Of a DNA stretch of 64,000 bases, positions 1-64,000 are shown one piece after another (positions within the stretch are counted from its first letter, which is position 1; every line of letters starts with the position of its first letter). The position numbers were made by a program, and so were the translations under genes. The stretch spans positions 3,968,001 to 4,032,000 of the forward strand of contig OY970325.1 of the NCBI GenBank assembly GCA_963717145.1, written 5' to 3'. The DNA comes from an uncultured Armatimonadetes bacterium. Its GTDB lineage: Bacteria > Armatimonadota > UBA5829 > DTJY01. Under the pieces are notes generated by a model. It was given only the letters and a program-made list of their open reading frames with translations, was not told the DNA's origin and made no database searches.

Positions 1-2759
1 GCAGCTTCCACCGGGCACCGAGCCGCCGACTCTGAGCAGCGCGACCACTCGCCTCGCGGAGGTCTACGAGTCGCCGTCGAGGGCGATCTCCCGCTGACGG
101 AGCTGCGCGAGACTCGCCGAGTGGCAGATCGCTACAACCTGCTTACCGTGCCGGGCGTCGCCGAGGTGCTGAACATGGGCGGCCACATGCGCCAGTATCG
201 GGTCACGATCGACCCGAACCAGCCTCAGGGCGTACGGCATCACGCTTGCCGAGTTGAAGAGGCCGTCAAGGGCGGCAACGAGAACGCCGCCGGCGGATTC
301 ATCAGCACCGGCCCGACGGAGTACACCGTGCGCGGGATCGGCCGCTTCGACTCGGTCGAGGACATCGAGGACACGGTCGTGGGCGGAACGGGCGGCGTGC
401 CGATCTTCCTGCACAACGTCGCCGACGTCGAGGAGGGCACCGCGATCCGCAGGGGCATCGCCAGCAAAGAACGGCAAGGAGACCGTGGTCGCGCTCGTCA
501 TCAAGCAGCCGAACGCCGATACCGTCAAGGTCGTGGAGGGCATCGAGAAGGCGATCGAGGAGATGAAGCCGACGCTGCCCAAGGGCGTCCGGATCGCCCC
601 CTACTACGACCAGACGCACCTGATCCAGGACTCGCTCTCCAGCGTCACCCGCGCGATACTGGTCGGCGCGGTGCTCGTCATCCTCGTGCTTCTGCTCTTC
701 CTGGGGCACTTCCGCAGCACGCTGATCGTGGCGGCGTCGCTGCCGCTCTCGGTGATCATCGCCGGGCATCCTGATGCGGCAGCATGGGCGTCGGCCTCAA
801 CACGATGTCGCTCGGCGGGCTGGCGATCGCGGTCGGCATCATGGTGGATGCCTCGATCATCATGGTCGAGAACATCTACCACCGGTTCCACAAGAGCCGC
901 GGCGAACCTCGATCGACGCCGGAGGCGAAGGAGCGCGTCGCCCACAAGGCGGCCATCGAGGTCGGGCGGCCGATCGCGTTCGCGACGCTCATCATCATCG
1001 CGGTGTTCCTGCCCGCTCTTCCTGATGGGCGGGATCGAGGGACTGCTCTTCCGTCCGCTCGCGGTCACCGTGGCCGCGGCGATGCTGGTGGCGCTCGTGC
1101 TCTCGCTGACGCTCACGCCGGTCCTGGCGAACACGGTTCCTGCATCCCGAGGAGGGCGACGAATCCGAGGGCGAGGTGAAGTTCGTCCGGTGGATCAAGC
1201 GGCGGCTACGTCCCCGCGCTGGAGTACGCGCTCACTCACCGGTAGGCTGGTCATCGCGCATCGCGTTCGGGCTGCTGATCCCGGCGGCGCTCGGCCTGAT
1301 GGCTGTGGGCAAGGACTTCATGCCGAAGCTCGACGAGGGCTCGTGGTTCATCTCGACCGTCAACACCGGCCGAGACCTCGCTGGAGGAGAACGACCGGAT
1401 CACCCGGCAGATCGAGAAGCGTCCTGCTCGCGAACCCCAACATCGCCGAGGTCGTCCGCCGCAACGGGCGCTCCGAGCGCGCCATCGGCTGCGTGCTGCC
1501 GGTCAACCTCGGGCGAGATCTTCGTCAACCTCAAGCCCAGCGAACCAGCTGACCAAGCCCGCGGACCGAGGTGCTGGCGGAGGTCCGCGAGCAGATCGAG
1601 CAGATCCCGGGCGTCGCGGCCGCGTTCACCCAGCCGCTGCAGAACAAGATCGACGAGAGCCTGGAGGGCACTCCCGCGCCGCTGCAGGTGAAGCTCTTCG
1701 GTCCGGACATCCAGGTGCTGGCCCAGAAGGGCAAGCAGATCGAGGCGATCATGCAGGGCGACACGCGGGCGTGGCCGACGTGAAGATGGACCAGGCCACG
1801 GGCATCCCGCAGCTGCAGGTCCAGATCGACCGGCAGGCCGCGGCTCGCTACGGCGTCTCGGTGGCGGACGATCTCCGAGATCGTGCGGCTCGCGGTCGGC
1901 GGCGAGGAGCTGACCCAGGTCTGGAAGAACCAGCGCAGCTACGGGGTCTTCGTGCGCTTCCCGGACGAGATGCGCGGCGACCCCGGAGGCGATCGGCAAC
2001 CTGCTGGTGGATACCCCGTCGGGCGGCGCAGATACCGCTCTCGCAGGTGGCGCAGGTCACTCTCTCCGAGGGCCCGAACGTCATCTGGCGCGAGGCGATG
2101 AACCGGCGGCTCAGCATCGACGCCGAGCATCCAGGGCCGCGACCTCGGCAGCGTGGTCTCGGACATCAAGAAGGGCCTGACGAAGGTCGAACTGCCGAAG
2201 GACTACTTCGTCGTCTTCGGCGGGCAGTACCAGAACCAGCAGCGGGCGATGAAGTCGCTGCTGCTGGCGACGGCGATCGCGCTGGCGGTCGTGTTCATGC
2301 TGCTCTTCGTGGCGCTGAGTTCGGCGTCGCAGGCGCTGATCATCCTGGCGACCGTGCCCAGCGCGTTCATCGGCGGAGTGGCCTCGCTGCTGCTCACCGG
2401 CGAGACGCTCAACGTCTCCTCGGCGGTCGGGTTCATCGCGCTCTTCGGGATCGCGGTGCAGAACAGCCTGGTGCTGCTGACTCAGACGAGGGACTTCATC
2501 GACGGAGGGGCACACCAGGGATCAGGCGATCCGGCTGGCGAGCGTCCAGCGGCTGCGGCCGAAGCTGATGACGGCCTCGTGCGCGGCGCTCGGGCTCCTG
2601 CCGATCCTGCTCAGCGGCGGCGTCGGCGCGGAGATCGAGAAGCCGCTGGCGATCGTGATGGTCGGCGGGCTGGTGACCTCGACGCTGTTCACGCTGCTCG
2701 TGCTGCCGGCGGTCTATCTCCTCGTGGAACGGGTGAAGGACCGCGTCAGTCCCGCCTGA
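1..2759 (+). CDS. CusA/CzcA-family heavy-metal RND efflux permease, 5'-truncated by the window, with multiple frameshifts
   Basis: ORF fragments in alternating frames give RND motifs: [99 protein letters not shown]. Stop TGA at 2757-2759. Confidence 0.9.
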
Positions 2760-2798
2760 CGGCCGCAGATGCCGTTTATCGCTATGCACTGGGAGAGT

Positions 2799-2862
2799 CG
2801 ATCCCCTGACGACTCCTGTCGTCGGCGCGAGCCACCCGACGACAGGAGTCGTCAGGGGATCG
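2799..2862. repeat. Palindromic repeat family B, copy 1
   Basis: 27-bp perfect arms cgatcccctgacgactcctgtcgtcgg / ccgacgacaggagtcgtcaggggatcg. Second copy at 53025-53084. Confidence 0.9.
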
Positions 2863-2897
2863 GCGTCTTCCCGAGAGTTCGGAAAGCCCCCACCGTG

Positions 2898-3004
2898 AGT
2901 CCTGAGTGCGCCGGTGAATGACGGCGTGTATCGAAGGACGGACTTGTGGTACTCCGCAGGCCGTCCTTCGATACACGCCGTCATTCACCGGCGCACTCAG
3001 GACT
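2898..3004. repeat. Palindromic repeat family C, copy 1
   Basis: ~44-bp arm agtcctgagtgcgccggtgaatgacggcgtgtatcgaaggacgg followed by its reverse complement. Second copy at 46452-46566. Confidence 0.9.
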
Positions 3005-3070
3005 AGACGGTTCCAATCCCCCTCAAACCTTAGCTCCTTGACTCCTCAACTCCTTGACTCCTCCCGAAGT

Positions 3071-3098
3071 GTATCCTTTGGCGAACGAGGCGCATCTA
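3071..3098 (+). promoter_or_regulatory. Possible autoregulatory ECF-type promoter (GTATCC-N16-CATCTA), near-leaderless
   Basis: 16-nt spacer and -10-like CATCTA ending 7 nt before the GTG at 3106. No clear Shine-Dalgarno sequence before that GTG. Confidence 0.35.
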
Positions 3099-3105
3099 TG
3101 CTATT

Positions 3106-5370
3106 GTGAAAGCAGAGATGCGCAGTCAACGTCACAACCTGAGCGACGCCGAGATGGTGCGGCGGACACTGGCGGGCAGCCGGTCGAGCTTCGACGCCTT
3201 GGTCGACCGGTACCGCGACCGGGTCTACCGCCTGGCCTACTTCAAGGTCCGCCGCCCGGACGAGGCCGAAGACCTCGCCCAGGATGCGTTCGTTGCCGCC
3301 TACCAGGCGCTCGGACAGCTCAGGGATCTCGACCGCTTCGCCCCGTGGCTCAGGCGGGTGGCCGAGAACGTCTGCAACATGCGCGTTCGTCGGACGCGCC
3401 CTGAGACCATCCCCATCGAGGATTACCACACGCCAACCGAGGACCACAGCATCGAACGATGGCTCCTCGACACGCGGATCCACGATGCGCTCTCTCAGCT
3501 TTCAGAGACCAACCGCCTGGCCGCGACGCTCTTCTTCGTGGACGGCCTCTCCCAGAAGGAGATCGCCGAGTTCCTCGACGTTCCGGTGACGACCGTCAAG
3601 CGCCGGATCAACCTGTCGCGCGCCCGGCTCAAGAAGGAGTTGATCGATATCATGCACGACACAATCGGCCCGGAGAAGGCGAAACCCGGGTTCGCCGATG
3701 AGGTCTCCGCCAGGATCGACGTGCTGCGCTGGTGCCGGCAGTTCGGCGACTACATCAACGCCGGGGTGACGCTCGTCAGGGCGCTCTCAGACCTGGAGGA
3801 GGGCGACTTTTCCGATCGAATCAAGGCGGAGACGCACGCCGTCCGAGCCGCCATCATGGAGGGGGCTTTCCTCACTGCGGCGATAAGGGAGCACTCACCA
3901 TCGCTCAATCACCCGCTGATCGTCGGGATGCTCCGCGCCGGCGAGATCGGCGGCGTGCTGGATCAGAGCCTGAGCACGATCGTCTCGTGGATGGAACGCG
4001 AGGACATCGGCCTCAAAGTCGATACGGCATATTGGCTCCGAACGCTTGCCATGATGCTTTCCGCGGGTGTGCCGGTCGTGCAGGCGATCGACACGATGCA
4101 GCACGTCCGAGCGGCCGAACCGCTCCCCGACCTGCAGGCCAGGCTGAACGAAGTCATCCGAGAGGGCTGTCGCTTCCCGGTCATATTCGCCGAGTTCCCG
4201 GGACTCTTCAGCCCGGCGGTGATCGCACTCGTCGCCGCCGGTGAGGAGAACGGCATGCTGGACACGGCACTCGTCATTGCCGCCTCGGAGATCCTCCGCG
4301 AGGCCTTCGAGAAGATTCAGTCCGACACGGCGCTCTCGTTCGACGCCCATGCCCGGGAGAAGTTGGCGGAACAGGTCAGAGCGCATCTCGCCGACAAGTC
4401 GCCCGAGTCACGGATCGGCGCGCTCCAGGCGCTCGATCAACTGACGGGTGCTGTTCGGGTTGTCCAGGTCGGCCCGCTGACATCCCGACGCGCTCCAACG
4501 TGGGGAGAGCTGACCGGATCCGAGTCGATGGAATGCTACGTCTCGGCGCTCGACGACCGGTCGGCCGACGTTCGACGCACCGCCGCCGAGATCCTCGGGA
4601 AGCATCCGTCGGCGGAGTCGGTCACCGCGCTCTCCAGGGCGCTGAAGGACAAGTCGCCCGAGGTCAGGCAGGCGGCGCTGGTGTCGCTGTCGAGCATCGA
4701 TCCCCGGGCCGGCTTCGAGCGTGCCAAGTCGATGCTGGGCGACAAGTCGGTCGGTGTACGGCGTGCGGCGATCCGAATCGTCGGGTCGTTAAGCAGCCGG
4801 GATGCAGCCGACCTGCTCGTCCCGCTGCTCGCAGACCCGGACATGCTGGTCGCCAGCGATGCGATGAAGGGGCTGAAACGCATCGGCGCACCGGCGGTCG
4901 AGCCACTCGTCAACGCGATGAGCGCGACGAAGCCGTTGAGCTGCCAGCTCGCGATGGAGGCGCTCAGAGAGATCGATCCCGGCAAAGCGCGGGAGGTCGC
5001 GCTGGATCTTCTGCAAAGGGGAATCACGGACGCCCGATCTGCTGCGATGCGCACCATATCACGGGTCGGTGGGGACGAGGACATCCCCCTGTTGATCGAA
5101 GCGCTGTCGGACAGCGATCCCTACGGGGTGGTGCGCGACGCCGTGGAGGCGCTCGGACGCCTGAAGGCAAAGGATGCCGTGCCCGCGCTGATCATCACGC
5201 TCGATCATCCCGAGGAGTGGATCGCGCTGAGAGCAGCTTATGCGCTGGCGGCAATCGGCGACAAGAGCGCGATCCCGGCGCTCGAGGCTAAGCTCTCCGC
5301 CAACAATCCTCGCCTGGTGATCAATGCCGCCACGGACGCGCTGAAGTGTCTCGGCGCTGAATGCACATAG
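3106..5370 (+). CDS. ECF sigma-70 factor fused to two T2SSF (PilC/GspF-like) domains and HEAT repeats
   Basis: Sigma2 (AEDLAQDAFVAAY...FAPWLRRVAEN) and sigma4 (GLSQKEIAEFLDVPVTTVKRRINLSRARLK). PilC-like WCRQFGDYINAGVTLVRAL...MLRAGEIGGVLD and RTLAMMLSAGVPVVQAI...LVAAGEENGMLD. HEAT units such as LDDRSADVRRTAAEILG and LKDKSPEVRQAALVSL. Confidence 0.85.
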   Translation: MKAEMRSQRHNLSDAEMVRRTLAGSRSSFDALVDRYRDRVYRLAYFKVRRPDEAEDLAQDAFVAAYQALGQLRDLDRFAPWLRRVAENVCNMRVRRTRPETIPIEDYHTPTEDHSIERWLLDTRIHDALSQLSETNRLAATLFFVDGLSQKEIAEFLDVPVTTVKRRINLSRARLKKELIDIMHDTIGPEKAKPGFADEVSARIDVLRWCRQFGDYINAGVTLVRALSDLEEGDFSDRIKAETHAVRAAIMEGAFLTAAIREHSPSLNHPLIVGMLRAGEIGGVLDQSLSTIVSWMEREDIGLKVDTAYWLRTLAMMLSAGVPVVQAIDTMQHVRAAEPLPDLQARLNEVIREGCRFPVIFAEFPGLFSPAVIALVAAGEENGMLDTALVIAASEILREAFEKIQSDTALSFDAHAREKLAEQVRAHLADKSPESRIGALQALDQLTGAVRVVQVGPLTSRRAPTWGELTGSESMECYVSALDDRSADVRRTAAEILGKHPSAESVTALSRALKDKSPEVRQAALVSLSSIDPRAGFERAKSMLGDKSVGVRRAAIRIVGSLSSRDAADLLVPLLADPDMLVASDAMKGLKRIGAPAVEPLVNAMSATKPLSCQLAMEALREIDPGKAREVALDLLQRGITDARSAAMRTISRVGGDEDIPLLIEALSDSDPYGVVRDAVEALGRLKAKDAVPALIITLDHPEEWIALRAAYALAAIGDKSAIPALEAKLSANNPRLVINAATDALKCLGAECT

Positions 5371-5400
5371 CACCCACCGCTGACAGTGGCGTCGGTCTCC

Positions 5401-5427
5401 CTTGGCGGTCTTGGCGTCTTGGCGGTT
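5401..5427. repeat. cttggcg(N1-2) triple tandem repeat, family F
   Basis: cttggcggtcttggcgtcttggcggtt. Near-identical copy at 7963-7990, and two reverse copies inside queC. Confidence 0.75.
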
Positions 5428-7801
5428 ACTTCTGATGCTTCGTGCGGGCGATGATGTGGTCCTGCATGGCTCGGTCGAGGAGGCGGAACGGCTGGCTGAA
5501 TCCTGAGACGCGCACACAGAGGTTCGAATAGCGCTCGGGGTCCTCCTGGGCCGCGCGGAGTGATTCGGCGCTCACCACGTTGAACTGCAACTGCCCGACG
5601 CCGAGGTGGACCGCGCTCATCAGGAGGTCGGTGAACGCCTGCTTCCCACTGCCCGAGAGCAGACTCGGGTGCGCCTCCAGGATCGCCGAGCTGCTCGCGG
5701 CCACCAGATGGTGCGGTATCCGGCTGAGCGAGTTCACCACCGCCGTCAGGCCCTCCTGGTCGCGGCCCTGAACCGGGGACACGCTGTAGGCGAGCGGCTC
5801 TCCCGAGAGCCGGCCATCGGGCGATGCGCCGGTCGCTTGCCCCATCGCGAGCATCAGTGTGAACGTGAAGAGGTGGACGTGATAGCCCCCGCCGCTGGGC
5901 GTCCGATACCGGCCAAGGACCTCGCAGTACTGACGCGCCAGTTCCGCCGCATACTCGTCCGGGAGCGGCTCGTCGTTGCCGTACTTCGGGAGGCGATTCT
6001 TGAGGTACAGGCGCAGGTCCTCGCGACCCTCGAAGTTCGCCCTGAGCGCCTGAAGCATCTCGTCCGGGCTCGTATCAGTGCACTGTAGGGGCGTGCCTTG
6101 TGCCGCCCGAGACCGCCTGCCCACCTGGCGCTGTAGGGGCGTGCCTTGTGCCGCCTGGCGGGTGGTCTCGGGCGGCACAAGGCACGCCCCTACAGCGTTA
6201 TCATTGAAGACTGCGGTCTGGAGGGCGGCCAGGCTGTCGGCGACGTTCGGGATGCCCATCGCCGCGCTGGAGTGGTAGTTGTAGCGCGCGCCGCCCTCGA
6301 TGATGTCGAGGCCGTCCGAGACGCAGTCCTCGGTCAGCAGCGAGAGATACGGCAGCCGGAACTGGTCCCGGTGCGCGAGCTCGGCTGCATTCGAGCCGTA
6401 GACCGACCATTCGGCGAAGTAATCGAGCTGCTTCGAGTAGGCCGCGAGCACGTCATCCATCGAGCGGAAGTCTGCCAGCGTGCCGGTTTGTGGGCCGACC
6501 TGGACGTCGTCGAGCAGATCGCGGCCGTCGTTGAGCGCCAGTTCGAGGCACTTCGCCAGGTTGATCCAGTGGCTGACCGCGTGGGGATTCGCCTTGCCCG
6601 GGATCGTGATCTCGATGCAGCCGATCGCCGCGTAGTCGCGCGCGTCCTCGATCGGAATCCCCTTCGACACGAGCGCGGGGATGAGCGCCTCGTCGTTGAA
6701 GAAGAACGGAATGCCCCCGCCCTGCGCCACGAGATCGACGCACCGCGGGACGAACTCGCGCGGGCTGCCACCATGCAGGCGCGCGGAGAGGCATCGCACG
6801 AAGCCGAGCCCCTCGGTCACGTCGAGCACCAGGTAGCTGAGCGGATTGACCGCATCGCGGCCGTCGGCCTGTTGGCCCCCGATCATCATCTGCTGGACGT
6901 CGTAGGCCTGGTAGAGCTTGACCCATAGTGCCGCGAGCAGTTCGGCGGCCTGTTCCATGTCGAGCAGCCCTTCCGCGAGGTCCCGTTCGAGGTACGGCCA
7001 GAGGAACTGATCGATCCGCCCGATGCCGTTCGCGTTGACGCCGTCCTCCCAGACGGTGATCATGTGGGCGAACCAGAGCGACTGAATGGCCTCGCGGAAG
7101 GTCCGCGCGGGCTGTGCCGGGACGTGTTCGCATATCTCGGCGATCGTTTCCAATCCGCGACGCCTGGCCTCTTCCGCGTGACGCCTGCCGAGGGTGATCG
7201 CCGCATCGCATATCCTGAGCCAGGCAAGGAGATTCGCCCGCCTGTGTGGGCCGTCCGGATCCGTCGGAGAGAGAGAAGTAAGAGCGGCTTCGACCTCGGC
7301 CCGTATGCCCGAGAATCCGAGGCGCAGGACCTTCTCGTAGTCCCGAATGCTGTGGTTCAGTTCCGTGCCCCAAACCGAGATGACGCCGTGCTCCTGGGCT
7401 AGGGTGATCTCCGGCGGAGTCGGCGCGACCCCGGCTAGCTTCTGCCATGCGAACAGCGGCTGCTCGGTCCAGGAGAGGAAGCGGTCTCGCTCCTCGGCGG
7501 TCAGGTGGGATGTGATGTCCTGCCGCCAATCCTGCGGGATCTCAGGCGTGAACGGGATAGGGTAGCAGGGATTTCCGTGCTCGCCGGCGATCAGGTCGCC
7601 GTCGGTGATGCGAACCGGCATCCGCTCGATGACGTTCGCGAGCCCACGGGCGTTTCGGATCGGCAGGGATTGGCCCTCAGCCGCCAACCAGCCCTCGAGG
7701 TAGTAGTACGGGCAGTACCAGCGTCCGTGAAACAACTCCTCCGGCTGGGCGAGCATCCTCTCCCGCAGCCGTTCGATTCGCTCCGAGGGCTGATAGGTCA
7801 T
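5426..7801 (-). CDS. Glycyl radical enzyme (PFL2/glycerol dehydratase/CutC superfamily), substrate unknown
   Basis: C-terminal glycyl radical loop LCVRVSGFS, active-site AAIGCIEI (single Cys), PKYGND and ASPDGR. Start placed at MTYQPSER because the upstream ORF extension is repeat-derived. Confidence 0.88.
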   Translation of the reverse strand: MTYQPSERIERLRERMLAQPEELFHGRWYCPYYYLEGWLAAEGQSLPIRNARGLANVIERMPVRITDGDLIAGEHGNPCYPIPFTPEIPQDWRQDITSHLTAEERDRFLSWTEQPLFAWQKLAGVAPTPPEITLAQEHGVISVWGTELNHSIRDYEKVLRLGFSGIRAEVEAALTSLSPTDPDGPHRRANLLAWLRICDAAITLGRRHAEEARRRGLETIAEICEHVPAQPARTFREAIQSLWFAHMITVWEDGVNANGIGRIDQFLWPYLERDLAEGLLDMEQAAELLAALWVKLYQAYDVQQMMIGGQQADGRDAVNPLSYLVLDVTEGLGFVRCLSARLHGGSPREFVPRCVDLVAQGGGIPFFFNDEALIPALVSKGIPIEDARDYAAIGCIEITIPGKANPHAVSHWINLAKCLELALNDGRDLLDDVQVGPQTGTLADFRSMDDVLAAYSKQLDYFAEWSVYGSNAAELAHRDQFRLPYLSLLTEDCVSDGLDIIEGGARYNYHSSAAMGIPNVADSLAALQTAVFNDNAVGACLVPPETTRQAAQGTPLQRQVGRRSRAAQGTPLQCTDTSPDEMLQALRANFEGREDLRLYLKNRLPKYGNDEPLPDEYAAELARQYCEVLGRYRTPSGGGYHVHLFTFTLMLAMGQATGASPDGRLSGEPLAYSVSPVQGRDQEGLTAVVNSLSRIPHHLVAASSSAILEAHPSLLSGSGKQAFTDLLMSAVHLGVGQLQFNVVSAESLRAAQEDPERYSNLCVRVSGFSQPFRLLDRAMQDHIIARTKHQK
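6083..6197. repeat. GTAG-type REP-like cluster lying in frame within the glycyl radical enzyme gene
   Basis: Two direct copies of ctgtaggggcgtgccttgtgccgcc (6083, 6131) and one inverted copy (~6170-6195). Confidence 0.85.
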
Positions 7802-7824
7802 TCTCGGTCCCCATCGGGTGTTCG

Positions 7825-7942
7825 GGCGGATTTGTAATCCGGCCCGCATTGGCAATCCGGGGATCTGTGATCCCACGACCCGCCGGATGGCATCACAGAT
7901 GCCGGTTTGCCACCGGGTGCTGGATTGCAAATCCGCACCAAC
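7825..7942. repeat. ~120-bp MITE/REP-like element, family D, copy 1
   Basis: Ends gcggatttgtaatcc...ggattgcaaatccgcacc. Interior is shared, in reverse orientation, with 40291-40417. Confidence 0.85.
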
Positions 7943-7962
7943 GTTGGGTCATTTCCGGTCCC

Positions 7963-7990
7963 CTTGGCGTTCTTGGCGTCTTGGCGGTTA
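7963..7990. repeat. Family F repeat, copy 2
   Basis: cttggcgttcttggcgtcttggcggtta. Confidence 0.75.
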
Positions 7991-7993
7991 GCC

Positions 7994-8566
7994 CTAATCC
8001 GGCAGTTCGCGGATGTAGATGTCCTTGAACCAGAGCGGGTGATTGTGATGCTGAAGCTCGATCGTGCCGGTCTCGGGCAGGCCATTGATGCTGTTCATCT
8101 TCACATGATCGACCACCTGGACGCCGTTCTCGATCACCGTCACGTAGCCCTTCCTCATGATGATGATGAAGCTGTTCCACTCGCCTACCGGTTTGTCGAC
8201 GTTCAAGCGCGGCTCGTTCTTGTCGTTGTAGAGTCCCCCCGAGCCGATCGGATTGTCCCAGATCTGGACCTGCGGCTGGCCTCGGAGGTAGATCCCGCTG
8301 TCCCCGCCCTTGTCTATCTTCCAGTCGACCATCAGGATGAAGTTACGGTAGTCCTTCTCGGTCCGTAGCGAGTCGCCCTTGCCGTCATAGTTCAGGACGC
8401 CGTCGACGACCTTCCAGTGCTTCTCGATCTCGGCATCGTGCTTCCAGCCGCTTAGGTCCTTGCCATTGAAGAGCGGCTTGAACCACTCCGGGACCTTCTT
8501 GCCCGCGAGCGCGATCGAGCCGATGGTCAGCACGATCAGGGTAATCGCGAATGTGAGACGTTTCAT
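7994..8566 (-). CDS. Secreted DUF1080 (3-keto-disaccharide hydrolase-like) protein
   Basis: Signal peptide MKRLTFAITLIVL; motifs LFNGKDLSGW, GDSGIYLRG, KPVGEWN, GTIELQHH, WFKDIYIREL; RBS aaggagga. Confidence 0.9.
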   Translation of the reverse strand: MKRLTFAITLIVLTIGSIALAGKKVPEWFKPLFNGKDLSGWKHDAEIEKHWKVVDGVLNYDGKGDSLRTEKDYRNFILMVDWKIDKGGDSGIYLRGQPQVQIWDNPIGSGGLYNDKNEPRLNVDKPVGEWNSFIIIMRKGYVTVIENGVQVVDHVKMNSINGLPETGTIELQHHNHPLWFKDIYIRELPD

Positions 8567-8626
8567 ACCGGAATCCTCCTTGTGATCGCTGATATCTGTT
8601 TCGACCCCATGTCGGAGGAAACCTGC

Positions 8627-8669
8627 AAAAACGCAGAAAACCGGCTGCCTCGGCCGGTTCTCTGCGTTT
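8627..8669 (-). terminator. Intrinsic terminator
   Basis: aaacgcagagaaccggccg-agg-cagccggttttctgcgttttt on the minus strand. Confidence 0.6.
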
Positions 8670-8797
8670 ACGCTAGGACTGTATTTAGTTATGCAGCCTC
8701 GAGACGGGATCGATTCCAACCCCCCGTTGGCGCTAGCCATTGAACCAGCTTCCCGTCTCAGGCATCGCAGGCACTGCAAGCAACGCCTGCAATCATC
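8627..8797 (-). ncRNA. Candidate structured RNA 1 (sRNA or attenuating leader)
   Basis: Lies between an ECF-like promoter (8803-8829) and a terminator (8627-8669). Contains a 14-bp hairpin (8764-8793) and a 3-way junction (8701-8759). G-U pairs form only on the minus strand. Confidence 0.5.
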
Positions 8798-8802
8798 TAA
8801 TC

Positions 8803-8829
8803 TGACGCCGGCCGCGCGCGGAAAGTTCC
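8803..8829 (-). promoter_or_regulatory. ECF-type promoter GGAACT-N16-CGTCA
   Basis: Same -35 and spacing as the sites at 9134-9159, 14206-14234 and 59754-59782. Confidence 0.6.
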
Positions 8830-8983
8830 TATGGCCGACGGTTTTTTGTCATACTCAGCGAAATTTTCCCCAACTGCGTGGACGTTTCGCTCATCACCCT
8901 CATATTACCATGTGTGCGATCTGTGTCCAACTGTTAAGAATACCAGGTTTCGGTGGAATCGCATGAGGAATGACGCAGCCACG

Positions 8984-9014
8984 AAAAAAGAGCCTCACCT
9001 TGCGGTGAGGCTCT
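8984..9014 (-). terminator. Intrinsic terminator
   Basis: agagcctcacc-GCAA-ggtgaggctc followed by T6 on the minus strand. Confidence 0.85.
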
Positions 9015-9125
9015 AAGAATGCCGGGTCGTCGGTGCTCGGGACCTTGCAACAACCAACGGCCCGGCTTGGGCAAGGAGGTATTGGAAAGGAGCAATCTGC
9101 ATCACTTGCGTTCTGCAGGTTTCCT
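8984..9125 (-). ncRNA. Candidate sRNA 2 with anti-SD tract
   Basis: ECF-like promoter upstream. Hairpin, then unpaired CUCCUUUCCAAUACCUCCUU, then a gccggg...cccggc hairpin, then a strong terminator. No credible ORF. Confidence 0.55.
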
Positions 9126-9133
9126 ACTTATGA

Positions 9134-9159
9134 TACGACGTGGCCGTGTCCAGAGTTCC
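9134..9159 (-). promoter_or_regulatory. ECF-type promoter GGAACT-N16-CGTA
   Basis: ggaact ctggacacggccacgt cgta on the minus strand. Confidence 0.55.
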
Positions 9160-9221
9160 GTAATTGTCACACCTTTTTCACAGTATTTCAGGAAGGCGTC
9201 GGAGGTCGCAGGATAGTGTCC

Positions 9222-12200
9222 TCAGAGGGGATAGGTGAAGATGTCCGCTGCCGTTCGAGGAAGGACCACGCGCACGAGTCCGCAGTCCCCAGCGGCCATC
9301 GAGAGCACACCCGTCGCAATGGCGTAGTCGCCTTCCGGAGGAAGCGGGCTCAGAACGGACGAATCCACTCGGATGCCCGGCGTGGACGTGCAGTCGCGCA
9401 GCCCCGAACCATCATCCAGGTAGATGAACCCATCGCCAACGGAGCTTATGCGTCCCCAGACCGTCACCAGAAGACCCGGCGGGCAGCTCGATTCGATATC
9501 CCTGCTGAGAATGGTGACCGGACGCACATTGACGGTCTCGCCGGTCTTCCCGATGTGTTCTCCTGCGAGCGCGCGCTCGGAGAGCACCGTCGTCAGCCGA
9601 CCGCCGACCTGAACCACGTCGCCGACCCCGACGCCAAGGCCCTGAACCTTGATCGCGGACGACCGATCGAGCGCCTCGATGTAGAACCACGACCCGAAGA
9701 CTCCCGTGACCGCGCCTGACACGAGTATGCTTTCCCCGTCGCCCAACGTGCGGGCCACACCGATCGATGGAACCGTCACGAATGCCGGCTCGAATCGGAC
9801 CGAGTCGGCGAGGACGACATATCCCGAATCCGCAACATTGGTGAGCCGGACTGTGATGGTTTCACCCGCGGACAGTTCGCTTACGCCAAGCTGGTTCCAT
9901 TGGCCGCCGTCGATCTGCTGGTTGACGGTCGTGTTGTACTCATTCGGGCCGACGATGATGGAGTATCGGGCGGTCGTTGTACGGTTTGCCCCTGCCGACC
10001 ATCGCGCTTGGATCCTGTAGATGCCTGTCTCCGGTGCCTGCCGAGTCCAGTATGCCTTCGACGTTCCACTCGGACTGGCCATCGCATAGCGGTAGTCCGG
10101 GCCGTATGCGCCCGGAGTGACGTTACCGGTGGACCAGCCTCCCTCGACGCTGAACGCGGCATCGAGGTTGTCGACAATCACGGCATCATCGGCCCTGGTG
10201 ACGATGTAGATCGGCTCCGATTCGGCGCGCTGGCCGAACTCGTCTTCCGATGCGACATCGATCCGATAGACCACGCCGGGCGCGAGGCCCTCGAGCCTGA
10301 TGCGGTGCTGGAGAACTTGCTTGGCGTCGAAGTGGCTCTGGAGACCGTCCGGGCCGACCACCGCATACTCGAGCCTGCTGTCGGCCGGAAGGTTAGTCTT
10401 CCACCCGACATCAGCCGTTGTGGTGGTGACATCTGAGACTCCCGGATCGATTAGCCTCAGCGGACTTCGCAGATACTCCACGCACTGGTTGCCGAACCAG
10501 TCGGTCGCTCCGACTGCAATGGTGAGAGTGTCGGCCGGTTCGAACTGGATCTGCCAACGGTTCGGACCTGAGTGCGTGCAGTCCAGGCGCGAATATGAGC
10601 CGTCCGTGCCGAGTCGGGCCACAAACGGCTGAAGCTGGTAGATCTCCTCGTCGTATGAGAGGGTCACCGTGCGAATGCTCGCATCATCCTCGCTCGTGAC
10701 CTGGAGGTTCGGCGGAGTGACATCCGATCCGTCTCGCCATCGGAGCATGCACTCGCGGCCGGTGAGGTATTCGAACTCGACCATCGGGAGGCTGCCGTGC
10801 AGATCGGTCAGTCTGGCGTGAAGGGCATCGACCTGCTCCGGGAAATCGGTTTCCTTGAGGTGCGAGAAGAGCGTCATGAGCTGCGGTTCGCCGTCGAGCG
10901 CCTTGTAGAACGCATCTGTCAGCACGGCCGTCGTTGCGCTGCTGATAGACTCGCTCCTCGAATCCCACCCGCGGAGCGTCCCGGGCGACTGATAGTCGTT
11001 CGGATCGGGATGGTATGGCGTCCAATCCGACGGCGCACGTCGCCAGTCGTAGATGTTGCCGACAGGCTCCTCGGTCGTCGTGCGGTAGGCTGGCCAGTCG
11101 TTCTCGAACCGGTATGGGATCCAATCGTCCAGGTGGCGCTGCCAGAGGTTGTCCATGTAGTGCCAGCCGCTGCGGAACGATGACGGATAGAACCCCCGGT
11201 CGATCAGCATGTGGGCCATGGTGCAGTCGAAGTCCTCCATGCAGTAGCTGAAGTCGGGCGACTGGTTCCAGTGGAAGGCGCCGTCGGCATTCGGATCGTT
11301 CCAGATCCAGGTGTGGTAGTGGTAGGCCATCTCGTCGCCCCAGCGGTCGATCGAGTCGCCGTGATAGTCCTCCATCAGCTCGAACGGGAGGAGCGGCCCG
11401 GAGTCGGTTCCGGCTGCGTAGAGCGAGCCGGTCTGCATGTACCACGTGAACTTGATCGCGTTCCCGAGGCTGTCGCGGTGGGCGTCGCGGTATGACTCCG
11501 CCATGACGCGCGCGGCCTGGCCCTCGGGCGTCGTATAGGTGTTGTCGAGTTCCGGGAAATCGATGTAGCGGCTGGCGATATTGATCCCGCCGGTCGACGT
11601 GTCGGAGCAGACTTGGACGTATACCTTCGCGGGCGTTGCGTCTCCCGGCCTCGTGAAGACCAGGTCGTCCACGAAGAATGTGCTCGTGTGCGGCATGACG
11701 AAGTTGCCGATGCACGCGTATAACGGCGCGCGGAGGTAGGTCTGGGCGATGCTCGCGTCGGGAGCGGCGTGGCCGTCGAGGTACAGGTTCGTCGTGGAGC
11801 CGTCATAGGTGATTCGGAAGGAGTGCCACGCACCGTAGGACATCGGCTGGACGACGTTCGCGTACTTGCCGGAGACTGAATCGGGGACGTACAACTGCAC
11901 CCGTCCGCCGGGGAGGATGAAGATGATCGCCGCGACACCCGTGGACGAGTTCTGGACCGACCACGGGATCGCCTCGTCTCCCATCGACTCGATGAAGAGG
12001 TTGAAGGTACACGTGAATGTCTGATCCACGGTCCGCACGCCTGAACAGGTGTGGACCGCGCCCATCTCGTTGGCCGACGCGACCTTCAGGCTGTATGCGC
12101 CCGATGTCGAGCGCTCGTCGCTGATGCTGACGGACCCGGGCTGGACGTACGTCCACCTCGGGTCGGCAGTAAGATTGCCGTCGTCGAAGTCGTCGCGCTG

Positions 12201-12272
12201 GACGACGCTGTCGGCCCATGCCGACCCGCACAGGAGTATCAGTAGCAGTAGTATGGCGGCCGATGTCTTCAT
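9222..12272 (-). CDS. Large secreted multidomain protein: ConA/LamG-like, putative deacetylase-like core, FN3-like, golvesin/Xly-CBD-like, shared C-terminal domain
   Basis: Signal MKTSAAILLLLILLCGSAWA; WHSFRITYDG...LYLDG; AYHYH and FRSGW; W.TNLPADS.LEY; VIVDNLD...YGPDYRY...NQQIDGGQWNQLG...VLADSVRF. Confidence 0.8.
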   Translation of the reverse strand: MKTSAAILLLLILLCGSAWADSVVQRDDFDDGNLTADPRWTYVQPGSVSISDERSTSGAYSLKVASANEMGAVHTCSGVRTVDQTFTCTFNLFIESMGDEAIPWSVQNSSTGVAAIIFILPGGRVQLYVPDSVSGKYANVVQPMSYGAWHSFRITYDGSTTNLYLDGHAAPDASIAQTYLRAPLYACIGNFVMPHTSTFFVDDLVFTRPGDATPAKVYVQVCSDTSTGGINIASRYIDFPELDNTYTTPEGQAARVMAESYRDAHRDSLGNAIKFTWYMQTGSLYAAGTDSGPLLPFELMEDYHGDSIDRWGDEMAYHYHTWIWNDPNADGAFHWNQSPDFSYCMEDFDCTMAHMLIDRGFYPSSFRSGWHYMDNLWQRHLDDWIPYRFENDWPAYRTTTEEPVGNIYDWRRAPSDWTPYHPDPNDYQSPGTLRGWDSRSESISSATTAVLTDAFYKALDGEPQLMTLFSHLKETDFPEQVDALHARLTDLHGSLPMVEFEYLTGRECMLRWRDGSDVTPPNLQVTSEDDASIRTVTLSYDEEIYQLQPFVARLGTDGSYSRLDCTHSGPNRWQIQFEPADTLTIAVGATDWFGNQCVEYLRSPLRLIDPGVSDVTTTTADVGWKTNLPADSRLEYAVVGPDGLQSHFDAKQVLQHRIRLEGLAPGVVYRIDVASEDEFGQRAESEPIYIVTRADDAVIVDNLDAAFSVEGGWSTGNVTPGAYGPDYRYAMASPSGTSKAYWTRQAPETGIYRIQARWSAGANRTTTARYSIIVGPNEYNTTVNQQIDGGQWNQLGVSELSAGETITVRLTNVADSGYVVLADSVRFEPAFVTVPSIGVARTLGDGESILVSGAVTGVFGSWFYIEALDRSSAIKVQGLGVGVGDVVQVGGRLTTVLSERALAGEHIGKTGETVNVRPVTILSRDIESSCPPGLLVTVWGRISSVGDGFIYLDDGSGLRDCTSTPGIRVDSSVLSPLPPEGDYAIATGVLSMAAGDCGLVRVVLPRTAADIFTYPL

Positions 12273-12450
12273 GGCCGAATTCGCCTTTCGATCAACTTGG
12301 CTGCCGCGCGATACCATTATACCACATGATCACTTCAGATCGACGTGGCCGATCGAATGAGGCTCGAGACGGAGAGTCTGCTTCCAGGAAGAGGGGACAC
12401 CAGTGCGGCCGCCTTTCGGGAAGTCCGAGGGGTGGAGGTCGATCTTGAGA

Positions 12451-14121
12451 TCAACCGGCTCGGTCGCAGGAGTTCAGGTAGAGAATCCGGTCGGCGAAGA
12501 GAGTTGCGGTCACATTGGGCGTTGGCGTGTCGATGATGTGAGGCATGTCCAGCGTGAGGAGAGCGTCCTGAAGTCCCTTCCGGTCGACCTCGATCACTCG
12601 ATCCTTGAACCGTGCGACGATGCGGTCCCATGCCGAACGGTCACCTTCAACCGTCTCGATGGTGCTCATTCCCTGGTGGAAGAGGACACCTCCGCCCTTG
12701 ATCCACTTCTCCAGTGCCTCCAGAGTCGAGTTCTCCATGATCCGCCCATCACAGATCACGAGGGCCTTATATCGGCTCAGTGCGCCGTCACGGATCATGC
12801 GCTCATCAATGAGATTGTAGTCGAATGATGAGCGGCATGACTCGGCCAAATGATACGTCTTCTGCGGCCAGTCCTCGTTTCGGAGGCGGTGCTCGGTCGT
12901 CGGGAAGAAGAACGCGACATCGACGATCGCCTGATTGCCGTCGAGGTACTTCCCGTACTGGGCGAAGAGGTCCTTCGCGCCGAGGAGATTCTGCGGGTAG
13001 TCGAAGTACGTCTGAGTGCCGCATGAGGCGTCCGACCAGATGCGGTTCACCTCCGCATTGCGGTCCATTCCGCCGGGCGGCTCCGTGAAGTACGGCACGC
13101 TGTAGAAGTGGCATGGACTGGAGAGGCTTTTCATCGCGAAATAGGGGATGTTGCCGGGCGTCTGGCAGGCGACCTTCAGCTCTTTGCAGAGCTTCGCAAT
13201 CCCGACGTCGTCGTTCCCGTAGACGGGGTTCTGCGAGCCGTAACCCATGCTGACGATGATCTCCTTGCCGGGGAAGTACTTGCGCACGATGCCGACCGCC
13301 TTCCGCACGAACTCGGCTTGGCTGTCGTAGTACCAGCCGACGAAATCGAGGATCCATCTGCGCTCGCCCGGCGTCATCTCCGTCGGATCCTTGAGGTTTT
13401 CGCGGGCCTTCGCCATATCCGGAAACTGGATGATCTCGAAGTACGCGAAACTCGTGCCCCATGCCTTATTGAGCGCCTTTATGTCCCCATAGCGCTTTGC
13501 CATCCGAGCCCTGAAGTCTTCCCGTGCATAGTAATCGTTGCACCAGTAGCCGGGGTGGACGTGCTCCTGCTTGACGAGCCAGTTCGTCATGCCGTTCGGG
13601 TAGCCGATCTCGCCGTATTCCGAGGGAGTGGCGAGCCGGATGAAGTCGATCTTATCGCCGAAATGGGCCGCGAGTTCCCGGTAGAAGCGATCGTAGGCAT
13701 TGAGGGTCTGCGGCGCCCAGAGCGACATCTGCTTGACCGGCTGGTTATGCTCGACGCACTTGTAAGGCGTGTATGGAAGCCATTTCGGCGGGAAGTGAAG
13801 CCAGCAGAAGACGTTATACCTGAGGCCGTTCTCGTGCAGGACCCTCTCGTTCTTGTCATAGATGCTCCAGTCCCACTCGTTGCAGTCCTTCTCGACCAGA
13901 CACAAGCCGATGTAGTCGCACACGGCGCTGACTCCGACCCCCTTCATCTGGTCGCAGAACTCAGGCGTGGCGAAGTCGCCGGCGGAGGGTTTGCCGGTCC
14001 CCCAGTACTCCTGGAACTGGCCGACACTGAGGTTGCCGGTATAGAAGCGGATTCCTGCATCGGCGGCAGAGAGCGACGTGAGCAGCATCAGCGGGACCAG
14101 AATCAATGCGGCATGTGACAT
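12451..14121 (-). CDS. Secreted GH42/GH14-like glycoside hydrolase
   Basis: Signal peptide; WDWSIYD, HFPPKW, SLWAP, SEYGEIGYP, YGDIKALNKAWGT; trimerisation-like LSRYKALVI...WIKGGGVL. Confidence 0.75.
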   Translation of the reverse strand: MSHAALILVPLMLLTSLSAADAGIRFYTGNLSVGQFQEYWGTGKPSAGDFATPEFCDQMKGVGVSAVCDYIGLCLVEKDCNEWDWSIYDKNERVLHENGLRYNVFCWLHFPPKWLPYTPYKCVEHNQPVKQMSLWAPQTLNAYDRFYRELAAHFGDKIDFIRLATPSEYGEIGYPNGMTNWLVKQEHVHPGYWCNDYYAREDFRARMAKRYGDIKALNKAWGTSFAYFEIIQFPDMAKARENLKDPTEMTPGERRWILDFVGWYYDSQAEFVRKAVGIVRKYFPGKEIIVSMGYGSQNPVYGNDDVGIAKLCKELKVACQTPGNIPYFAMKSLSSPCHFYSVPYFTEPPGGMDRNAEVNRIWSDASCGTQTYFDYPQNLLGAKDLFAQYGKYLDGNQAIVDVAFFFPTTEHRLRNEDWPQKTYHLAESCRSSFDYNLIDERMIRDGALSRYKALVICDGRIMENSTLEALEKWIKGGGVLFHQGMSTIETVEGDRSAWDRIVARFKDRVIEVDRKGLQDALLTLDMPHIIDTPTPNVTATLFADRILYLNSCDRAG

Positions 14122-14205
14122 GGAGTGCCTCCATCGAGTCAGTCATCAGTATATCAGTTGGCCGGCGGGTTCGAGGTTTCATCCCTGAAATCCGAAAAAA
14201 CCTCT

Positions 14206-14234
14206 GGAACCATCGCCGCGTTCCCGTCGTCAAA
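14206..14234 (+). promoter_or_regulatory. ECF-type promoter GGAACC-N16-CGTCAAA
   Basis: ggaacc atcgccgcgttcccgt cgtcaaa, with no plus-strand gene downstream. Confidence 0.6.
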
Positions 14235-14239
14235 TACGT

Positions 14240-14380
14240 GGGAAAACCGAATAGCGCATGCGTCGGATTACCATACTTGCAGCGGACAATCCATACCAGC
14301 AATCATCTTGTCCCAGCAATCCGACCTCCTTCCGTCTATGCCCCAGTCGCCTCCTCCTTTGCCGGCTGGGGCATTCTTTT
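14240..14380 (+). ncRNA. Candidate sRNA 3 with anti-SD motifs
   Basis: Stem gtcggatt/aatccgac, then CCUCCUUCC, then terminator atgccccagtcg-CCTCCTCCTTTGC-cggctggggcat-tctttt. Confidence 0.55.
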
Positions 14381-14399
14381 GCCTCCTCCCACTGCCCAG

Positions 14400-14520
14400 T
14401 AAGAGTTCACGATTGTTGATAATGCAGCCTGGCGGATGTCATTCTGAACGCAGTGAAGAATCTGGCTTGCGCAGGGGCCAGATTCTTCACTGCGTTCAGA
14501 ATGACATCCGCTATCCAGGA
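14400..14520. repeat. Palindromic repeat family A (tgtcattctga...tcagaatgaca), copy 1
   Basis: gcggatgtcattctgaacgcagtgaagaatc...gattcttcactgcgttcagaatgacatccgc. Flanks are also shared with 24240-24360. Confidence 0.9.
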
Positions 14521-14557
14521 TCGTGAACTCTTGCGCTGCCAACTTTCCTTTGACGCA

Positions 14558-14590
14558 AAGAAGGCGGTCCGCATCGCGGACCGCCTTCTT
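14558..14590. terminator. Terminator-like hairpin after the amidase gene
   Basis: aagaaggcggtccgc-atc-gcggaccgccttctt. Confidence 0.7.
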
Positions 14591-14620
14591 CTTCAGTGCG
14601 TGGTATTCGTGTTATTCGCG

Positions 14621-17600
14621 CTATTCGTGCGGGTAGATCGTCACGTCACTTCCGTTCTGAGGCCGCAGCATCCGTGTGTAGCTCAGATCGACCTTCAGGA
14701 TCGAGCTGATGCCCATGACGACTGCGTAGTCCTGCTCAGTGAACGTCGTGCTCACGCCGGTCCGATCCACTCTGATGCCGACGAAGCCCGAACCGTCCAG
14801 AAGGGATACGCCGTCATCGATGTATGCGAATCCCGACTCCGCGTGAGTGATCTTGCCGGCGATTATCACCAGCATTCCGATGTTGTTGGCGTCAATGCCG
14901 CCATCGACTCCCCGAGTCAGACCGTTGAGCGCTGCTCCGCCGAGTGCGCTCGTCTTGAGCACCGGGATGAACGGCATGGTGGTCGTGCTTCCCGGCCTCA
15001 GTGTGGCATCAGCGATATACCGTTCGCCGTTGGTGTCGGTGCGGATCTTCCCCGCGACCTCAGCCGAGGTACCGCGAACCGGACCGGCTGTGTCCACACG
15101 GATGCCCGACGAGCCGTCGGACTCTTCGATGTAGACCGACGTCCCGAAGTTGGCGGTCACGACCTTGCCCACCAGGCTGACGAGTTGCTCATTGTCGAGC
15201 GTCTTGGCAAGGGAGATCGTGCCGCTCGCGGCCACGACGGTGATGCCATCGGAGTTGCCAGCGTCACCCCACAGGCCGACGTTGTTCTTCGCCATGACCG
15301 AGAAGTAATACGTCGAACCGGCGGAGAGAGTCAGGCCGGTCTTGGTGACGGACGCGTTCGATGTAGTCGTCCAGTCCCAGATGTCGTTGCCGCCGGACGT
15401 TGTGCCGATCGCGTACTTGTACTCCGCGATGCCGGATTCGATATCGGCCGCAGTCCAGGAGGCCGCGAGTTCGGTGGTGGATGGGGTGTAGATGCCCTCA
15501 TCGGTAACCGTCGGCGCTCCCGGCGGAGTGACGTCGTAGTTGTAAGGGCCGAGGTCCAGCGAGCCATTTGCCACGTCCTCAGCGTTGTAGCCCCGAACGT
15601 GCAGATACCATCCGCCGGTACCTGCGCAACTGTGTGTGATTGTGTCTGCAGACCACACGGACTCCGTGCCGGTCCAGGTATGAGTGGGAGACTGGTCCCA
15701 CGCAGTTCGATAGTACTGGATCGTGCCGGCGCCGAACCCGCCGACAGCGGTGAACTCGACGTCCGGATCGGCGGACCAGCTATTCGCGGCCCGGCTTCCG
15801 GTTACATTTCCCGTAGTCGGAAGTGCGGATAGAGTATACTTGCTCACAGTGCCGCTGTACGGACTATCGAGCGACCCGTTCCAGGCAAGGACTTTGCGCG
15901 TATACTGCGTGTTTGGTGTCAGAGCACCTTCTGCCCAGGAAGTTGCGGATCTGTTCTTCCAGCCCGAGGTGGGATACTGCGGGGACTTGATCGTGCCCGA
16001 ACCGTCAGCAACATTGAAGCCAAACACGTTGTTATCGGCTCGCGACCAGTTCCACGTGATCTGGCTGGCAGAGTTCGCAGTCGCGGCCCCGATGGTCGGG
16101 GCGCCGGGGGCCGTGGCCTCCAGCTTGACGTCGTCCCACCTGCGACCGGCGGTCGTGCAGGTCAAGTTCATTCCGATGACAACGCGGCCGGCGCCGTAGG
16201 TGAAGAAGTCAGTGGTCAGGCTAGCCGTCTTCGAGACCGTCCCGCCGCCGTCCGTCGCTTTGTAGGTGACGGTTCCGACCGGCGAAGCGCCCGGGTTGCC
16301 GGGAGTCACCGTGGTTTCATAGGCAATCCACGCGGGACTGCAGTTCGTGGCAGGCCACCGATTGCCGATCGCCGACCAGGCGATAGCACCGCCACCCACA
16401 GTGCGGTAGTTATAGGAAGCGTAACTGGGGGCGGAGTACATGCCATGCTCGAGTATCATGCTTATGCTGCCGTCGAGCGGACGCAAGGCAATCGTCTCGC
16501 GCTGTGATACGCCACATACGCCCGACTTATAGCCGTTCTTCAGATCATAGTAGTAGGCCGAAAGCCTGCATTCCGCGAAGGGCCTGGCGGCCGTAGCGCG
16601 CCACATCTTGCTGACCGCGGTAGTGGATATGTACGCAGAACCTGCGCCGGGAAGGGTTCCCTTATTCTGCGCCGTGTCATAGACGTACCCGGCATCCACC
16701 GTCCAGTTGGCAACGCTGCCGTCGAAACCATCCGCCCAGATCGTCGTATACGCCGCTGCCGTCGTCACAACGGCCGCGGCGCTCCTCGCCGACTCGTTCG
16801 GAATCGCGTCATGCGCAGTGACCTCATACGAGTACGTCGTGGACGACGAGCAGGTGTTGTCGGTGTAACTGGTAGCAGCGGTCGATCCGATATTGACGTT
16901 GTCTCGATAGATCGTGTAGCCGGTCACGCCGTAATAGTCCGTCGAGGCATCCCAGGCGAGCGCAACGGTGTTGAAAGTGACCGCGGTGCTGTGTAGGTTC
17001 CCCGGCACGGTCGGCGCGACCGAGTCGGCAGCCTGTGAAGTCAGGATCGCGGGCACGCTTCTGGCGGACTCGTTCGGCACTATGTCACAGGCAGTGACTT
17101 CGTAAGTGTACGTCGTGCCCGCAGAGCAGGTACTGTCGGTGTAGCTGGTCGTAACGCTCGATCCGATATTGACGTTGTCGCGATAGATGTTGTAGCTCAC
17201 GACGCCGACATTGTCGGTCGAGGCGGTCCATGTCAGGTTCATGCGGTACGAGTAATCCGAGGTACCGGCCAGATCCGTCGGCGCGGTTGGCGCTTCATAG
17301 TCCGGAGTTCCGGTAACCTCGATGTCCTGTGTGACCGTCGCGCCGAACCACGAGAATCCGTCACGGACCATCCGCCAGTCGGTGGTGAATGTCCCGACGG
17401 CGTTGGGCGCCTTCAGATTGAAGGTGTAGGTGTAGGTTGCGTTCGGGTTCACCTCACCTGAGATGGCCTGGCGGGTGGTCGTGGTGAAGGGATCGGTGTC
17501 ATCGACAGCGCCCAGATGGAACCCCTTGGCGTCGTTCCAGAGCACGCCTCGGTTCCTCATCGTGACATGCACTGTCCGGATCTCGCCGACTCCCATGGCA

Positions 17601-18913
17601 GCCGGGACATCATGGCTGACGATTTCGTCCGAGTAGAAGTCCCATGTCGGGGTTGTGCCGAAGTAGTCGCAAACACCCTTGTAGACTCCCCACATAGTTG
17701 CGGAGCGGAAGAAGTTGTCCCGGAGCTTGAGGGCGTCCGTGTCGCATGAGTCGTGGAACGCCAGCTCGATCAAAACGGCCGCGCGGTCCGGGATCCGGAT
17801 CTCGCCGTAAGCTCCACCTGAGTCGAAGACGCCTCGGTCTGACCACCCGGCATCGACGTAGTTGGTTCGGACGGCGTCGACGATACCGGCCTGCACGGCG
17901 TCGCCAAGAGTGTGGCTTACAGCACCCCAGGCGGCGTGCTCCGTGCTGGCATCGTAGTACGTGGCTGTGCCGGTCGGGCAGCTTCCCGTGCAGTCGCCGG
18001 TGTAGCCATTAGTGTGAAGGGAAATATAGATGTCAGAGGCGTCGTAGTCGGATGACAGCGGCCTCGACTGGATCTCGTTGGTGTCGTCACTGCCGCCCGA
18101 TCCGATCGGCGGCGAGGGAGCGTATACGGCTTCGGGATAGCCGATGTTCTGCAGCCAGTAGCACGCGCCCATGCGCCACCACTGTTCGCCGCTGGCCCAC
18201 GGGGACGCGCCCTGGCTCTTGTTCGTGCAGCGCATCGTGTGGACGGTGCAACTGTCCTGCAACAGATAGGCTTCCAGGTACTGGGCATTCTCCAGGTTGT
18301 GGTAATCCTCCTGGTTGAGAGGCGAGCAGTAGACCGGTCTGGCCGTGTTCCAGCTCGTGCCGTTCCAGCGCTTGCCGTGGCCCGGGGAGAGCGTGACCGT
18401 CCTGCCCGAGAGGCTGCTAATGCCGACGACGCGGTCCTTGGCCGCCGCGAGTGCCTGTGCGCTCGGGGCTACGGACGGAGGCGACTGCACAGACTGGGAG
18501 AGCATGCTCCCATCGGCCAGCACTCGCACATCGCCGGTGACCCCGAACTGCCACAGGGTGTCGCGGACCTGTTCGAAGACCTGCTCCAGCCGGGCCTCAT
18601 CGAGTCCCGCGCCGATGACCTGCTTCGACAGGTTGACGACCGTGGTGTCGCCGTCCTGGTGCACTCCGATCACCTTGGTACCCGGGAGCACCGCGGAGAA
18701 GAGCTTCTTCCCGGCGTCAGCCTCGGACGGTGGAGTGGCAAGCAGAGTGAGCGCCGACATGGGGTCATATGCCTGCGGGTGCATATAGCCCGTCGGTGCG
18801 CCCAGTTCGTCGAAGTAGACGACAAGCGCAGCGGATTGCGCCGGGCCAATGAGTGAGAATACCGAGATCATGGCGACAAAGGCCACGATCAGCCAGGAAA
18901 TTCGGCTGTTCAT
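14621..18913 (-). CDS. Secreted GerMN + N-acetylmuramoyl-L-alanine amidase (Amidase_3) + NBR1-Ig-like + FN3 protein with shared C-terminal domain
   Basis: Zn-amidase motifs LSPGHG, ISLHTNG, VLIELAFHD. GerMN-like TVVNLS...EQVRDTLWQFG. FN3 repeats WTASTDNVGVVSYNIYRD and WDASTDYYGVTGYTIYRD. RBS aaggagg. Confidence 0.85.
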   Translation of the reverse strand: MNSRISWLIVAFVAMISVFSLIGPAQSAALVVYFDELGAPTGYMHPQAYDPMSALTLLATPPSEADAGKKLFSAVLPGTKVIGVHQDGDTTVVNLSKQVIGAGLDEARLEQVFEQVRDTLWQFGVTGDVRVLADGSMLSQSVQSPPSVAPSAQALAAAKDRVVGISSLSGRTVTLSPGHGKRWNGTSWNTARPVYCSPLNQEDYHNLENAQYLEAYLLQDSCTVHTMRCTNKSQGASPWASGEQWWRMGACYWLQNIGYPEAVYAPSPPIGSGGSDDTNEIQSRPLSSDYDASDIYISLHTNGYTGDCTGSCPTGTATYYDASTEHAAWGAVSHTLGDAVQAGIVDAVRTNYVDAGWSDRGVFDSGGAYGEIRIPDRAAVLIELAFHDSCDTDALKLRDNFFRSATMWGVYKGVCDYFGTTPTWDFYSDEIVSHDVPAAMGVGEIRTVHVTMRNRGVLWNDAKGFHLGAVDDTDPFTTTTRQAISGEVNPNATYTYTFNLKAPNAVGTFTTDWRMVRDGFSWFGATVTQDIEVTGTPDYEAPTAPTDLAGTSDYSYRMNLTWTASTDNVGVVSYNIYRDNVNIGSSVTTSYTDSTCSAGTTYTYEVTACDIVPNESARSVPAILTSQAADSVAPTVPGNLHSTAVTFNTVALAWDASTDYYGVTGYTIYRDNVNIGSTAATSYTDNTCSSSTTYSYEVTAHDAIPNESARSAAAVVTTAAAYTTIWADGFDGSVANWTVDAGYVYDTAQNKGTLPGAGSAYISTTAVSKMWRATAARPFAECRLSAYYYDLKNGYKSGVCGVSQRETIALRPLDGSISMILEHGMYSAPSYASYNYRTVGGGAIAWSAIGNRWPATNCSPAWIAYETTVTPGNPGASPVGTVTYKATDGGGTVSKTASLTTDFFTYGAGRVVIGMNLTCTTAGRRWDDVKLEATAPGAPTIGAATANSASQITWNWSRADNNVFGFNVADGSGTIKSPQYPTSGWKNRSATSWAEGALTPNTQYTRKVLAWNGSLDSPYSGTVSKYTLSALPTTGNVTGSRAANSWSADPDVEFTAVGGFGAGTIQYYRTAWDQSPTHTWTGTESVWSADTITHSCAGTGGWYLHVRGYNAEDVANGSLDLGPYNYDVTPPGAPTVTDEGIYTPSTTELAASWTAADIESGIAEYKYAIGTTSGGNDIWDWTTTSNASVTKTGLTLSAGSTYYFSVMAKNNVGLWGDAGNSDGITVVAASGTISLAKTLDNEQLVSLVGKVVTANFGTSVYIEESDGSSGIRVDTAGPVRGTSAEVAGKIRTDTNGERYIADATLRPGSTTTMPFIPVLKTSALGGAALNGLTRGVDGGIDANNIGMLVIIAGKITHAESGFAYIDDGVSLLDGSGFVGIRVDRTGVSTTFTEQDYAVVMGISSILKVDLSYTRMLRPQNGSDVTIYPHE

Positions 18914-19053
18914 TCCATACGCCTCCCTTAGATTCGGACAGATGCAAATCCCTGATCGAGCGATTCGTGGTTTGCTGACAAGGCTTGGCAGACTGAACGC
19001 ACGCCGTTCGCAGGGTAATACGGGGTACAGGCCTGATAAGGCATCCTACCGCC

Positions 19054-19082
19054 AGTATAAGTGCGAGTCTGCCGACTGTCAA
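19054..19082 (-). promoter_or_regulatory. Sigma-70 promoter for the amidase gene
   Basis: TTGACA-N17-TATACT on the minus strand, ~135 nt upstream of the ATG. Confidence 0.7.
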
Positions 19083-19239
19083 GGATGTTTGGACAAAACT
19101 GGTATTATTACCAGTTCCCCGAAGCCCTTACCGGCCAATGTGTGTTGTTCCATATCCGAGCGCCATTCTCCAGTACTATTGCGGGGACTTTTCGCGGGAG
19201 GGCATCTTGGCGCGAGCGGCGAATACACAAGGGAAGAGG

Positions 19240-19311
19240 CATGTAGTGGCCGCGCCTCCGTGCCGGCCATCCGGCACTATCAGGCCGGCGCGGAAGCGCG
19301 GCCACTACATG
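19240..19311. repeat. Palindromic repeat family E, copy 1
   Basis: gtagtggccgcgcctccgtgccggcc...ggccggcgcggaagcgcggccactac. Second copy at 27311-27379. Confidence 0.85.
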
Positions 19312-19341
19312 TCGTTGGCGCAAGACGGAGAGCCCTTACTC

Positions 19342-21321
19342 ATGCTGAAGAAGTACCTGCGTTTCATCCTGCCCCTCCTCACAATCCTCCTGTCATCAAT
19401 GGCCTGTGGTCAGGGGCCGACACTCCCGGCGGTCATGGTCTCCGAGCCGCCAAAGCTCGACGGCGAACTCTCAGACTCGTGCTGGAAGCAGGCGACTTCC
19501 GTCAATGACTTCGTTACGACAACTGACGGGGCGGAGGCCGAAGAGCCGACTACCGCATGGCTCTGTTGCGACAAAGCAAACATCTACGTAGCCTTCTACT
19601 GCAAGGATTCCCAACCGGCGCAGATCGTCGCGCAACAGAAGAAGCGCGGCGGCGACGTCAATTCGGATGATTGGGTGGCGTTCACGCTCGACTGCTACCG
19701 GAATTATGTGGCATGCGTCTGGTTCAAGGTCACCCCGCGCGGTGCACAGGTAGAATACCTGCCGAACCGCGGGGAGGTCAGCAATATCGAGTGGCGCGGC
19801 GACTGGCGATCTGCGGCGAAGATCGTCGATGACGGTTACATCGTGGAGATGGCCGTGCCGTTTTCGATCCTCAATTATGATGCGAGTCGGACGAGCATGG
19901 GCATCTCCCTCAACCGCAGGCACGCGCGGACGAGGCTCCAGTGGCGCTCGCCCGATTGCAGCCCGGACCTCGATCCACGCAAGTTCTACGTCTGGGACGG
20001 CCTCCAGCTCCCCAAGACGAAGTCGCGGCCAATGATGATGGCCTACTCACTTCTCGGCACGGGCGAGAGCAACTCCCCGAGGAGAGCCGGACTCGATATC
20101 AAGCACTCGCTGTCCCCCACGATGACCGGAGTCTTGTCGGTGAACCCGGATTTCCGCAACGTCGAGCAGCAGGTCCAAAGCGTCGATTTCACTTATACGG
20201 AACGATACCTCTCCGACAGCCGGCCGTTCTTCCAGGAAGGCGCGGACTACTTCCCCGATTCGCAGATCTTCTATTCCCGGCGGATCGACGAGATCGACGC
20301 CGGCGCGAAGGTGTCCGGCATGATGGGGAACTACGGTATCGGGTTCCTGCACGCCCGGAACTTCGGCACTGACGACAACACCGCCTTGCAGATCCTGCAC
20401 CGGTGGCCGGCGCGCGGGTATCTGGGTGTTTCGGGCGTTCGAAGCATGGTGTCGGGCGGCGAACGCCTTTCCGGCGCGCTTTTTGGACAGTACAGACTCT
20501 ACGATCGGAATGACAGGCGCGTCGAACTCGGCACGGACTACTTCTCCGCCAACACGGCCTCCGGACCCGGACACGGCGGTTACTTCCACACTTCGCTCTC
20601 GTCATCCGGGCCGCCTCGAACGCTGGAATGGGGCATAGGGCACAGTGTCATCGATTCGGACTTCGAGCCGTACCTTGGATTCGTGCCGGAGAAGGGGATC
20701 AAGACATGGAACGTCTACACCGGCCTGGGAGACGATCCGTCGTCCGGCAAGGTCCATGACTGGGGGATCGACCTCTCGGCCTACAAGGCCGACCACCAGG
20801 ACGGATCGCTCTACTACGAGGGGATATCTTTCGGCGCGGACCTCGAATGGGTGAACGGCACGGGCATCGATATCTGGACTGGCATCACGCACCGGCCGCC
20901 GTATCGCGACCAGACGATCGGCATGGGTATTGGCTGGAACAGAAACGACTTGTACAAGAGCGGATACCTGGACGTCAGTCTCGGCAGGCTTGCAGGTGGA
21001 AGCTACCTTTCCTATGAGATCGGGCAGGGCTGGAACATCGGCGACAAACTGAGCCTGCAGATGAACTACGAGCACAGCAGGATCAAGGAGCCGAGCCCGA
21101 ATGCGTATTCCGCGAGCCAGCTCATCGCCGGAATCTCTTATGACCTGAACGACGAGCGCACCATCGGTGGCCGCCTGGTCAGCGAGGAGGGCAACACGAA
21201 TCTCTTCCTCACGTTCAGGCAGCGGGTCAGGTCCGGCACGGATGTCTGGCTGATCTTCGGCGACCCGAACGCGGAGACGACGAGAAGCTCGATCCTGCTC
21301 AAGCTGATCCGACCGCTCTGA
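19342..21321 (+). CDS. CBM9-like/DUF5916 outer-membrane-type protein
   Basis: PPKLDGELSDSCW, NIYVAFYC, GYIVEMAVPFS, VNPDFRNVE, RPFFQEG..F...IFYSRRI. Confidence 0.8.
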   Translation: MLKKYLRFILPLLTILLSSMACGQGPTLPAVMVSEPPKLDGELSDSCWKQATSVNDFVTTTDGAEAEEPTTAWLCCDKANIYVAFYCKDSQPAQIVAQQKKRGGDVNSDDWVAFTLDCYRNYVACVWFKVTPRGAQVEYLPNRGEVSNIEWRGDWRSAAKIVDDGYIVEMAVPFSILNYDASRTSMGISLNRRHARTRLQWRSPDCSPDLDPRKFYVWDGLQLPKTKSRPMMMAYSLLGTGESNSPRRAGLDIKHSLSPTMTGVLSVNPDFRNVEQQVQSVDFTYTERYLSDSRPFFQEGADYFPDSQIFYSRRIDEIDAGAKVSGMMGNYGIGFLHARNFGTDDNTALQILHRWPARGYLGVSGVRSMVSGGERLSGALFGQYRLYDRNDRRVELGTDYFSANTASGPGHGGYFHTSLSSSGPPRTLEWGIGHSVIDSDFEPYLGFVPEKGIKTWNVYTGLGDDPSSGKVHDWGIDLSAYKADHQDGSLYYEGISFGADLEWVNGTGIDIWTGITHRPPYRDQTIGMGIGWNRNDLYKSGYLDVSLGRLAGGSYLSYEIGQGWNIGDKLSLQMNYEHSRIKEPSPNAYSASQLIAGISYDLNDERTIGGRLVSEEGNTNLFLTFRQRVRSGTDVWLIFGDPNAETTRSSILLKLIRPL

Positions 21322-21325
21322 GGGA

Positions 21326-21484
21326 AAATTCGAAATCCGAAATTCGAGATTCGAAACAAGCACGAAGCTCGAATTCGAAATGCGAAGCAGTCTCGAAGCA
21401 CGCAGCAGCAGATCCGCCCGTTTCGGACTTGGGATTTCGAATTTGCCGTTTTGTTTCGAATTTCGAGTTTCGAGTTTCGAATTT
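21326..21484. repeat. Heptamer (ttcgaaa/tttcga) tandem plus inverted repeat
   Basis: aaattcgaaatccgaaattcgagattcgaaacaa ... ttgtttcgaatttcgagtttcgagtttcgaattt. Confidence 0.8.
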
Positions 21485-21499
21485 GCCTTGGAGTATGAC

Positions 21500-22021
21500 A
21501 TGGCACAAGCTCAACTGCACATGGTCAGGCGGGGATTCGACGACCTGCCGGAGATCGAGGTCCCGGAGGGATGCGGCCTGCGGACCTACATCTCCGGCGA
21601 TGAGGCCGCCTGGGCGGAGATCATGAACACGGGCGTCGGCGAGTGGACCGTCGAGCGGGTACGTGAGAACCTCACGGAGATGCCGCAGTTCGTCGCGGAC
21701 GGGCTCTTCTTCGCCACATGCGAGGGTCAAGCTGTCGGGTCGGCGTGCGCGTGGCGGCACGATGCTCAGGAGTGGAACACGGGCGAGTTGCACATGGTCT
21801 GCGTGCTCCCGGAGCACCGGGGGAAGCGGCTCGGGCATCTGTTGACGCTCGCGGTGCTCCACTGGTTCGCGGACCACGGCTTCGAGGAGGTCCGGCTCTC
21901 GACCGACGACCACCGCATCCCCGCGATCAAGTCGTACCTCCGACTCGGCTTCGAGCCCATCATCCCCGACGACGTGTTCCAGGCGCGTTGGGATGCGGTC
22001 TTCGAGGCGATCAAGGGCTGA
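21500..22021 (+). CDS. GNAT family N-acetyltransferase
   Basis: VCVLPEHRGKRLG acetyl-CoA motif; PAIKSYLRLGF. Confidence 0.88.
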   Translation: MAQAQLHMVRRGFDDLPEIEVPEGCGLRTYISGDEAAWAEIMNTGVGEWTVERVRENLTEMPQFVADGLFFATCEGQAVGSACAWRHDAQEWNTGELHMVCVLPEHRGKRLGHLLTLAVLHWFADHGFEEVRLSTDDHRIPAIKSYLRLGFEPIIPDDVFQARWDAVFEAIKG

Positions 22022-22096
22022 GCCAACAGGGATATACAGGATATTCAGGATGGGAGGGCCGGTGATCGCCCCTTCCTTTCACGTGTGATCCGCCGT

Positions 22097-23194
22097 CTAG
22101 CCCCGCCGCCGCCTCAGCCACGGGAGCCCGACCGCAACCAATCCACTTCCCAGCGCCAGCATCCCCGCCGGCTCGGGAACGACATTGTGCCAGAGGATGG
22201 CTACCCCGTGGCCAACGGTCGGATCGACAGCGCAGCCTGCGACCCAGACATCGCTGCCCGTCACCTCTATAGCTCGTGCCTGGGAGTACGTGAAGCGTGT
22301 ATCCAGGAAGCTGTGGAGGTCCACCCAGCTTCCTGACGTCCCGCTCCACATTCCTGCTCGTTGGCCGGTCCCGACGCCAGTGCATCCCACCTGGAATCCG
22401 TTCGAGACGTCCCAAGCCAAAGATGTCGTACTGCCTGAGGGATTGAGGTCTATGAAGCTCTCCGCACTTCCGCTCCACAGGCCGGCGTGGCCATTGCCGC
22501 CGATGTATGCGAAACCTGCCTGCTGCCCGTCGGCTATTCCGTAGGCTGCGGATCTCGTGCAGCCAGCCGGGTTGAGGTCAAGGAAGCTCTGCGCCGTTCC
22601 GCTCCACAGCGCGGCATGGAGGCTGCTGCCGAAGGTCGCGTGTCCGACCTGCTGTCCGCGAGAAGCATCCCAGGCGCTAGACGCATAGGCCCCGGAGGGG
22701 TGCAGGTCGACCATACTCGCTGCCGTTCCGCTCCATAGGGCGGCGTGAGCTACACCGCCGGCAGACGCCATGACATGTCCAACTTGCTGACCGTTGGACA
22801 CACCACGGGCGTGAGAGCTATTCGTTCCAGCGGGATGCAGGTCGACAAAGCTCTCAGCCGTTCCAGTCCACATGGCGGCGTGATCCCGGAAACCAACATA
22901 GGTGTATCCCACCTGCTGGCCATTGGAGACGCCTTCGATCCCGGAGGACGTACAGCCCGGAGGATTGAGGTCCACGACGCTTTCAGCCGTACCGGTCCAG
23001 ATTGCGGCGTGGTAGTTCTGGTAGTTCATATCCAGACTACCCCCTTGCTGACCGCCAGATATGCTATCGGCGAAAGAGCCAAGTGCGCCGGCGGGATTGA
23101 GGCTGACCACTTCCCATCCGGCGAACGTGGAGACGGCGCTTGATATGAAGACAAGAAGTAGTGCGGTGAAACCGAACAAACCCTTTGAGTTCAT
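22097..23194 (-). CDS. PEP-CTERM protein with HAF-like extracellular repeats
   Basis: Signal peptide; repeats of QQVG...HAALWSGTA.S.VDL.P.G; C-terminal VPEP, TM segment, RRRRG. Confidence 0.9.
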   Translation of the reverse strand: MNSKGLFGFTALLLVFISSAVSTFAGWEVVSLNPAGALGSFADSISGGQQGGSLDMNYQNYHAAIWTGTAESVVDLNPPGCTSSGIEGVSNGQQVGYTYVGFRDHAAMWTGTAESFVDLHPAGTNSSHARGVSNGQQVGHVMASAGGVAHAALWSGTAASMVDLHPSGAYASSAWDASRGQQVGHATFGSSLHAALWSGTAQSFLDLNPAGCTRSAAYGIADGQQAGFAYIGGNGHAGLWSGSAESFIDLNPSGSTTSLAWDVSNGFQVGCTGVGTGQRAGMWSGTSGSWVDLHSFLDTRFTYSQARAIEVTGSDVWVAGCAVDPTVGHGVAILWHNVVPEPAGMLALGSGLVAVGLPWLRRRRG

Positions 23195-23253
23195 CCTGAA
23201 CCTCCTTTGTCCAGTCTTGCCAACGGGGGATCGGCCCGCAACCTAACTGCATA

Positions 23254-23270
23254 TGCAAGAATCGTGCCAA
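23254..23270 (-). promoter_or_regulatory. Sigma-54 -24/-12 promoter
   Basis: TTGGCACGATTCTTGCA is an exact match to YTGGCACG-N4-TTGCW, 60 nt upstream of the PEP-CTERM ATG. Confidence 0.8.
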
Positions 23271-23308
23271 AGTGGGCCGCGAGCCGGTAATGTCACCAGG
23301 AATGTGCA

Positions 23309-23339
23309 AACGGGAGGGCCGATGATCGGCCCTCCCGTT
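23309..23339. terminator. Terminator-like hairpin
   Basis: aacgggagggccgat-g-atcggccctcccgtt. Confidence 0.7.
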
Positions 23340-23367
23340 CTTCGCGAATCACCTCATGCGGGGACAA

Positions 23368-23982
23368 CTACCTGCGGCGGCGGAGGCCGAGGAGAAGGCC
23401 GATCGCGCCGGTTCCGAGGACCGCGAGCGATCCGGGCTCGGGCACCGGCACGCACACGGTGTCGATCACCATCTCGTCCACGTAGATCTCGCCCGTGATC
23501 AGGATGCTTTCGACGGTGGGATTCGGCTGCATAGTGATCGCAAACGTCGAGTGTATCCAACCAGTCAGGTTGTCCTCATGTACGAGTTGACCCGATGTGG
23601 CAGTGGTTGTCTCGATCACGAATGGCCTGCACCCGATGCCCTGAGGCGTCCACGTGATGCTTACCCAGACGATCTTCGACGGATTCGGGACGGGGGTGTT
23701 CGGGATGGTCGTTTCGATGTATCCCGAAAGCGGCCACACTCCGATCCTTCCGTTGAGCGCCGGGATCCAACTCATTCCGTTGTTGGGAACGACCGTTGTC
23801 GACGGCATGCCGTACGGATTGTTCAGCAAGGTCGGCAGTGGAGCGGGATCTGGGTCGTTGAACTCCCACTGCTGGAATGTGGTTCCGGGTGATCCCCGCC
23901 AGGGCGCGGGGTTGAAGTCGTCCGCATATGCGAACTGGCAGACGAGGCACAGCAGTGCTGTGACTAACAACAACTTCTTCAC
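23368..23982 (-). CDS. PEP-CTERM protein
   Basis: GTG start after aaggagaa; signal KKLLLVTALLCLVCQFAYA; C-terminal VPEPGSLAVLGTGAIGLLLGLRRRR. Confidence 0.9.
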   Translation of the reverse strand: MKKLLLVTALLCLVCQFAYADDFNPAPWRGSPGTTFQQWEFNDPDPAPLPTLLNNPYGMPSTTVVPNNGMSWIPALNGRIGVWPLSGYIETTIPNTPVPNPSKIVWVSITWTPQGIGCRPFVIETTTATSGQLVHEDNLTGWIHSTFAITMQPNPTVESILITGEIYVDEMVIDTVCVPVPEPGSLAVLGTGAIGLLLGLRRRR

Positions 23983-24239
23983 GATTTGGTTCTCCTTTTG
24001 TGCCGACTCGTAGATCGGCGAATTGGTGATTACAGTCGCAGTCAAAGCGGAGTGCCGCTCGGACTGCGTGAGCATACACCTGTTGGATTAACTGTGATCA
24101 GACAGACGGTGGATGAGTTGAGGAGTGCCCTATCCTGGGGCTTGAGGCGTCCGGCTCGTTGACCTGGACAACCGCCCACCAGCTATATAGACAAGCGATA
24201 TGTCGATATGTCAACCATCGAGTTGGAAAACCGCAAATG

Positions 24240-24360
24240 TAAGAGTTCACGATCGTTGATAGTTGCTTCGCGCGGATGTCATTCTGAACGCAGTGAAGAA
24301 TCCGTTTGCGCACGGCCAGATTCTTCACTGCGTTCAGAATGACATCCGCTATCCTTGATC
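24240..24360. repeat. Palindromic repeat family A, copy 2
   Basis: Near-identical to 14400-14520. Confidence 0.9.
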
Positions 24361-24426
24361 CTGAGCTGTTTCTCGCAAATCGCGTGCTGGACTCAGCGCC
24401 TCGGTCTAAGGTAGAATCGAGGCGAT

Positions 24427-25185
24427 ATGAGGGATGAATCTACCAGACCGAAGGCCGTGGTGCTGCTGTCGGGCGGACTCGACAGCGCGACTGCGGCGGC
24501 GATCGCCAAGGCGGAGGGCTACGAGCTGTACGCCGTCTCGTTCTCCTATGGCCAGCGCCATTCGAAGGAGATCGAGTGCGCCAGGAAGGTCGGCGAGCGG
24601 CTCGGGGTCGCGGGCCACGTCGTAGTCGAGTTCGATCTCCGGCTCTGGGGCGGGAGCGCCTTGACCGATGACCTCGACGTGCCTCTCGATCATCTTGAAC
24701 CGCCAAGACGCCAAGGGCGCCAGGAGGACCAGGAACCGCCAAGACGCCAAGAGCGCCAAGGGGGACAGGAGACCGATATCCCGGTGACCTATGTGCCGGC
24801 GCGGAACACGATATTCCTCTCGTTCGCGCTCGGTTACGCGGAGGTCGTCGGTGCGGATACCATCGTGATCGGCGTGAACCAGCTCGACTACAGCGGCTAT
24901 CCCGACTGTCGGAGTGAGTACCTGCAAGCGTTCGAGCGGATGGCGAACCTGGCGACCAGGGCCGGAACCGCCGACGGACGGCACACACGGATCTACGCGC
25001 CGCTACTCGATATGACGAAGGCGCAGATCATCCGGCGTGGGTTCGAGCTGGGGGTCGATTACTCGCTGACGTGGAGCTGCTACCTGGGCCTCGATGAGCC
25101 CTGCGGGCGGTGCGATTCGTGCATCCTCCGAGCCGAGGGCTTCCGGGCGGCAGAGGCCGTGGATCCGGCAAACAGTAAACAGTGA
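24427..25185 (+). CDS. queC: 7-cyano-7-deazaguanine synthase
   Basis: [38 protein letters not shown]...CGRCDSC.LR. Confidence 0.96.
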
Positions 25186-25229
25186 ACAGATGCGTACTCA
25201 GGACTAGCGGGTCATGCTGCGCTCCAGGG

Positions 25230-27281
25230 TTAGGGGTTCATGATGGTTATGCCGGTTGCGCGGAGGAGCCGGTAGAGGTCGGTTCCCGTCTTGGAGCACG
25301 AACTTACCCCGGTGACCTTGACGTACTTGCCAAGCGGCGGCAAGGTGAGTCCCGTGGCTAACACTTTCACACCCTTGTACTGGCTGTTGTCTTGCGCCTT
25401 CGATCCATCATTCACATAGAAGTAGTTGGTTCCGACGTAGCTGACCTCCCCCGAGGTGCATACAAGTAGCCCGATGTTGTTCAGATCGATGGCATCCTTG
25501 ATGCCCTTCTGCCCCGCGCCGGTGGCCGGGTCGTACTCCCAGTCGGCGCCACCGACCCGGCGGTTCACGACGAGCAGTGGCTCCACCGAGCCGTCCCCGT
25601 TGTGTGTCACCGTCGTCGCGTTGATGTACTTCTCGCCGCCGACATTGGTGGAGGGAGTGCCCAGGACATCTGCTTTCATTCCGACCGCCATGCCGTGTCC
25701 CGACTTGTACACGCCGATGCCGGTCGAGCAATCGGCGGCCTCGATGTAGAACGTGCTGCCGAACACGCCTGTCACGATCCCTCCGCTGAGGAATATCGGG
25801 TCGCCGCCGTTCGGTAGCCGCTTGGCATCACAGATGGGGATCGTCGGGTTCACGTAGATGCTGTACGCCTTGATGCAGGCGTTCGTGTTCGAGTAGGACG
25901 AGGTCAGGTCTGACCAGGAGGCGCCGTTCGGGCTGATGTAGCTCTCCCCCGGATGAGCCGTTGCGGTGCTGCTGTAGTTGCCCGCCGGGAATTCCATCGC
26001 GATGGGCCAGTTGTAGCCGGGGGTGGTCAGCTTGATCACGATGGAGAACCTCTGGCCCGGCGAAACCGTCACCGGCGTGTCGAAGACGATCGTGTGGTAG
26101 CCGGCGTCGGTCAGTGTGCCGGTCTTCCGCGACGCCCAGCCGGACGTGTTGATCGGTCCCGAATTGGGATCGACATGGATGTACGCGTCGTAGGTGGTTC
26201 CGGGCGACCCGGCATAGAACCCGGCGGCGAGCATCCGTCCGCTCTCGGCTGAGGTGAAGATGTTCGCGCCCCATGCGGTGTTGCTCCCATAGCCCACGCT
26301 GGACACCCAGCCGAGCGGATCGTATTGGTAGACTCGATCGTAGTTGTTGAGCGCTGAGGCGTTGCAGAAAACGATGTTGTCGTGCGCCACGGTGGTGTCG
26401 TAGTATGACTGGTAGAAGTAGCCGCTCTGTCCCCAGCCTGTCCCCCAGCTATTCCTGACGATGAACGCGCCGTTCGCCGGTGGAACGGTCGAGAACTTGG
26501 TCCTGTCGAAGTTGTCATCCCAGCCCACGATGCAAACGGCGTGGTTCAGGTTGTATGCGCCATTGTAGTAATACGCGCAGTTGCCGCTGTTGTAGTATGT
26601 GCCATCCCACTGGAAGGTATTGTAGACCGCACCGTAGGTCATCACCGCTTGCTTGATCGCGTCGTTATCCGTGTAGCTGCTTCGGTCAGGCAGGAATATG
26701 ACGTCCTGGACGTGCTTCTGGATCGGGAGTCCGGCGGGCGACGTGCAACTGGACTGGTTATACGGATCGCTCACCTCATTGATCGGGCCGCCCCATCTCG
26801 TCAGATATGCCGTCGTCATCTGGTGGTTACCGCCGGCGCAGCACTGGATGTCGAACCCGCTGAGGTTCTTGAGGTTGTTCTCGGAGAAATCCCTCGACTC
26901 GCCCGGCATCAGGCATGATTCCATCGAGCCGTATGCCGCGAACGACCAGCAACTCCCGCAGCCCCCCTGGTTCCTGATCGCCGTGAGCTTCCCCGTCGCG
27001 CGCAGGTCATAGGTTGCGGGAAGGCTGAGGATGCCGCGATCGACCTTTGCATTCTTCATGTGCGAGAGGTCAACGGGCGATGGGATGGCTCCGAGGCCGT
27101 GGCCTTCCCCGGTCAGGGCCTGGATGCCGTCGGAGGAGGCCGCCTGTTGGTACTGCACGAATGCCGGATTCAGAGGCGCAGCGCTCGGTTTCGCGGTCTG
27201 AGCGAAACAGGTTTCCATCGCCAGGAAGATCAGCAGGCAAACGAGGATCACCTGCTCTGAGCGCGTTCTCCGAAGTCCCAT
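25230..27281 (-). CDS. Secreted papain-family (C1A) cysteine peptidase with lectin-like domain and shared C-terminal domain
   Basis: RNQGGCGSCWSF, NHAVCIVGWDD, IVRNSWGTGWG.SGYFY, YQYDPLGW. Confidence 0.92.
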   Translation of the reverse strand: MGLRRTRSEQVILVCLLIFLAMETCFAQTAKPSAAPLNPAFVQYQQAASSDGIQALTGEGHGLGAIPSPVDLSHMKNAKVDRGILSLPATYDLRATGKLTAIRNQGGCGSCWSFAAYGSMESCLMPGESRDFSENNLKNLSGFDIQCCAGGNHQMTTAYLTRWGGPINEVSDPYNQSSCTSPAGLPIQKHVQDVIFLPDRSSYTDNDAIKQAVMTYGAVYNTFQWDGTYYNSGNCAYYYNGAYNLNHAVCIVGWDDNFDRTKFSTVPPANGAFIVRNSWGTGWGQSGYFYQSYYDTTVAHDNIVFCNASALNNYDRVYQYDPLGWVSSVGYGSNTAWGANIFTSAESGRMLAAGFYAGSPGTTYDAYIHVDPNSGPINTSGWASRKTGTLTDAGYHTIVFDTPVTVSPGQRFSIVIKLTTPGYNWPIAMEFPAGNYSSTATAHPGESYISPNGASWSDLTSSYSNTNACIKAYSIYVNPTIPICDAKRLPNGGDPIFLSGGIVTGVFGSTFYIEAADCSTGIGVYKSGHGMAVGMKADVLGTPSTNVGGEKYINATTVTHNGDGSVEPLLVVNRRVGGADWEYDPATGAGQKGIKDAIDLNNIGLLVCTSGEVSYVGTNYFYVNDGSKAQDNSQYKGVKVLATGLTLPPLGKYVKVTGVSSCSKTGTDLYRLLRATGITIMNP

Positions 27282-27310
27282 CGAAACTCCCTTTGCCCTT
27301 GCGAATCGGC

Positions 27311-27379
27311 GAGTAGTGGCCGCGCCTCCGTGCCGGCCATCCCTGTGCTGTGGCCGGCACGGAGGCGCGGCCACTACTC
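27311..27379. repeat. Palindromic repeat family E, copy 2
   Basis: gagtagtggccgcgcctccgtgccggcca...tggccggcacggaggcgcggccactactc. Confidence 0.85.
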
Positions 27380-27501
27380 GAGTTTAGCCCAGCAGCTTCG
27401 GTCTGTCAAGCAATCCCCGCAAAAACCAGTACAATTGCGGGGATATCTCAGATTGCTCGCCAGGCAGCATATAATACTATGAATTGTCAGCACTCGTCAT
27501 C

Positions 27502-27531
27502 TTGACAAGGGCTGACGGACTATTCTATACT
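27502..27531 (+). promoter_or_regulatory. Sigma-70 promoter for the citrate operon
   Basis: TTGACA-N18-TATACT. Confidence 0.6.
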
Positions 27532-27637
27532 GTCGCCGGGAAAGCAACCGGTCCGAACCACGTGCCGGTTTCGAGGGCTGTCATTCTTCGCCGCGCTCAG
27601 AATGACAGCCGGGTAGTCGTAGCGAAAGGAGTTCTTA

Positions 27638-28864
27638 ATGCCTAAGATTTACCTGATAGATGTCACCAACAGGGACGGCGTGCAGGCCTCGAGGATCGGC
27701 ATTGCCAAGCTTCAGAAGACAATGGTCAACGTCCTGCTGAACGAGATGGGCGTCTACCAAACCGAGATGGGTTTCCCATTCACACGCCACGAAGCGAACT
27801 ACATCAATGCCAACCTGGAACTCCAGCAGATGGGCGTCCTGAAGCCGATCGTCCTCGAGGGCTGGTGCAGAGGGATCGTGAAGGACGTCCAGGACGCGTT
27901 CAAGCATACTACGATCAAGGACTTCAACCTTTCGATCTCGACATCCGACCAGATGATCGCGAATAAGTTCAAGGGCAAGCTCGATCGTGACAGCATCATC
28001 GCGGAAACGACCGAGGCCGTCCACGCCGCCCGCGAAGGCGGGGCGCGAACTGTCGGTGTGAACTCCGAGGACGCATCCCGGACGGACATGGGCTACCTCG
28101 TTCGGTTCGCGAAGGCGGTCAAGGACTCCGGCGCGGACAGGATGCGATACTGCGACACCCTGGGGGTTGACGACCCGAACACCATTTATGAGCGGATCAA
28201 CCATATCGCGAAGGAAGTCGGCATCCCGATCGAGTTGCACTGTCACAACGACCTGGGCATGGTGATCGCCAATTCCGTCATGGGCGCGAAGGGCGCGATC
28301 GACGCCGGGGTGGACGCTTTCATCAACACGACCGTCAACGGCGTCGGCGAGAGGGCAGGGAACGCAGACCTGGTTTCCGTTATTCTCGCCCTGAGATACT
28401 CCACCCTGAGGGACCTCAACCTCCTCGACGAGCGAATCGATCTCTCGAAGGCCTGGAAGATCAGCCGGTACGGTTCCCATGCGTTCGGGCTGCCGATCCC
28501 GATCAACCAGCCGGGTGTCGGAGCGAATGCCTTCGCCCACGAGTCGGGAATCCATGCGGACGGCGCGCTCAAGGACCGGAAGAATTACGAGCTGTACGAC
28601 TTCGAGGAACTCGGTCGCGGCGAACCGGAGTGCACTGATACCGGGCGCGTGATCACCACCGGTGAGTACGGCGGGATTCGAGGCTTCCTGAAGGTCTACG
28701 AGGATCTCGGCATCCAGTTCGAGACATCAGAGCAGGCGAGCCGCGGACTGGAACTCTGCCAGTATGCCAACCTGCACACCGGCAAGCCGCTTCACGAGGA
28801 GGAACTGCGGTTCCTGGCGGCGTACCCCGAGCAGGCGGCGAAGATCATGACCGTCACGCCTTAG
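27638..28864 (+). CDS. DRE-TIM (homocitrate synthase-like) enzyme, probable Re-citrate synthase
   Basis: DVTNRDGVQ, HCHNDLG, NGVGERAGNAD, FAHESGIH. Upstream of aconitase and IDH. Confidence 0.85.
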   Translation: MPKIYLIDVTNRDGVQASRIGIAKLQKTMVNVLLNEMGVYQTEMGFPFTRHEANYINANLELQQMGVLKPIVLEGWCRGIVKDVQDAFKHTTIKDFNLSISTSDQMIANKFKGKLDRDSIIAETTEAVHAAREGGARTVGVNSEDASRTDMGYLVRFAKAVKDSGADRMRYCDTLGVDDPNTIYERINHIAKEVGIPIELHCHNDLGMVIANSVMGAKGAIDAGVDAFINTTVNGVGERAGNADLVSVILALRYSTLRDLNLLDERIDLSKAWKISRYGSHAFGLPIPINQPGVGANAFAHESGIHADGALKDRKNYELYDFEELGRGEPECTDTGRVITTGEYGGIRGFLKVYEDLGIQFETSEQASRGLELCQYANLHTGKPLHEEELRFLAAYPEQAAKIMTVTP

Positions 28865-28947
28865 CGCTGTGGTATTCAGAGACGATACCGTTGTAGAATA
28901 AGGGCCAGTGGCGCCAACGCCACTGGCCCATTTGATGGAGGGCAACG

Positions 28948-29691
28948 GTGACAAAAAGCAACTGGGAGCAGTTCTTCGACGGGCACGCGCCCGTTTACAT
29001 GGACAACTGCTTTACGAAGAACACCATGGCCGAGGTAGATTTCCTGTCGGAGGAACTGGCGCTTCCACGGGGCAGTCACATTTTGGACGTTGGCTGCGGT
29101 ACGGGCCGCCACTCGGTCGAGTTGGCAAAGCGCGGGTACAGGATGACGGGAGTCGATCTCTCTTCGGGCATGCTTGCAGAAGCCCGGAAGGCGGCATCCG
29201 ACGCCGGCGTGAACGTCGAACTCATACAATGTGATGCCACCCAGTACACGCCCGACGGACTGTTCGATGCGGTGATCTGCCTCTGCGAAGGAGCGTTCGG
29301 CCTTCTCGGAACAGGTGTTGATCCGCTGGAGCACGACTTGGCGATCTGGCGGCTGTTCAGTTCCGCATTGAAGCCAGGAGGCAAGCTGGTTCTCACCACC
29401 TTGAATGCGGCCCGCGGGTTCCGCGAGCACAGCGACGAGGCTGTGAGGCAAGGAGTCTTCGATCCGGTCCGGGGCATAGGGACCTGCACAATCGACTGGG
29501 ACACGCCGGAGGGCAAGAGAAGCATCTGCCTCAGGGAGCGCAGCTATACACCTTCTGAGTTGACGCTCCTTGCCCACGTGGTCGGCCTCAAAGTAGAGAA
29601 CGTGTGGGGCGGTACGGCTGGCAATTGGGGCAGGCGGATGTTTGATCTCGACGAAATGGAAATAATGGTGACTGCAAGCAAGCCGGGATGA
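28948..29691 (+). CDS. Class I SAM-dependent methyltransferase
   Basis: ILDVGCGTGRH, GVDLSSGML, LKPGGKL. Confidence 0.9.
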   Translation: MTKSNWEQFFDGHAPVYMDNCFTKNTMAEVDFLSEELALPRGSHILDVGCGTGRHSVELAKRGYRMTGVDLSSGMLAEARKAASDAGVNVELIQCDATQYTPDGLFDAVICLCEGAFGLLGTGVDPLEHDLAIWRLFSSALKPGGKLVLTTLNAARGFREHSDEAVRQGVFDPVRGIGTCTIDWDTPEGKRSICLRERSYTPSELTLLAHVVGLKVENVWGGTAGNWGRRMFDLDEMEIMVTASKPG

Positions 29692-29712
29692 CAGTCGCCC
29701 AGGAGTTTGGTA

Positions 29713-31638
29713 ATGGGAAATAACGTCACGCAGAAGATATTGTCCGCTCACTTGGTGAGCGGTGAGATGGAGTCCGGCAAGGAGATCGCGATCCGGATCG
29801 ACCAGACGCTGACCCAGGACGCCACCGGGACGATGGCGTACCTGCAGTTCGAGGCGATGGGCGTTCCTCGCGTGCGGACGAAGCTCTCGGTCAGCTACAT
29901 CGACCACAACACGCTCCAGACCGGCTTCGAGAACGCGGACGATCACCGCTTCCTGCAGACCATCGCAGCCAAGTATGGACTCTATTTCTCGCGGGCCGGG
30001 AACGGCATCTGCCACCAGGTCCACCTCGAGCGATTCGGCGTCCCCGGACAGACGCTCCTCGGCTCGGACAGCCATACCCCGACCGGCGGCGGCCTCGGGA
30101 TGCTCGCGATCGGCGCGGGCGGACTCGATGTCGCGGTGGCGATGGCCGGAGGCCCGTTCTACCTCAACATGCCGCACGTCGTGCTCGTCAAGCTGACCGG
30201 CAGGCTCGGCCCTTGGGTCTCGGCGAAGGACGTGATCCTCGAACTGCTCCGACGGCTCAGCGTGAAGGGCGGAGTCGGCAAGGTCATGGAGTACGGCGGC
30301 GAGGGCGTCAGGGCGCTCTCCGTTCCCGACCGAGCGACGATCACCAACATGGGCGCTGAACTCGGCGCGACGACCTCGGTCTTCCCGAGCGACGAGCGGA
30401 CCCGCGAGTTCCTCAGGGCCGAGGGACGCGAGGACGCCTGGACACAAATCGAGGCCGATCCCGATGCCGCATACGATGAGACCATCGAGATCGATCTCTC
30501 CAGCCTGGAGCCGATGATCGCTCAACCGCATCAGCCCGACCGGGTCGTCAAGGTCAGCGAGATCGAGGGCATGAAGGTCGCCCAGGTGCTCGTCGGAAGC
30601 TGCACGAACTCGTCCTACCGCGACCTGATGACGCTCGCGGGAGCGCTCAAGGGCAAGGTCGTCCATCCCTCCGTGAGCGCCGGAGTCTCGCCCGGCTCGC
30701 GGCAGGTGTTCGAGATGATCGCTCGGAACGGCGCGCTTGGGGACCTGATCGCATCGGGCGCTCGAATCCTGGAGGCTACGTGCGGGCCGTGCATCGGCAT
30801 GGGTCAGTCGCCTCCCTCGGGCGGAGTGAGCGTCCGGACCTTCAATCGCAACTTCGAGGGCCGAAGCGGCACTCCGAGCGGCCAGATCTTCCTCGCCAGC
30901 CCGGAGGTCGCGGCGGCGGCGATGCTCACCGGCGTGCTGACCGATCCCCGCAAGCTCGGCGAACCGATCAAGGTGGAGCTGCCGGAGAGATACACAATCG
31001 ACGACGGCATGATCATGCCGCCGTCCGATCAGCCGGAAGCGGTCGAGGTCGTCCGCGGCCCGAACATCAAGCCGCTCCCGATCCGAGAGCCACTCGCGGA
31101 GACGATCAGTGGGATAGTGCTGCTCAAGACAGCGGACAACATCACGACCGACCACATCATGCCGGCGGGCGCGAGGATTCTGCCTCTGCGATCGAACATC
31201 CCCGCGATCGCAGAGCACGTCTTCGAGTGCATCGATCCTCATTTCGCCGCGCGCGCAAAGGAGGCCCACGGCGGCTTCATCGTCGGTGGCGAGAACTACG
31301 GGCAGGGATCGAGCCGCGAGCATGCCGCGCTCGCCCCGATGTACCTGGGGGTCAAGGCCGTGATCGTCAAGTCGTTCGCGCGGATCCACCGGGCGAACCT
31401 GGTGAACTTCGGCATCCTGCCGCTGACGTTCGTGAACACGGGCGACTACGACGACATGGGATTCGAAGACGAACTCGAGATCACGAACGTCCACGAGGCG
31501 TTGAAGCACGGGCCCGTGATCTCGATTACGAACAAGACCTGCGGCTGGGAGTTCGAGGTCCGCCACGACCTCACGCCTCGCCAGATTGACATCATTCTCG
31601 CAGGCGGCATGCTTAACTATACGAAGGGCAGGGCTTAG
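29713..31638 (+). CDS. acn: Aconitate hydratase (short type)
   Basis: TQDATGT, GNGICHQV, GSDSHT, GSCTN, CGPCIG, RTFNRNFEGR, ITTDHI, NYGQGSSREHAA. Confidence 0.95.
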   Translation: MGNNVTQKILSAHLVSGEMESGKEIAIRIDQTLTQDATGTMAYLQFEAMGVPRVRTKLSVSYIDHNTLQTGFENADDHRFLQTIAAKYGLYFSRAGNGICHQVHLERFGVPGQTLLGSDSHTPTGGGLGMLAIGAGGLDVAVAMAGGPFYLNMPHVVLVKLTGRLGPWVSAKDVILELLRRLSVKGGVGKVMEYGGEGVRALSVPDRATITNMGAELGATTSVFPSDERTREFLRAEGREDAWTQIEADPDAAYDETIEIDLSSLEPMIAQPHQPDRVVKVSEIEGMKVAQVLVGSCTNSSYRDLMTLAGALKGKVVHPSVSAGVSPGSRQVFEMIARNGALGDLIASGARILEATCGPCIGMGQSPPSGGVSVRTFNRNFEGRSGTPSGQIFLASPEVAAAAMLTGVLTDPRKLGEPIKVELPERYTIDDGMIMPPSDQPEAVEVVRGPNIKPLPIREPLAETISGIVLLKTADNITTDHIMPAGARILPLRSNIPAIAEHVFECIDPHFAARAKEAHGGFIVGGENYGQGSSREHAALAPMYLGVKAVIVKSFARIHRANLVNFGILPLTFVNTGDYDDMGFEDELEITNVHEALKHGPVISITNKTCGWEFEVRHDLTPRQIDIILAGGMLNYTKGRA

Positions 31639-31756
31639 AACACAGATAGCACAGATGAGAAGGGATGATGGGAGGGGAATGGCGATGGTTCATGCGAATC
31701 CGACCATTTCCCACTCCATCTGTTTCATCCTCTGCCATCTGTGTCATCTGTGTTCT
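31637..31756. repeat. acagat-type imperfect inverted repeat
   Basis: agaacacagatagcacagatg ... catctgtgtcatctgtgttct. Confidence 0.6.
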
Positions 31757-31781
31757 GATGGGTCAGGAAAGGAGCATACGA

Positions 31782-32927
31782 TTGGCTTACACGATTACAC
31801 TAATCCCTGGTGACGGGGTCGGGCCGGAGCAGACTGCGGCGGCGAAGCGCGTCATCGACGCGACCGGCGTCGACATCGAGTGGGAGGTCCACGACGCCGG
31901 GATCGACGTCATGGACAAGTACGGCACCCCGCTCCCCGAGCACGTGCTGGAGAGCATCCGGCGGAACAAGGTCGCGCTCAAGGGCCCGATCACCACTCCC
32001 ATCGGCAAGGGTTTCCGCTCGGTCAACGTCGCGCTGAGGAAGGAACTCAACCTCTATGCCTGCCTGAGACCGTGCAAGTACTACCCCGGCATCCGCTCGA
32101 AGTATCAGGACGTCGATCTGGTCGTCGTCCGCGAGAACACCGAGGACCTCTATGCCGGCGTGGAGTACGAACTCGACTCCCCGGAGGCCAAGCAGATCAT
32201 CGGGATGGCGAACGGCAAGATCCGCGCCGACTCCGCGATCTCGATCAAGCCGATCTCGGTCACAGGCACGCGGCGGATCGTGAAGTTCGCGTTCGAGTAC
32301 GCGATCGCCAATGGCCGGAAGATCGTCACGGCGGTCGCCAAGGCCAACATCATGAAGTTCACCGACGGCCTGTTCTACCAGGTTTCTCGCCAGGTCGCAA
32401 AGGCATACGGCGCTCAGTTCGAGGATTCGAAGCTGGCCGACGTCGAGCCGGATCCGACGCTCAAGGAAGTCGCGGGCAAGGGATCGCACCTCGTCTACCA
32501 GGAGCGACTCGTCGACAACATGTGCATGCAGCTCGTCCAGAAGCCGGAGCTTTACGACGTGATCGCCCTGCCGAACCTCTATGGCGACATCCTGTCCGAC
32601 CTCTGCGCGGGACTGGTCGGCGGGCTGGGAGTCGCTCCGGGCGCGAACATCGGCGATGAGGTCGCACTCTTCGAGCCGACACACGGCAGCGCGCCGAAGT
32701 ACAAGGGCCAGAACAAGGTCAACCCGACCGCGCTGATCCTCTCGGGCATGCTGATGCTCAGATACATCGGCGAGAAGGATGCCGCCGACCGCCTCGAGAA
32801 CGCGGTGGCGAAGGTCATCGCCGAGGGCAAAGATGTCACCTACGACATGAAGCCCGACCGCAACGACCCGACCGCCGTCGGCACGCAGGAGATGGCCGAC
32901 GCGATCATTCGAGCGATGGGAACATGA
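31782..32927 (+). CDS. icd: Isocitrate/isopropylmalate dehydrogenase family, probable isocitrate dehydrogenase
   Basis: TTG start after aaggag; [58 protein letters not shown]. Confidence 0.92.
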
Positions 32928-33478
32928 GACACCTGAATCTGGCAGACCGGTCGGACAGCTTCCTCGTCGTCGTGGATATGCAGGAGCCGTTCCTGCGCAC
33001 GATGTGCGACCGCGAAATGGTAATCGAGAATGCCCGTAAGCTGATCTCCGCGGCGAAGATCCTCGGCCTGCCGGTGCTTGTCACTCTGCAGAACGCCGAG
33101 CGGATGGGCGATACCGTCCCCGAGGTCAAAGAGCTTCTCCCGCCGCATGAACCGATGGACAAGATGTCGTTCAGTTGCTGCGGCGACCCGGAGTTCAACC
33201 GCCGGGTGGAGTCGCTCGGTCGGAAGACCGCGATCCTGACCGGCGTCGAGGCGCACATATGCGTCAGTCAGACGGCGCACGACCTCCTGGCGCATGGGTA
33301 CAAGGTCCACATCCCCGAGGATGCGGTTTGCTCTCGCAGGGAGTCCAACTGGCGGGCGGGCGTCGAGAAGATGCGGCAGTCGGGAGCGATTATTACGAGC
33401 GCCGAGGCGGTCATCTTCGAGTTGCTCGGCTGCGCCGGTACCGACGAGTTCAGGGAGATGCTGAAGGTTGTGAAATAG
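32924..33478 (+). CDS. Isochorismatase-family hydrolase
   Basis: [23 protein letters not shown]. Confidence 0.9.
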
Positions 33479-33520
33479 GGGAATGGGGGAATCGCACTGG
33501 TCGCACCTTCATTGAATGAG

Positions 33521-33553
33521 AAAAGGCCGGAGGATATTGCGCCTCCGGCCTTA
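33521..33553. terminator. Terminator hairpin between convergent genes
   Basis: aaggccggagg-atattgcg-cctccggcctt. Confidence 0.7.
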
Positions 33554-33579
33554 CTTCTGGGTTGAGATCACGATCGCCT

Positions 33580-34083
33580 CTAGCGTCTGCGTCTCGATAT
33601 CAGACCAATGAGACCCACCAGCCCGCCTGAGAGCGCGAGCATGCTCGAAGGCTCGGGAACCGTGGGATATCCCATCACGCCGAAGAGCGCGTTCCTGTTC
33701 AGGGTGTTATCCGTGTAGAACGTGAACGTCACTCCCTCGGTGGGTGCTACTGGATTGCTGGGGAAGTAGTAATCCAAGGTCGTCTCGGCGCCGTTGATAG
33801 CAGTCGTGTACACCGGCTTGCTCATAACCGGCGCCGGTGTCGCCATGATCTTCACGCCGGGGCCGTTGACGATGCTGAAGTGGAAATCGGTCCAGGCAAT
33901 GCCCGTTGTGTTCGTAACGTAGACGAACGCGAATCCCTTCCAAGGATCAGCATCAACGTGGTTTTCGGTCGTCGGCTCCAGAGATGTGAACACCCAGGTG
34001 AACGATCCATCATGCGCCAGTGCCGCCGAACCCATCACCACGAGCACCAGCGTCAGAAGCCAGAGATACTTCCTATTGTGCAT
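33580..34083 (-). CDS. PEP-CTERM protein
   Basis: RBS ggagg; signal peptide; WTDFHF; VPEPSSMLALSGGLVGLIGLISRRRR. Confidence 0.9.
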   Translation of the reverse strand: MHNRKYLWLLTLVLVVMGSAALAHDGSFTWVFTSLEPTTENHVDADPWKGFAFVYVTNTTGIAWTDFHFSIVNGPGVKIMATPAPVMSKPVYTTAINGAETTLDYYFPSNPVAPTEGVTFTFYTDNTLNRNALFGVMGYPTVPEPSSMLALSGGLVGLIGLISRRRR

Positions 34084-34467
34084 CTTTCCTCCCTTCGTAT
34101 CGGAGATTGCAGAGGCCCGCTGATGGCTCGCTGTGCCATTCTTGTCGGCCTCTCTCCGATATTGCGGAACCATGGGGAACTGCAGATCCTGGTTCCCCGC
34201 CCAGGTTTCAGAGCATTCGCACAACACAAGTGGCAGCTTGGCTGCCAATGCTCTTTGGCAGTCGGGCCGCAACTGGAGGGCAGGCATGCGCTCTCAGATG
34301 GGCCGACTTCTTGCATCCATCCTAGCTCGTTGTCACCATTCTGTCAATACTTCTGCCGCAAATCAGGTAATAATACCGGGTTGTGGCTATCTCACATCGG
34401 TTGACAATGACGCCGTACATCCCCATACTGGATACGAACGCCATCTCCCGGCCTGAAAGGATCAGCC

Positions 34468-36342
34468 GTGATTGCACATCCATGCCTGTTACTGAACGAT
34501 TACCGGATCGAGGTCGCCAAGGCCAACATCGACCATCACGAGTGGGCTCAGCAGGTATATCATGAGCTTCAGTTGAGCGCCGACAAGCTCAAGTCGATGC
34601 AGCTCCCGAAGTTCGAGACCGCGTGGTGGCAGGAGGCGTCGAAGAAGCACTACGGCCAGACGCATGCCGTCGTCTACCAGCACACCGCGATCGTTCCGAA
34701 GCCGCCGATCGACCTTGCTTGGCGGTCGGCGCTCGTCTACAGTCTGGGCGGTGAGACGGAGTACGCCGATCGGGCCATACAGGTGCTCCTTCACTACACC
34801 AAGCTTCGGTTTCTCGGAGAGACGCACCCCGATACCGGGCTCTTCTACGCGAGTTGGGGCATATCGGCGCTCCAGGCGTATGACATGCTCCACGACCGAT
34901 TCACGCCGGAAGAGCGCGTCAAGCTCGACGACTTCTTCAAGCGGATGGTCTGGTCGATTGCGGATAACGACGATCTGTGGATCGAGAAGAACTTCGGGGG
35001 CCGCTACAACAACCACATGGCCTGGCACAAGGCGATGATGCTCGCATACGGGCTCTTCTACGGCGAGCAGAGATGGATCGACCGCGCGATGGAGAGCGAT
35101 CAGGGCATCCGCGACCTGATGGAGAACGGCTTCCGGGACGACGGCACGTGGTTCGAGAGCAGCCTGAACTACCACTTCGTCGCATTGACCGCGCTCCTTC
35201 AGTCGGCGGACATGATGCGCATGTCCAAGTATCCGCTCGATCTGTACACGCACAAGTTCGCCGGCGGACGGACGCTCGAGCAGGGGTTCTCGGGGATGCT
35301 GCAGGTCGCGTTCCCGGACACCCTCGTTCCGCCGATCGGAGACACCTACGGCGGACTGACGCGGTTGGCGAACGTGCAGCAATACGAGTACGCGTGGCAG
35401 GCTTACCGGAAGCCGATCTATGCATGGCTGCTCTCACAGACCCAGCGCCGTCCCGATTACTCGATGCTCTTCCGGGAGCACGAGCCCTCTGCCGGAGAGC
35501 CGCCCGCCGTAAAGAGCCGCAACTTCCCGGAGCACGGGCACGTGATGCTCCGGAGCATCGAGGGCAAGGAGTATTGGGGCAGCGACTCGTGGGCGGCATT
35601 CCTGAGCTACGAACTGGACAGCGTCCATTCGCATCGGGACAAGCTCGACTTCATTCTGTTCGGGCGCGGGAAGCTCCTCGCGCCGGATGTCGAGGCGAGG
35701 TCATCGGCGGCGCACGCATTCTCATCGCAGATTCAGGGTGAGTTGAACCGCACGACGGTTTGCCACAACACATTGATGGTCGACGGAAAGAGCCATCAGG
35801 GCATCCGGGAGAAGCTCTCGCTGCTCGAGTTTGCGCGCACTCCCGAGGTGAAGACGGCGACCGCCGCCGACTTGAAGGGCCTCGTGTACCCCGGCGTGAA
35901 GATGCAGCGGACGATCGCTGTGACCGACGACTACGTGCTCGACATCTTCCAGGTGACCTCGGATGCCGAGCACACCTTCGACTGGCTCTTCCATGCGATC
36001 GATGACGACGGGAAAACTGCGATCGAGGGTGACTTCCGGCCGTTCGAGTTCCCGACCGAGCCGCCGTGGACCTGGCTGAAGAACGCTCAGTCGTCGAAGA
36101 TCGACGGCACTTGGCAGGCGGACTGGCGTCAGGGTGACGTACGCTTCCGACTGACGATGGTTGGCGCGCCCGGCACTGAGGTCATCGAGTGCGACTTCCC
36201 GAGGAATGATGCGTTCGCCGCACCGCCGTTCCCGATGCTGATGGCCCGTCGGATCGGCAAGTTGGCGGTCTACGTCGCCCTCTACCAGGCGGAGAAGCAC
36301 GATCTTCCCCCGGTGGAGATATCGGTTTCCGACGCAGGCTGA
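34468..36342 (+). CDS. Alginate lyase/heparinase II/III-family protein; true end probably 36409 via an indel
   Basis: YNNHMAW, DGTWFESSLNYHF, HSHRDKL, TVCHNTLMVDG. An alternative frame continues AEALKVTVTIAG...KRI to a stop at 36409. Confidence 0.85.
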   Translation: MIAHPCLLLNDYRIEVAKANIDHHEWAQQVYHELQLSADKLKSMQLPKFETAWWQEASKKHYGQTHAVVYQHTAIVPKPPIDLAWRSALVYSLGGETEYADRAIQVLLHYTKLRFLGETHPDTGLFYASWGISALQAYDMLHDRFTPEERVKLDDFFKRMVWSIADNDDLWIEKNFGGRYNNHMAWHKAMMLAYGLFYGEQRWIDRAMESDQGIRDLMENGFRDDGTWFESSLNYHFVALTALLQSADMMRMSKYPLDLYTHKFAGGRTLEQGFSGMLQVAFPDTLVPPIGDTYGGLTRLANVQQYEYAWQAYRKPIYAWLLSQTQRRPDYSMLFREHEPSAGEPPAVKSRNFPEHGHVMLRSIEGKEYWGSDSWAAFLSYELDSVHSHRDKLDFILFGRGKLLAPDVEARSSAAHAFSSQIQGELNRTTVCHNTLMVDGKSHQGIREKLSLLEFARTPEVKTATAADLKGLVYPGVKMQRTIAVTDDYVLDIFQVTSDAEHTFDWLFHAIDDDGKTAIEGDFRPFEFPTEPPWTWLKNAQSSKIDGTWQADWRQGDVRFRLTMVGAPGTEVIECDFPRNDAFAAPPFPMLMARRIGKLAVYVALYQAEKHDLPPVEISVSDAG

Positions 36343-36437
36343 GGCGCTGAAGGTGACCGTGACGATCGCGGGGAAAACGACGGTGCATACGCTGATGAAA
36401 CGGATCTGACCCTCACTACCACACGCGAGGTGAAACC

Positions 36438-38405
36438 ATGTGGCGAATGATTGTTCTACTGATGGTCCTCTGCTGCCTTGGAACAACGATGGCCGAGCCG
36501 CTGCCCGATGACGCCGCCCTGTCGTCGCCGGTGACCCTGGCGATCAAAGGTGAATCCCTGTCCGACACCCTGAAGTCGCTCGAGAAGCAGTCCGGCGTCC
36601 AACTCCGGGCCGCGCGTGATGTCGCCGACCAGAAGGTCACGGTATTCGTGGACGACAAGCCGCTCAGGAAGGTCATGGAGGGGCTCGCCCTCCTGCTGGA
36701 GTATCACTGGACCGCCAAGGACCTCGGGGGCAAGAGGGTCTACGAGATCTGGGAGGACGAGAAGACCAGGTTGGCCCGAGAGGACTGGTTCAACAAGGCA
36801 GTGGCTAAGGCATGGGAGGAACTCGACGCCGAGCTTCAGCGCAAGTCGGAGTTCGCCTCCATGACCGAGGAGCAGTTGAACGACCTGAGGCAGGGCCTCT
36901 CCGCCAAGCTGTCAACGGGATCAGACAGCGCGGCGAGGAAGGACTGGGAGGCGCTCCTGAGCTTCATCAACAATCCTGCCATCGCTCCGGTAGCGCGACT
37001 CTACGGGAAGATGTCTCCCCAGGCGCTGGAAGCCTTCCGCTGCGGCATGACCCTCTATTTCGACTCGCTCTCGGACGAGGAGGCCTGGCTCATCCCGGAC
37101 GACAGCGCCCGCGTGCTCGCGGAGTCTTCTTCCAGCACTATGAGCGTCAACGGCAAGCCGCTGGTCCCTGATGGTGTCAACCTGGAGATCCGCTCGGCTG
37201 CCGGTCGTGAATCCGTTTCCGCAAGCGCGACCGTGGCTCTGCGCATGGGGAACCCATCTGTGCCGTACAGACTGCCCGATGGGAGAGAGTCGGCGTCGTT
37301 CTCGACATCATCTTGCATGTATCCGATCCCCATGTGCCGCAAGACGCTCCAGGAAGCCTATCCTCTGCCGGAGAACCATCTGCCCAGAGATGAGACCGGC
37401 GACCGGAAGGTGACGTGGGAAGTGAGTGAGATCGTCGAGGAGGCGAGTCTAGCCGGCGAACCGACCAGCGAGTCGAGCGCGGTGGCCAACAGATCGGACA
37501 TCCTCGCGCTGCTGCATAGTAAGCTCGGCCTGCAGGTCATCGCCGATCACTACAGCGAGTGGGGATCCTGGTCCGCCGCCAAGGACCGCCCGCTCAAGGA
37601 GATACTCGCGAGCTTCGAGGCGATGTACAACCATGCGAACGTCCGGCCCTGTCAGGCACACTCGGGATGGGACGGCGACTTCCTTTACATGCGGGCGAAA
37701 GATGTCAGGGCCTGCAACCTGCGCGAAATCCCGAACCGGCTGCTCCGACCCTGGCAGGCCGTCGTGAGGAAGCAGGGGTGCCTCGGCCTCAACGAACTCG
37801 GCGAGATCGCCCAGTTGACCGAGGACCAGATGCCATACACCGACTCACGGCTGATGGGGCTCGGGGAGCGGCCGGTCACCAGCCCGGTCCTTCGGCTGTA
37901 TGGATTGCTCAGCCCGAGTCAACGCAAAGAGGCGTTCTCCGGCGGGACGAGCACGGCGGCGTTCACTCCGGCGCAGGCGGATGCCCTGATCAAGCTGCTT
38001 CCGACGCCCAGGTCCAGCATTGGGATCCCGCGCGATCGGCCGCTCGTCGGCATCTACAAAGACGGGTGGCGCGTCGACAAGGATGAGACTCCCCCGAAGT
38101 GGGTCAGCGCCGGTCCGGTTTCGGTAGCGATGAACGATGATGTGACGACGGAGCAGTTCTTCTATGAGGTCAAGACCAGGGGCGGAGGCGGAACATCGTC
38201 GGCAGTCTCGGCGAAGACCCCGCAGGAGGCATGGGATAAGGTCAAGTCCGACCACCCGGAGGCTGCGAAGGAGAACCTCATCTGTGTTCGGTCTCGTGTG
38301 ATCAAGGCTATCGTGAGGTGTGCGGACGGAAGCTCTTCCGAGCAGACCGTTGACCTTCCGTCGCGGATTCCGTACTCACAAGTCGGGGGATCGAACCAGC
38401 CGTAG
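36438..38405 (+). CDS. Secreted hypothetical protein with STN-like N-terminal domain
   Basis: Signal peptide; LSSPVTL.IKGESLSDTL.SL..QSGV.L...VADQKVTVFV.D.PL..VM. Confidence 0.7.
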   Translation: MWRMIVLLMVLCCLGTTMAEPLPDDAALSSPVTLAIKGESLSDTLKSLEKQSGVQLRAARDVADQKVTVFVDDKPLRKVMEGLALLLEYHWTAKDLGGKRVYEIWEDEKTRLAREDWFNKAVAKAWEELDAELQRKSEFASMTEEQLNDLRQGLSAKLSTGSDSAARKDWEALLSFINNPAIAPVARLYGKMSPQALEAFRCGMTLYFDSLSDEEAWLIPDDSARVLAESSSSTMSVNGKPLVPDGVNLEIRSAAGRESVSASATVALRMGNPSVPYRLPDGRESASFSTSSCMYPIPMCRKTLQEAYPLPENHLPRDETGDRKVTWEVSEIVEEASLAGEPTSESSAVANRSDILALLHSKLGLQVIADHYSEWGSWSAAKDRPLKEILASFEAMYNHANVRPCQAHSGWDGDFLYMRAKDVRACNLREIPNRLLRPWQAVVRKQGCLGLNELGEIAQLTEDQMPYTDSRLMGLGERPVTSPVLRLYGLLSPSQRKEAFSGGTSTAAFTPAQADALIKLLPTPRSSIGIPRDRPLVGIYKDGWRVDKDETPPKWVSAGPVSVAMNDDVTTEQFFYEVKTRGGGGTSSAVSAKTPQEAWDKVKSDHPEAAKENLICVRSRVIKAIVRCADGSSSEQTVDLPSRIPYSQVGGSNQP

Positions 38406-38408
38406 ACG

Positions 38409-38442
38409 AAAAAATCCCCCGGCTCGTGGAGTCGGGGGATTT
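38409..38442. terminator. Bidirectional terminator-like hairpin
   Basis: aaaaatcccccggctc-gtg-gagtcgggggattt. Confidence 0.75.
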
Positions 38443-38461
38443 GTGATTTAGTAGGTGTGTC

Positions 38462-38670
38462 TTACGACGCTACTGCTACTACATTGGCCGCCTGGGACCC
38501 TTCGGCCCTTCGGTGACTTCGAACTCGACGTCCTGACCTTCGAAAAGGTTCTTCCGGCCCGATGTTCCTTCGATAGCGGAATAGTGGACGAAAACGTCAC
38601 CCCCTTCTTCGCGGGAGATGAAGCCGAATCCCTTCGACTCACTAAACCACTTCACTTTGCCGGTTGCCAT
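38462..38670 (-). CDS. csp: Cold-shock protein; one missing C near the 3' end
   Basis: [15 protein letters not shown]...DVFVHYSAI. Adding one C restores GPKGPQAANVV and the stop at 38462-38464. Confidence 0.93.
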
Positions 38671-38791
38671 ACCAAACCTCCTTTTGGCCGTCAAGCACAT
38701 AGCCGGAACAGGAGGTTTGTAACAGAATACGAAACGCAGTTCGGTCTTATGCACTTGCGGTAATCCAAGCATCTAGCGTGCCTGCTATTAC

Positions 38792-38819
38792 ACTATAGCA
38801 CAACCTGTCAGAAATGCAA
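38792..38819 (-). promoter_or_regulatory. Sigma-70 promoter for csp with long 5'UTR
   Basis: TTGCAT-N16-TATAGT with an extended -10 TG; ~115-nt leader. Confidence 0.5.
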
Positions 38820-38842
38820 GGGAAATTCTGCGCGGTTGCTTA

Positions 38843-39208
38843 CTATTTCTCCGACCTTCCCCGTAACTGGCGGATCTCGCCCTCCATTTCGCCGCGCAAG
38901 CGGTCCATTTCATCCTCCATATGCTGGCGCATCTCGTCCATCTGGTGCAGGAGATTGAGGATGACCTCCACTCCCGCGAGGTTCACTCCCATATCCTGAG
39001 TGAGCCGCTGAATCTGTCTCAGTCGCCTGATATCGGCGTCGGAGTACATCCTGTTCTTCCGCCCGATGCGCTGTGGCTTGATCAGACCCATGCGCTCGTA
39101 TAGGCGAAGTGTCTGGGGATGTACCTCGCAGAGTCTTGCAGCTACACTTATCAGGTACAGCGGTTGCTCAGTATCACGTGTATCGTGGGTCTCATCCCTG
39201 TCGACCAC
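38843..39208 (-). CDS. hspR: HspR, MerR-family heat-shock repressor
   Basis: PLYLISVAARLCEVHPQTLRLYER.GL.P.R...RMYS..DI..L..I..LT...GVNLAG; downstream of dnaK-dnaJ. Confidence 0.9.
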   Translation of the reverse strand: MVDRDETHDTRDTEQPLYLISVAARLCEVHPQTLRLYERMGLIKPQRIGRKNRMYSDADIRRLRQIQRLTQDMGVNLAGVEVILNLLHQMDEMRQHMEDEMDRLRGEMEGEIRQLRGRSEK

Positions 39209-39333
39209 GAATCTCACTTCCCTTCGGAGGAGTCGAGGAGTCAAGGAGCAAAGGAACAAAGGGTCCGGAATCGCCATACATCCCCTGACCCTCAGATCCT
39301 TTGATCCTCAAATCCTCTGATCCTTTGCTCCTT

Positions 39334-40269
39334 CTAGGCCTTCGCAGTCTCAGCGGTCTCCGACAACTCCTGAATGATCTCGCGCTGCCGGTCGTTCAGA
39401 TGCTTCGGCACGGCGATCCTGATCCTCGCATAGAGGTTGCCCTTGCCGGTTCCCCGCAGATGAGGCATGCCCTGCCCGGACAGTCGGAATGTCTGAGTGC
39501 CCTGCGTGCCGGCCGGGAGGGTCATCGTGACCGCCCCCGACAGCGTCGGCACACGGATCTCGCCACCGAGCGCGGCGGTCGAGAACGGCACGGCGACATC
39601 CCGGTAGAGGTCATGACCCTTCCGCTCGAACTGCGGATCATGCTGCATCCTGACGATCAGGTAGAGGTCGCCGCGCTTGCCGGTCGGTCCGGGAGCGCCT
39701 TCGCCCGCGAGCCGGATACGCGCTCCCTCGTCGACGCCCTTGGGGATCTTGACCTCCAGCCTGCGAGGCTGCTCGCCCGGGTTGAAGGCGATCGATATCG
39801 GCTTTGACGCGCCCTCGAATGCTTCTCGGAGGGTCACCTGCATCTCGCTCTCGATGTCCTGGCCGCGGGTGTCTCGTGTCGCGCCGCGAACTCCTCCCGG
39901 GCCGAAAAGCGACTCGAAGAAGTCGCTGAATCCGCCTCCACCTCCGCCGAAATCGAACCCGCCGCCGGGATACTGCTCGTACCTGAACCCGCCCGGCGCA
40001 CTCGGTCCGCTGGGGCCTCCCGGATAGCCGCCCTGTTCGCCATAGCGGGCAAAATCCTGGCCGAAGCGGTCATACTTCTCGCGCTTCTCCTTGTCGCTGA
40101 GTACCTCGTTGGCCTCGCTGACCTCTTTGAACTTGTTCTCGGCCTCTGCATTGCCCGGGTTCACGTCCGGATGGTACTTGCGCGCGAGCTTCCGGTACGC
40201 CTGCTTGATCTCCTTCTCGGAGGCGTCCTTCTTGACTCCCAGCACGGCGTAGTAGTCTTTGTAATCCAT
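39334..40269 (-). CDS. dnaJ: Class B J-domain protein (DnaJ/CbpA-like, no zinc finger)
   Basis: KDYY.VLGV, KYHPD, G/F-rich linker, C-terminal GDLYL and GNLYA. Confidence 0.9.
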
Positions 40270-40290
40270 GTGTTATCGCCAGCGGGTAGC

Positions 40291-40417
40291 CGGTTGGTGC
40301 GGATTTGTAATCCAGCACCCATTGGCAAACCGGCATCTATGATGCCATTCAGAGCGTCGCGGGATCACAGATCCCCAGATTGCCAATGGGTGCTGGATTA
40401 CAAATCCGCACCAACCG
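40291..40417. repeat. Family D element, copy 2
   Basis: Arms cggttggtgcggatttgtaatccagcacccattggcaa / ttgccaatgggtgctggattacaaatccgcaccaaccg. Confidence 0.88.
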
Positions 40418-40444
40418 GCCTTGTACTCCCGACTTTGTACTCCC

Positions 40445-42283
40445 TTAGGCCTGCTCTTTGAACTCCGCGTCGATGACGCCTTCCTCGGCCGGGCCGGTTT
40501 CCTGACCGACTCCCACCTCTTCGCCCGGCTGACCGGCTTCCTGGCCGCCCGACGCCGCCTGATACATCATCTCGGAGAGCTTGTACGACGCCTGCTGCAG
40601 GTTGTCGGTAGCCGTCCGCGTCCGGTCGGTGTCGTTCGCATTGAGCGCCTCGCGCACCTCGGTGATCGCCGCCTCAATGGTCGACTTCTGGTCCGCGGGG
40701 ACCTTGTCGCCGAGGTCTGCGAGCAGCTTCTCGGTCGAGTACACCAGACTGTCGGCTCGGTTGCGGGCCTCAGCGGCCTCTCGGGCCTTGTGGTCTTCAT
40801 CGGCCATGCGCTGAGCGTCGGCCACCATGCGGTCGGTCTCATCCTTGCTGAGCCTCGTCGAGCCGCTGATGGTGATGCTCTGCTCCTTGCCGGTAGCCTT
40901 GTCCTTCGCCGACACGTTCACGATGCCGTTCGCGTCGATATCGAATGTCACCTCGACCTGCGGGATTCCCCTCGGCGCGGGCATGATGCCCACGAGATGG
41001 AACCGCCCGAGCGTCTTGTTCGCGTTGGCCATCTCGCGCTCGCCCTGTAGCACGTGGACCTCCACGTCGGTCTGTCCATCGACCGCCGTGGTGAACGTCT
41101 CACTCTTGCGGGTCGGGATCGTCGTGTTCCGCTCGATCAGCTTGGTGAACACTCCGCCGAGGGTCTCGATGCCGAGCGACAGCGGGGTCACGTCGAGCAG
41201 GACGATGTCCTTGACCTGCCCGCCGAGCACGCCGGCCTGAATCGCCGCGCCAACCGCCACGACCTCGTCCGGGTTGACGCCCTTGTGAGGCTCCTTGCCG
41301 CCGAGCTTCTTCACAAGCTCGTAGACCTGAGGCATGCGGGTCGAGCCGCCGACGAGAATGATCTCCTCGATGTCCTTCTCGGTCAACTTCGCGTCGGAAA
41401 TGGAGCGCTTGAACGGTCCGACGGTCTTCTCCAGCAGATCGGCAGTCAGCTCGTCGAACTTGGCGCGTGTGAGCGTCATGTCGAGGTGCTTCGGGCCCTC
41501 CTGGGTCGCCGTGATGAAGGGAAGGCTGATGCTGGTCTGGACGACGCTCGACAGCTCGACCTTCGCCTTCTCAGCCGCCTCGCGAAGTCTCTGAAGCGCT
41601 TGCTTGTCGTTGCGAATGTCGACGCCCTCGGTCTTCTTGAACTCATCGGCGATGTAGTTCACGATCCGCTCGTCCCAGTCGTCGCCGCCGAGCTGCGTAT
41701 CGCCCGCGGTCGACTTGACCTCGAAGACGCCCTCGCCGACTTCGAGTACGGAGACGTCGAACGTTCCGCCGCCGAGGTCGTAAACGAGTATCGTCTCGTT
41801 CGCTTTCTTGTCGAGTCCGTATGCCAGGGACGCGGCTGTCGGCTCGTTGATGATCCTGAGGACGTTGAGCCCGGCGATCTCGCCGGCGGTCTTTGTTGCC
41901 GTGCGCTGGGCGTCGTTGAAATAGGCGGGGACGGTGATGACCGCGTCGGTGACCTTGTCGCCGAGGTAGGTCTCGGCGTCGGTCTTCATCTTCTGAAGGA
42001 TCATCGCGGAGATCTCCTCCGGCGTGTAATCCTTGCCGTCGATGTTGATCCGCCAGTCGGTGCCCATCTTCCGCTTGATGGACGCGACCGTGCGCTCGGG
42101 GTTCAGGATCGCCTGGCGCTTCGCGGTTGCGCCCACGAGGCGCTCACCTGACTTGGTGAATCCGACGACGGACGGCGTGATCCTGCTGCCCTCCGCATTC
42201 GGGATAACTGTTGGTTCGCCGCCTTCCATGACGGCGATGACTGAGTTTGTTGTTCCTAGATCGATTCCTACTGTTCGGGCCAC
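40445..42283 (-). CDS. dnaK: Chaperone DnaK (Hsp70)
   Basis: [47 protein letters not shown]. Confidence 0.99.
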
Positions 42284-42336
42284 TATGTGCCTCCTCCCGG
42301 TGCGTTATTCAAATGAGCCGGCCACTGCGTTCGGCC

Positions 42337-42405
42337 TGTCATTCTGAGCGAAGTGAAGAATCTCCGTGACTGCGGGGAAGATTCTTCACTTCGCTCAGAA
42401 TGACA
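42337..42405. repeat. Palindromic repeat family A, copy in the dnaK 5'UTR
   Basis: tgtcattctgagcgaagtgaagaatct...agattcttcacttcgctcagaatgaca. Confidence 0.88.
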
Positions 42406-42458
42406 CAAGCGCCTCCTGATACTGTCCGGCGACACTACGGTATACTAAGCTTGCCTTG

Positions 42459-42488
42459 ATGATAACACTTGAGTCCAACGTTGTCAAG
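42459..42488 (-). promoter_or_regulatory. Sigma-70 promoter overlapped by a HAIR (HspR) operator
   Basis: TTGACA-N17-TATCAT on the minus strand. CTTGAGT-N7-TGTCAAG at 42468-42488 versus consensus CTTGAGT-N7-ACTCAAG. Confidence 0.8.
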
Positions 42489-42766
42489 TGCTTTGACAAA
42501 AAAATCATCCATGCCCTGAACAACTTCTCTGATGCAGCCGTGCACCCGCTCAGGCGGGTAACTTATACCCGCGCCCGTCCGGTTCCATTCCTGAGGAAGA
42601 CACGGCGTCACAGATCATGATCCTCCGTCGCGGGTGTCATGCTTCGCTCGGCTACTAGGAAAGCCCACACCGTCAGTCCTGAGTGCGCAGTGACGTGCTC
42701 AGAATGACACCGGCGCGAAACCTTTGACCATCGCAAACCGTCATGGTATTGGAGGATATGATTGCG

Positions 42767-43462
42767 ATGCCGGGAGGAAGAGGACGAACCTGGATACGGA
42801 ATACGCTGATGCTGCTCGTGGCCGCCGCCGTGGTCGTGCCGGTATCGGCATATGGGATCCGTCACGCGAAGGAGGTATCCAAGGAGCGGACCTGCGCCGA
42901 GAACCTCAAGCACATGGGTGAGGCGTGCGCGATGTACCAGTCCGATTGGCATGATGTCCTCGTACCCTACGGCTCACCATTCGCCTGGACCGGTCACATG
43001 TGGCCCGAGTTGTTGGGTCCCTATTTTGTGAAGCTTCCGAAGAATACCTACAAACTGAGCAGACCGGGAAGCTTTATGGAGTGTCCGGCGCTCCCTCCCG
43101 AGGAGCAGGCTTGGGGTATGGACTATGGGATGAACACGGAGTGCGGGGGTTGGATGTCGGGAGGCAAACCGGTTGTTGTTCGGCCGAGCAATGTCAAGTA
43201 CCCGGCCAAGACGATCAGGATAGCCGAGACGCGCTGGCTGGAGACCGGTATGCTCCTCCTTGCTGCACGGCCGAGCGAGTTTAAGCCCGGTGATGATTGC
43301 TGCCGCATGTTCCCGGCTCGGCATCGTGGCAAGGGAAACGTCCTCTGGATCGACGGGCACGTCTCGGCAATGACCCGGGCTCAGTACAACATGCGGGACA
43401 AGGGCCCGTATGATGGCAACATCTGGCTCCGCCTCGAAGGCCCCAAGCCGCCCCTGCCATGA
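42767..43462 (+). CDS. DUF1559-like/H-X9-DG pilin-like protein, paralogue 1
   Basis: N-terminal TM segment; CAENLKHMG.A..MY..DW; YGMN; RHRGKGNVLWIDGH. Confidence 0.8.
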   Translation: MPGGRGRTWIRNTLMLLVAAAVVVPVSAYGIRHAKEVSKERTCAENLKHMGEACAMYQSDWHDVLVPYGSPFAWTGHMWPELLGPYFVKLPKNTYKLSRPGSFMECPALPPEEQAWGMDYGMNTECGGWMSGGKPVVVRPSNVKYPAKTIRIAETRWLETGMLLLAARPSEFKPGDDCCRMFPARHRGKGNVLWIDGHVSAMTRAQYNMRDKGPYDGNIWLRLEGPKPPLP

Positions 43463-43490
43463 TTCGTGCCAGAGCAAGGACGTGATCGGA

Positions 43491-44192
43491 ATGCCGAGAG
43501 GAAGAGGACGAACCTGGATACGGAATGCGCTGATGCTGCTCGCGGCCGCTGCTGTTGTCGTTCCGGTTTCGGCATATTGGATCCGCCACCTGCGAAATGT
43601 ATCCAGGGAGCGGACATGCGCCGAGAACCTCAAGCACCTCGGTGAGGCGTGCGCGATGTACCAGTCCGACTGGCACGATGTCCTCGTCCCCTACGGCTCG
43701 CCATTCGCCTGGACCGGTCACATGTGGCCCGAGCTGCTGGACCCTTATATTCGGAAGATACCGGGGCTTGCCGAAGAACCGATCATCGGACGCTTTTTTG
43801 AGTGTCCGGAGTTCCCTCCCGAACACGAGATGTCGTGCGGCGAGAGGTCCTATGGGATGAATGCGGAGTGCGGAGGCTGGATGTTGAAAGAGAAACCGAT
43901 TGTCGTTCGCCTGAAGGCCGTCAAGTTCCCCGGCAAGACGATCAGAATAGCGGAAACTCAATGGCTCGGGAACGGTGGTGACACCCTCTTTGCCGCGCGG
44001 CCGAGCGAATTCAAGCCTGGTGATGAACTCTGCCGCCTGTTTCCCCTCAGGCATCGTGGCAAAGGAAACGTCCTCTGGATCGACGGGCACGTCTCGGCCA
44101 TGACTCTGGCTCAGTACAACATGCGGGACAAGGGCCCGTATGACGGCAACATCTGGCTTCGTCTCGAAGGCCCCAAGCCACCCCTCCCGTGA
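43491..44192 (+). CDS. DUF1559-like/H-X9-DG pilin-like protein, paralogue 2
   Basis: Same motifs as paralogue 1. Confidence 0.8.
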   Translation: MPRGRGRTWIRNALMLLAAAAVVVPVSAYWIRHLRNVSRERTCAENLKHLGEACAMYQSDWHDVLVPYGSPFAWTGHMWPELLDPYIRKIPGLAEEPIIGRFFECPEFPPEHEMSCGERSYGMNAECGGWMLKEKPIVVRLKAVKFPGKTIRIAETQWLGNGGDTLFAARPSEFKPGDELCRLFPLRHRGKGNVLWIDGHVSAMTLAQYNMRDKGPYDGNIWLRLEGPKPPLP

Positions 44193-44218
44193 TTTCGCTA
44201 AGCAAGGATGTGATTGGA

Positions 44219-44918
44219 ATGCCGAGAGGAAGAGGACGAACCTGGATACGGAATGCGCTGATGCTGCTCGTGGTCACTGGCCTGGTCGCGTCGGTGCTGG
44301 CTTACGCGATGCCCCACATGCGGGAGGTATCCAGACAGCAGACATGTGCCGAGAACCTCAAGCACCTGGGTGAGGCGTGCGCGATGTACCAGTCCAACTG
44401 GCATGATGTCCTCGTCCCGTACGGCTCGCCGTTCGCCTGGACGGGTCATAAGTGGAACGAGCTGTTGTATCCCTATGTTCAGAAGTTGCCGGGGTTTGCC
44501 GACCAACCGATGAAGCGGGCACGCGTCTTCATGTGTCCGGCGCTCCCTCCGGAAGAGGAGTGCAGCTTTAGTGAAGGCTATGGGATGAACAGGGAATGCG
44601 GAGGCTGGATGACGGGAGACAAGCCGGTTGTTGTTCGACTGAAGTCAGTCAAGTACCCCGCTCGGACGGTCAGGATAGCCGATACTCGGAAGCGTGGGTC
44701 GGGTGGCACCAGTTCTTGCTGCACGGCCCAGCGAATTCGTTCCAAACGATGTGACCCGCCCCATGTTCCCTGAGCGGCACATGGGCAGGGGGAACGTCCT
44801 CTGGATCGACGGGCACGTCTCGGCCATGACCCGGGCTCAGTACAATATGCGGGACAAGGGCCCATACGACGGCAACATCTGGCTCCGCCTCGAAGGCCCC
44901 GAACCACCGCTCCCGTAG
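44219..44918 (+). CDS. DUF1559-like/H-X9-DG pilin-like protein, paralogue 3, frameshift near 44700
   Basis: N-terminal part in ORF 44189-44773; C-terminal RHMGRGNVLWIDGH in ORF 44694-44918. Confidence 0.75.
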
Positions 44919-44927
44919 CCCATCACG

Positions 44928-44977
44928 CCAGTACTCCAGTACTCCAGTACCCCCACACTCCAACACTCCAATACTCC
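44928..44977. repeat. 8-bp tandem repeat (ctccagta-like)
   Basis: ccagtactccagtactccagtacccccacactccaacactccaatactcc. Confidence 0.7.
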
Positions 44978-45023
44978 CGCTTTCCTTCCGATAATACCGG
45001 TAAGAATGCCAGGAGGGAAGACG

Positions 45024-45785
45024 ATGGACCATCGAGACAGAATGAGGCAGCAGTTGACGTTTGCGAAGGATATCGGCTCGCGGGCAGCAGCATATGCCGC
45101 CCATGCCGTGGACGACATGGTGGGCACCGACGTGCAGGTTTCGGAGATCAACTCCGGCCTGTTCCGGGTCGCCTCGCTCATGGAGATGGTCACCGACCCC
45201 GCGAACAAGGCGGTCGGCATCTGCGCGCGCGTCGAAGGCAAAGCGCCCGGCCACGCGCTATTCCTCTTCCCATACGCCAATGCGGGCGCCCTGGTCGACA
45301 AGGTCGAGCGCAGGTCCGACGGCGACACCCGTCCGTTGGACACTCAGGCGCTCTCGGTGCTCAAGGAACTCGGATACACCCTGATCTCATCCTCGCTGTC
45401 GGCCTTCTCGAAGGAGACCGGCCTCGCGTTTCGGATGACTCCCCCTCAGATGATGGTCGATATGGCGTGGGCGATCGTCTCGAACGTCTTCACGATGGCG
45501 CTCGCCACCGACGAGCAGGCGGTCATGGTGGCCAGCAGGTTCGGCGACGGACCGGGCGTGCTCGACGGCCTCTTCCTCTTCATCCCCGGGCCCGGAAGCC
45601 TTCAGGTCATGCAGGCGGCGAGGGCTCAGAGGATGGGTCTGGCGGTAGACGCGGCCGACTTCGTGCAGGACACGGAGCAGGAGCATCAGGCCCGCGCGCT
45701 CGACATCCAGCCGGAGGTTCCGGCGGACAATGTGATCGCCCTGTCGATGTGGGACCTCGACTACGATCAGCCGAACGCGGCGTAG
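45024..45785 (+). CDS. CheC-like protein with degenerate catalytic motifs
   Basis: VGICARVEG.APGH.LFLF, SVLKELG..L.SS.L.AFS..TGL....TPP.MMVDMA.AI, GLFLFIP.PGSL. Confidence 0.72.
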   Translation: MDHRDRMRQQLTFAKDIGSRAAAYAAHAVDDMVGTDVQVSEINSGLFRVASLMEMVTDPANKAVGICARVEGKAPGHALFLFPYANAGALVDKVERRSDGDTRPLDTQALSVLKELGYTLISSSLSAFSKETGLAFRMTPPQMMVDMAWAIVSNVFTMALATDEQAVMVASRFGDGPGVLDGLFLFIPGPGSLQVMQAARAQRMGLAVDAADFVQDTEQEHQARALDIQPEVPADNVIALSMWDLDYDQPNAA

Positions 45786-45826
45786 GGATCAGGAGTCAGG
45801 AGTCAGGAGTCAGAATGCGGAGATAC

Positions 45827-46303
45827 CTACCGCTTCTTGACGTTGACGCCGACCTGGACAGTTCCCACCTGGCTCGTGGCGCTCATCGCGGGTATCGACG
45901 CCTCTATCAGGCTCTCGGACGCCGGCTCCTTGGTAAGCTTCTTGCCGCGCATACTCCCGTTGGTGTGCACGACCGCGATCCCCTTTGCGTCCACGATCGC
46001 CACATAGGCCAGCGGCTTCTGGACCACCAGCTCATCGGCCGCTGCCTGAAGCGCTCCCCAGTCCTTCTCCACGATCTGCCTGTTGCCGAACGTGGCGATC
46101 GACCTCGCGGTGACCTGGGCGGTCTGCACCGACTGCTCGTGCAGGATCGAGTCCGAGGTCCGCGCGTAGTTGCGCAGCTCGAACGACTTCAGCGCCCACA
46201 GCACCAGCCCTATCAGGAGCGCCACTTCGACCCAGAGGAGCGCCCACCTCAGGGTGATCTTCTTGCCGAGAAATCCGGTACGTGTCTGTGTGTCGTTGCT
46301 CAT
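45827..46303 (-). CDS. Membrane-anchored hypothetical protein with a Cache-like extracytoplasmic domain
   Basis: One TM segment; LAYVAIVDAKGIAVVHTN...ASIPAM....VGTVQVG. Confidence 0.6.
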   Translation of the reverse strand: MSNDTQTRTGFLGKKITLRWALLWVEVALLIGLVLWALKSFELRNYARTSDSILHEQSVQTAQVTARSIATFGNRQIVEKDWGALQAAADELVVQKPLAYVAIVDAKGIAVVHTNGSMRGKKLTKEPASESLIEASIPAMSATSQVGTVQVGVNVKKR

Positions 46304-46393
46304 TTCAGCCTACCTCCACCACTCCATTATTCCATTCCTGAGTCAATCCCTTCCCTGGTATGAGTTCATGATTGTTGGTGATACGACGCACGG

Positions 46394-46602
46394 GCTGTCA
46401 TTCTGCGCAAGTCACTGCGTCGCAAGCGCGGTTGTTTCCGCCAGAAATCACACCGTCAGTCCTGAGTTCGCCGGTGAATGACGGCGTGTAACGAAGGACG
46501 GCCTTGCTGTACCAAGCCGTCCTTCGTTACACGCCGTCATTCACCGGCGAACTCAGGACTGACGGTAGAGGGTTTCCCAGGAGGGGAACTCAGAATGACA
46601 GC
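46394..46602. repeat. Nested composite: family A arms enclosing family C copy 2 (46452-46566)
   Basis: Outer gctgtcattctg...cagaatgacagc; inner accgtcagtcctgagttcgccggtg...caccggcgaactcaggactgacggt. Confidence 0.85.
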
Positions 46603-46624
46603 GGGCTATTCAGCCGGGCAAGCC

Positions 46625-46652
46625 TAAAGTCCGCGAAAAAAAACACCGACAA
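46625..46652 (+). promoter_or_regulatory. Possible sigma-28 promoter
   Basis: TAAA-N16-ACCGACAA versus consensus TAAA-N15/16-GCCGATAA. Confidence 0.35.
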
Positions 46653-46787
46653 TGAAAATACCTTGTAAATTCGCGGGGATTCGTGGAAGAAGACGATTTC
46701 CCCGGCACAGAAACAGATTTCCGCGACAGACTAATGCTTTCCAACCATCAGATCGCGGCCAACATGAAAGATTGAGGTGAACCCGGA

Positions 46788-48098
46788 ATGAGAATTCTTT
46801 GCGTCGGAGGTGGACATCCCCCTGATCACATGACCACGCACCCCGTTGCGTACACGCATGAGCTGTCCAAGCTTCTCTTCACCCGCGGCCACAAGGCCGC
46901 GCTCTTTGCAGCCTCGCCGCTTCAGGTAACGGGCGGGCAGCCCTACTCGGTCTTCCGCCGAAGCTACGAGGGAGTGGATGTCTACGGAGTGGCGAATCGA
47001 GATCGGAGTGCCGGCCTGGATCCGATGGCCGACCTCAGCAATCCGGAGTGCGAGCGCGCATTCCAGCACGTGATCGAGCACTTCGACCCGGATATCGTAC
47101 ATTTTCAGAGCCTCAAGGGGCTCTCATCCTCGCTGATGCCGGTTGCCGCCTCCCTCGGGAAGACGTGTATCGTGTCGCTGCATGACTACCAGCACATCTG
47201 CCCCAAGCGCCACCTGCTCGATCAGGACAACGAGGTCTGCAGCGGGCCCGAAGACGGTCGAAAATGCGCCCGATGTGTCGCCGGCGACCAAGCGGACCAG
47301 GCACTCGAAGCCGCATACGCCGAGCGTCGGCGTCTGTTGCTCCACTGGGTAAACGACGCGCACACGATCATCGCTCCCTCCGCGACGGCGAAAGATCGGT
47401 TCGAGGAACAGGGGATCGACACCAGCAAGATGGTTGTCATCACGCCGTCCTCCTACGTCGCCGAGCGCCTGTGGGAGCGCCGCACGGAAAAGACATCGGA
47501 CGATGGCGTCACGTCGTTCGCGTTCATCGGCACGGTAGCCAGACGCAATGCTCCTCATCTGCTGGTGGACGCGGTGAAACTCCTCCGAGACCTCAAGGAC
47601 AAATTCCGCGTGTCGATCCACGGCCAGATCGAGGATGAAGCATACCAGCGGGAGATCGAGACCGCCATACGCGACCTCGGGTCTCGCGCGCCGGACATAG
47701 AATTCGCCGGCCAGTACAGGCAGGACCTGCTCGATGAGATCTTCTCGCAGGTCGATGTCTACGTCGCACCCCAGATCTGGAGCAATCCGCTATCCCGTTC
47801 GACGATGGAAGCGCTCGGGGCCGGCGTTCCGGTGGTCGCATCGATGATGGGAAGCGTCGCCGAGTTCATCGGGCATGGCTACAATGGTCTCGTGTTCGAG
47901 CCGGGCAACTACATCGACCTCGCTGCTCAGATGCGCCAACTGATCGAGAATCCGATGATGACGGCCAGTATGCGCGCGAACATCAACTCGCCGAGGCCAA
48001 TGAGCTGGCATGTCGACAAGATCTCCGATCTCTACGAGTCGGCGGTCGGCGTCTCCCGTGATGCTGAGTACGTGCCTGCACAGAGGAGGGCTGCGTAA
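46788..48098 (+). CDS. GT4 glycosyltransferase
   Basis: PDIVHF, SLHDYQHICP, FAFIGTV, MEALGAGVPVVAS..G...E.I..G.NG. Confidence 0.9.
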   Translation: MRILCVGGGHPPDHMTTHPVAYTHELSKLLFTRGHKAALFAASPLQVTGGQPYSVFRRSYEGVDVYGVANRDRSAGLDPMADLSNPECERAFQHVIEHFDPDIVHFQSLKGLSSSLMPVAASLGKTCIVSLHDYQHICPKRHLLDQDNEVCSGPEDGRKCARCVAGDQADQALEAAYAERRRLLLHWVNDAHTIIAPSATAKDRFEEQGIDTSKMVVITPSSYVAERLWERRTEKTSDDGVTSFAFIGTVARRNAPHLLVDAVKLLRDLKDKFRVSIHGQIEDEAYQREIETAIRDLGSRAPDIEFAGQYRQDLLDEIFSQVDVYVAPQIWSNPLSRSTMEALGAGVPVVASMMGSVAEFIGHGYNGLVFEPGNYIDLAAQMRQLIENPMMTASMRANINSPRPMSWHVDKISDLYESAVGVSRDAEYVPAQRRAA

Positions 48099-48466
48099 TG
48101 ATGAAGCCTGCAACCGCGATGGTCGAACTTGGTCGGTTGCTTGCGGCCAAGGGGAAGATACCCGACGCGATGAAGTGCTATTCGCGGGCGATCGAGATCG
48201 ACCCCGGATACCCGAGCGCATATCAGGCGATGGGTGATGCCCTCTACGACTCGGGCTCGTACTGGGAGGCGGCCTCCGAGTACCGCGACAGTTTGATCGT
48301 CGAGCCGGCGAATCCGGATACGCTCACTTCGCTCGGCCTGTGTTATCTAAGGATCAAGGAGTACGCCGAGGCCCGCGCCACATTTCGGCACGCGCTCGAA
48401 CTCGAGCCCAGTCACGCTGAGGCTCAGAGGGCGCTCGCATCGATCGACCCGGCGAAGGCGGCGTAG
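48098..48466 (+). CDS. TPR protein
   Basis: Three TPR units (YSRAIEIDP, AYQAMGDAL, LGLCYL...FRHALELEP). Confidence 0.88.
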   Translation: MMKPATAMVELGRLLAAKGKIPDAMKCYSRAIEIDPGYPSAYQAMGDALYDSGSYWEAASEYRDSLIVEPANPDTLTSLGLCYLRIKEYAEARATFRHALELEPSHAEAQRALASIDPAKAA

Positions 48467-48475
48467 AAGCAAGCC

Positions 48476-48550
48476 GAGTGATCAGTAATCAGTGATCAGT
48501 TATCAGTGAAAACCGGCGAGACTGACAACTGACGACTGACAACTGATGAC
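48476..48550. repeat. 7-bp tandem plus inverted repeat (atcagtg/actgaca)
   Basis: gtgatcagtaatcagtgatcagttatcagtg ... actgacaactgacgactgacaactgatgac. Confidence 0.7.
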
Positions 48551-48564
48551 TCCGAGGTAAATGA

Positions 48565-49884
48565 ATGAGAATCCTCCATGTGGGCTGGGGACATCCCCCG
48601 GAATATCTGGGCAACGGGACCGTGGCATATGTGCAGGAGCTGTGCGAGCAGCTTGCACTGAAGGGTCACCGGAATACGATACTGGCGGCCTCGCCCGTTC
48701 ACGCCGAGGGCGAAGAGCAGTTCTCCGTGTGCCGGCGAACCTACCGCCACTCAGATATCTATGCGGTTACGAACCGGCATGCTCTGGCCGAGGACCCGCA
48801 TAATCCCCTGCGCGAGATCAGCAACCCCGAGAGCGAGAAGGTCTTCCGCCGGACACTGGCCGAAGTCGAGCCGGATATGATTCACTTCCACAGCACGACC
48901 GGCCTCAGCGCGTCCCTCATGCCGATCGCCCGCGAATACGGCGTTCCGAGTGTCGTCTCGATGCACGACTTCTGGCTCATGTGCCCGAAACGCGACCTGA
49001 TCGATCGATCCGGACAAGTCTGCTGTGATGCAGGCAACGGCGCGAAGTGCGGCGAGTGCATCGAGTACATGCCGACCTGCGAAAGCGCTCAGACCTACGT
49101 CGACCGCTATGAGAGCATGACCGGCTGGCTCAGCGAGGCGGACATGGTGGTCGCCGAGTCCGACTTCATGCACCGGTTCCTCGTGACGCACGGCGTCCCG
49201 GAGAGCCGGATCACCGACATCCGACCCGCCGCCAAGACCGCTGAGGCGCTCTGGGCGTGGAAACACCGCAGTCACGATGTCGGCGGCCCGCTCGTCTTCG
49301 GGTATATCGGCGCGATCTCACGGAGCAAGGGGCCGCACCTCCTTGTCGAGGCGGCTTCGATGCTCTTCGACCTGCGCGATCGGTTCCGCATCTCGATCCA
49401 GGGCACGCTCGCGGATCCGGACTACGCCAGGGAGATCGAGGAGCAGGTCATCAAGCTTCAGCATCAACTCCCCGGAGTCGGCCTCGAGAACGACTACGAG
49501 CCCGGGATGCTTCACCGGATCCTCGCCGAGATGGATGTCTGCGTTGTGCCGACCCTCTGGCCAGACAGCGCGCCTCGAACGGCCATGGAGGCGCTCGGCG
49601 CGCGCGTGCCGGTCATCGGCTCGATGGTCGGCGGGATCCCGGATCTCGTGGAGCATGGGGTCAACGGCCTGCTGTTCGAGCGTGGAAATGCGGAGAGCCT
49701 GGCGCTCCAGATGAGGTGCATCATCGAGCACCAGGCTATGCCCCATCACCTGCGCGTGCGGATCACCGCGCCTCGACCGATGGCGGTTCATGCGGGGGAG
49801 ATATCGGCGGTCTACGAGACGCTCGCGATCCATGAGGCGATGCACCGCGGCCCGTCGAGGGATGTCATTCGCAAGGCGGCGTAG
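48565..49884 (+). CDS. GT4 glycosyltransferase, paralogue of 46788-48098
   Basis: PDMIHF, SMHDFWLMCP, FGYIG.I.RSKG, MEALGARVPVIGS..GGIP. Confidence 0.9.
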   Translation: MRILHVGWGHPPEYLGNGTVAYVQELCEQLALKGHRNTILAASPVHAEGEEQFSVCRRTYRHSDIYAVTNRHALAEDPHNPLREISNPESEKVFRRTLAEVEPDMIHFHSTTGLSASLMPIAREYGVPSVVSMHDFWLMCPKRDLIDRSGQVCCDAGNGAKCGECIEYMPTCESAQTYVDRYESMTGWLSEADMVVAESDFMHRFLVTHGVPESRITDIRPAAKTAEALWAWKHRSHDVGGPLVFGYIGAISRSKGPHLLVEAASMLFDLRDRFRISIQGTLADPDYAREIEEQVIKLQHQLPGVGLENDYEPGMLHRILAEMDVCVVPTLWPDSAPRTAMEALGARVPVIGSMVGGIPDLVEHGVNGLLFERGNAESLALQMRCIIEHQAMPHHLRVRITAPRPMAVHAGEISAVYETLAIHEAMHRGPSRDVIRKAA

Positions 49885-49896
49885 GGAAACACGGGC

Positions 49897-50649
49897 TCAT
49901 CGAGCCAGGCTGAAGCTCGTGAGCACGTGAACCTGCTCCACATCGCTAGCAACTGGCAGAGAGACCTTGGTCGAGTATTCGTCCCTGAGTTCGAATAGGA
50001 GAGGCAGACTCGGGGTAACCCAGGTGTAGCCAGTCATATCTACTCTCAGCCGCGTGTCTGACATGGCCAGACTGAGCTTGTACGCTTCGTATTTCCCCGT
50101 CGGGGTCGTCAGCATTTCTTTCCCCAGGCACTTGAAAGAGACCGTCTCTACCCCGCCGCTGGCAAAGTGCGCCGAGTATCCCCACGAATCGCCCACCTTT
50201 ATTGCACAGGGCCACTGCAATGGCGGGTTGGCATCCCTTACTGCATCCCAGTGCACCCCCTCCAGAGATTCACCAAGCAAGTACACGTTGCCTGACGCAT
50301 CCTCGCCAAGCCACGACACAACCGTTTTGGATCGGCGTATGAAGCCCGCGCGCTGCTCAGAATCCTCCCGGAGATCATAGGTCTTGACAATGTAGGAGGG
50401 CACGGTTCGGCCATGGTTTTTCCCAGCAACCACTGTATATCTCTTGCTGCCAATCCCTGTGAGAGTAGCACTGCTGCCAACCGAACTCGCTGCCTTACTG
50501 TTGAGCGAATACTCGGCCTTGTCACCGATCCGGACCGTGGATCGGCCTTGCGGGGACTGAGAGGTTCCTGTCACCGCACTCCTTTGGCTGCAGCCGACTA
50601 CGTGCAGCAGACATACGAGTATTGCGATAGCCGTCACTATTCTTGACAT
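49897..50649 (-). CDS. Hypothetical lipoprotein
   Basis: Lipobox VVGC; E.LTTPTG.YEAYK motif. Confidence 0.7.
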   Translation of the reverse strand: MSRIVTAIAILVCLLHVVGCSQRSAVTGTSQSPQGRSTVRIGDKAEYSLNSKAASSVGSSATLTGIGSKRYTVVAGKNHGRTVPSYIVKTYDLREDSEQRAGFIRRSKTVVSWLGEDASGNVYLLGESLEGVHWDAVRDANPPLQWPCAIKVGDSWGYSAHFASGGVETVSFKCLGKEMLTTPTGKYEAYKLSLAMSDTRLRVDMTGYTWVTPSLPLLFELRDEYSTKVSLPVASDVEQVHVLTSFSLAR

Positions 50650-50666
50650 GGTGATCTCCCGGACGG

Positions 50667-51116
50667 TCACTTCATCTTGGCGTAGTACTGAACTGTCTCT
50701 GGGTTTGACGTGATACAGATGACACCCGCTCTCTCCTGAACCGGCAGGCCCGCTGTTCCCTCTTTCACCGGAGTGGGGAGCACGTTTCCATCATAGTCCA
50801 CCCCCGCCCAGTAATCGTAAAGGTTCACGCTGCTTGATCCCTGGCTGTTATCGAGCGTCCACTGGCCGGTGTGTTGCCATCCTTTGCCGTGCGTGGGGAC
50901 GAAGGTCTGCTCGTACGTGCCGTTCACGTTCAGCACCAGGGTCTCCTTGGCAAAAACCTTGCCGCCATGGTAGTCCTCGTATCTCGCTTCGTACGTGCCT
51001 ATCATGACGCCCCTTGTTACCTTCATCGGAGTGGCACATCCCGCGAGCAGCCACAGTCCCAAAAGGACGATGGACACTGGAAGCAGGAATCCTGAGCAGC
51101 GGTATGACCCATGCAT
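50667..51116 (-). CDS. Hypothetical lipoprotein
   Basis: Lipobox LAGC; GTY...ETLVL..NGTYEQ...GQW. Confidence 0.65.
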   Translation of the reverse strand: MHGSYRCSGFLLPVSIVLLGLWLLAGCATPMKVTRGVMIGTYEARYEDYHGGKVFAKETLVLNVNGTYEQTFVPTHGKGWQHTGQWTLDNSQGSSSVNLYDYWAGVDYDGNVLPTPVKEGTAGLPVQERAGVICITSNPETVQYYAKMK

Positions 51117-51145
51117 AGTGCACCCCCTTGCTCGACACTCATCGC

Positions 51146-53005
51146 TCAACCCCGGGCGGTCCCAAGCTCCTCCCAGACGCGGGCCTCGGCGGCTTCGGGA
51201 TCGAGGGCGTACTGGTGCCGCATGACGGAGAGCGCCACGACCGGCGGGTAGGTCCGGCCTGTGAGCATCCTCGGCGCGACGTAGTCGATCGACTCGTGGA
51301 GCAGCCGGCACGCATCGTCGTAGCACATCCCCGTGAGCGCCGAGATGAACCGCGTCGAGCGGTCGATCAGCTTCAGGTTGCTCGGCACCAGCGCGACCAT
51401 GCAGTTCCCGAGCACGCGCCCGAGCTTCACCATCGTGAGCGTGGACATCGCGTTGAGCATCATCTTCGCGCCGATGCGGGTCAGGCCGTCGAGCAGCAAG
51501 TCGTTCTCGGGGATCGGGAGGTAGATCGCGTTGGCCGGGACATCCCACGACGCGGCGAACGCCTTGACTTCCTCCACGGCCGCCTTCCGACCGATGAAGA
51601 AGAACGACGCATGAGCGCCGGCATCCCGAGCCTTTTCGAGCTGAGTTCGGCAGAACCCTCCCGGCTTGACGAGCGAGTCCTTCTCCGCCTCGGTGACGAC
51701 GCAGACGAAGCCATCACCGGGGTTCAGCGGCCGGTACTGCGGGCCGTCCGATCCGATCTTGAACCGGAGGATCTCCTCCGTTCCGATCTGCCGCATGATC
51801 TCATACTGGCGCGGGGCCTGCTCCGGTCCGACGAGCGCGAGGATCTCCTCATCGGCCCATGCGAGCCCGCGCGGCGGACGGTTGAGCAGCTGTGTCCAGG
51901 CGTTCTGAGCGCCCTCGTGAGGCAGGAAGAGGTAGGTCCACGACTCGTCCGCCTTCGGGTCGTCCCACTTCCGGAACGCCGGGATGCAGAACGTCGGCGA
52001 GCGCTCGGTCGTGTCGGTCAGCACATCGACGCCGAGGTGGTCGGCGAAATAGTTGTCCTTCTTCCCCTTGCCATAGATGCCGACGACAGTCTCGGTGAAC
52101 TTGGCGAGCTGACTGCGCAGTTCGTCGGACATCAGAGTCGCATGGAGTTCGGTGAGCCAGGATGCGAAGTCCCCCGCGACCGTGGACGAATCGAGGCCGA
52201 GCAGGTCACGGCAGACCATCTCCAGAATCGTGATCATCGTGCAAAGCTCGCTGGAGGTCGCCTGCATGCGGGTCGAGCCCATGATCCCCATCGGGCCGGT
52301 CGTGATGTTGAGCTTCTCGATGCGCGGCTCGTCGATCACTTCGCGGCTGCGGATGACGTGTTCGCGGAGGACGTCGTCGGGGTTGTTGTATACGAAATAG
52401 ACCTTCGCGCCGACCTCGAGGCCCTTCCAGGCCGTGCCGATGACGAACGATGTCTCGCCGCCCTCGGTGATCGCGAAGAGCACGTCTCCCTTCGAGATGC
52501 CAAGGTCGCCGACCTGCTTGCCGCCGAATGCGGTGAAGTCCTCGAAGCCCTCGACCGACTTGATCAGCGCGAAATCGCCGCCCGCCATGGCGCTGAACGT
52601 GCGGTCTTCCAGGTCCTCGAACCTCGATGGATCGCGTCCTTCGGAACGAGCCCTCTCGGCCTGCTGCTTCCAGAAGAACCGCCAGGTCGAGTCGAGCTGG
52701 ATGCTCAATCGTCCGGTTGCGCCGCAGCCCGTGAAGAAGAGCTTCCCGCCCTGAAGGATCGCGTCGCGGACGACGTTCGCGATCTCTATCAGCCGCCCGC
52801 TCTCCGCCAGTTCGCGCATCTTGGCGACGACATCGGCGTCCACCTGGAAGAGGAGCTTGAGCGCCTCCGAGGTGCTCTCCTTCGCGACGTAGCTGAGTTC
52901 CCGTGTGACGGGGTGCGGCGATTCGGTCAATAGGTCGCCGAGTCGGAACTGCCCGGCCTCCGCGATAAACTTGTCTGCCTGCTCGTGTGCTCTCTTGATG
53001 TCCAT
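51146..53005 (-). CDS. SIS-domain protein, glucokinase-regulator/MurQ-like
   Basis: LTESPHP, TGCGATGRL, AGGD.AL..SVEG.ED, TGPM...GSTRMQA, KMMLN.MST..MV.LG.V.GN.M....SN.KL.DR. Confidence 0.8.
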   Translation of the reverse strand: MDIKRAHEQADKFIAEAGQFRLGDLLTESPHPVTRELSYVAKESTSEALKLLFQVDADVVAKMRELAESGRLIEIANVVRDAILQGGKLFFTGCGATGRLSIQLDSTWRFFWKQQAERARSEGRDPSRFEDLEDRTFSAMAGGDFALIKSVEGFEDFTAFGGKQVGDLGISKGDVLFAITEGGETSFVIGTAWKGLEVGAKVYFVYNNPDDVLREHVIRSREVIDEPRIEKLNITTGPMGIMGSTRMQATSSELCTMITILEMVCRDLLGLDSSTVAGDFASWLTELHATLMSDELRSQLAKFTETVVGIYGKGKKDNYFADHLGVDVLTDTTERSPTFCIPAFRKWDDPKADESWTYLFLPHEGAQNAWTQLLNRPPRGLAWADEEILALVGPEQAPRQYEIMRQIGTEEILRFKIGSDGPQYRPLNPGDGFVCVVTEAEKDSLVKPGGFCRTQLEKARDAGAHASFFFIGRKAAVEEVKAFAASWDVPANAIYLPIPENDLLLDGLTRIGAKMMLNAMSTLTMVKLGRVLGNCMVALVPSNLKLIDRSTRFISALTGMCYDDACRLLHESIDYVAPRMLTGRTYPPVVALSVMRHQYALDPEAAEARVWEELGTARG

Positions 53006-53024
53006 TTACCTGCCCTGCTCTTCC

Positions 53025-53084
53025 GATCCCCTGACGACTCCCGTCGTCGGGGCCGGTCCCGACGACGGGAGTCGTCAGGGGATC
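53025..53084. repeat. Palindromic repeat family B, copy 2
   Basis: gatcccctgacgactcccgtcgtcggg...cccgacgacgggagtcgtcaggggatc. Confidence 0.9.
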
Positions 53085-53180
53085 ACTCTTCACACTTTCG
53101 ACTGCATAATAGCATTTTGGGCTCCCGATTGCCAAGTGCGAGGGGAAAGCGCGGCGGAGGAGTAATAGGTAAGACGGATG

Positions 53181-53279
53181 GCTGGGAGGGCGAGGCTCCG
53201 TCCGACCCGGATGCTTCGGTAGCAGAACGGAGTGCCGCTGCCGAAGCATCCGGGTCGGACGGAGCCTCGCCCTCCCAGC
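53181..53279. repeat. Long REP-like palindrome (gggagggcgaggctcc type)
   Basis: 39-bp arm gctgggagggcgaggctccgtccgacccggatgcttcgg followed by its reverse complement. Confidence 0.85.
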
Positions 53280-53309
53280 GACCGTTCATACAAAGGAGCT
53301 ATTCGACTC

Positions 53310-55889
53310 ATGGACATATCACTCAACGGTTCGGACTGGAAGGTCAAGTACTTCACGATCGGGGAGGCTCGTGGCAAGCAGCCGTTCAACCCCGACCATG
53401 ACATAAGCTGGTGGATGGACGCCACCGTCCCGGGCGTCGTGCAGAGGGACCTCCTGCGGGCGGGGCGCATCCCGGATCCATATGCGGACCTGAACGCCCG
53501 GCAGATCGAGTGGGTCCCGAACCGCGACTGGGTCTACGCCAAGTCGTTCGCCGTGCCACCGACGATCAAGGGCCGCACGATCCGCCTCCATTTCGAGGGG
53601 ATCGACTACTATGCCGACATCTACCTCAACGGCAAGCATCTCGGTCGAAGCGAGAACATGTTCATCCCGGTGGACTTCGATGTCACGGACATCCTCCAAG
53701 ATGAGAACCGGCTGGTCGTGATCCTTGACCCCGCGCCGGCGGAGATCGGCCAGATCGGCCACACGAGCGAGGTTCGCACATACAAGACCCGGATGAGCTA
53801 CGGCTGGGACTTCGCGGTCCGGCTCATCCCACTCGGCATCTGGGATGACGTGAAGCTGATCGTCACCGGCAGCCCGTACATCGCCGATTCCTGGGCGCAT
53901 ACCGAGCTGTCGGAGGACCTGCATTCCGCGAACCTCACGATGCGGACGAAGGTCCAGGCCGACGAGCCGCAGACGGTCACCGTCCAGACCCGCATCCTCT
54001 TCGGAGAGACTCTGGTCTCATCGCAAGAATCTTCTGTGAACGCGTCGGGCCTGACCGAGGTCGCGCAGTCGTTCACCATCGAGAACCCACATCTCTGGTG
54101 GCCGAACGGTCACGGCGACCCGAACCTCTACCGCGCGGAGGTGGTCGTTCTCTCCGACGGCGACGAACTCGACCGCCGGGAGTTCGACTTCGGCTTCAAG
54201 CGCGTGCGGCTGATCCCGAATCCCGGCCTCGCGGAGGAACTGCTCCCCTGGAACTTCGAGGTCAATGGCAAGCGCATCTACCTCAAGGGCTGGAACTGGG
54301 TACCGGCGGATTCGATGTACGGCATAGTCTCACCGATCGTTGGGGAGGGAGTTGAACTCCCTCATCCAGTCACGGGGGAGGGAGTTCAACTCCCTCCCCA
54401 ACAATCGGTGACAAGGTACGAAGCCCTGATCCGGCTTGCGAAGGAGGCGAACGTCAACCTCCTGCGCGTCTGGGGCGGCGGCCTGATCGAGAAGGAGGCG
54501 TTCTACGGCATCTGCGACCATAGCGGCATAATGGTCTGGCAGGAGTTCATCCTCTCGTCCTCCGGCCTCGACAACGATCCGCCGACGGACCCGGCGTATC
54601 TCGAGCTGATCCGCCGCTCGGCGGAGAACATCATCCCCCGGCGGCGAAACCATGCCTGCCACGCGGTCTGGTGCGGCGGGAACGAGCTGACCTGGACCGG
54701 CACCGAGGATGCCGCCATGCGCACGATACACGAGGCGGTCTCAGGTCTCGACCCGGGGAAGATATACGTCCCCACCTCGCCGATGCGCACGTTCAAGGAA
54801 GGCGAGCCTCAGGAGATCGATATCCACGGCGACTGGCAGTACTTCGGCACGGACCGCCATTACGAGATCAACAACGCGCGCCGATCGGCCTTCCACAGTG
54901 AGTTCGGCTGCGAGGGAGCGGCGAACATCGAGACGATCCGACAGGTCGTGAAGCATGCCGACCTGATGCCGATCTCGAACCGGAACGAGCTGTGGACCTT
55001 CCGCGGCGAATGGTGGATCAACACGCACGTCCTGGAGGGCATCTTCGGCCCGCTCACCGACATCGAAGCCTTCGTGCGGATGAGTCAGTTCATCCAGTGG
55101 GAGGGCCTCCGGTATGCCGTCGAACAGAACCGACGGCGGAAATACGCGTCCGGCGGCACGATCCCCTGGCAGTTCAACGAGCCCTGGCCGAACCTGAGTT
55201 GCACCAACGCGGTCGACTACTTCCTGCGCCCGAAGCCGGCGTACTATGCGGTCAAGGCGGCATACGAGCCGGTCCACGTGAGCGCGAAGTACGACCGGCT
55301 CGGATGGAATCCCGGCGAGGAGTTCCGCGCGGAATTGTGGGTCAACAACTCCGGCCCGGCTCAGGGATGCATGCTCGCGTGGACGATCATCAGTGCGGAG
55401 GGCGACCGCTTCATGTCCGGCGAGAAGACGCTCGACCTGGCGGAGAACTCGGCGTTCAGGGCGGAGGATGTTGTCTGGCGGGTCGAGGCGGGCTTCGAGC
55501 GGCTGTTCGTCCTGGAACTGCGGCTGATCGGACCGGACGGAGCGGAGGTGTCGCGGAACAGCTACCTCTTCAGCGCGAACCCGGCCCCGATCTTCGACCG
55601 CCTGCTCGCGCTCCCGGCGACGACGATCCAGGTCGAGCAGGGCAAGGCCGTCGAACGTGCCGGACACACCGAGGTCCCGCTCACCGTTCGGAACACCGGC
55701 GCGAACTACGCGTTCTTCGTCCAGATATCGTCCGATTCTCCCTGCTGGGCTGTGTACTACGGCCGGAACTACCTCCTCATCGCGCCCGGCGACTTCGAGA
55801 CCGTGATCGTCAGATATGAAGGAAACGAGCCCTCGTTCTCGGCCCGGGCATGGAATTCCGAGTTGACAATATCTCGAAATTTGAGATAG
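53310..55889 (+). CDS. GH2 beta-mannosidase-like glycoside hydrolase
   Basis: SYGWDF, WWPNGHG, KGWNWVPAD, LRVWGGG, VWCGGNE, FHSEFG, WQFNEPWP; RBS aaggag. Confidence 0.92.
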   Translation: MDISLNGSDWKVKYFTIGEARGKQPFNPDHDISWWMDATVPGVVQRDLLRAGRIPDPYADLNARQIEWVPNRDWVYAKSFAVPPTIKGRTIRLHFEGIDYYADIYLNGKHLGRSENMFIPVDFDVTDILQDENRLVVILDPAPAEIGQIGHTSEVRTYKTRMSYGWDFAVRLIPLGIWDDVKLIVTGSPYIADSWAHTELSEDLHSANLTMRTKVQADEPQTVTVQTRILFGETLVSSQESSVNASGLTEVAQSFTIENPHLWWPNGHGDPNLYRAEVVVLSDGDELDRREFDFGFKRVRLIPNPGLAEELLPWNFEVNGKRIYLKGWNWVPADSMYGIVSPIVGEGVELPHPVTGEGVQLPPQQSVTRYEALIRLAKEANVNLLRVWGGGLIEKEAFYGICDHSGIMVWQEFILSSSGLDNDPPTDPAYLELIRRSAENIIPRRRNHACHAVWCGGNELTWTGTEDAAMRTIHEAVSGLDPGKIYVPTSPMRTFKEGEPQEIDIHGDWQYFGTDRHYEINNARRSAFHSEFGCEGAANIETIRQVVKHADLMPISNRNELWTFRGEWWINTHVLEGIFGPLTDIEAFVRMSQFIQWEGLRYAVEQNRRRKYASGGTIPWQFNEPWPNLSCTNAVDYFLRPKPAYYAVKAAYEPVHVSAKYDRLGWNPGEEFRAELWVNNSGPAQGCMLAWTIISAEGDRFMSGEKTLDLAENSAFRAEDVVWRVEAGFERLFVLELRLIGPDGAEVSRNSYLFSANPAPIFDRLLALPATTIQVEQGKAVERAGHTEVPLTVRNTGANYAFFVQISSDSPCWAVYYGRNYLLIAPGDFETVIVRYEGNEPSFSARAWNSELTISRNLR
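54330..54411. repeat. Palindromic repeat family G lying in frame within the GH2 gene
   Basis: gttggggagggagttgaactccctc...ggggagggagttcaactccctccccaac; same family as 61319-61405. Confidence 0.85.
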
Positions 55890-55892
55890 AAT
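55863..55892 (+). promoter_or_regulatory. Sigma-70 promoter with palindromic operator for the TA operon
   Basis: TTGACA-N18-TAGAAT; tatctc-N7-gagata spans the spacer. Confidence 0.7.
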
Positions 55893-55901
55893 GGTGGAAA
55901 G

Positions 55902-56261
55902 ATGAAGTTCGAGGTCAAGTTCTACAAAGACAAGAACGGAGACTGCCCTGTCCGGCGATTCATGAATGATCTCAAGCGCGACCAGCCGGCGCTACACCGA
56001 CTTACCGACGGTGGGATCAACAAGCTGAGGGACGGCCGGAGACATGGATGGCCGTTGACGCGAAGCATCGGCGAAGGGTTGTTCGAGTTGCGGGTCGGTC
56101 ACAAAGACATATCCCGGGTGATATGGTTCTTCCATTCCGGGAGGAAGATTGTCCTTGTGCATGGTTTCGTGAAGAAGACCGATGAGCTGCCAAGGGCGGA
56201 TTTGAGGATTGCGAACGAAAGAAGGACGGACTACCTTCGACGAGTTGGGGAAAGCGAATGA
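55902..56261 (+). CDS. RelE/HigB (Gp49-like) type II toxin
   Basis: V.FY....G.CPV..F, GLFELRV, RVIWF, IVLVHGFVKKT. Confidence 0.9.
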   Translation: MKFEVKFYKDKNGDCPVRRFMNDLKRDQPALHRLTDGGINKLRDGRRHGWPLTRSIGEGLFELRVGHKDISRVIWFFHSGRKIVLVHGFVKKTDELPRADLRIANERRTDYLRRVGESE

Positions 56262-56674
56262 GTGACGTGGAAGAGAGTTTTGACGACTATCTGCGTGAAG
56301 AGCTGAAGGAGCCCGGATTCGCCCAGGGGTTTGCCGAGGCGAATGAGGCATGGGATATGGTCATCGATCTGGTCAAGCTCCGAGAAGCAAAGGGGCTGAC
56401 TCAGGCGCAGCTTGCCGAGATGGTGGGTACCAAGCAGCAGAACATCGCGCGTATCGAGAACCCGGCCTACGACGGGCACTCTCTGAAGTTGCTGCGTCGG
56501 GTAGCCGGCGCGCTCGGGATGGTGGTGCGCGTGCAGTTCGTTACCGCGGAACAGGTCGTTGCTGAGGAGCTGGGCGACAACCAGAAGCCCGCACCAACCG
56601 TCTACCGCAAACGCAGGCCGAAGGTCACGAGCGTCAAGAAGGCGATGGTCGTGAGGGAAACGCCGCCTGAGTAG
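56258..56674 (+). CDS. XRE-HTH antitoxin (HigA-like)
   Basis: LREAKGLTQAQLAEMVGTKQQNIARIE; ATGA overlap with the toxin gene. Confidence 0.9.
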   Translation: MSDVEESFDDYLREELKEPGFAQGFAEANEAWDMVIDLVKLREAKGLTQAQLAEMVGTKQQNIARIENPAYDGHSLKLLRRVAGALGMVVRVQFVTAEQVVAEELGDNQKPAPTVYRKRRPKVTSVKKAMVVRETPPE

Positions 56675-56677
56675 CCA

Positions 56678-58273
56678 TTATCGCGCCAGTTGCCAGATGA
56701 TGTCTTCGGCGTTGCGGCCGTCATACGTTGAGTAGCGCATGTCCTCCGTCGAGAACGGCGGTTTTGGTGGACGCAAGTGCGGCGGTGGCATGGGCGGCGA
56801 GATCACCTCATCCGTTGGCGTTCCAGGCGGGGGTGTCTCCAACGGAATACCATGTTGAGGTTCACCTGAGGCCTGGGGAGCGCCCGCGGTCGCCGGGGTA
56901 TAGCCCGGCGGAGGTGTCTCGATCGGAGCCTCCACCGGCAACTTTTCCGGCGGATGGTCGTACGAGATCCCGCCGTCGTCCTTCAGGTTCTCCCCGATGC
57001 TGTAGAAGATGCAGCCCTTGCCCTGTCGCCTGTAGACGAAGTCCTTCCCGCTGTACGGGTCCTGAGGAAGCTTCCATCCAAGTCTCGATCTCAACTCGCC
57101 GAGAGATCGTGGGTAGCCGCCGAACCGGTCCCTGTACGCTAGAAGGGCGCAGAGCACCTGCCCGCCGCTCACCTCGGCGATTGCATCATCGCGATCATCG
57201 ATGATGCTGCTGAAGACGGACAGCAGCGTTTCCGAGCCGAGCGCGTAAGCAGGGAGTTTCTCCTTCTCGAGGAGAGCCGACCGCTTGGTCTTCAGCATCC
57301 TGTAGGGCAGAACGGTATTCCGCATCCTATCCTCCATGCCTTTGAGGTAGACCAACTCGTCCGCGTATACTATCGGCGTGCGCGAATGGAGTGGAGCGAT
57401 CACCGGGTACCAGGCCTCAGGGTCCGGGCCTGTCAGATTGCTGCAAAGGCACCCGAAGGTCATGTACTCGTTGATCATTTCCGGGTTCTTGCGGAACTCG
57501 TCGAACGACCACAGGCCGAATACCGTCTCCATTCGCATGGCCCGAGCATATCCTGGATTCAGGTCGATGGATGCCAGCGCGTAATACAGCCTCTTCGCCT
57601 GATCGGAATCTATCTGCGTTTCCTGGGCGACAAGCTCTAAGCTGCGAGCGTGAATCCGCAGTGCGGCATATCTGACGAGCTGCGATATGATCGACGGCTC
57701 TTCTGCGAGCGATTCGGACAACTTGGGCCCAAGCGCCAGTGATCGAACGGCCTCGTCGGGTCGGTTGTCCACGGCGCTCACGATCGCATCTGCCGCCAGG
57801 AGACGCGCCAGTGACCGCAGTTTCGGCAGGTGCGGGGATAGTGCTGCAGCGCCCTTCTCCCACTCGACGGGGAACACGCATTTCGGGCGAGAGGTCGCCT
57901 GCTCTATCAGGTCGATCACGTGCCTGTTGCGCTCCAAGACCTTCATCCCCCTGGCCCACGAAGCCGGATCATCGAGGCGCTTCTCAGGCGACAAGAGGCT
58001 TGAGAAGGCCTCACTGTCTTCATCCGTAAGCGGCTCTTCCATCTCCGCGAAGACCCTCGCATAGATGACGGCGGCGTTCTCGGAGTTCCGGACCTTCTTC
58101 GGGGCGATGTCGGCGAGGGTTGTCGGCTCGCCGCTTGCCTTCAGTTTGGCGATCTCCGACGCGACCTTCCGACTTAGGACCAGCGTGAGCACGAGGTCCG
58201 TGACGATCACGACCAGCGCGATGACGATCACGATCTTCCCCAGGAGCTTGAGCCCTCTCTTGACCTTGTTCAT
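56678..58273 (-). CDS. Membrane-anchored helical protein with GspG-like C-terminal motif and Pro-rich tail
   Basis: N-terminal TM segment; Y....GGYP.SL.EL...DPYSGKDFVY......FYSIG.N.KDDGG. Confidence 0.7.
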   Translation of the reverse strand: MNKVKRGLKLLGKIVIVIALVVIVTDLVLTLVLSRKVASEIAKLKASGEPTTLADIAPKKVRNSENAAVIYARVFAEMEEPLTDEDSEAFSSLLSPEKRLDDPASWARGMKVLERNRHVIDLIEQATSRPKCVFPVEWEKGAAALSPHLPKLRSLARLLAADAIVSAVDNRPDEAVRSLALGPKLSESLAEEPSIISQLVRYAALRIHARSLELVAQETQIDSDQAKRLYYALASIDLNPGYARAMRMETVFGLWSFDEFRKNPEMINEYMTFGCLCSNLTGPDPEAWYPVIAPLHSRTPIVYADELVYLKGMEDRMRNTVLPYRMLKTKRSALLEKEKLPAYALGSETLLSVFSSIIDDRDDAIAEVSGGQVLCALLAYRDRFGGYPRSLGELRSRLGWKLPQDPYSGKDFVYRRQGKGCIFYSIGENLKDDGGISYDHPPEKLPVEAPIETPPPGYTPATAGAPQASGEPQHGIPLETPPPGTPTDEVISPPMPPPHLRPPKPPFSTEDMRYSTYDGRNAEDIIWQLAR

Positions 58274-59700
58274 GGCCGAGGACTCCCTCCCCACCACACG
58301 ATATCCCCGAGGTCCGAGTCGCTGTTGATCGGCGGCTCACGGCCACCGTCGTTCTTCATGTTCTTGCCGATGCTGTAGAGCAGGAATCCCTTGCCCTCAC
58401 GGCGGTAGATGAAATCCTTGCCGCTGAATGGGTCCTTGAGCAATTCGGTGTCCGAGGGGCGGAGTCGGGCCAGGCTGTCGGGGTACTCCCCGTGCTGACG
58501 CTCATACGAACTGAGCGCCAGGGCAATCCGGGCGATGCGTGTCTCGGCCAGGGACTCGTGCACGGCCATCTTGGCCCTGCTGAACACCGGCATGATGAGG
58601 CTGGACACGGGCACGGAGAGCTGATGTACTTCTTCCAGATCCTCCTCATTACCACGGGAAGCAGTGATCGGCACGTCGGCATCGGCGATGATCTTGCCCA
58701 TGTGGTGGAGATAAAACCGCTCGTCCGAGTAGAGCAGAGGCCTGAGAACAACTGCCAACAGCCTGGGGGAAGTCGGGCGGTTCACGTGCACTGCACTCAG
58801 GTCCATCACTTCAAATACCAACCGGGGGTCTCTCCTGATCTGCTCGAACGTTATCAGGCCCGTCGCGCGCTCGCCCTGCAGGGCCTTCCGGTAGTCCGGC
58901 CGCAGATCGGCGTCCGCGAGCAGGCTCGACAGGCGGGAGGTCTGTTCGTCGTCCAGGCTGCCATATTGCAGAGCCTCCTGGAGGTTGCGGCAGGTGATGC
59001 TGATGATCGCTCTTCGCACCAGCACTCCTATCAGAATCGGCTCGTTCGTGATTGAGTGGGCCATGCGCAAGCTCAACGAGATCGACTGCTCGGCATCAGC
59101 CATCCTCCCATCTTTCGCTGCAACGATGGCGTTGGCGTTGGCAAGCAAGGCCAGTGCCCTGAACTGAGAGTAATGCGGATATGTTGCTGTGAATCCGTCC
59201 TCCCAGCTCACCGGGAAGCGGCATTTCTCCATGGAGGCGGCGCGCTCGGCGATCTCCAGCGCCTTCTCGTACTTGCGGACGATCACGCGGGCTCTGTCCC
59301 AGCTCTCGGGGTCGGCCTTGCGCTTCTCAGCATCGGTGAATAGCCACAACTGCTCATTATCCGTGCGGTCAGCTTTGAAATCTGGCAGGAGTTGGAAGGC
59401 TTTCGCATATACAAGCGCCGCGTTCTCGGCGTCCGGGACTTTCGGTCCAACCAGCTCGGTGATGGAAGGCAGTTCGCCTCTCGCTCGGAGGGCCACCTTG
59501 TCGGCTGCGAGCATCCGACCGGTGATGAATGTGGCGATCCCATCGACAACCGCGACTACGACCAGGAACACGAGCAGAATCTTCGCCGTCCGTATCGCTA
59601 TCGGCTTAGCTCTTCGGCGCAGTCGACTGCCCAGCCGAAGAAGTCCCATGCCCATCGGCCGAAGCGTCGGGAAGTAGTCGCCGTCTACTGATCGTTTCAT
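58270..59700 (-). CDS. Paralogue of 56678-58273
   Basis: ENAALVY.KAF; YPDSL..L...DPFSGKDFIYRREGKGFLLYSIG.N.KNDGG. Confidence 0.7.
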   Translation of the reverse strand: MKRSVDGDYFPTLRPMGMGLLRLGSRLRRRAKPIAIRTAKILLVFLVVVAVVDGIATFITGRMLAADKVALRARGELPSITELVGPKVPDAENAALVYAKAFQLLPDFKADRTDNEQLWLFTDAEKRKADPESWDRARVIVRKYEKALEIAERAASMEKCRFPVSWEDGFTATYPHYSQFRALALLANANAIVAAKDGRMADAEQSISLSLRMAHSITNEPILIGVLVRRAIISITCRNLQEALQYGSLDDEQTSRLSSLLADADLRPDYRKALQGERATGLITFEQIRRDPRLVFEVMDLSAVHVNRPTSPRLLAVVLRPLLYSDERFYLHHMGKIIADADVPITASRGNEEDLEEVHQLSVPVSSLIMPVFSRAKMAVHESLAETRIARIALALSSYERQHGEYPDSLARLRPSDTELLKDPFSGKDFIYRREGKGFLLYSIGKNMKNDGGREPPINSDSDLGDIVWWGGSPRP

Positions 59701-59753
59701 GATCGCCTGCCTCCTTCGGTGTTCCTCAGGTGCATCTGACACGTGTCAGTAGA

Positions 59754-59782
59754 TTAGACAACCGAGGGAGGTCGGAAGTTCC
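59754..59782 (-). promoter_or_regulatory. ECF (RpoE-like) promoter GGAACTT-N16-GTCTAA
   Basis: Close to the RpoE/AlgU consensus; ~50 nt upstream of the ATG at 59700. Confidence 0.65.
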
Positions 59783-59862
59783 GGGGATGGATCCTGCAGA
59801 CTCTGCCATTGACCGGAGGACGCGAAACGCTCTACAATGCCCTGGGAAAGGCGGTGGACGGA

Positions 59863-61304
59863 ATGGAGCGTCGCGAGTTCTTGAAAGCAGTCGGTGGCGG
59901 CTTGTGCGTGGCAGCCGTGGGAGCAACCTCGGAGGCCGTGGCGGAGAGCCCCCGGAAGCCGAACATCATCCTCTGTATGGCCGATGACCAGGGCTGGGGC
60001 GACATGGCCTACAATGGCCACCCCGTCCTCAAGACCCCGAACTTCGACAAGATGGCCGCTGAGGCCTTACGGTTCGACCGATTCTATGCCGCCGCGCCGG
60101 TCTGCTCGCCGACGCGTGGGAGTTGCATGACCGGCCGGACCCCAACCGCTTCGGCTGCTTCAGTTGGGGCTATCCGATCCGCCCGCAGGAGGTCACCGTC
60201 GCCGAGGCGCTCAAGCAAGCCGGGTACGTCACGGGCCACTTCGGCAAGTGGCACCTCGGTCCGTCCTGAAGGGCAGTCCGGTCAATCCCGGCGCGTGCGG
60301 CTTCGATGAATGGTTCTCCGCGCCGAACTTCTTCGACAACGACCCGATCCTCAGCCGCGAGGGCGTCGCCGTTCAGACCAGGGGCGAAAGCTCGATGGTG
60401 ACGGTCGACGCCGCGCTGGAGTTCATCCGCAAGCATTCCAAGAGCGACAAGCCTTTCCTCGCGGTGGTGTGGTTCGGCTCGCCGCACCTTCCGCACAAGG
60501 CGGCCAAGGAGGATCGAGCGCTCTACGCCAACCAGAAGGACGATCTTGCGAACTATTACGGCGAGATCACCGGCATGGATCGGGCGCTGGGGAAGCTTCG
60601 CGGCGAACTGAAGACGCTGGGCATACAAGATGACACGATCCTCTGGTACTGCAGCGACAACGGCGGCATCGACACGTACAGCGTCACCGGAGGACGCGGG
60701 AGGAAGAGCCAGGTCTACGAAGGCGGCCTCCGCGTGCCGGCGATCCTCGAGTGGCCCGCACGGATCCCCAGGCCGCGCGTGACGAACGTTCCCTGCGTCA
60801 CCTCCGACTTCTTCCCTACCCTGCTCGAAGTCGCCGGCGTGACCCCGAAGAGCGGTCGGCCGTTGGACGGGATCAGCCTCATGCCGCTGATCGAGGAGAA
60901 GTCTGCGGCGAGATCGAAGCCGATCGGGTTCTGGGACATCAAGGCGGCTCGGCATCAGGACACCGACCGACGAGTGGATGACCGAACTCCTTGCGATGCA
61001 GAAGGAAGGCAAGGAGGATACCGATCCGGCCCGATTGTGTCCGGATGCGGGCAAGATCGAGAAGCAGTACGCGGAGGACGCGTTCCCCGGGCACTCGGCA
61101 TGGCTCGACTGGCCGTGGAAGCTCCACCGGATCGAAGACAAGGATTCGCAGGTCAAGCTGGAATTGTACAACCTGGCGGAGGATCCACTTGAGAAGACGG
61201 ACCTGTCCGCTCGGGAGACCGATCGGGTGAGCGCGATGAGACCGAAGCTGGAGACATGGCTGGCATCAGTCGTTCGGAGCCTCAACGGGAAGGATTACGG
61301 CTGA
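59863..61304 (+). CDS. Tat-exported sulfatase with about three frameshifts
   Basis: RREFLK signal; [17 protein letters not shown] motif; [28 protein letters not shown]. Confidence 0.88.
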
Positions 61305-61318
61305 CCGGGCGAAGCATT

Positions 61319-61405
61319 GCCCCATGATGTTGGGGAGGGAGTTGGACTCCCTCCCCCTGCGCCTAACGGGGAGGGAGTCCAACTCCCTCCCCAACATCAT
61401 GGGGC
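61319..61405. repeat. Palindromic repeat family G, copy 2, overlapping the amidohydrolase 3' end
   Basis: gccccatgatgttggggagggagttggactccctcccc...ggggagggagtccaactccctccccaacatcatggggc. Confidence 0.88.
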
Positions 61406-62673
61406 AGGTTGGTTTTCTCCTCGATGCGGAAATTCTCGAAGGCGTTCGTGCGGAGGAGGCGGCCGGCGGCATAGACCGCATACTCCTCGGTGAATCGTCC
61501 CTCGATGACCTTCTCGAACAGCACGCGGGCGATCTCCCGGCGCGCGATCCCGGAGTGGCCGTACGTGCCCTCGACGAAGATGAAGTCGCCGCCGAAGCCG
61601 TGGATCTTGGTCAGCGGAACCGTCTCCAGCATGTCGGAGAGATACCTGCGCGCGGCCGGCGGGTTGAAGATCCATGCCCAGCAGAAGTCGATCCAGACGT
61701 TCGGGAAGTTCTTGCAGATATCGATCAGCTCCTCGGTGTACGGCCATGAGATGTGGTAGATGTCGAACTTCACTTTCGGATACGCCATGATCAGCGGGAT
61801 GAGGAGCGCCGCCCGGCTGTTCCTGATGTCGTTTCCGTTGCCCTCCTGCAGGCCGGTATGGAACTTCACGGGCAGGTTGTACTCCTCGCACTTGCCCATC
61901 AAGTAGTGGACGAGGAAGTCCTCGACCGACCGCCGCTCGGATGTCGTCGGATGGCCCTTCACGACCTGCAAGAACGACCGCTCGGCCCAACTGCGCGAGA
62001 CATCCTCGAATGCGAGCGTCCTGTTATACGCCCGCCCGATCTTGAGCGCCGACGCCTGGCGCGCATACTGCTCGAAGTAGTGATCGACGACCGCCAGGTA
62101 CTCGGTCAGGCTCCCCATCGGCATGTCGGTATCCTTCGTCAAGTAATCGAAGTCCATCGGGGTGAAGTCATCGGCCATGTCATAGATGAACAGGCCGGGA
62201 TACGCCGTGCGCGGCATCACCGGGTTGAGATCCCAGCAGTTTCCCAGCGCCAATTCGATCCCGGCGCGATTGAAGACCTCCCGGGTCCACGACTCCCTCG
62301 GGACCGCGTTCATCTTCTCGCTCAATGGTTCGACGGTGTCGTCGGTGAGGTCGTCGAAGCCGTAGAGGTCCAGGATTGCGAGCCGGATGCACTCGCAGTA
62401 GCCGGTATTCCAAGAGCGCTCATACCACGGCTTGACGAGCCGCCACTTCTCCTGAGGCGACAGGCCGGAATCCATCTTCTGGACCTGCGCCATCTCATCC
62501 TGAGGCATCCCGACGGAGATCAGGTCGCAGCTCGCGTAGTGAGTGAACAGGCGTCCGAAGTCGATACGGCCCATCTCGGCGAGTTGGAACGGGAGCGTCA
62601 GATGCTCGTGTGTGTCGATGATCTGCACCTTGTCAACCTCGATGCGCATCGTGTTGTAGAGATCTGCGTACAT
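61363..62673 (-). CDS. Amidohydrolase-family protein
   Basis: IIDTHEH, VKFHTG, YHISWPY, HGFGGD. Confidence 0.85.
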   Translation of the reverse strand: MYADLYNTMRIEVDKVQIIDTHEHLTLPFQLAEMGRIDFGRLFTHYASCDLISVGMPQDEMAQVQKMDSGLSPQEKWRLVKPWYERSWNTGYCECIRLAILDLYGFDDLTDDTVEPLSEKMNAVPRESWTREVFNRAGIELALGNCWDLNPVMPRTAYPGLFIYDMADDFTPMDFDYLTKDTDMPMGSLTEYLAVVDHYFEQYARQASALKIGRAYNRTLAFEDVSRSWAERSFLQVVKGHPTTSERRSVEDFLVHYLMGKCEEYNLPVKFHTGLQEGNGNDIRNSRAALLIPLIMAYPKVKFDIYHISWPYTEELIDICKNFPNVWIDFCWAWIFNPPAARRYLSDMLETVPLTKIHGFGGDFIFVEGTYGHSGIARREIARVLFEKVIEGRFTEEYAVYAAGRLLRTNAFENFRIEEKTNLPHDVGEGVGLPPR

Positions 62674-62689
62674 GATTTCTCCTGTATTC

Positions 62690-63151
62690 TCATTTCAGGT
62701 CCAGACGGTAGCGGCATACCTGTCTGAGTCCCCTCTGATACATATCGTGGTGCCCGGGCAGAGGCACTATCTCGATCATCTCCGCGCCGAGACGCTCGCA
62801 GGTTCTGCGAGAAGGAGCGTTCTCCGGGTCGCAGGTGATCCAGATCGTGTCGAGACCATGGGCCTTGGCCAGCGGGAGGACGAGTCGACATGCTCGCTCG
62901 GCGTAGTGGTTGCCACGGTGCTCCGGCTGGACGCTGTATCCGATGTGACCGCAGTACGTGATGACATCGTCAGTGTTGCCGACCCGAAGATTGAGCCCGC
63001 CTGCCTTCCGCCCACCAACCCTCATATCGAATACATAGGCAGGCAGCCAACTGCGCTCCGGTTCGGCAGGCAACGTCTTGACGACCACAACCTCAATCTC
63101 GCCGTCAACCAGCGGGCCGGGATCGATGAATTCAAAGTCCTGATTTGTCAC
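62690..63151 (-). CDS. GNAT family N-acetyltransferase
   Basis: GHIGYSV.PEHRG, ITCDPEN.PSRR.CE.LG. Confidence 0.88.
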   Translation of the reverse strand: MTNQDFEFIDPGPLVDGEIEVVVVKTLPAEPERSWLPAYVFDMRVGGRKAGGLNLRVGNTDDVITYCGHIGYSVQPEHRGNHYAERACRLVLPLAKAHGLDTIWITCDPENAPSRRTCERLGAEMIEIVPLPGHHDMYQRGLRQVCRYRLDLK

Positions 63152-63185
63152 TATTCACTTCCCTCAGAATGACAGTGTGAACCGC

Positions 63186-64000
63186 TCACTCCCTGTACGG
63201 TATCCACACCACCATCTGCGACGGGCCGCGGTTCGCCCAGGCATAATATGGGATCGCGGTCATCCGTGGCTCCTCCATCTCGAGCTTGACGCTGCCGAGA
63301 TCACGGTAAAGCGGCCCACGATCCTGCCCCGGCTCCGGATAGAGCCCGGTGGCCTCGATCGTCACGATGCCGCCGAGGAGCTTCGGCTTGGCATCGGCGC
63401 GCAGCGGCTCCTCGAGATGCAACTCGACATCCCTCATCGGCACATTGGGGTTGTCCGGGCTCTCCAGGCAATAGACGACCGGCCCGCGCTGGATGGCGAC
63501 GGAACCGATATCCTCCCGGACGCGCGGATCGGCCTCCTGGAGCGTGATCGGCATCGGTAGTTCCAGGACGATGGTGTCTCCCGGATGCCACGTGCGCCTG
63601 ACCTCCAGGTAGCTGCAGGGACGCGCGCCTCGCGGGGCTTCATTGTTGACAGCCACTGTGGCGGTCTCGCACCAGGCCGGGACGTATATGAACACCGAGA
63701 ACTCGGACGGTTCGTCGGGGATGACCTTGATCTCGACCGTGCCGTCCCAGGGGTAGCCGGTCTCCTGCTCGATGGCGATTCGGCGGCCGTCGTGCAGATG
63801 CCAGTCGAGCCGGTTGTTGTCGAAGAGATGGATCCATACGCCCTCGTCACTCGTGCTGTAGAAGTAGCCGGGGAGCGACGGGAACAGGCGGACGACATTG
63901 GTCGGGCAGCAGGTGCAGTCGAACCAGGGTACGCGCTTGTAGTCGTCTCGGAAGTTGGCGAGCGGGTTCACGTAGAAATACTCTGCGCCGTCGAGCGAGA
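63186..64000 (-). CDS. GH127 beta-L-arabinofuranosidase-like protein, 5' part outside the window
   Basis: YVNPL, WFDCTCCPTN..R, YPWDG, A.QRGPVVYCLE, IPYYAWANRG...M.VW. Confidence 0.9.
   Translation of the reverse strand, partial: SLDGAEYFYVNPLANFRDDYKRVPWFDCTCCPTNVVRLFPSLPGYFYSTSDEGVWIHLFDNNRLDWHLHDGRRIAIEQETGYPWDGTVEIKVIPDEPSEFSVFIYVPAWCETATVAVNNEAPRGARPCSYLEVRRTWHPGDTIVLELPMPITLQEADPRVREDIGSVAIQRGPVVYCLESPDNPNVPMRDVELHLEEPLRADAKPKLLGGIVTIEATGLYPEPGQDRGPLYRDLGSVKLEMEEPRMTAIPYYAWANRGPSQMVVWIPYRE

Follow-up and report, generated by a model that had tools for sequence, protein, structure and literature searches.

What does a sigma factor do with part of a pilus motor platform? This question is raised by a gene in the window (the whole 64,000-nt stretch of DNA analysed here), whose product joins the two sigma regions of an ECF sigma factor to a tandem of PilC/GspF-type (T2SSF) domains and to a run of HEAT repeats. 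We found this to be a real, conserved ECF sigma factor gene of an Armatimonadota bacterium, with the PilC-type tandem and the HEAT repeats in one soluble protein. The architecture suggests that gene expression may be coupled to a pilus motor, and the evidence for and against this reading is set out below.

An intact gene for sigma, PilC/GspF-type and HEAT domains

The reading frame, its main domains and the element directly upstream are as follows.

3073–3099, plus strand: promoter-like bipartite motif, ATCCTTT (3073–3079), 13-nt spacer, CATCTAT (3093–3099)
3106–5370, plus strand: sigma–T2SSF–HEAT open reading frame, 754 aa from GTG 3106 or 750 aa from ATG 3118
3199–3399, plus strand: sigma region 2, residues 32–98 (Pfam Sigma70_r2, E = 2.6e-15)
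3475–3630, plus strand: sigma region 4, residues 124–175 (Pfam Sigma70_r4_2, E = 3.1e-12)
3715–4002, plus strand: T2SSF domain 1, PilC/GspF Cyto1-like, residues about 204–299 (Pfam and NCBIfam)
4033–4335, plus strand: T2SSF domain 2, Cyto2-like, residues 310–410 (best Pfam T2SSF stretch, NCBIfam)
4516–5355, plus strand: HEAT/PBS-lyase-type repeat solenoid, residues about 471–750 (HEAT_2, E = 5.2e-36; HEAT_PBS, E = 2.2e-15)

A single stop-free frame of 754 aa, counted from GTG 3106, spans the locus, and its codon periodicity is strong (GC 83% at position 3 versus 46% at position 2). Translation probably begins at ATG 3118, as in the database gene call (P0002). Initiation at the GTG appears unlikely because the second box of the upstream motif ends 6 nt before it, without space for a leader or ribosome-binding site. 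The uninterrupted frame and the domain order proposed in a first-pass annotation of the sequence were both borne out, with Pfam matches to Sigma70_r2, Sigma70_r4_2, T2SSF (twice) and HEAT_2. Four stretches were matched by HEAT_2, and HEAT, HEAT_2 and HEAT_PBS all scored above their cut-offs. In an AlphaFold2 model, the HEAT part (~280 aa) folds into paired helices (pLDDT 90–98), and a fold search with the whole model was led by alphaRep and armadillo repeat proteins, i.e. was dominated by this part. The pTM of the whole-protein model (0.54) leaves the arrangement of the domains undefined.

If the fusion were an artefact, a misassembly or a frameshift would have stitched an ECF gene to a broken pilC and a HEAT gene, or the locus would be a pseudogene in decay. 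The AcrB-like gene directly upstream is broken over four frames, so the region has either decay or indel errors, and one orthologue (G369) is split into two frames within sigma-4. Against this, the frame of the gene itself is intact and shows the codon periodicity given above, ~30 homologues from independent assemblies have the same architecture, contigs from three studies span all three domain junctions, and transmembrane (TM) segments are cleanly absent from every member. The chimera that the first-pass annotation had raised against its own reading is ruled out by the independent homologues and the junction-bridging contigs, and we regard the artefact explanation as a whole as refuted.

A conserved family within one lineage of ECF sigma factors

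The combination of a sigma core with the T2SSF tandem was found in 28 of the 35 relatives collected. HEAT repeats were also present in 21 of these 28, the other seven being short proteins that end shortly after the tandem. Across sampled genomes, the fusion occurred in 7/401 from the phylum to which the window belongs, identified as Armatimonadota through DnaK names, and in 0/401 in each of two other phyla. The wider family came from an exhaustive search of representatives; word-based searches returned only the five closest relatives beyond the protein itself, or three when the query was the tandem alone. All ten family representatives checked were cluster singletons from Logan/ENA assemblies. 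In a protein atlas (query residues 1–460; clusters of at least 50 members only), no cluster combining sigma and T2SSF was present and the best cluster (0.85) was sigma-only. A contig scan with two sigma-region peptide patterns returned sigma-only relatives (residues up to ~218) and is no gauge of family range.

In a tree of the sigma core, 31 of the 32 T2SSF-bearing rows formed one clade (SH-aLRT 90) consisting of two paralogous subclades. The exception was P0262, whose T2SSF match is weak and partial. HEAT-only members fell outside this clade. Members of this sigma-core lineage carry WD40, TPR, BFN, HEAT, DUF2087 plus HEAT, or T2SSF plus HEAT extensions, and the type of extension follows the phylogeny of the core, a pattern taken as a sign of extension–core interaction in the text of Casas-Pastor et al. 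(PMC7826278).

The branch with the T2SSF tandem is ancient and has been inherited stably, its two subclades being 25–50% identical, and does not represent a recent chance insertion. Identity between the two subclades was 39% for sigma-4, 36% for T2SSF-1 and 10% for the spacer. Sigma-2 and sigma-4 were the best-conserved parts of the family, and T2SSF-2 and the HEAT part were conserved far less than T2SSF-1.

A PilC/GspF tandem without membrane helices

Pfam T2SSF matched two stretches of the protein (E = 9.5e-28; 97 bits against a cut-off of 25.2), which are joined by a short junction.

3997–4026, plus strand: junction REDIGLKVDT, residues 298–307, which replaces the ~90-aa TM1–loop–TM2 of canonical PilC/GspF

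In the AlphaFold2 model this junction sits within one unbroken helix (residues 285–319), in keeping with the earlier description of two T2SSF-like domains linked by REDIGLKVDT. Five canonical PilC/GspF paralogues were detected in the same genome; fused domain 1 aligned with Cyto1 of the four closest, and fused domain 2 with Cyto2 of the canonical paralogues. The fused copies cover positions 1–91 and 1–102 of the 125-position T2SSF profile, the last 23–34 positions being missing, while in the canonical paralogues most copies of the domain extend to position about 117–125. The signature R...G..L...P.L...GE.GG.L is retained in domain 1, where L267, E280 and G283 are invariant (27 rows), and canonical signature residues are retained in both domains. 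When the model of the tandem alone was searched against PDB folds, the only significant folds were the cytoplasmic domains of PilC/EpsF/OutF/TcpE, and single-domain structures matched the tandem model with TM-scores of 0.70–0.83 and an rmsd of 1.4–2.8 Å (Foldseek). Scores for the GspF equivalog TIGR02120 (78.8 bits versus 424) and for the PilC models (66 versus 700) were below the cut-offs.

A hydropathy scan of the fused protein revealed no TM segment between the T2SSF domains and no TM3 after domain 2. By comparison, all five canonical paralogues showed strong hydrophobic peaks after Cyto1 (about 2.2–3.4) and after Cyto2 (2.5–3.0), the positions at which the first-pass annotation had expected TM helices in PilC/GspF. 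The sole hydrophobic 19-residue window of the fused protein (residues 359–377; Kyte–Doolittle 1.94) maps to the conserved FP...AGE helix inside T2SSF domain 2 (pLDDT 90–92). A TM helix at this position, which would make the product an unusual membrane protein, was considered and rejected, as the segment is a confidently modelled helix of domain 2. Hydrophobic windows of at least 1.6 were absent in 20/27 family members. The claim that the protein has no TM stretch stands with this one window as a qualification, as does that of a soluble sigma factor in a single polypeptide, which consists of the sigma core, a membrane-less PilC/GspF-derived tandem and HEAT repeats.

The sigma core and its linker

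The protein passed the ECF superfamily model TIGR02937 (sigma70-ECF) with 83.6 bits, the cut-off being 42.9. In Pfam, Sigma70_r2, r4_2, r4 and Sigma70_ECF all matched at E up to 1, and no model of sigma region 3 or region 1 was among the best 25 of the 26 families retrieved at this threshold. Every NCBIfam equivalog scored under its own cut-off, the nearest being SigM (102.5 bits versus 190) and SigW (100.4 versus 209). The best PDB sequence matches were the active ECFs SigW and SigH (E = 1e-19 to 1e-20). From this homology we infer sigma activity, including binding of core RNA polymerase and of a promoter.

A sigma-like domain may also act without contacting RNA polymerase or DNA, and PhyR uses such a domain as a decoy. 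Instead of a transcription factor, the present protein would then be a partner-switch adaptor or a soluble regulator of a pilus motor, and 1/35 relatives did give a weak PhyR_sigma-like Pfam match (E = 5.4e-05) in addition to the PhyR precedent. However, the TIGR02937 score, the SigW/SigH matches and the conservation of sigma-2 and sigma-4 above all other parts speak against a mimic, as does the fixed bipartite motif before every family gene, which an autoregulated sigma factor predicts. We therefore consider a sigma mimic highly improbable.

Sigma-4 is followed by a conserved linker motif and by a C-terminal extension of 560 aa.

3673–3726, plus strand: post-sigma-4 linker motif, residues 190–207, EKAKPGFADEVSARIDVL, pattern P-x-[ED]-F-x3-V-x3-[IL]

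The linker motif is common to sister ECFs bearing WD40, TPR, BFN, HEAT-only or unrecognised extensions and is absent from all five stand-alone ECFs aligned. In a 35-row alignment (A2), conservation of its residue F196 reaches at least 90%. A complex prediction of the sigma part (residues 1–190) with the extension (195–754), run with alignment A3 for each and without controls, gave a score of 0.00 against a mark of 0.32 and counts neither way.

A bipartite motif upstream of the family genes

The motif at 3073–3099 recurs across the family, as ATCCTT[TC]-N13-CA[TAC]C... precedes the start by 6–40 nt in 9/9 family genes with upstream DNA (seven genomes). The site of the gene itself is the top PWM site of its genome (24.7 bits); the next site scored 19.7 bits and the top site of a 2-Mb shuffle 19.0. 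A pattern scan of five genomes gave 25 matches versus 5 with a reversed control and exposed an additional family gene (L118). Regex and PWM scans of the gene's own genome revealed no second clear target, the next-best site lying at the level of shuffled sequence. The extra pattern matches in five other genomes were mostly within long open frames, and the translated downstream genes had no common feature.

Together, these data point to the motif being the gene's own ECF-type promoter, through which the protein would be autoregulated. The usual ECF consensus is GGAAC at −35 and CGT at −10. The family motif departs from it and might therefore serve a different regulator as operator. Among the sequencing runs listed, no RNA run held the sequence (best DNA share 0.23).

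Genomic context and candidate partners

No anti-sigma or pilus genes were recognised beside the gene or beside six orthologues, and the flanks of these seven loci differ from each other. Several of the ORFs in these flanks matched no Pfam family and could include a novel anti-sigma factor. The adjoining genes are unrelated to pili or secretion, and the nearest of the genome's 13 T2SSE matches is >200 kb distant. T2SSE ATPase matches numbered 9–14 per genome in 6/6 fusion-bearing genomes tested, that of the window included. T2SSE was also matched in 13/14 control genomes, and the presence of these ATPases is weak evidence because they are nearly universal.

This context bears on whether the tandem still has anything to do with pili. 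The bundles may have been divorced from pili and secretion and now act as a helical spacer, mediate oligomerisation or work as an anti-sigma-like domain within the molecule, in which case any real signal would come in via the HEAT solenoid or proteolysis. Such an exapted scaffold is consistent with the lack of a genomic link to pilus genes and with the placement of HEAT-only members outside the T2SSF clade. After the shared linker, sister ECFs place unrelated modules (WD40, TPR, BFN, HEAT-only), which suggests that any protein-binding fold suffices. In addition, crystal forms of Cyto1 are dimers and its conserved patches coincide with oligomer interfaces, according to the text of PMC10790770. 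Conversely, every member retains the GE.G.L signature in both domains, with E280 and G283 invariant, and T2SSF-1 is nearly as conserved as sigma-4, whereas a part serving purely as a spacer should have drifted, as the spacer at residues 406–470 has. A scaffold role is thus possible, if on balance unlikely.

Proposed mechanism

We favour, with some reserve, a one-component cytoplasmic ECF sigma factor with a fused regulatory extension, for which a PilB/PilT/GspE-type ATPase would be the likeliest partner. Regions 2 and 4 would bind core RNA polymerase and the family promoter ATCCTTT-N13-CATCTAT; as this promoter precedes the sigma gene, the protein would boost its own synthesis. The 560-aa extension would stand in for a separate anti-sigma factor. 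It would lead from the conserved linker helix to the membrane-less pair of PilC/GspF six-helix bundles and on to the HEAT solenoid, both of which are putative protein-binding modules, and binding of a partner to this module would toggle the sigma domains between an unavailable and an available state.

By homology, the likeliest partner would be the N2 domain of a PilB/PilT/GspE-type motor ATPase. Canonical Cyto domains have been modelled as binding the N2 domain of GspE/PilB, and in an AlphaFold model of PulE6:PulF3 each Cyto domain contacts one ATPase N2 domain via a conserved surface, as described in PMC10790770. Sensing of a pilus or secretion ATPase by the extension is plausible by homology with these platforms. 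In a more specific form of this proposal, which is tentative and which we judge quite unlikely, the PilC decoy would dock on N2 of a PilB/PilT/GspE-type hexamer and thereby capture or release the sigma factor. Docking would occur when the motor is unengaged with the membrane platform, or in a particular nucleotide state.

Relation to known systems

The protein resembles ECF41 (SnoaL-like), ECF42 (TPR), ECF238, ECF264 and other such groups, as described in the text of PMC7826278 (see also PMC3426412), in having sigma-2 and sigma-4 only and an extension of >50 aa. As in the extension-bearing ECF groups described in PMC7826278, no anti-sigma factor was recognised alongside and the extension tracks the sigma core. 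Unlike in these groups, the extension measures 560 aa and is made of PilC/GspF cytoplasmic domains and HEAT repeats; the main text of PMC7826278 names neither T2SSF nor HEAT as a type of extension. The planctomycetal ECF lineages of Pinto & da Fonseca (2020, PMC7671368), in which duplicates pick up unrelated C-terminal extensions, likewise combine one sigma-core lineage with many C-terminal Pfam domains. As far as the text of that study describes them, the present lineage differs in belonging to Armatimonadota and in its conserved linker motif before every extension, and its T2SSF branch, unlike the planctomycetal duplicates, is old and stably inherited.

With the PilC/GspF/PulF platforms (PMC10790770; PDB 3C1Q, 2WHN, 5NBG, 3JC8), the fused protein shares two six-helix bundles in the order Cyto1 then Cyto2 and the family signature. 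Unlike these platforms, it has neither the three TM helices nor the N-domain and is unable to make a membrane channel or platform; its gene lies outside pilus and secretion clusters and scores below the GspF/PilC equivalog cut-offs. We found no published description of an ECF sigma–T2SSF architecture: the main texts of the two ECF-wide surveys do not mention T2SS, GspF or pili, and the literature retrieved on Armatimonadetes ECFs and pili and on GspF/PilC–sigma fusions contained nothing on it. Within the scope of these main texts, the initial impression that the architecture is unknown from described ECF groups was correct.

Implications for sigma factor and pilus biology

That ECFs can sense through fused extensions is recognised, but how they do so is poorly understood, and this family adds a new kind of extension. 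To our knowledge, few extension types have been studied so far (SnoaL-like, TPR and Cys-rich). The parent domain of the present extension has a known specific partner, the pilus/secretion motor ATPase, which gives a concrete and testable guess at the input signal; most uncharacterised ECF groups come without one. As a cognate promoter has been predicted, a heterologous sigma/promoter reporter test is possible at once. The family is also the first context found in which PilC/GspF cytoplasmic domains occur as a naturally soluble tandem, a possible reagent for the still unresolved platform–ATPase contact.

In flagella, FlgM/sigma-28 forms a checkpoint that ties the export machine to a sigma factor. 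If the extension senses motor state, the likeness would be a purely functional analogy, as the state of a surface-filament machine would determine how active a dedicated sigma factor is. Unlike with FlgM, nothing would be exported here, and the coupling would run via a sigma-fused decoy of the machine's platform. We know of no sigma factor for which such checkpoint logic, built on a decoy of the machine itself, has been described. Transcription, that of the sigma gene first, would then report how busy the type IV filament machines are. If the extension is a scaffold only, the family would still represent a new ECF group, from a phylum that has received little study, and a case of modular extension swapping behind a conserved linker.

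Domain architecture and integrity of the fusion

The gene at 3106-5370 of the window (plus strand) is one open frame of 754 codons, beginning with GTG, whose GC content by codon position (83% third, 46% second) fits the expectation for a real gene in 62%-GC DNA. The first-pass annotation had described a single ORF carrying sigma-2 and sigma-4, two T2SSF-like domains separated by a ten-residue joint, and HEAT repeats. A Pfam search matched all of these domains in the frame, and the joint was located in it:

Residues 32-98, plus strand: Sigma70_r2 (Pfam)
Residues 124-175, plus strand: Sigma70_r4_2 (Pfam)
Two copies, plus strand: T2SSF (Pfam, 97 bits; cut-off, 25.2)
Residues 298-307, plus strand: REDIGLKVDT junction between the T2SSF domains
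Four stretches, plus strand: HEAT_2 (Pfam)

The protein passed the NCBIfam model of the ECF superfamily (TIGR02937; 83.6 bits, cut-off 42.9) and matched no NCBIfam equivalog, with SigM, SigW, GspF and PilC all far under their cut-offs.

In addition to the protein of the window itself, a word-indexed search retrieved five relatives (47-71% identity) that share its Pfam set, and an exhaustive search of 50%-identity representatives added about twenty more matching residues 13 to ~400. Among the 35 relatives collected, Pfam detected Sigma70_r2 in 34, T2SSF in 28 and HEAT_2 in 26. Searching with the query's parts (phmmer) found the sigma part and the tandem T2SSF copies together in 28/35, 21 of which also carried HEAT; the other seven were short (290-538 aa), ended soon past the tandem and are probably cut sequences. 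The ten representatives looked up were singletons from metagenome assemblies. The window's genome is a single contig of 5.37 Mb, and all organism-named DnaK relatives of the window come from Armatimonadota or Armatimonadetes. Bridging of the domain junctions, proposed beforehand as a check, was observed throughout, in contigs from four public runs and three studies (85-99% identity to the window):

Sigma-to-T2SSF junction: crossed by contig records 3, 10, 19 and 30
Domain 1-to-domain 2 junction: crossed by contig records 6, 13 and 21
T2SSF-to-HEAT junction: crossed by contig records 8, 16 and 21

With the same architecture in independent relatives and every junction crossed, an assembly chimera was ruled out.

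The tandem is a soluble version of the PilC/GspF cytoplasmic domains

The AlphaFold2 model (27-row alignment) was all-helical, with a mean pLDDT of 85.9 and a continuous helix (285-319) linking the first bundle to the second; the whole-protein pTM was 0.54, which leaves undefined how the three parts are placed relative to one another. When residues 195-440 were modelled on their own (pLDDT 82.4), significant PDB folds were exclusively cytoplasmic domains of PilC, EpsF, OutF and TcpE (single-domain matches: target-normalised TM-score 0.70-0.83, rmsd 1.4-2.8 Å), which, alongside the Pfam score, upheld the PilC/GspF likeness proposed from sequence.

The claim that no transmembrane stretch is present also stood. 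The sole 19-residue window exceeding 1.6 on the Kyte-Doolittle scale (359-377, 1.94) lies within T2SSF domain 2, in the conserved FP...AGE helix, and is modelled inside the bundle at pLDDT 90-92. Across the family, 20/27 members had no window ≥1.6 and the maximum over all 27 was 1.94. In the same genome, the canonical PilC/GspF paralogues with two domains carried a strong hydrophobic segment directly after the first cytoplasmic domain (Cyto1; 5/5, peaks 2.2-3.4), a second one there in 4/5, and another after Cyto2 (5/5, peaks 2.5-3.0). In the four closest of these five paralogues, Cyto1 aligned with fused domain 1 and Cyto2 with fused domain 2. Compared to the closest (C1:2502021-2503247), the fusion lacks ~90 inter-domain residues and ~45 residues after Cyto2. 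Likewise, the fused copies reach only positions 91 and 102 of the 125-position Pfam T2SSF model, whereas most canonical domain copies reach ~117-125. Both fused domains retained the T2SSF signature of canonical proteins, and L267, E280 and G283 were invariant in the 27-row alignment.

Distribution and relationship to other ECF sigma factors

Samples of 401 genomes per phylum were searched, with four candidates scored per genome. In the window's phylum, sigma part and tandem occurred in one frame in 7/401 genomes from three families, a count that includes G369, whose copy spans two frames; 12 further genomes had the sigma part and linker only. The G369 orthologue (L099, G369:C4:4223-5417) is split into adjacent frames inside sigma region 4, near query residue 151, by a frameshift or sequencing error. 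One genome (G306) held two fusion copies, and a second copy in G393 was revealed later by motif search. The fusion was not found among the 401 genomes sampled from G403's phylum (its locus record bears the title Acidobacteriota), nor among the 401 from that of G401 (locus record titled Verrucomicrobiae), where one genome matched the sigma part and linker only. A locus similar to the sister ECFs described below (L141) lies in a genome from the latter phylum.

The nearest sigma cores were ~40% identical, mostly from the same phylum, and carried different extensions: WD40 propellers, bifunctional-nuclease (BFN) domains, TPR, HEAT alone, DUF2087+HEAT, or ~400 residues without a Pfam match. All extension-bearing relatives shared a motif after sigma-4, P-x-[ED]-F-x3-V-x3-[IL] (PGFADEVSARID in the query), that was absent from the five stand-alone ECFs aligned. 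Sister ECFs combining this linker motif with other extensions (L104, L109, L110, L113, L107, L103, L105, L108, L114, P0237, P0225) were mostly from Armatimonadota where a genome record existed, and jointly represent an entire collection of one-component ECFs yet to be characterised.

In a sigma-core tree of 53 rows, including four outgroup rows (one of them, L013, from a genome since flagged as unpublished), one clade held 31/32 T2SSF-bearing proteins (SH-aLRT 90). P0124 had been left out of the tree for want of a sigma part, and L014 and L019 because too little of their sigma sequence aligned. The sole exception, P0262, had a weak and partial T2SSF match. The clade comprised two well-supported subclades (8 and 23 rows), and as G306 carries one gene from each, these are paralogous lineages. 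Conservation between them dropped along the protein, from 50% identity in sigma-2 to 39% in sigma-4, 36% in T2SSF-1, 24% in T2SSF-2, 10% in the spacer (residues 406-470) and 25% in HEAT. The lineage resembles the planctomycetal ECF lineages described in PMC7671368, in which duplicates gain diverse extensions.

Genomic neighbourhood and a conserved upstream motif

Upstream of the gene, an AcrB-like gene is split over four frames, and the surroundings are as follows:

1-2809, plus strand: AcrB/RND-type transporter gene in at least four frames (1-774, 254-1552, 1771-2568, 2153-2809)
2898-2941/2961-3004: first perfect palindrome
2799-2825/2836-2862: second perfect palindrome
3073-3079 and 3093-3099, plus strand: boxes of the conserved motif
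5426-7930, minus strand, downstream: glycyl-radical enzyme (PFL-like + Gly_radical)
7994-8779, minus strand, downstream: 3-keto-disaccharide hydrolase (DUF1080) protein
9222-12317, minus strand, downstream: 1031-aa protein (Golvesin_C + LamG + fn3)

The broken state of the transporter gene reflects either pseudogene decay or a run of assembly indel errors. The palindromes, lying between it and the sigma gene, have the look of a repeat family of REP or MITE type: 20-mers of the first one's 44-nt arms each occur ~35-96 times in the genome, and metagenome contig depth is 10- to 100-fold higher over both. The three downstream genes (5426-12317) have no evident link to the sigma gene. Type IV filament systems are unusually rich in this genome (~8 canonical T2SSF genes, 13 T2SSE ATPase matches), and the whole-genome survey placed none of these near the fusion. 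The canonical PilC closest to the tandem is clustered with three PilT-like ATPase matches (G000:C1:2502021-2505745). Six orthologues were flanked by unrelated genes (dnaN, aroA, serS, NamZ-like, AbiEi-like, oxidoreductase) and several further ORFs without a Pfam match.

Intergenic DNA upstream of the orthologues was dissimilar apart from one motif, ATCCTT[TC], exactly 13 bases, CA[TAC]C[TCA][ACT][TCA], present before 9/9 family genes with upstream sequence (7 genomes). It ends 6-40 nt from the start codon, with GGAGG in between in 5/9. In the window, its second box stops 6 nt before GTG 3106, and ATG 3118 is therefore the more likely start, where the database gene call also begins. Across five other genomes, the strict IUPAC form hit 25 sites (reversed control, 5). 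Six of the 25 stood directly before family genes, and one of these six revealed a previously unrecognised member (L118). By PWM, the gene's own site scored 24.7 bits, against 19.7 for the next site in the genome and 19.0 for the top of a 2-Mb shuffle. The first box bears only a loose likeness to ECF -35 elements with their 'AAC-TTT' shape. From these sequence patterns we infer a putative cognate, autoregulated promoter of the family.

Possible role of the extension

On balance, we lean towards an active, autoregulated sigma factor whose extension is a protein-binding module with a regulatory role. The alternative, that the PilC-like bundles are a mere scaffold, appears somewhat unlikely. As to what such a regulatory module would bind, modelling in PMC10790770 has each Cyto bundle of a real platform docking, by a conserved exposed surface, onto a single N2 domain of the GspE/PilB ATPase hexamer; the bundles make oligomer contacts as well. 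A soluble copy that keeps the signature of these bundles and is fused to a sigma factor could act as a decoy reporting on a motor ATPase. Homology, and the motor ATPases encoded in 6/6 fusion-bearing genomes tested, tentatively suggest the tandem as a natural candidate for this role; we nevertheless regard a type IV filament ATPase as a rather doubtful partner.

The first-pass annotation knew of no such architecture among described ECF groups, and our literature searches (architecture, Armatimonadota phylum) likewise found no description of it. The main texts of two ECF-wide studies, whose supplements could list such an extension, contain no T2SS, GspF or pilus term. ECF sigma factors with a fused extension are already known; what is new is the type of extension, and it is mechanistically suggestive.

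Follow-up and report, generated by a model that had tools for sequence, protein, structure and literature searches.

The enterobacterial sRNAs MicA, RybB and MicL depend on sigma-E. Sigma-E-dependent sRNAs are also described in Fusobacterium nucleatum, namely FoxI and FoxJ, the latter about 156 nt long (PMC11005410). In Bacillus subtilis, RosA is reported to act as a sponge, its G-rich regions pairing with the C-rich seeds of the sRNAs RoxS and FsrA (PMC8216469). On the promoter side, loop L3 of ECF sigma factors is described as setting a base of the -10 element, C in the case of RpoE, and ECFs as stringent at this base (PMC8103513). In a literature search made mostly at the level of abstracts, we found no description of RNAs of this kind in Armatimonadota; motif lists in supplements may hold them.

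We analysed a 64,000-nt stretch of an uncultured Armatimonadota genome (contig OY970325.1, positions 3,968,001 to 4,032,000; here, the window), in which an initial annotation had proposed three ECF-driven non-coding RNAs. Judged by their sequence conservation in relatives, and not by the bare promoter motif, these three RNA genes (A, B and C) look real. The promoter-like sites lie where they had been placed, at 8829(-), 9159(-) and 14206(+), with a fourth at 59782(-) and an N16 spacer in all four. As claimed, a foldable stretch of ~143-171 nt with no conserved ORF follows each of the first three and ends in a hairpin plus U-run.

RNA A, the candidate sponge, spans 8627..8797 (-) and would be ~171 nt long from its predicted 5' end. 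Its ECF-type promoter of the GTC class (8803..8829, -) has a -35 GGAACT at 8829-8824 and a -10 CGTC at 8807-8804. A 5' hairpin is followed by a long stem, P1 (8759-8751 with 8709-8701), that encloses a G-rich core, CAAC-GGGGGG-UUGGAA (8714..8729, -), then by an A-rich linker and an intrinsic terminator (8627..8666, -). P1 is paired in all alignment cells with two-sided changes in 3/10 pairs, and the terminator covaries, with such changes in 7/12. RNA B (8983..9127, -; ~145 nt, predicted 5' end) lies behind an ECF-type promoter of the CGTA class, GGAACT-N16-CGTA (9133..9159, -), and consists of a short 5' hairpin, an open double anti-Shine-Dalgarno (anti-SD) block, a central hairpin with two-sided changes in 7 of 12 pairs, and a terminator at 8983-9014. 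RNA C (14238..14380, +; ~143 nt, predicted 5' end) follows the ECF-type GTC-class promoter GGAACC-N16-CGTC (14206..14232, +) and has a variable 5' part, a conserved anti-SD block and a terminator at 14340-14380. Folding z-scores were -7.6 for A, -5.1 for B and only -1.9 for C. A strict terminator scan listed that of B alone among the three; the terminators of A and C are imperfect in the source genome, with hairpin plus U-run retained in relatives.

A search for homologues and covariation, which the initial annotation had suggested, found copies across one Armatimonadota family and covariation in A and B. With RNA models, B was present in 9 of its 11 genomes. Full-length A was found in five, with a contig-cut copy in a sixth and one degenerate copy (G009), and C in eight by genome-wide search, with two further copies, weak or cut, where C was expected. 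GGAAC-N17-xGT lay upstream of all 23 tabulated copies, and the RNA models themselves contained no promoter. Among relatives, the same motif and spacing preceded 7/7 copies of A, CGTA was kept in 9/9 copies of B, and C had CGTC in 6/7 and CGTT in 1/7. Both sides change in 14 of 37 pairs of A and 12 of 25 of B, with covariation scores reached by none of 500 shuffles, counts to be read knowing that the structures came from the very alignments tested and that the rows are related. No conserved ORF was found in A, B or C among the aligned copies, and a small-peptide reading was rejected because its frame is not conserved between copies. Rfam gave no family at the gathering threshold in the window (0 matches) and only sub-threshold hairpin or terminator matches with E up to 10. 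ARAGORN and Rfam placed no tRNA, tmRNA or miRNA-like RNA at A, B or C at threshold (the tmRNA of G000 lies elsewhere), and neither program detected a riboswitch or other housekeeping RNA here. The comparison supports A, B and C as putative stand-alone genes for non-coding RNA, conserved and preceded by ECF-type promoters, and it is very likely that they would be transcribed by ECF sigma factors under stress.

Outside the family, we detected no A-like RNA, by model or by pattern, in 42 other genomes of the class, and a looser A pattern gave background counts in five family genomes. Of 44 metagenome matches to a 17-mer from A, 38 were dropped as not full-length; of the six kept, two duplicate copies already in the set, and the core is invariant in them by construction since the 17-mer was the query. 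The core CAAC-GGGGGG-UUGG is also invariant in 5/5 copies retrieved without the motif as query. Two of seven genome matches to a B pattern came from other phyla, did not match the B model and were rejected. Outside the class, a promoter-plus-anti-SD pattern stayed at background level, occurring in 13 of 348 genomes compared with 11 for its reversed control.

The cassette stays clustered in the family, its promoters and terminators kept while neighbouring genes change. The best explanation would be an ancestral order in which C diverges from B and B is followed by A, flanked by cysE and a convergent membrane-protein gene. In the window, two inserted protein genes outside the conserved cassette separate divergent B and C (9222..14121, -), one with fn3, Golvesin-C and laminin-G domains (9222-12272, -) and one glycoside hydrolase 42/14-like (12451-14121, -). 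B and C lie within ~500 bp of each other in G003, G004, G007 and G008, and a single 1040-aa gene stands between them in G010. Because these intervening genes are variable or absent in relatives, the setting among large secreted-protein genes, to which the initial annotation drew attention, is incidental.

Scanning with the bare motif, also proposed there, did not rise above chance: the window holds 3 matches with 1.0 expected, a number reached by 8 of 100 shuffles, and the genome holds 132, within the 62-166 found at nine other spacings. Built from 23 promoters of relatives, a fuller weight matrix exceeded chance, with 40 genome sites at >=14 bits versus 2-11 for six shifted spacers. By rough gene calls, under which ~15% of the genome is non-coding, 33 of the 40 are intergenic. 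The promoters of B, A and C rank 1, 2 and 10, and the matrix favours these three by construction, its training set being their orthologues. Its sites outline a wider regulon, with clpB, an M48 protease and ECF/anti-sigma operons among the members. The fourth site (GGAACT-N16-TGTC, GTC class; 59756..59782, -) scores below 14 bits and is absent from this genome list; the ORF behind it (58270-59742) is a possible protein-coding member.

The seed block of B (9072..9093, -) comprises GCUCCUUUCC and AUACCUCCUUG, both invariant in 11/11; within it ACCUCCUU equals the 3' tail of the 16S rRNA of the same genome and costs <=0.7 kcal/mol to open in 11/11. That of C, GCAAUCCGACCUCCUU (14315..14333, +), is conserved, being invariant in 7/7 genomes with A or an A remnant, and costs 0.4-5.8 kcal/mol to open over eight copies. 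It is quite likely that the exposed CCUCCUU blocks of B and C would pair with ribosome-binding sites and block translation, probably with the help of Hfq, which the genome encodes. No target of B or C was common to orthologous genes across genera. Exact B-seed matches in G000 both precede signal-peptide-like starts (judged by eye), and those in G005 and G010 mostly do not. The suggestion that all three RNAs form a repressive arm is not supported for A, which has no anti-SD block and is complementary instead to the seeds of the other two.

In all 15 same-genome A-B and A-C pairs, the A core against the anti-SD block was the best accessibility-aware site. Net energies were only -5.1 to -10.0 kcal/mol, with an optimum of just 7-8 bp in 7 of the 15; B-with-C controls went down to -6.6 kcal/mol, but at scattered sites. 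Opening the 10-nt core of A costs 5.2-9.9 kcal/mol, its G6 being mostly open. In whole-molecule co-folding, a method that cannot draw loop pairings, we read the core duplex as formed in only 2 of the 15 pairs. We tentatively model A as a Shine-Dalgarno-mimicking sponge of B and C. Pairing would start between its G6 loop and CCUCCU and then extend through UUGGA, which would join UUCCA(A) in B or UCCGA in C, both of its U's tolerating A or G opposite them. A would impose a threshold on C and dampen B, which belongs to the other sigma factor as its RNA arm. A candidate second sponge, 'H' (G000:C1:1883670), carries an exact 11-nt complement of the C block, which its copies in G001 and G006 lack; it was rejected, its conserved part being a LexA-box-like palindrome plus a downstream promoter.

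The main alternative, which we consider rather unlikely, is that B and C are anti-SD repressors and A is an independent regulator, acting on C/U-rich mRNA stretches or on a protein, its fit to B and C being coincidental. An anti-SD sequence will pair with any run of G, and the energy of A is ordinary for such a seed: of 4324 translation-start windows, 72 beat A for the 3' block of B, 497 for the whole block and 162 for C, and 23 equal or beat it for both seeds. The invariant CCAAC/GUUGG could also form a hairpin of its own, but this never varies and so has no covariation support, and the G009 remnant disrupts it. In that genome B is absent and the sequence at the place of A has the core GGGGGGUCGG, in which G-C replaces one G-U pair with C, improving that pairing, and the B-specific CAA is gone; this is one event with a weak score (E 5e-4 in 83 kb), missed genome-wide and with no clear ECF promoter. 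In G003 and G008, which lack A and are also among the more distant genomes, the anti-SD of B and C persists but their A-pairing bases have drifted. G007 is a counter-example, with A absent at the locus, yet both pairing segments retained. Against independent action, B and C explain both invariant flanks, CAA and UUGG. With only one or two GGA, A does not resemble CsrB-type RNAs, although CsrA is encoded.

The 'one' promoter signature of the initial annotation divides at the -10, with CGTA for B and GTC for A and C. The class is fixed per gene across genera (CGTA for B in 10/10; GTC for A and C in 15/16), and each class has its counterpart in the conserved promoter of a separate ECF sigma/anti-sigma operon. 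Sigma-1 (G000:C1:2027056-2027625; loop YNRSMPF) has a CGTA promoter of its own, the motif lying 50-61 nt upstream of the sigma-1 match in 9/10 orthologues. Sigma-2 (G000:C1:2544949-2545593; loop FRGDANF) has a GTC promoter that precedes its anti-sigma gene; the motif is at the 3' end of the sigma gene in 10/10 orthologues, a conservation that may be partly protein constraint since the -35 is inside the coding sequence. Among 30 other ECF genes, a 13-bit site was found upstream of one and at the 3' end of none. The loop of sigma-2 aligns with FRGDSAF of PDB 2map, which we take to be region 2 of E. coli RpoE. The best PDB match of sigma-1 is a mycobacterial-type SigE. Because each -10 class mirrors a separate ECF operon, two sigma factors are likelier than one, and a division of the cassette between paralogues, with sigma-1 driving B and sigma-2 driving A and C, seems likely. 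A single ECF with a relaxed -10 position, for which all three RNAs are a joint repressive arm, would account for the identical -35 and spacing, for one matrix scoring both classes and for the clustering of the genes; we regard it as improbable, given that the -10 base is fixed per gene and mirrors two operons with different L3 loops, that ECFs are described as stringent at that base (PMC8103513), and that A has no anti-SD block.

Very improbably, A is a Shine-Dalgarno decoy that binds the 16S tail and parks 30S subunits in stress: GGGGGGU does pair with ACCUCCU, a sequence shared by the 16S tail of the source genome, but UUGG(A) extends the pairing with B and C and not with 16S, where GGAUC precedes the tail, and no conserved start codon lies 3' of the core. 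Equally far-fetched is that A, B and C serve neighbouring genes as cis-acting leaders, attenuators or mini-genes or are never transcribed, since, even if in G000, G006 and L091 one and the same sugar-hydrolase-like gene lies downstream of the A terminator and a 9-12 codon ORF opens at the 5' end of A in four copies, the gene 3' of A differs among genomes and is convergent in G004, G009, G010, L063 and L092, the ORFs shift frame or disappear between copies, and promoter, core and terminator are conserved and spacers are not.

Of the claim of an undescribed ECF-driven sRNA regulon, the conserved non-coding RNA genes, the ECF-type promoters and a wider regulon are supported, and the single signature and joint repression are not. 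The whole chain, a three-RNA cassette under two ECFs with anti-SD repressors B and C and the sponge A, is tenable though short of probable. An RNA-only switch between two ECF programmes, in which sigma-2 makes C and A, and A thresholds C and silences B, seems unlikely; if true, one stress response would cancel the post-transcriptional arm of another. With this cassette, another phylum would join those in which small RNAs serve ECF stress responses, through three candidate RNA families that Rfam lacks and a related, CGTA-driven anti-SD RNA throughout the class. Two ECF sigma factors of this group also gain predicted promoters and regulons.

In layout, the promoters resemble those of E. coli RpoE and B. 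subtilis SigW as described, with two boxes and a -10 base set by L3 (PMC8103513). The sigma-2 loop is RpoE-like and goes with GTC, whereas that of sigma-1 differs from SigW's; in contrast to RpoE and SigW, zf-HC2 anti-sigma genes lie downstream of both sigma-1 and sigma-2. A, B and C are like FoxI and FoxJ as reported in being stand-alone, of similar size and preceded by a promoter motif that the ECF also has at its own gene, and further in the C-rich seeds and in having clpB in the regulon (PMC11005410). A, B and C have no Rfam match, and unlike FoxI, FoxJ, MicA, RybB and MicL, the three genes are clustered and apparently split between two ECF paralogues. With RosA as described, A shares a stand-alone, G-rich character and complementarity to the C-rich seeds of two sRNAs (PMC8216469). 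The pairing of RosA is proven and its regions are single-stranded by probing, whereas that of A with B and C is only predicted and its core partly paired in prediction (PMC8216469). RosA has separate G-rich regions for each partner and is controlled by sigma-A and CcpA, whereas one core of A fits both partners, and A adjoins them and has an ECF promoter of a class shared with one (PMC8216469). A cassette in which one member, A, is G-rich and complementary to the other two also sets this locus apart from the sigma-E sRNAs, and if A is a sponge, it would be a compact natural case of one encoded beside both its partners and linking two ECF regulons.

RNAs A (8797-8627, minus strand), B (9127-8983, minus strand) and C (14238-14380, plus strand), whose 5′ ends are placed from promoter position, are almost certainly real, conserved non-coding RNA genes. 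The initial annotation had proposed them from a shared promoter motif, a weaker reason than was claimed: its four motif sites are all present where it put them, but the bare motif does not exceed chance: it occurs 3 times in the window where 1.0 would be expected, a count also reached in 8 of 100 shuffles, and the genome scan it suggested returned 132 matches compared with 62-166 at nine other spacings. A and B are predicted to fold well (z = -7.6 and -5.1, respectively) but C only weakly (z = -1.9), and of the proposed intrinsic terminators a strict scan picked up that of B but missed those of A and C. No ORF is conserved across the copies of any of the three. None of them matched Rfam at threshold.

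The case for the genes rests on conservation, as judged by sequence comparison. Across the 11 family genomes, covariance models built without the promoter sequence recovered B in 9, A in 6 (one copy truncated at a contig edge) and C in 8; 2 further weak or cut copies of C adjoin B. Among the 42 other genomes of the class, the A and B models matched none and the C model one; metagenome contigs added 4 distinct copies of A and 2 of B. Changes on both sides were found in 14/37 base pairs of A and 12/25 of B, and covariation in 3/14 pairs of C. The covariation score of A and B was reached by 0/500 shuffles and slid controls scored far lower; we regard this as supportive evidence rather than a formal test, because the structures were derived from the same alignments and the rows are related.

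In relatives the three genes stay clustered in a conserved order, with C and B divergent and A after B, usually flanked on one side by cysE, itself preceded by iscU/nifU-like genes (neighbors named by visual inspection of their translations), and on the other by a convergent membrane-protein gene. B and C lie within about 500 bp of each other in four genomes, and the gap between them in the window is a 5-kb variable insertion. Since the gene downstream of A is convergent in five cases, A is not a leader. A REP-like palindromic repeat lies directly 3′ of C (about 14395-14510) and again at about 24240-24290, and the genome has 53 other matches to it. An ACR_tran gene (254-2809) and a sulfatase gene (59809-61192) each appear split over several frames, by frameshifts or assembly errors.

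GGAAC-N17-xGT, with free spacer sequence, stands upstream of all 23 tabulated copies in relatives. A weight matrix made from these promoters found 40 sites of at least 14 bits in the genome compared with 2-11 for shifted spacers, and 33 of the 40 are intergenic by rough gene calls. A domain scan of 16 genes downstream of such sites included three ECF/zf-HC2 operons, clpB, an M48 protease, an STN-domain protein and a polysaccharide export protein. From these sequence patterns, it is very likely that ECF sigma factors drive A, B and C. The single signature of the initial annotation is simpler than the data suggest, as the -10 base is fixed for each RNA and falls into two classes: CGTA in 10/10 copies of B, and GTC in 15/16 copies of A and C, this genome counted. 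We compared these with 50 ECF genes from 10 genomes. One paralogue, sigma-1, has a CGTA motif 50-61 nt upstream in 9/10 orthologues; the other, sigma-2, has a GTC motif at the 3′ end of the gene, ahead of the anti-sigma gene, in 10/10, its -35 overlapping coding sequence. A comparable upstream site was found in 1 of 30 other ECF genes. The sigma-2 loop FRGDANF is invariant in 5/5 aligned sequences and matches FRGDSAF of PDB 2map, which we take to be E. coli RpoE. According to a review, the L3 loop determines the -10 base, RpoE requires C and ECFs are stringent at this position (PMC8103513), and autoregulation is typical of ECFs (PMC12019637). It is fairly likely that the two sigma factors divide the RNAs: because the fixed -10 classes are mirrored by two conserved ECF operons, sigma-1 would transcribe B and sigma-2 would transcribe A and C.

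Several other promoter-like or ECF-related elements were observed. A sigma-70-like promoter between B and A (8902-8929, minus strand) is preceded by a short GGTATT..CAG motif (about 8935-8950) also seen in relatives; A may have a second, housekeeping promoter. At G000:C1:4198480-4200426 in the source genome (L131, L138), an ECF gene with a weak site of the ECF-promoter motif upstream precedes a fusion of a zf-HC2 domain with a T2SSE ATPase; at 3106-5370 of the window an ECF is fused to T2SSF and HEAT domains. At G000:C1:1883670 (plus strand, L121), a conserved CGTA promoter is followed by a hairpin with a GAAC-N4-GTTC palindrome, presumably LexA-box-like, before a small gene, an element kept in G001 and G006.

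B carries two invariant pyrimidine blocks in 11/11 copies; the second, predicted to be open in every copy, contains ACCUCCUU, which equals the 16S tail of this genome. In C, GCAAUCCGACCUCCUU lies immediately 5′ of the terminator. Predicted pairing of the B and C seeds is stronger at translation starts than inside genes (medians of -13.3 versus -10.8 and -12.2 versus -11.2 kcal/mol), a preference expected of any anti-Shine-Dalgarno (anti-SD) sequence, and a search for an orthologous target common to genomes yielded none for either seed. The genome has an hfq gene. B and C probably repress translation through anti-SD pairing.

The core of A, CAAC-GGGGGG-UUGG, tops a covarying stem, is invariant in five copies found without that motif and is complementary to both seeds (in this genome, 11 pairs with C and up to 15 with B). 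By our own implementation of accessibility-aware pairing energies, core and seed form the most favorable site along the full-length RNAs in all 15 same-genome pairs, at -5.1 to -10.0 kcal/mol; 8 of these duplexes are long and 7 have 7-8 bp. In two genomes without A (G003, G008), B and C keep the anti-SD but have diverged at the bases that would pair with A. G009 is without B and has at the place of A a remnant reading GGGGGGUCGG, in which a G-U pair with C becomes G-C and the B-contacting bases are gone; this is a single weak case. Also against a sponge, G007 is without A yet retains the bases of B and C that would contact A, 23 of 4324 translation starts match A in the strength of pairing with both seeds, the core is partly paired in prediction, and co-folding yields the core duplex in only 2/15 pairs. 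We therefore propose only tentatively, from predicted pairing, that A is a sponge of B and C.

An A-rich motif of the type ACAACUGAAUA is common to the 3′ linker of A (about 8685-8697) and the 5′ end of C in relatives and is a possible protein (Hfq) site. A fourth conserved structured element between B and A (L092, L063, L038 in G007, L042 in G009; partly present in L035 of G004) has two hairpins, and its purine-rich GGAAAGGAAG loop may base-pair with the first block of B. It has no Rfam match, and one exact pattern did not find it in the source genome.

A related, CGTA-driven RNA that carries CUCCUUUC-ACCUCCUU and a terminator occurs class-wide. The promoter-plus-anti-SD pattern was found in 21 of 53 class genomes versus 0 for the reversed control, and outside the class was at background level (13 versus 11 for the reversed control, of 348 genomes). 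Tandem pairs are present in G041 (L234), G047 (L278) and G038 (L277), each copy in the first two having its own CGTA promoter. Family f20 of another class has an analogue with a GTC promoter. The sRNA candidate L122 (G000:C1:4560594, minus strand), divergent from tRNA-Val and conserved in G001 (L140), has a CGTA promoter, a CUUCUCCUUUU block and a terminator, and its 5′ part is like the class-wide RNA. Units of a promoter, a short ORF-free stretch and a hairpin at G000:C1:2152212 (minus strand), G000:C1:3412789 (plus strand), G003:C263:7865 and G010:C14:38519, some with ACCUCC blocks, are sRNA candidates of the two putative regulons.

We found no description of A, B or C in the literature listings searched. 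FoxI and FoxJ are sigma-E-dependent C-rich sRNAs of Fusobacterium (PMC11005410), and RosA binds RoxS and FsrA by pairing its G-rich regions with their C-rich seeds (PMC8216469). B and C would resemble FoxI and FoxJ in mode of action, and A, through its predicted pairing, would act like RosA; homology is implied in neither comparison.
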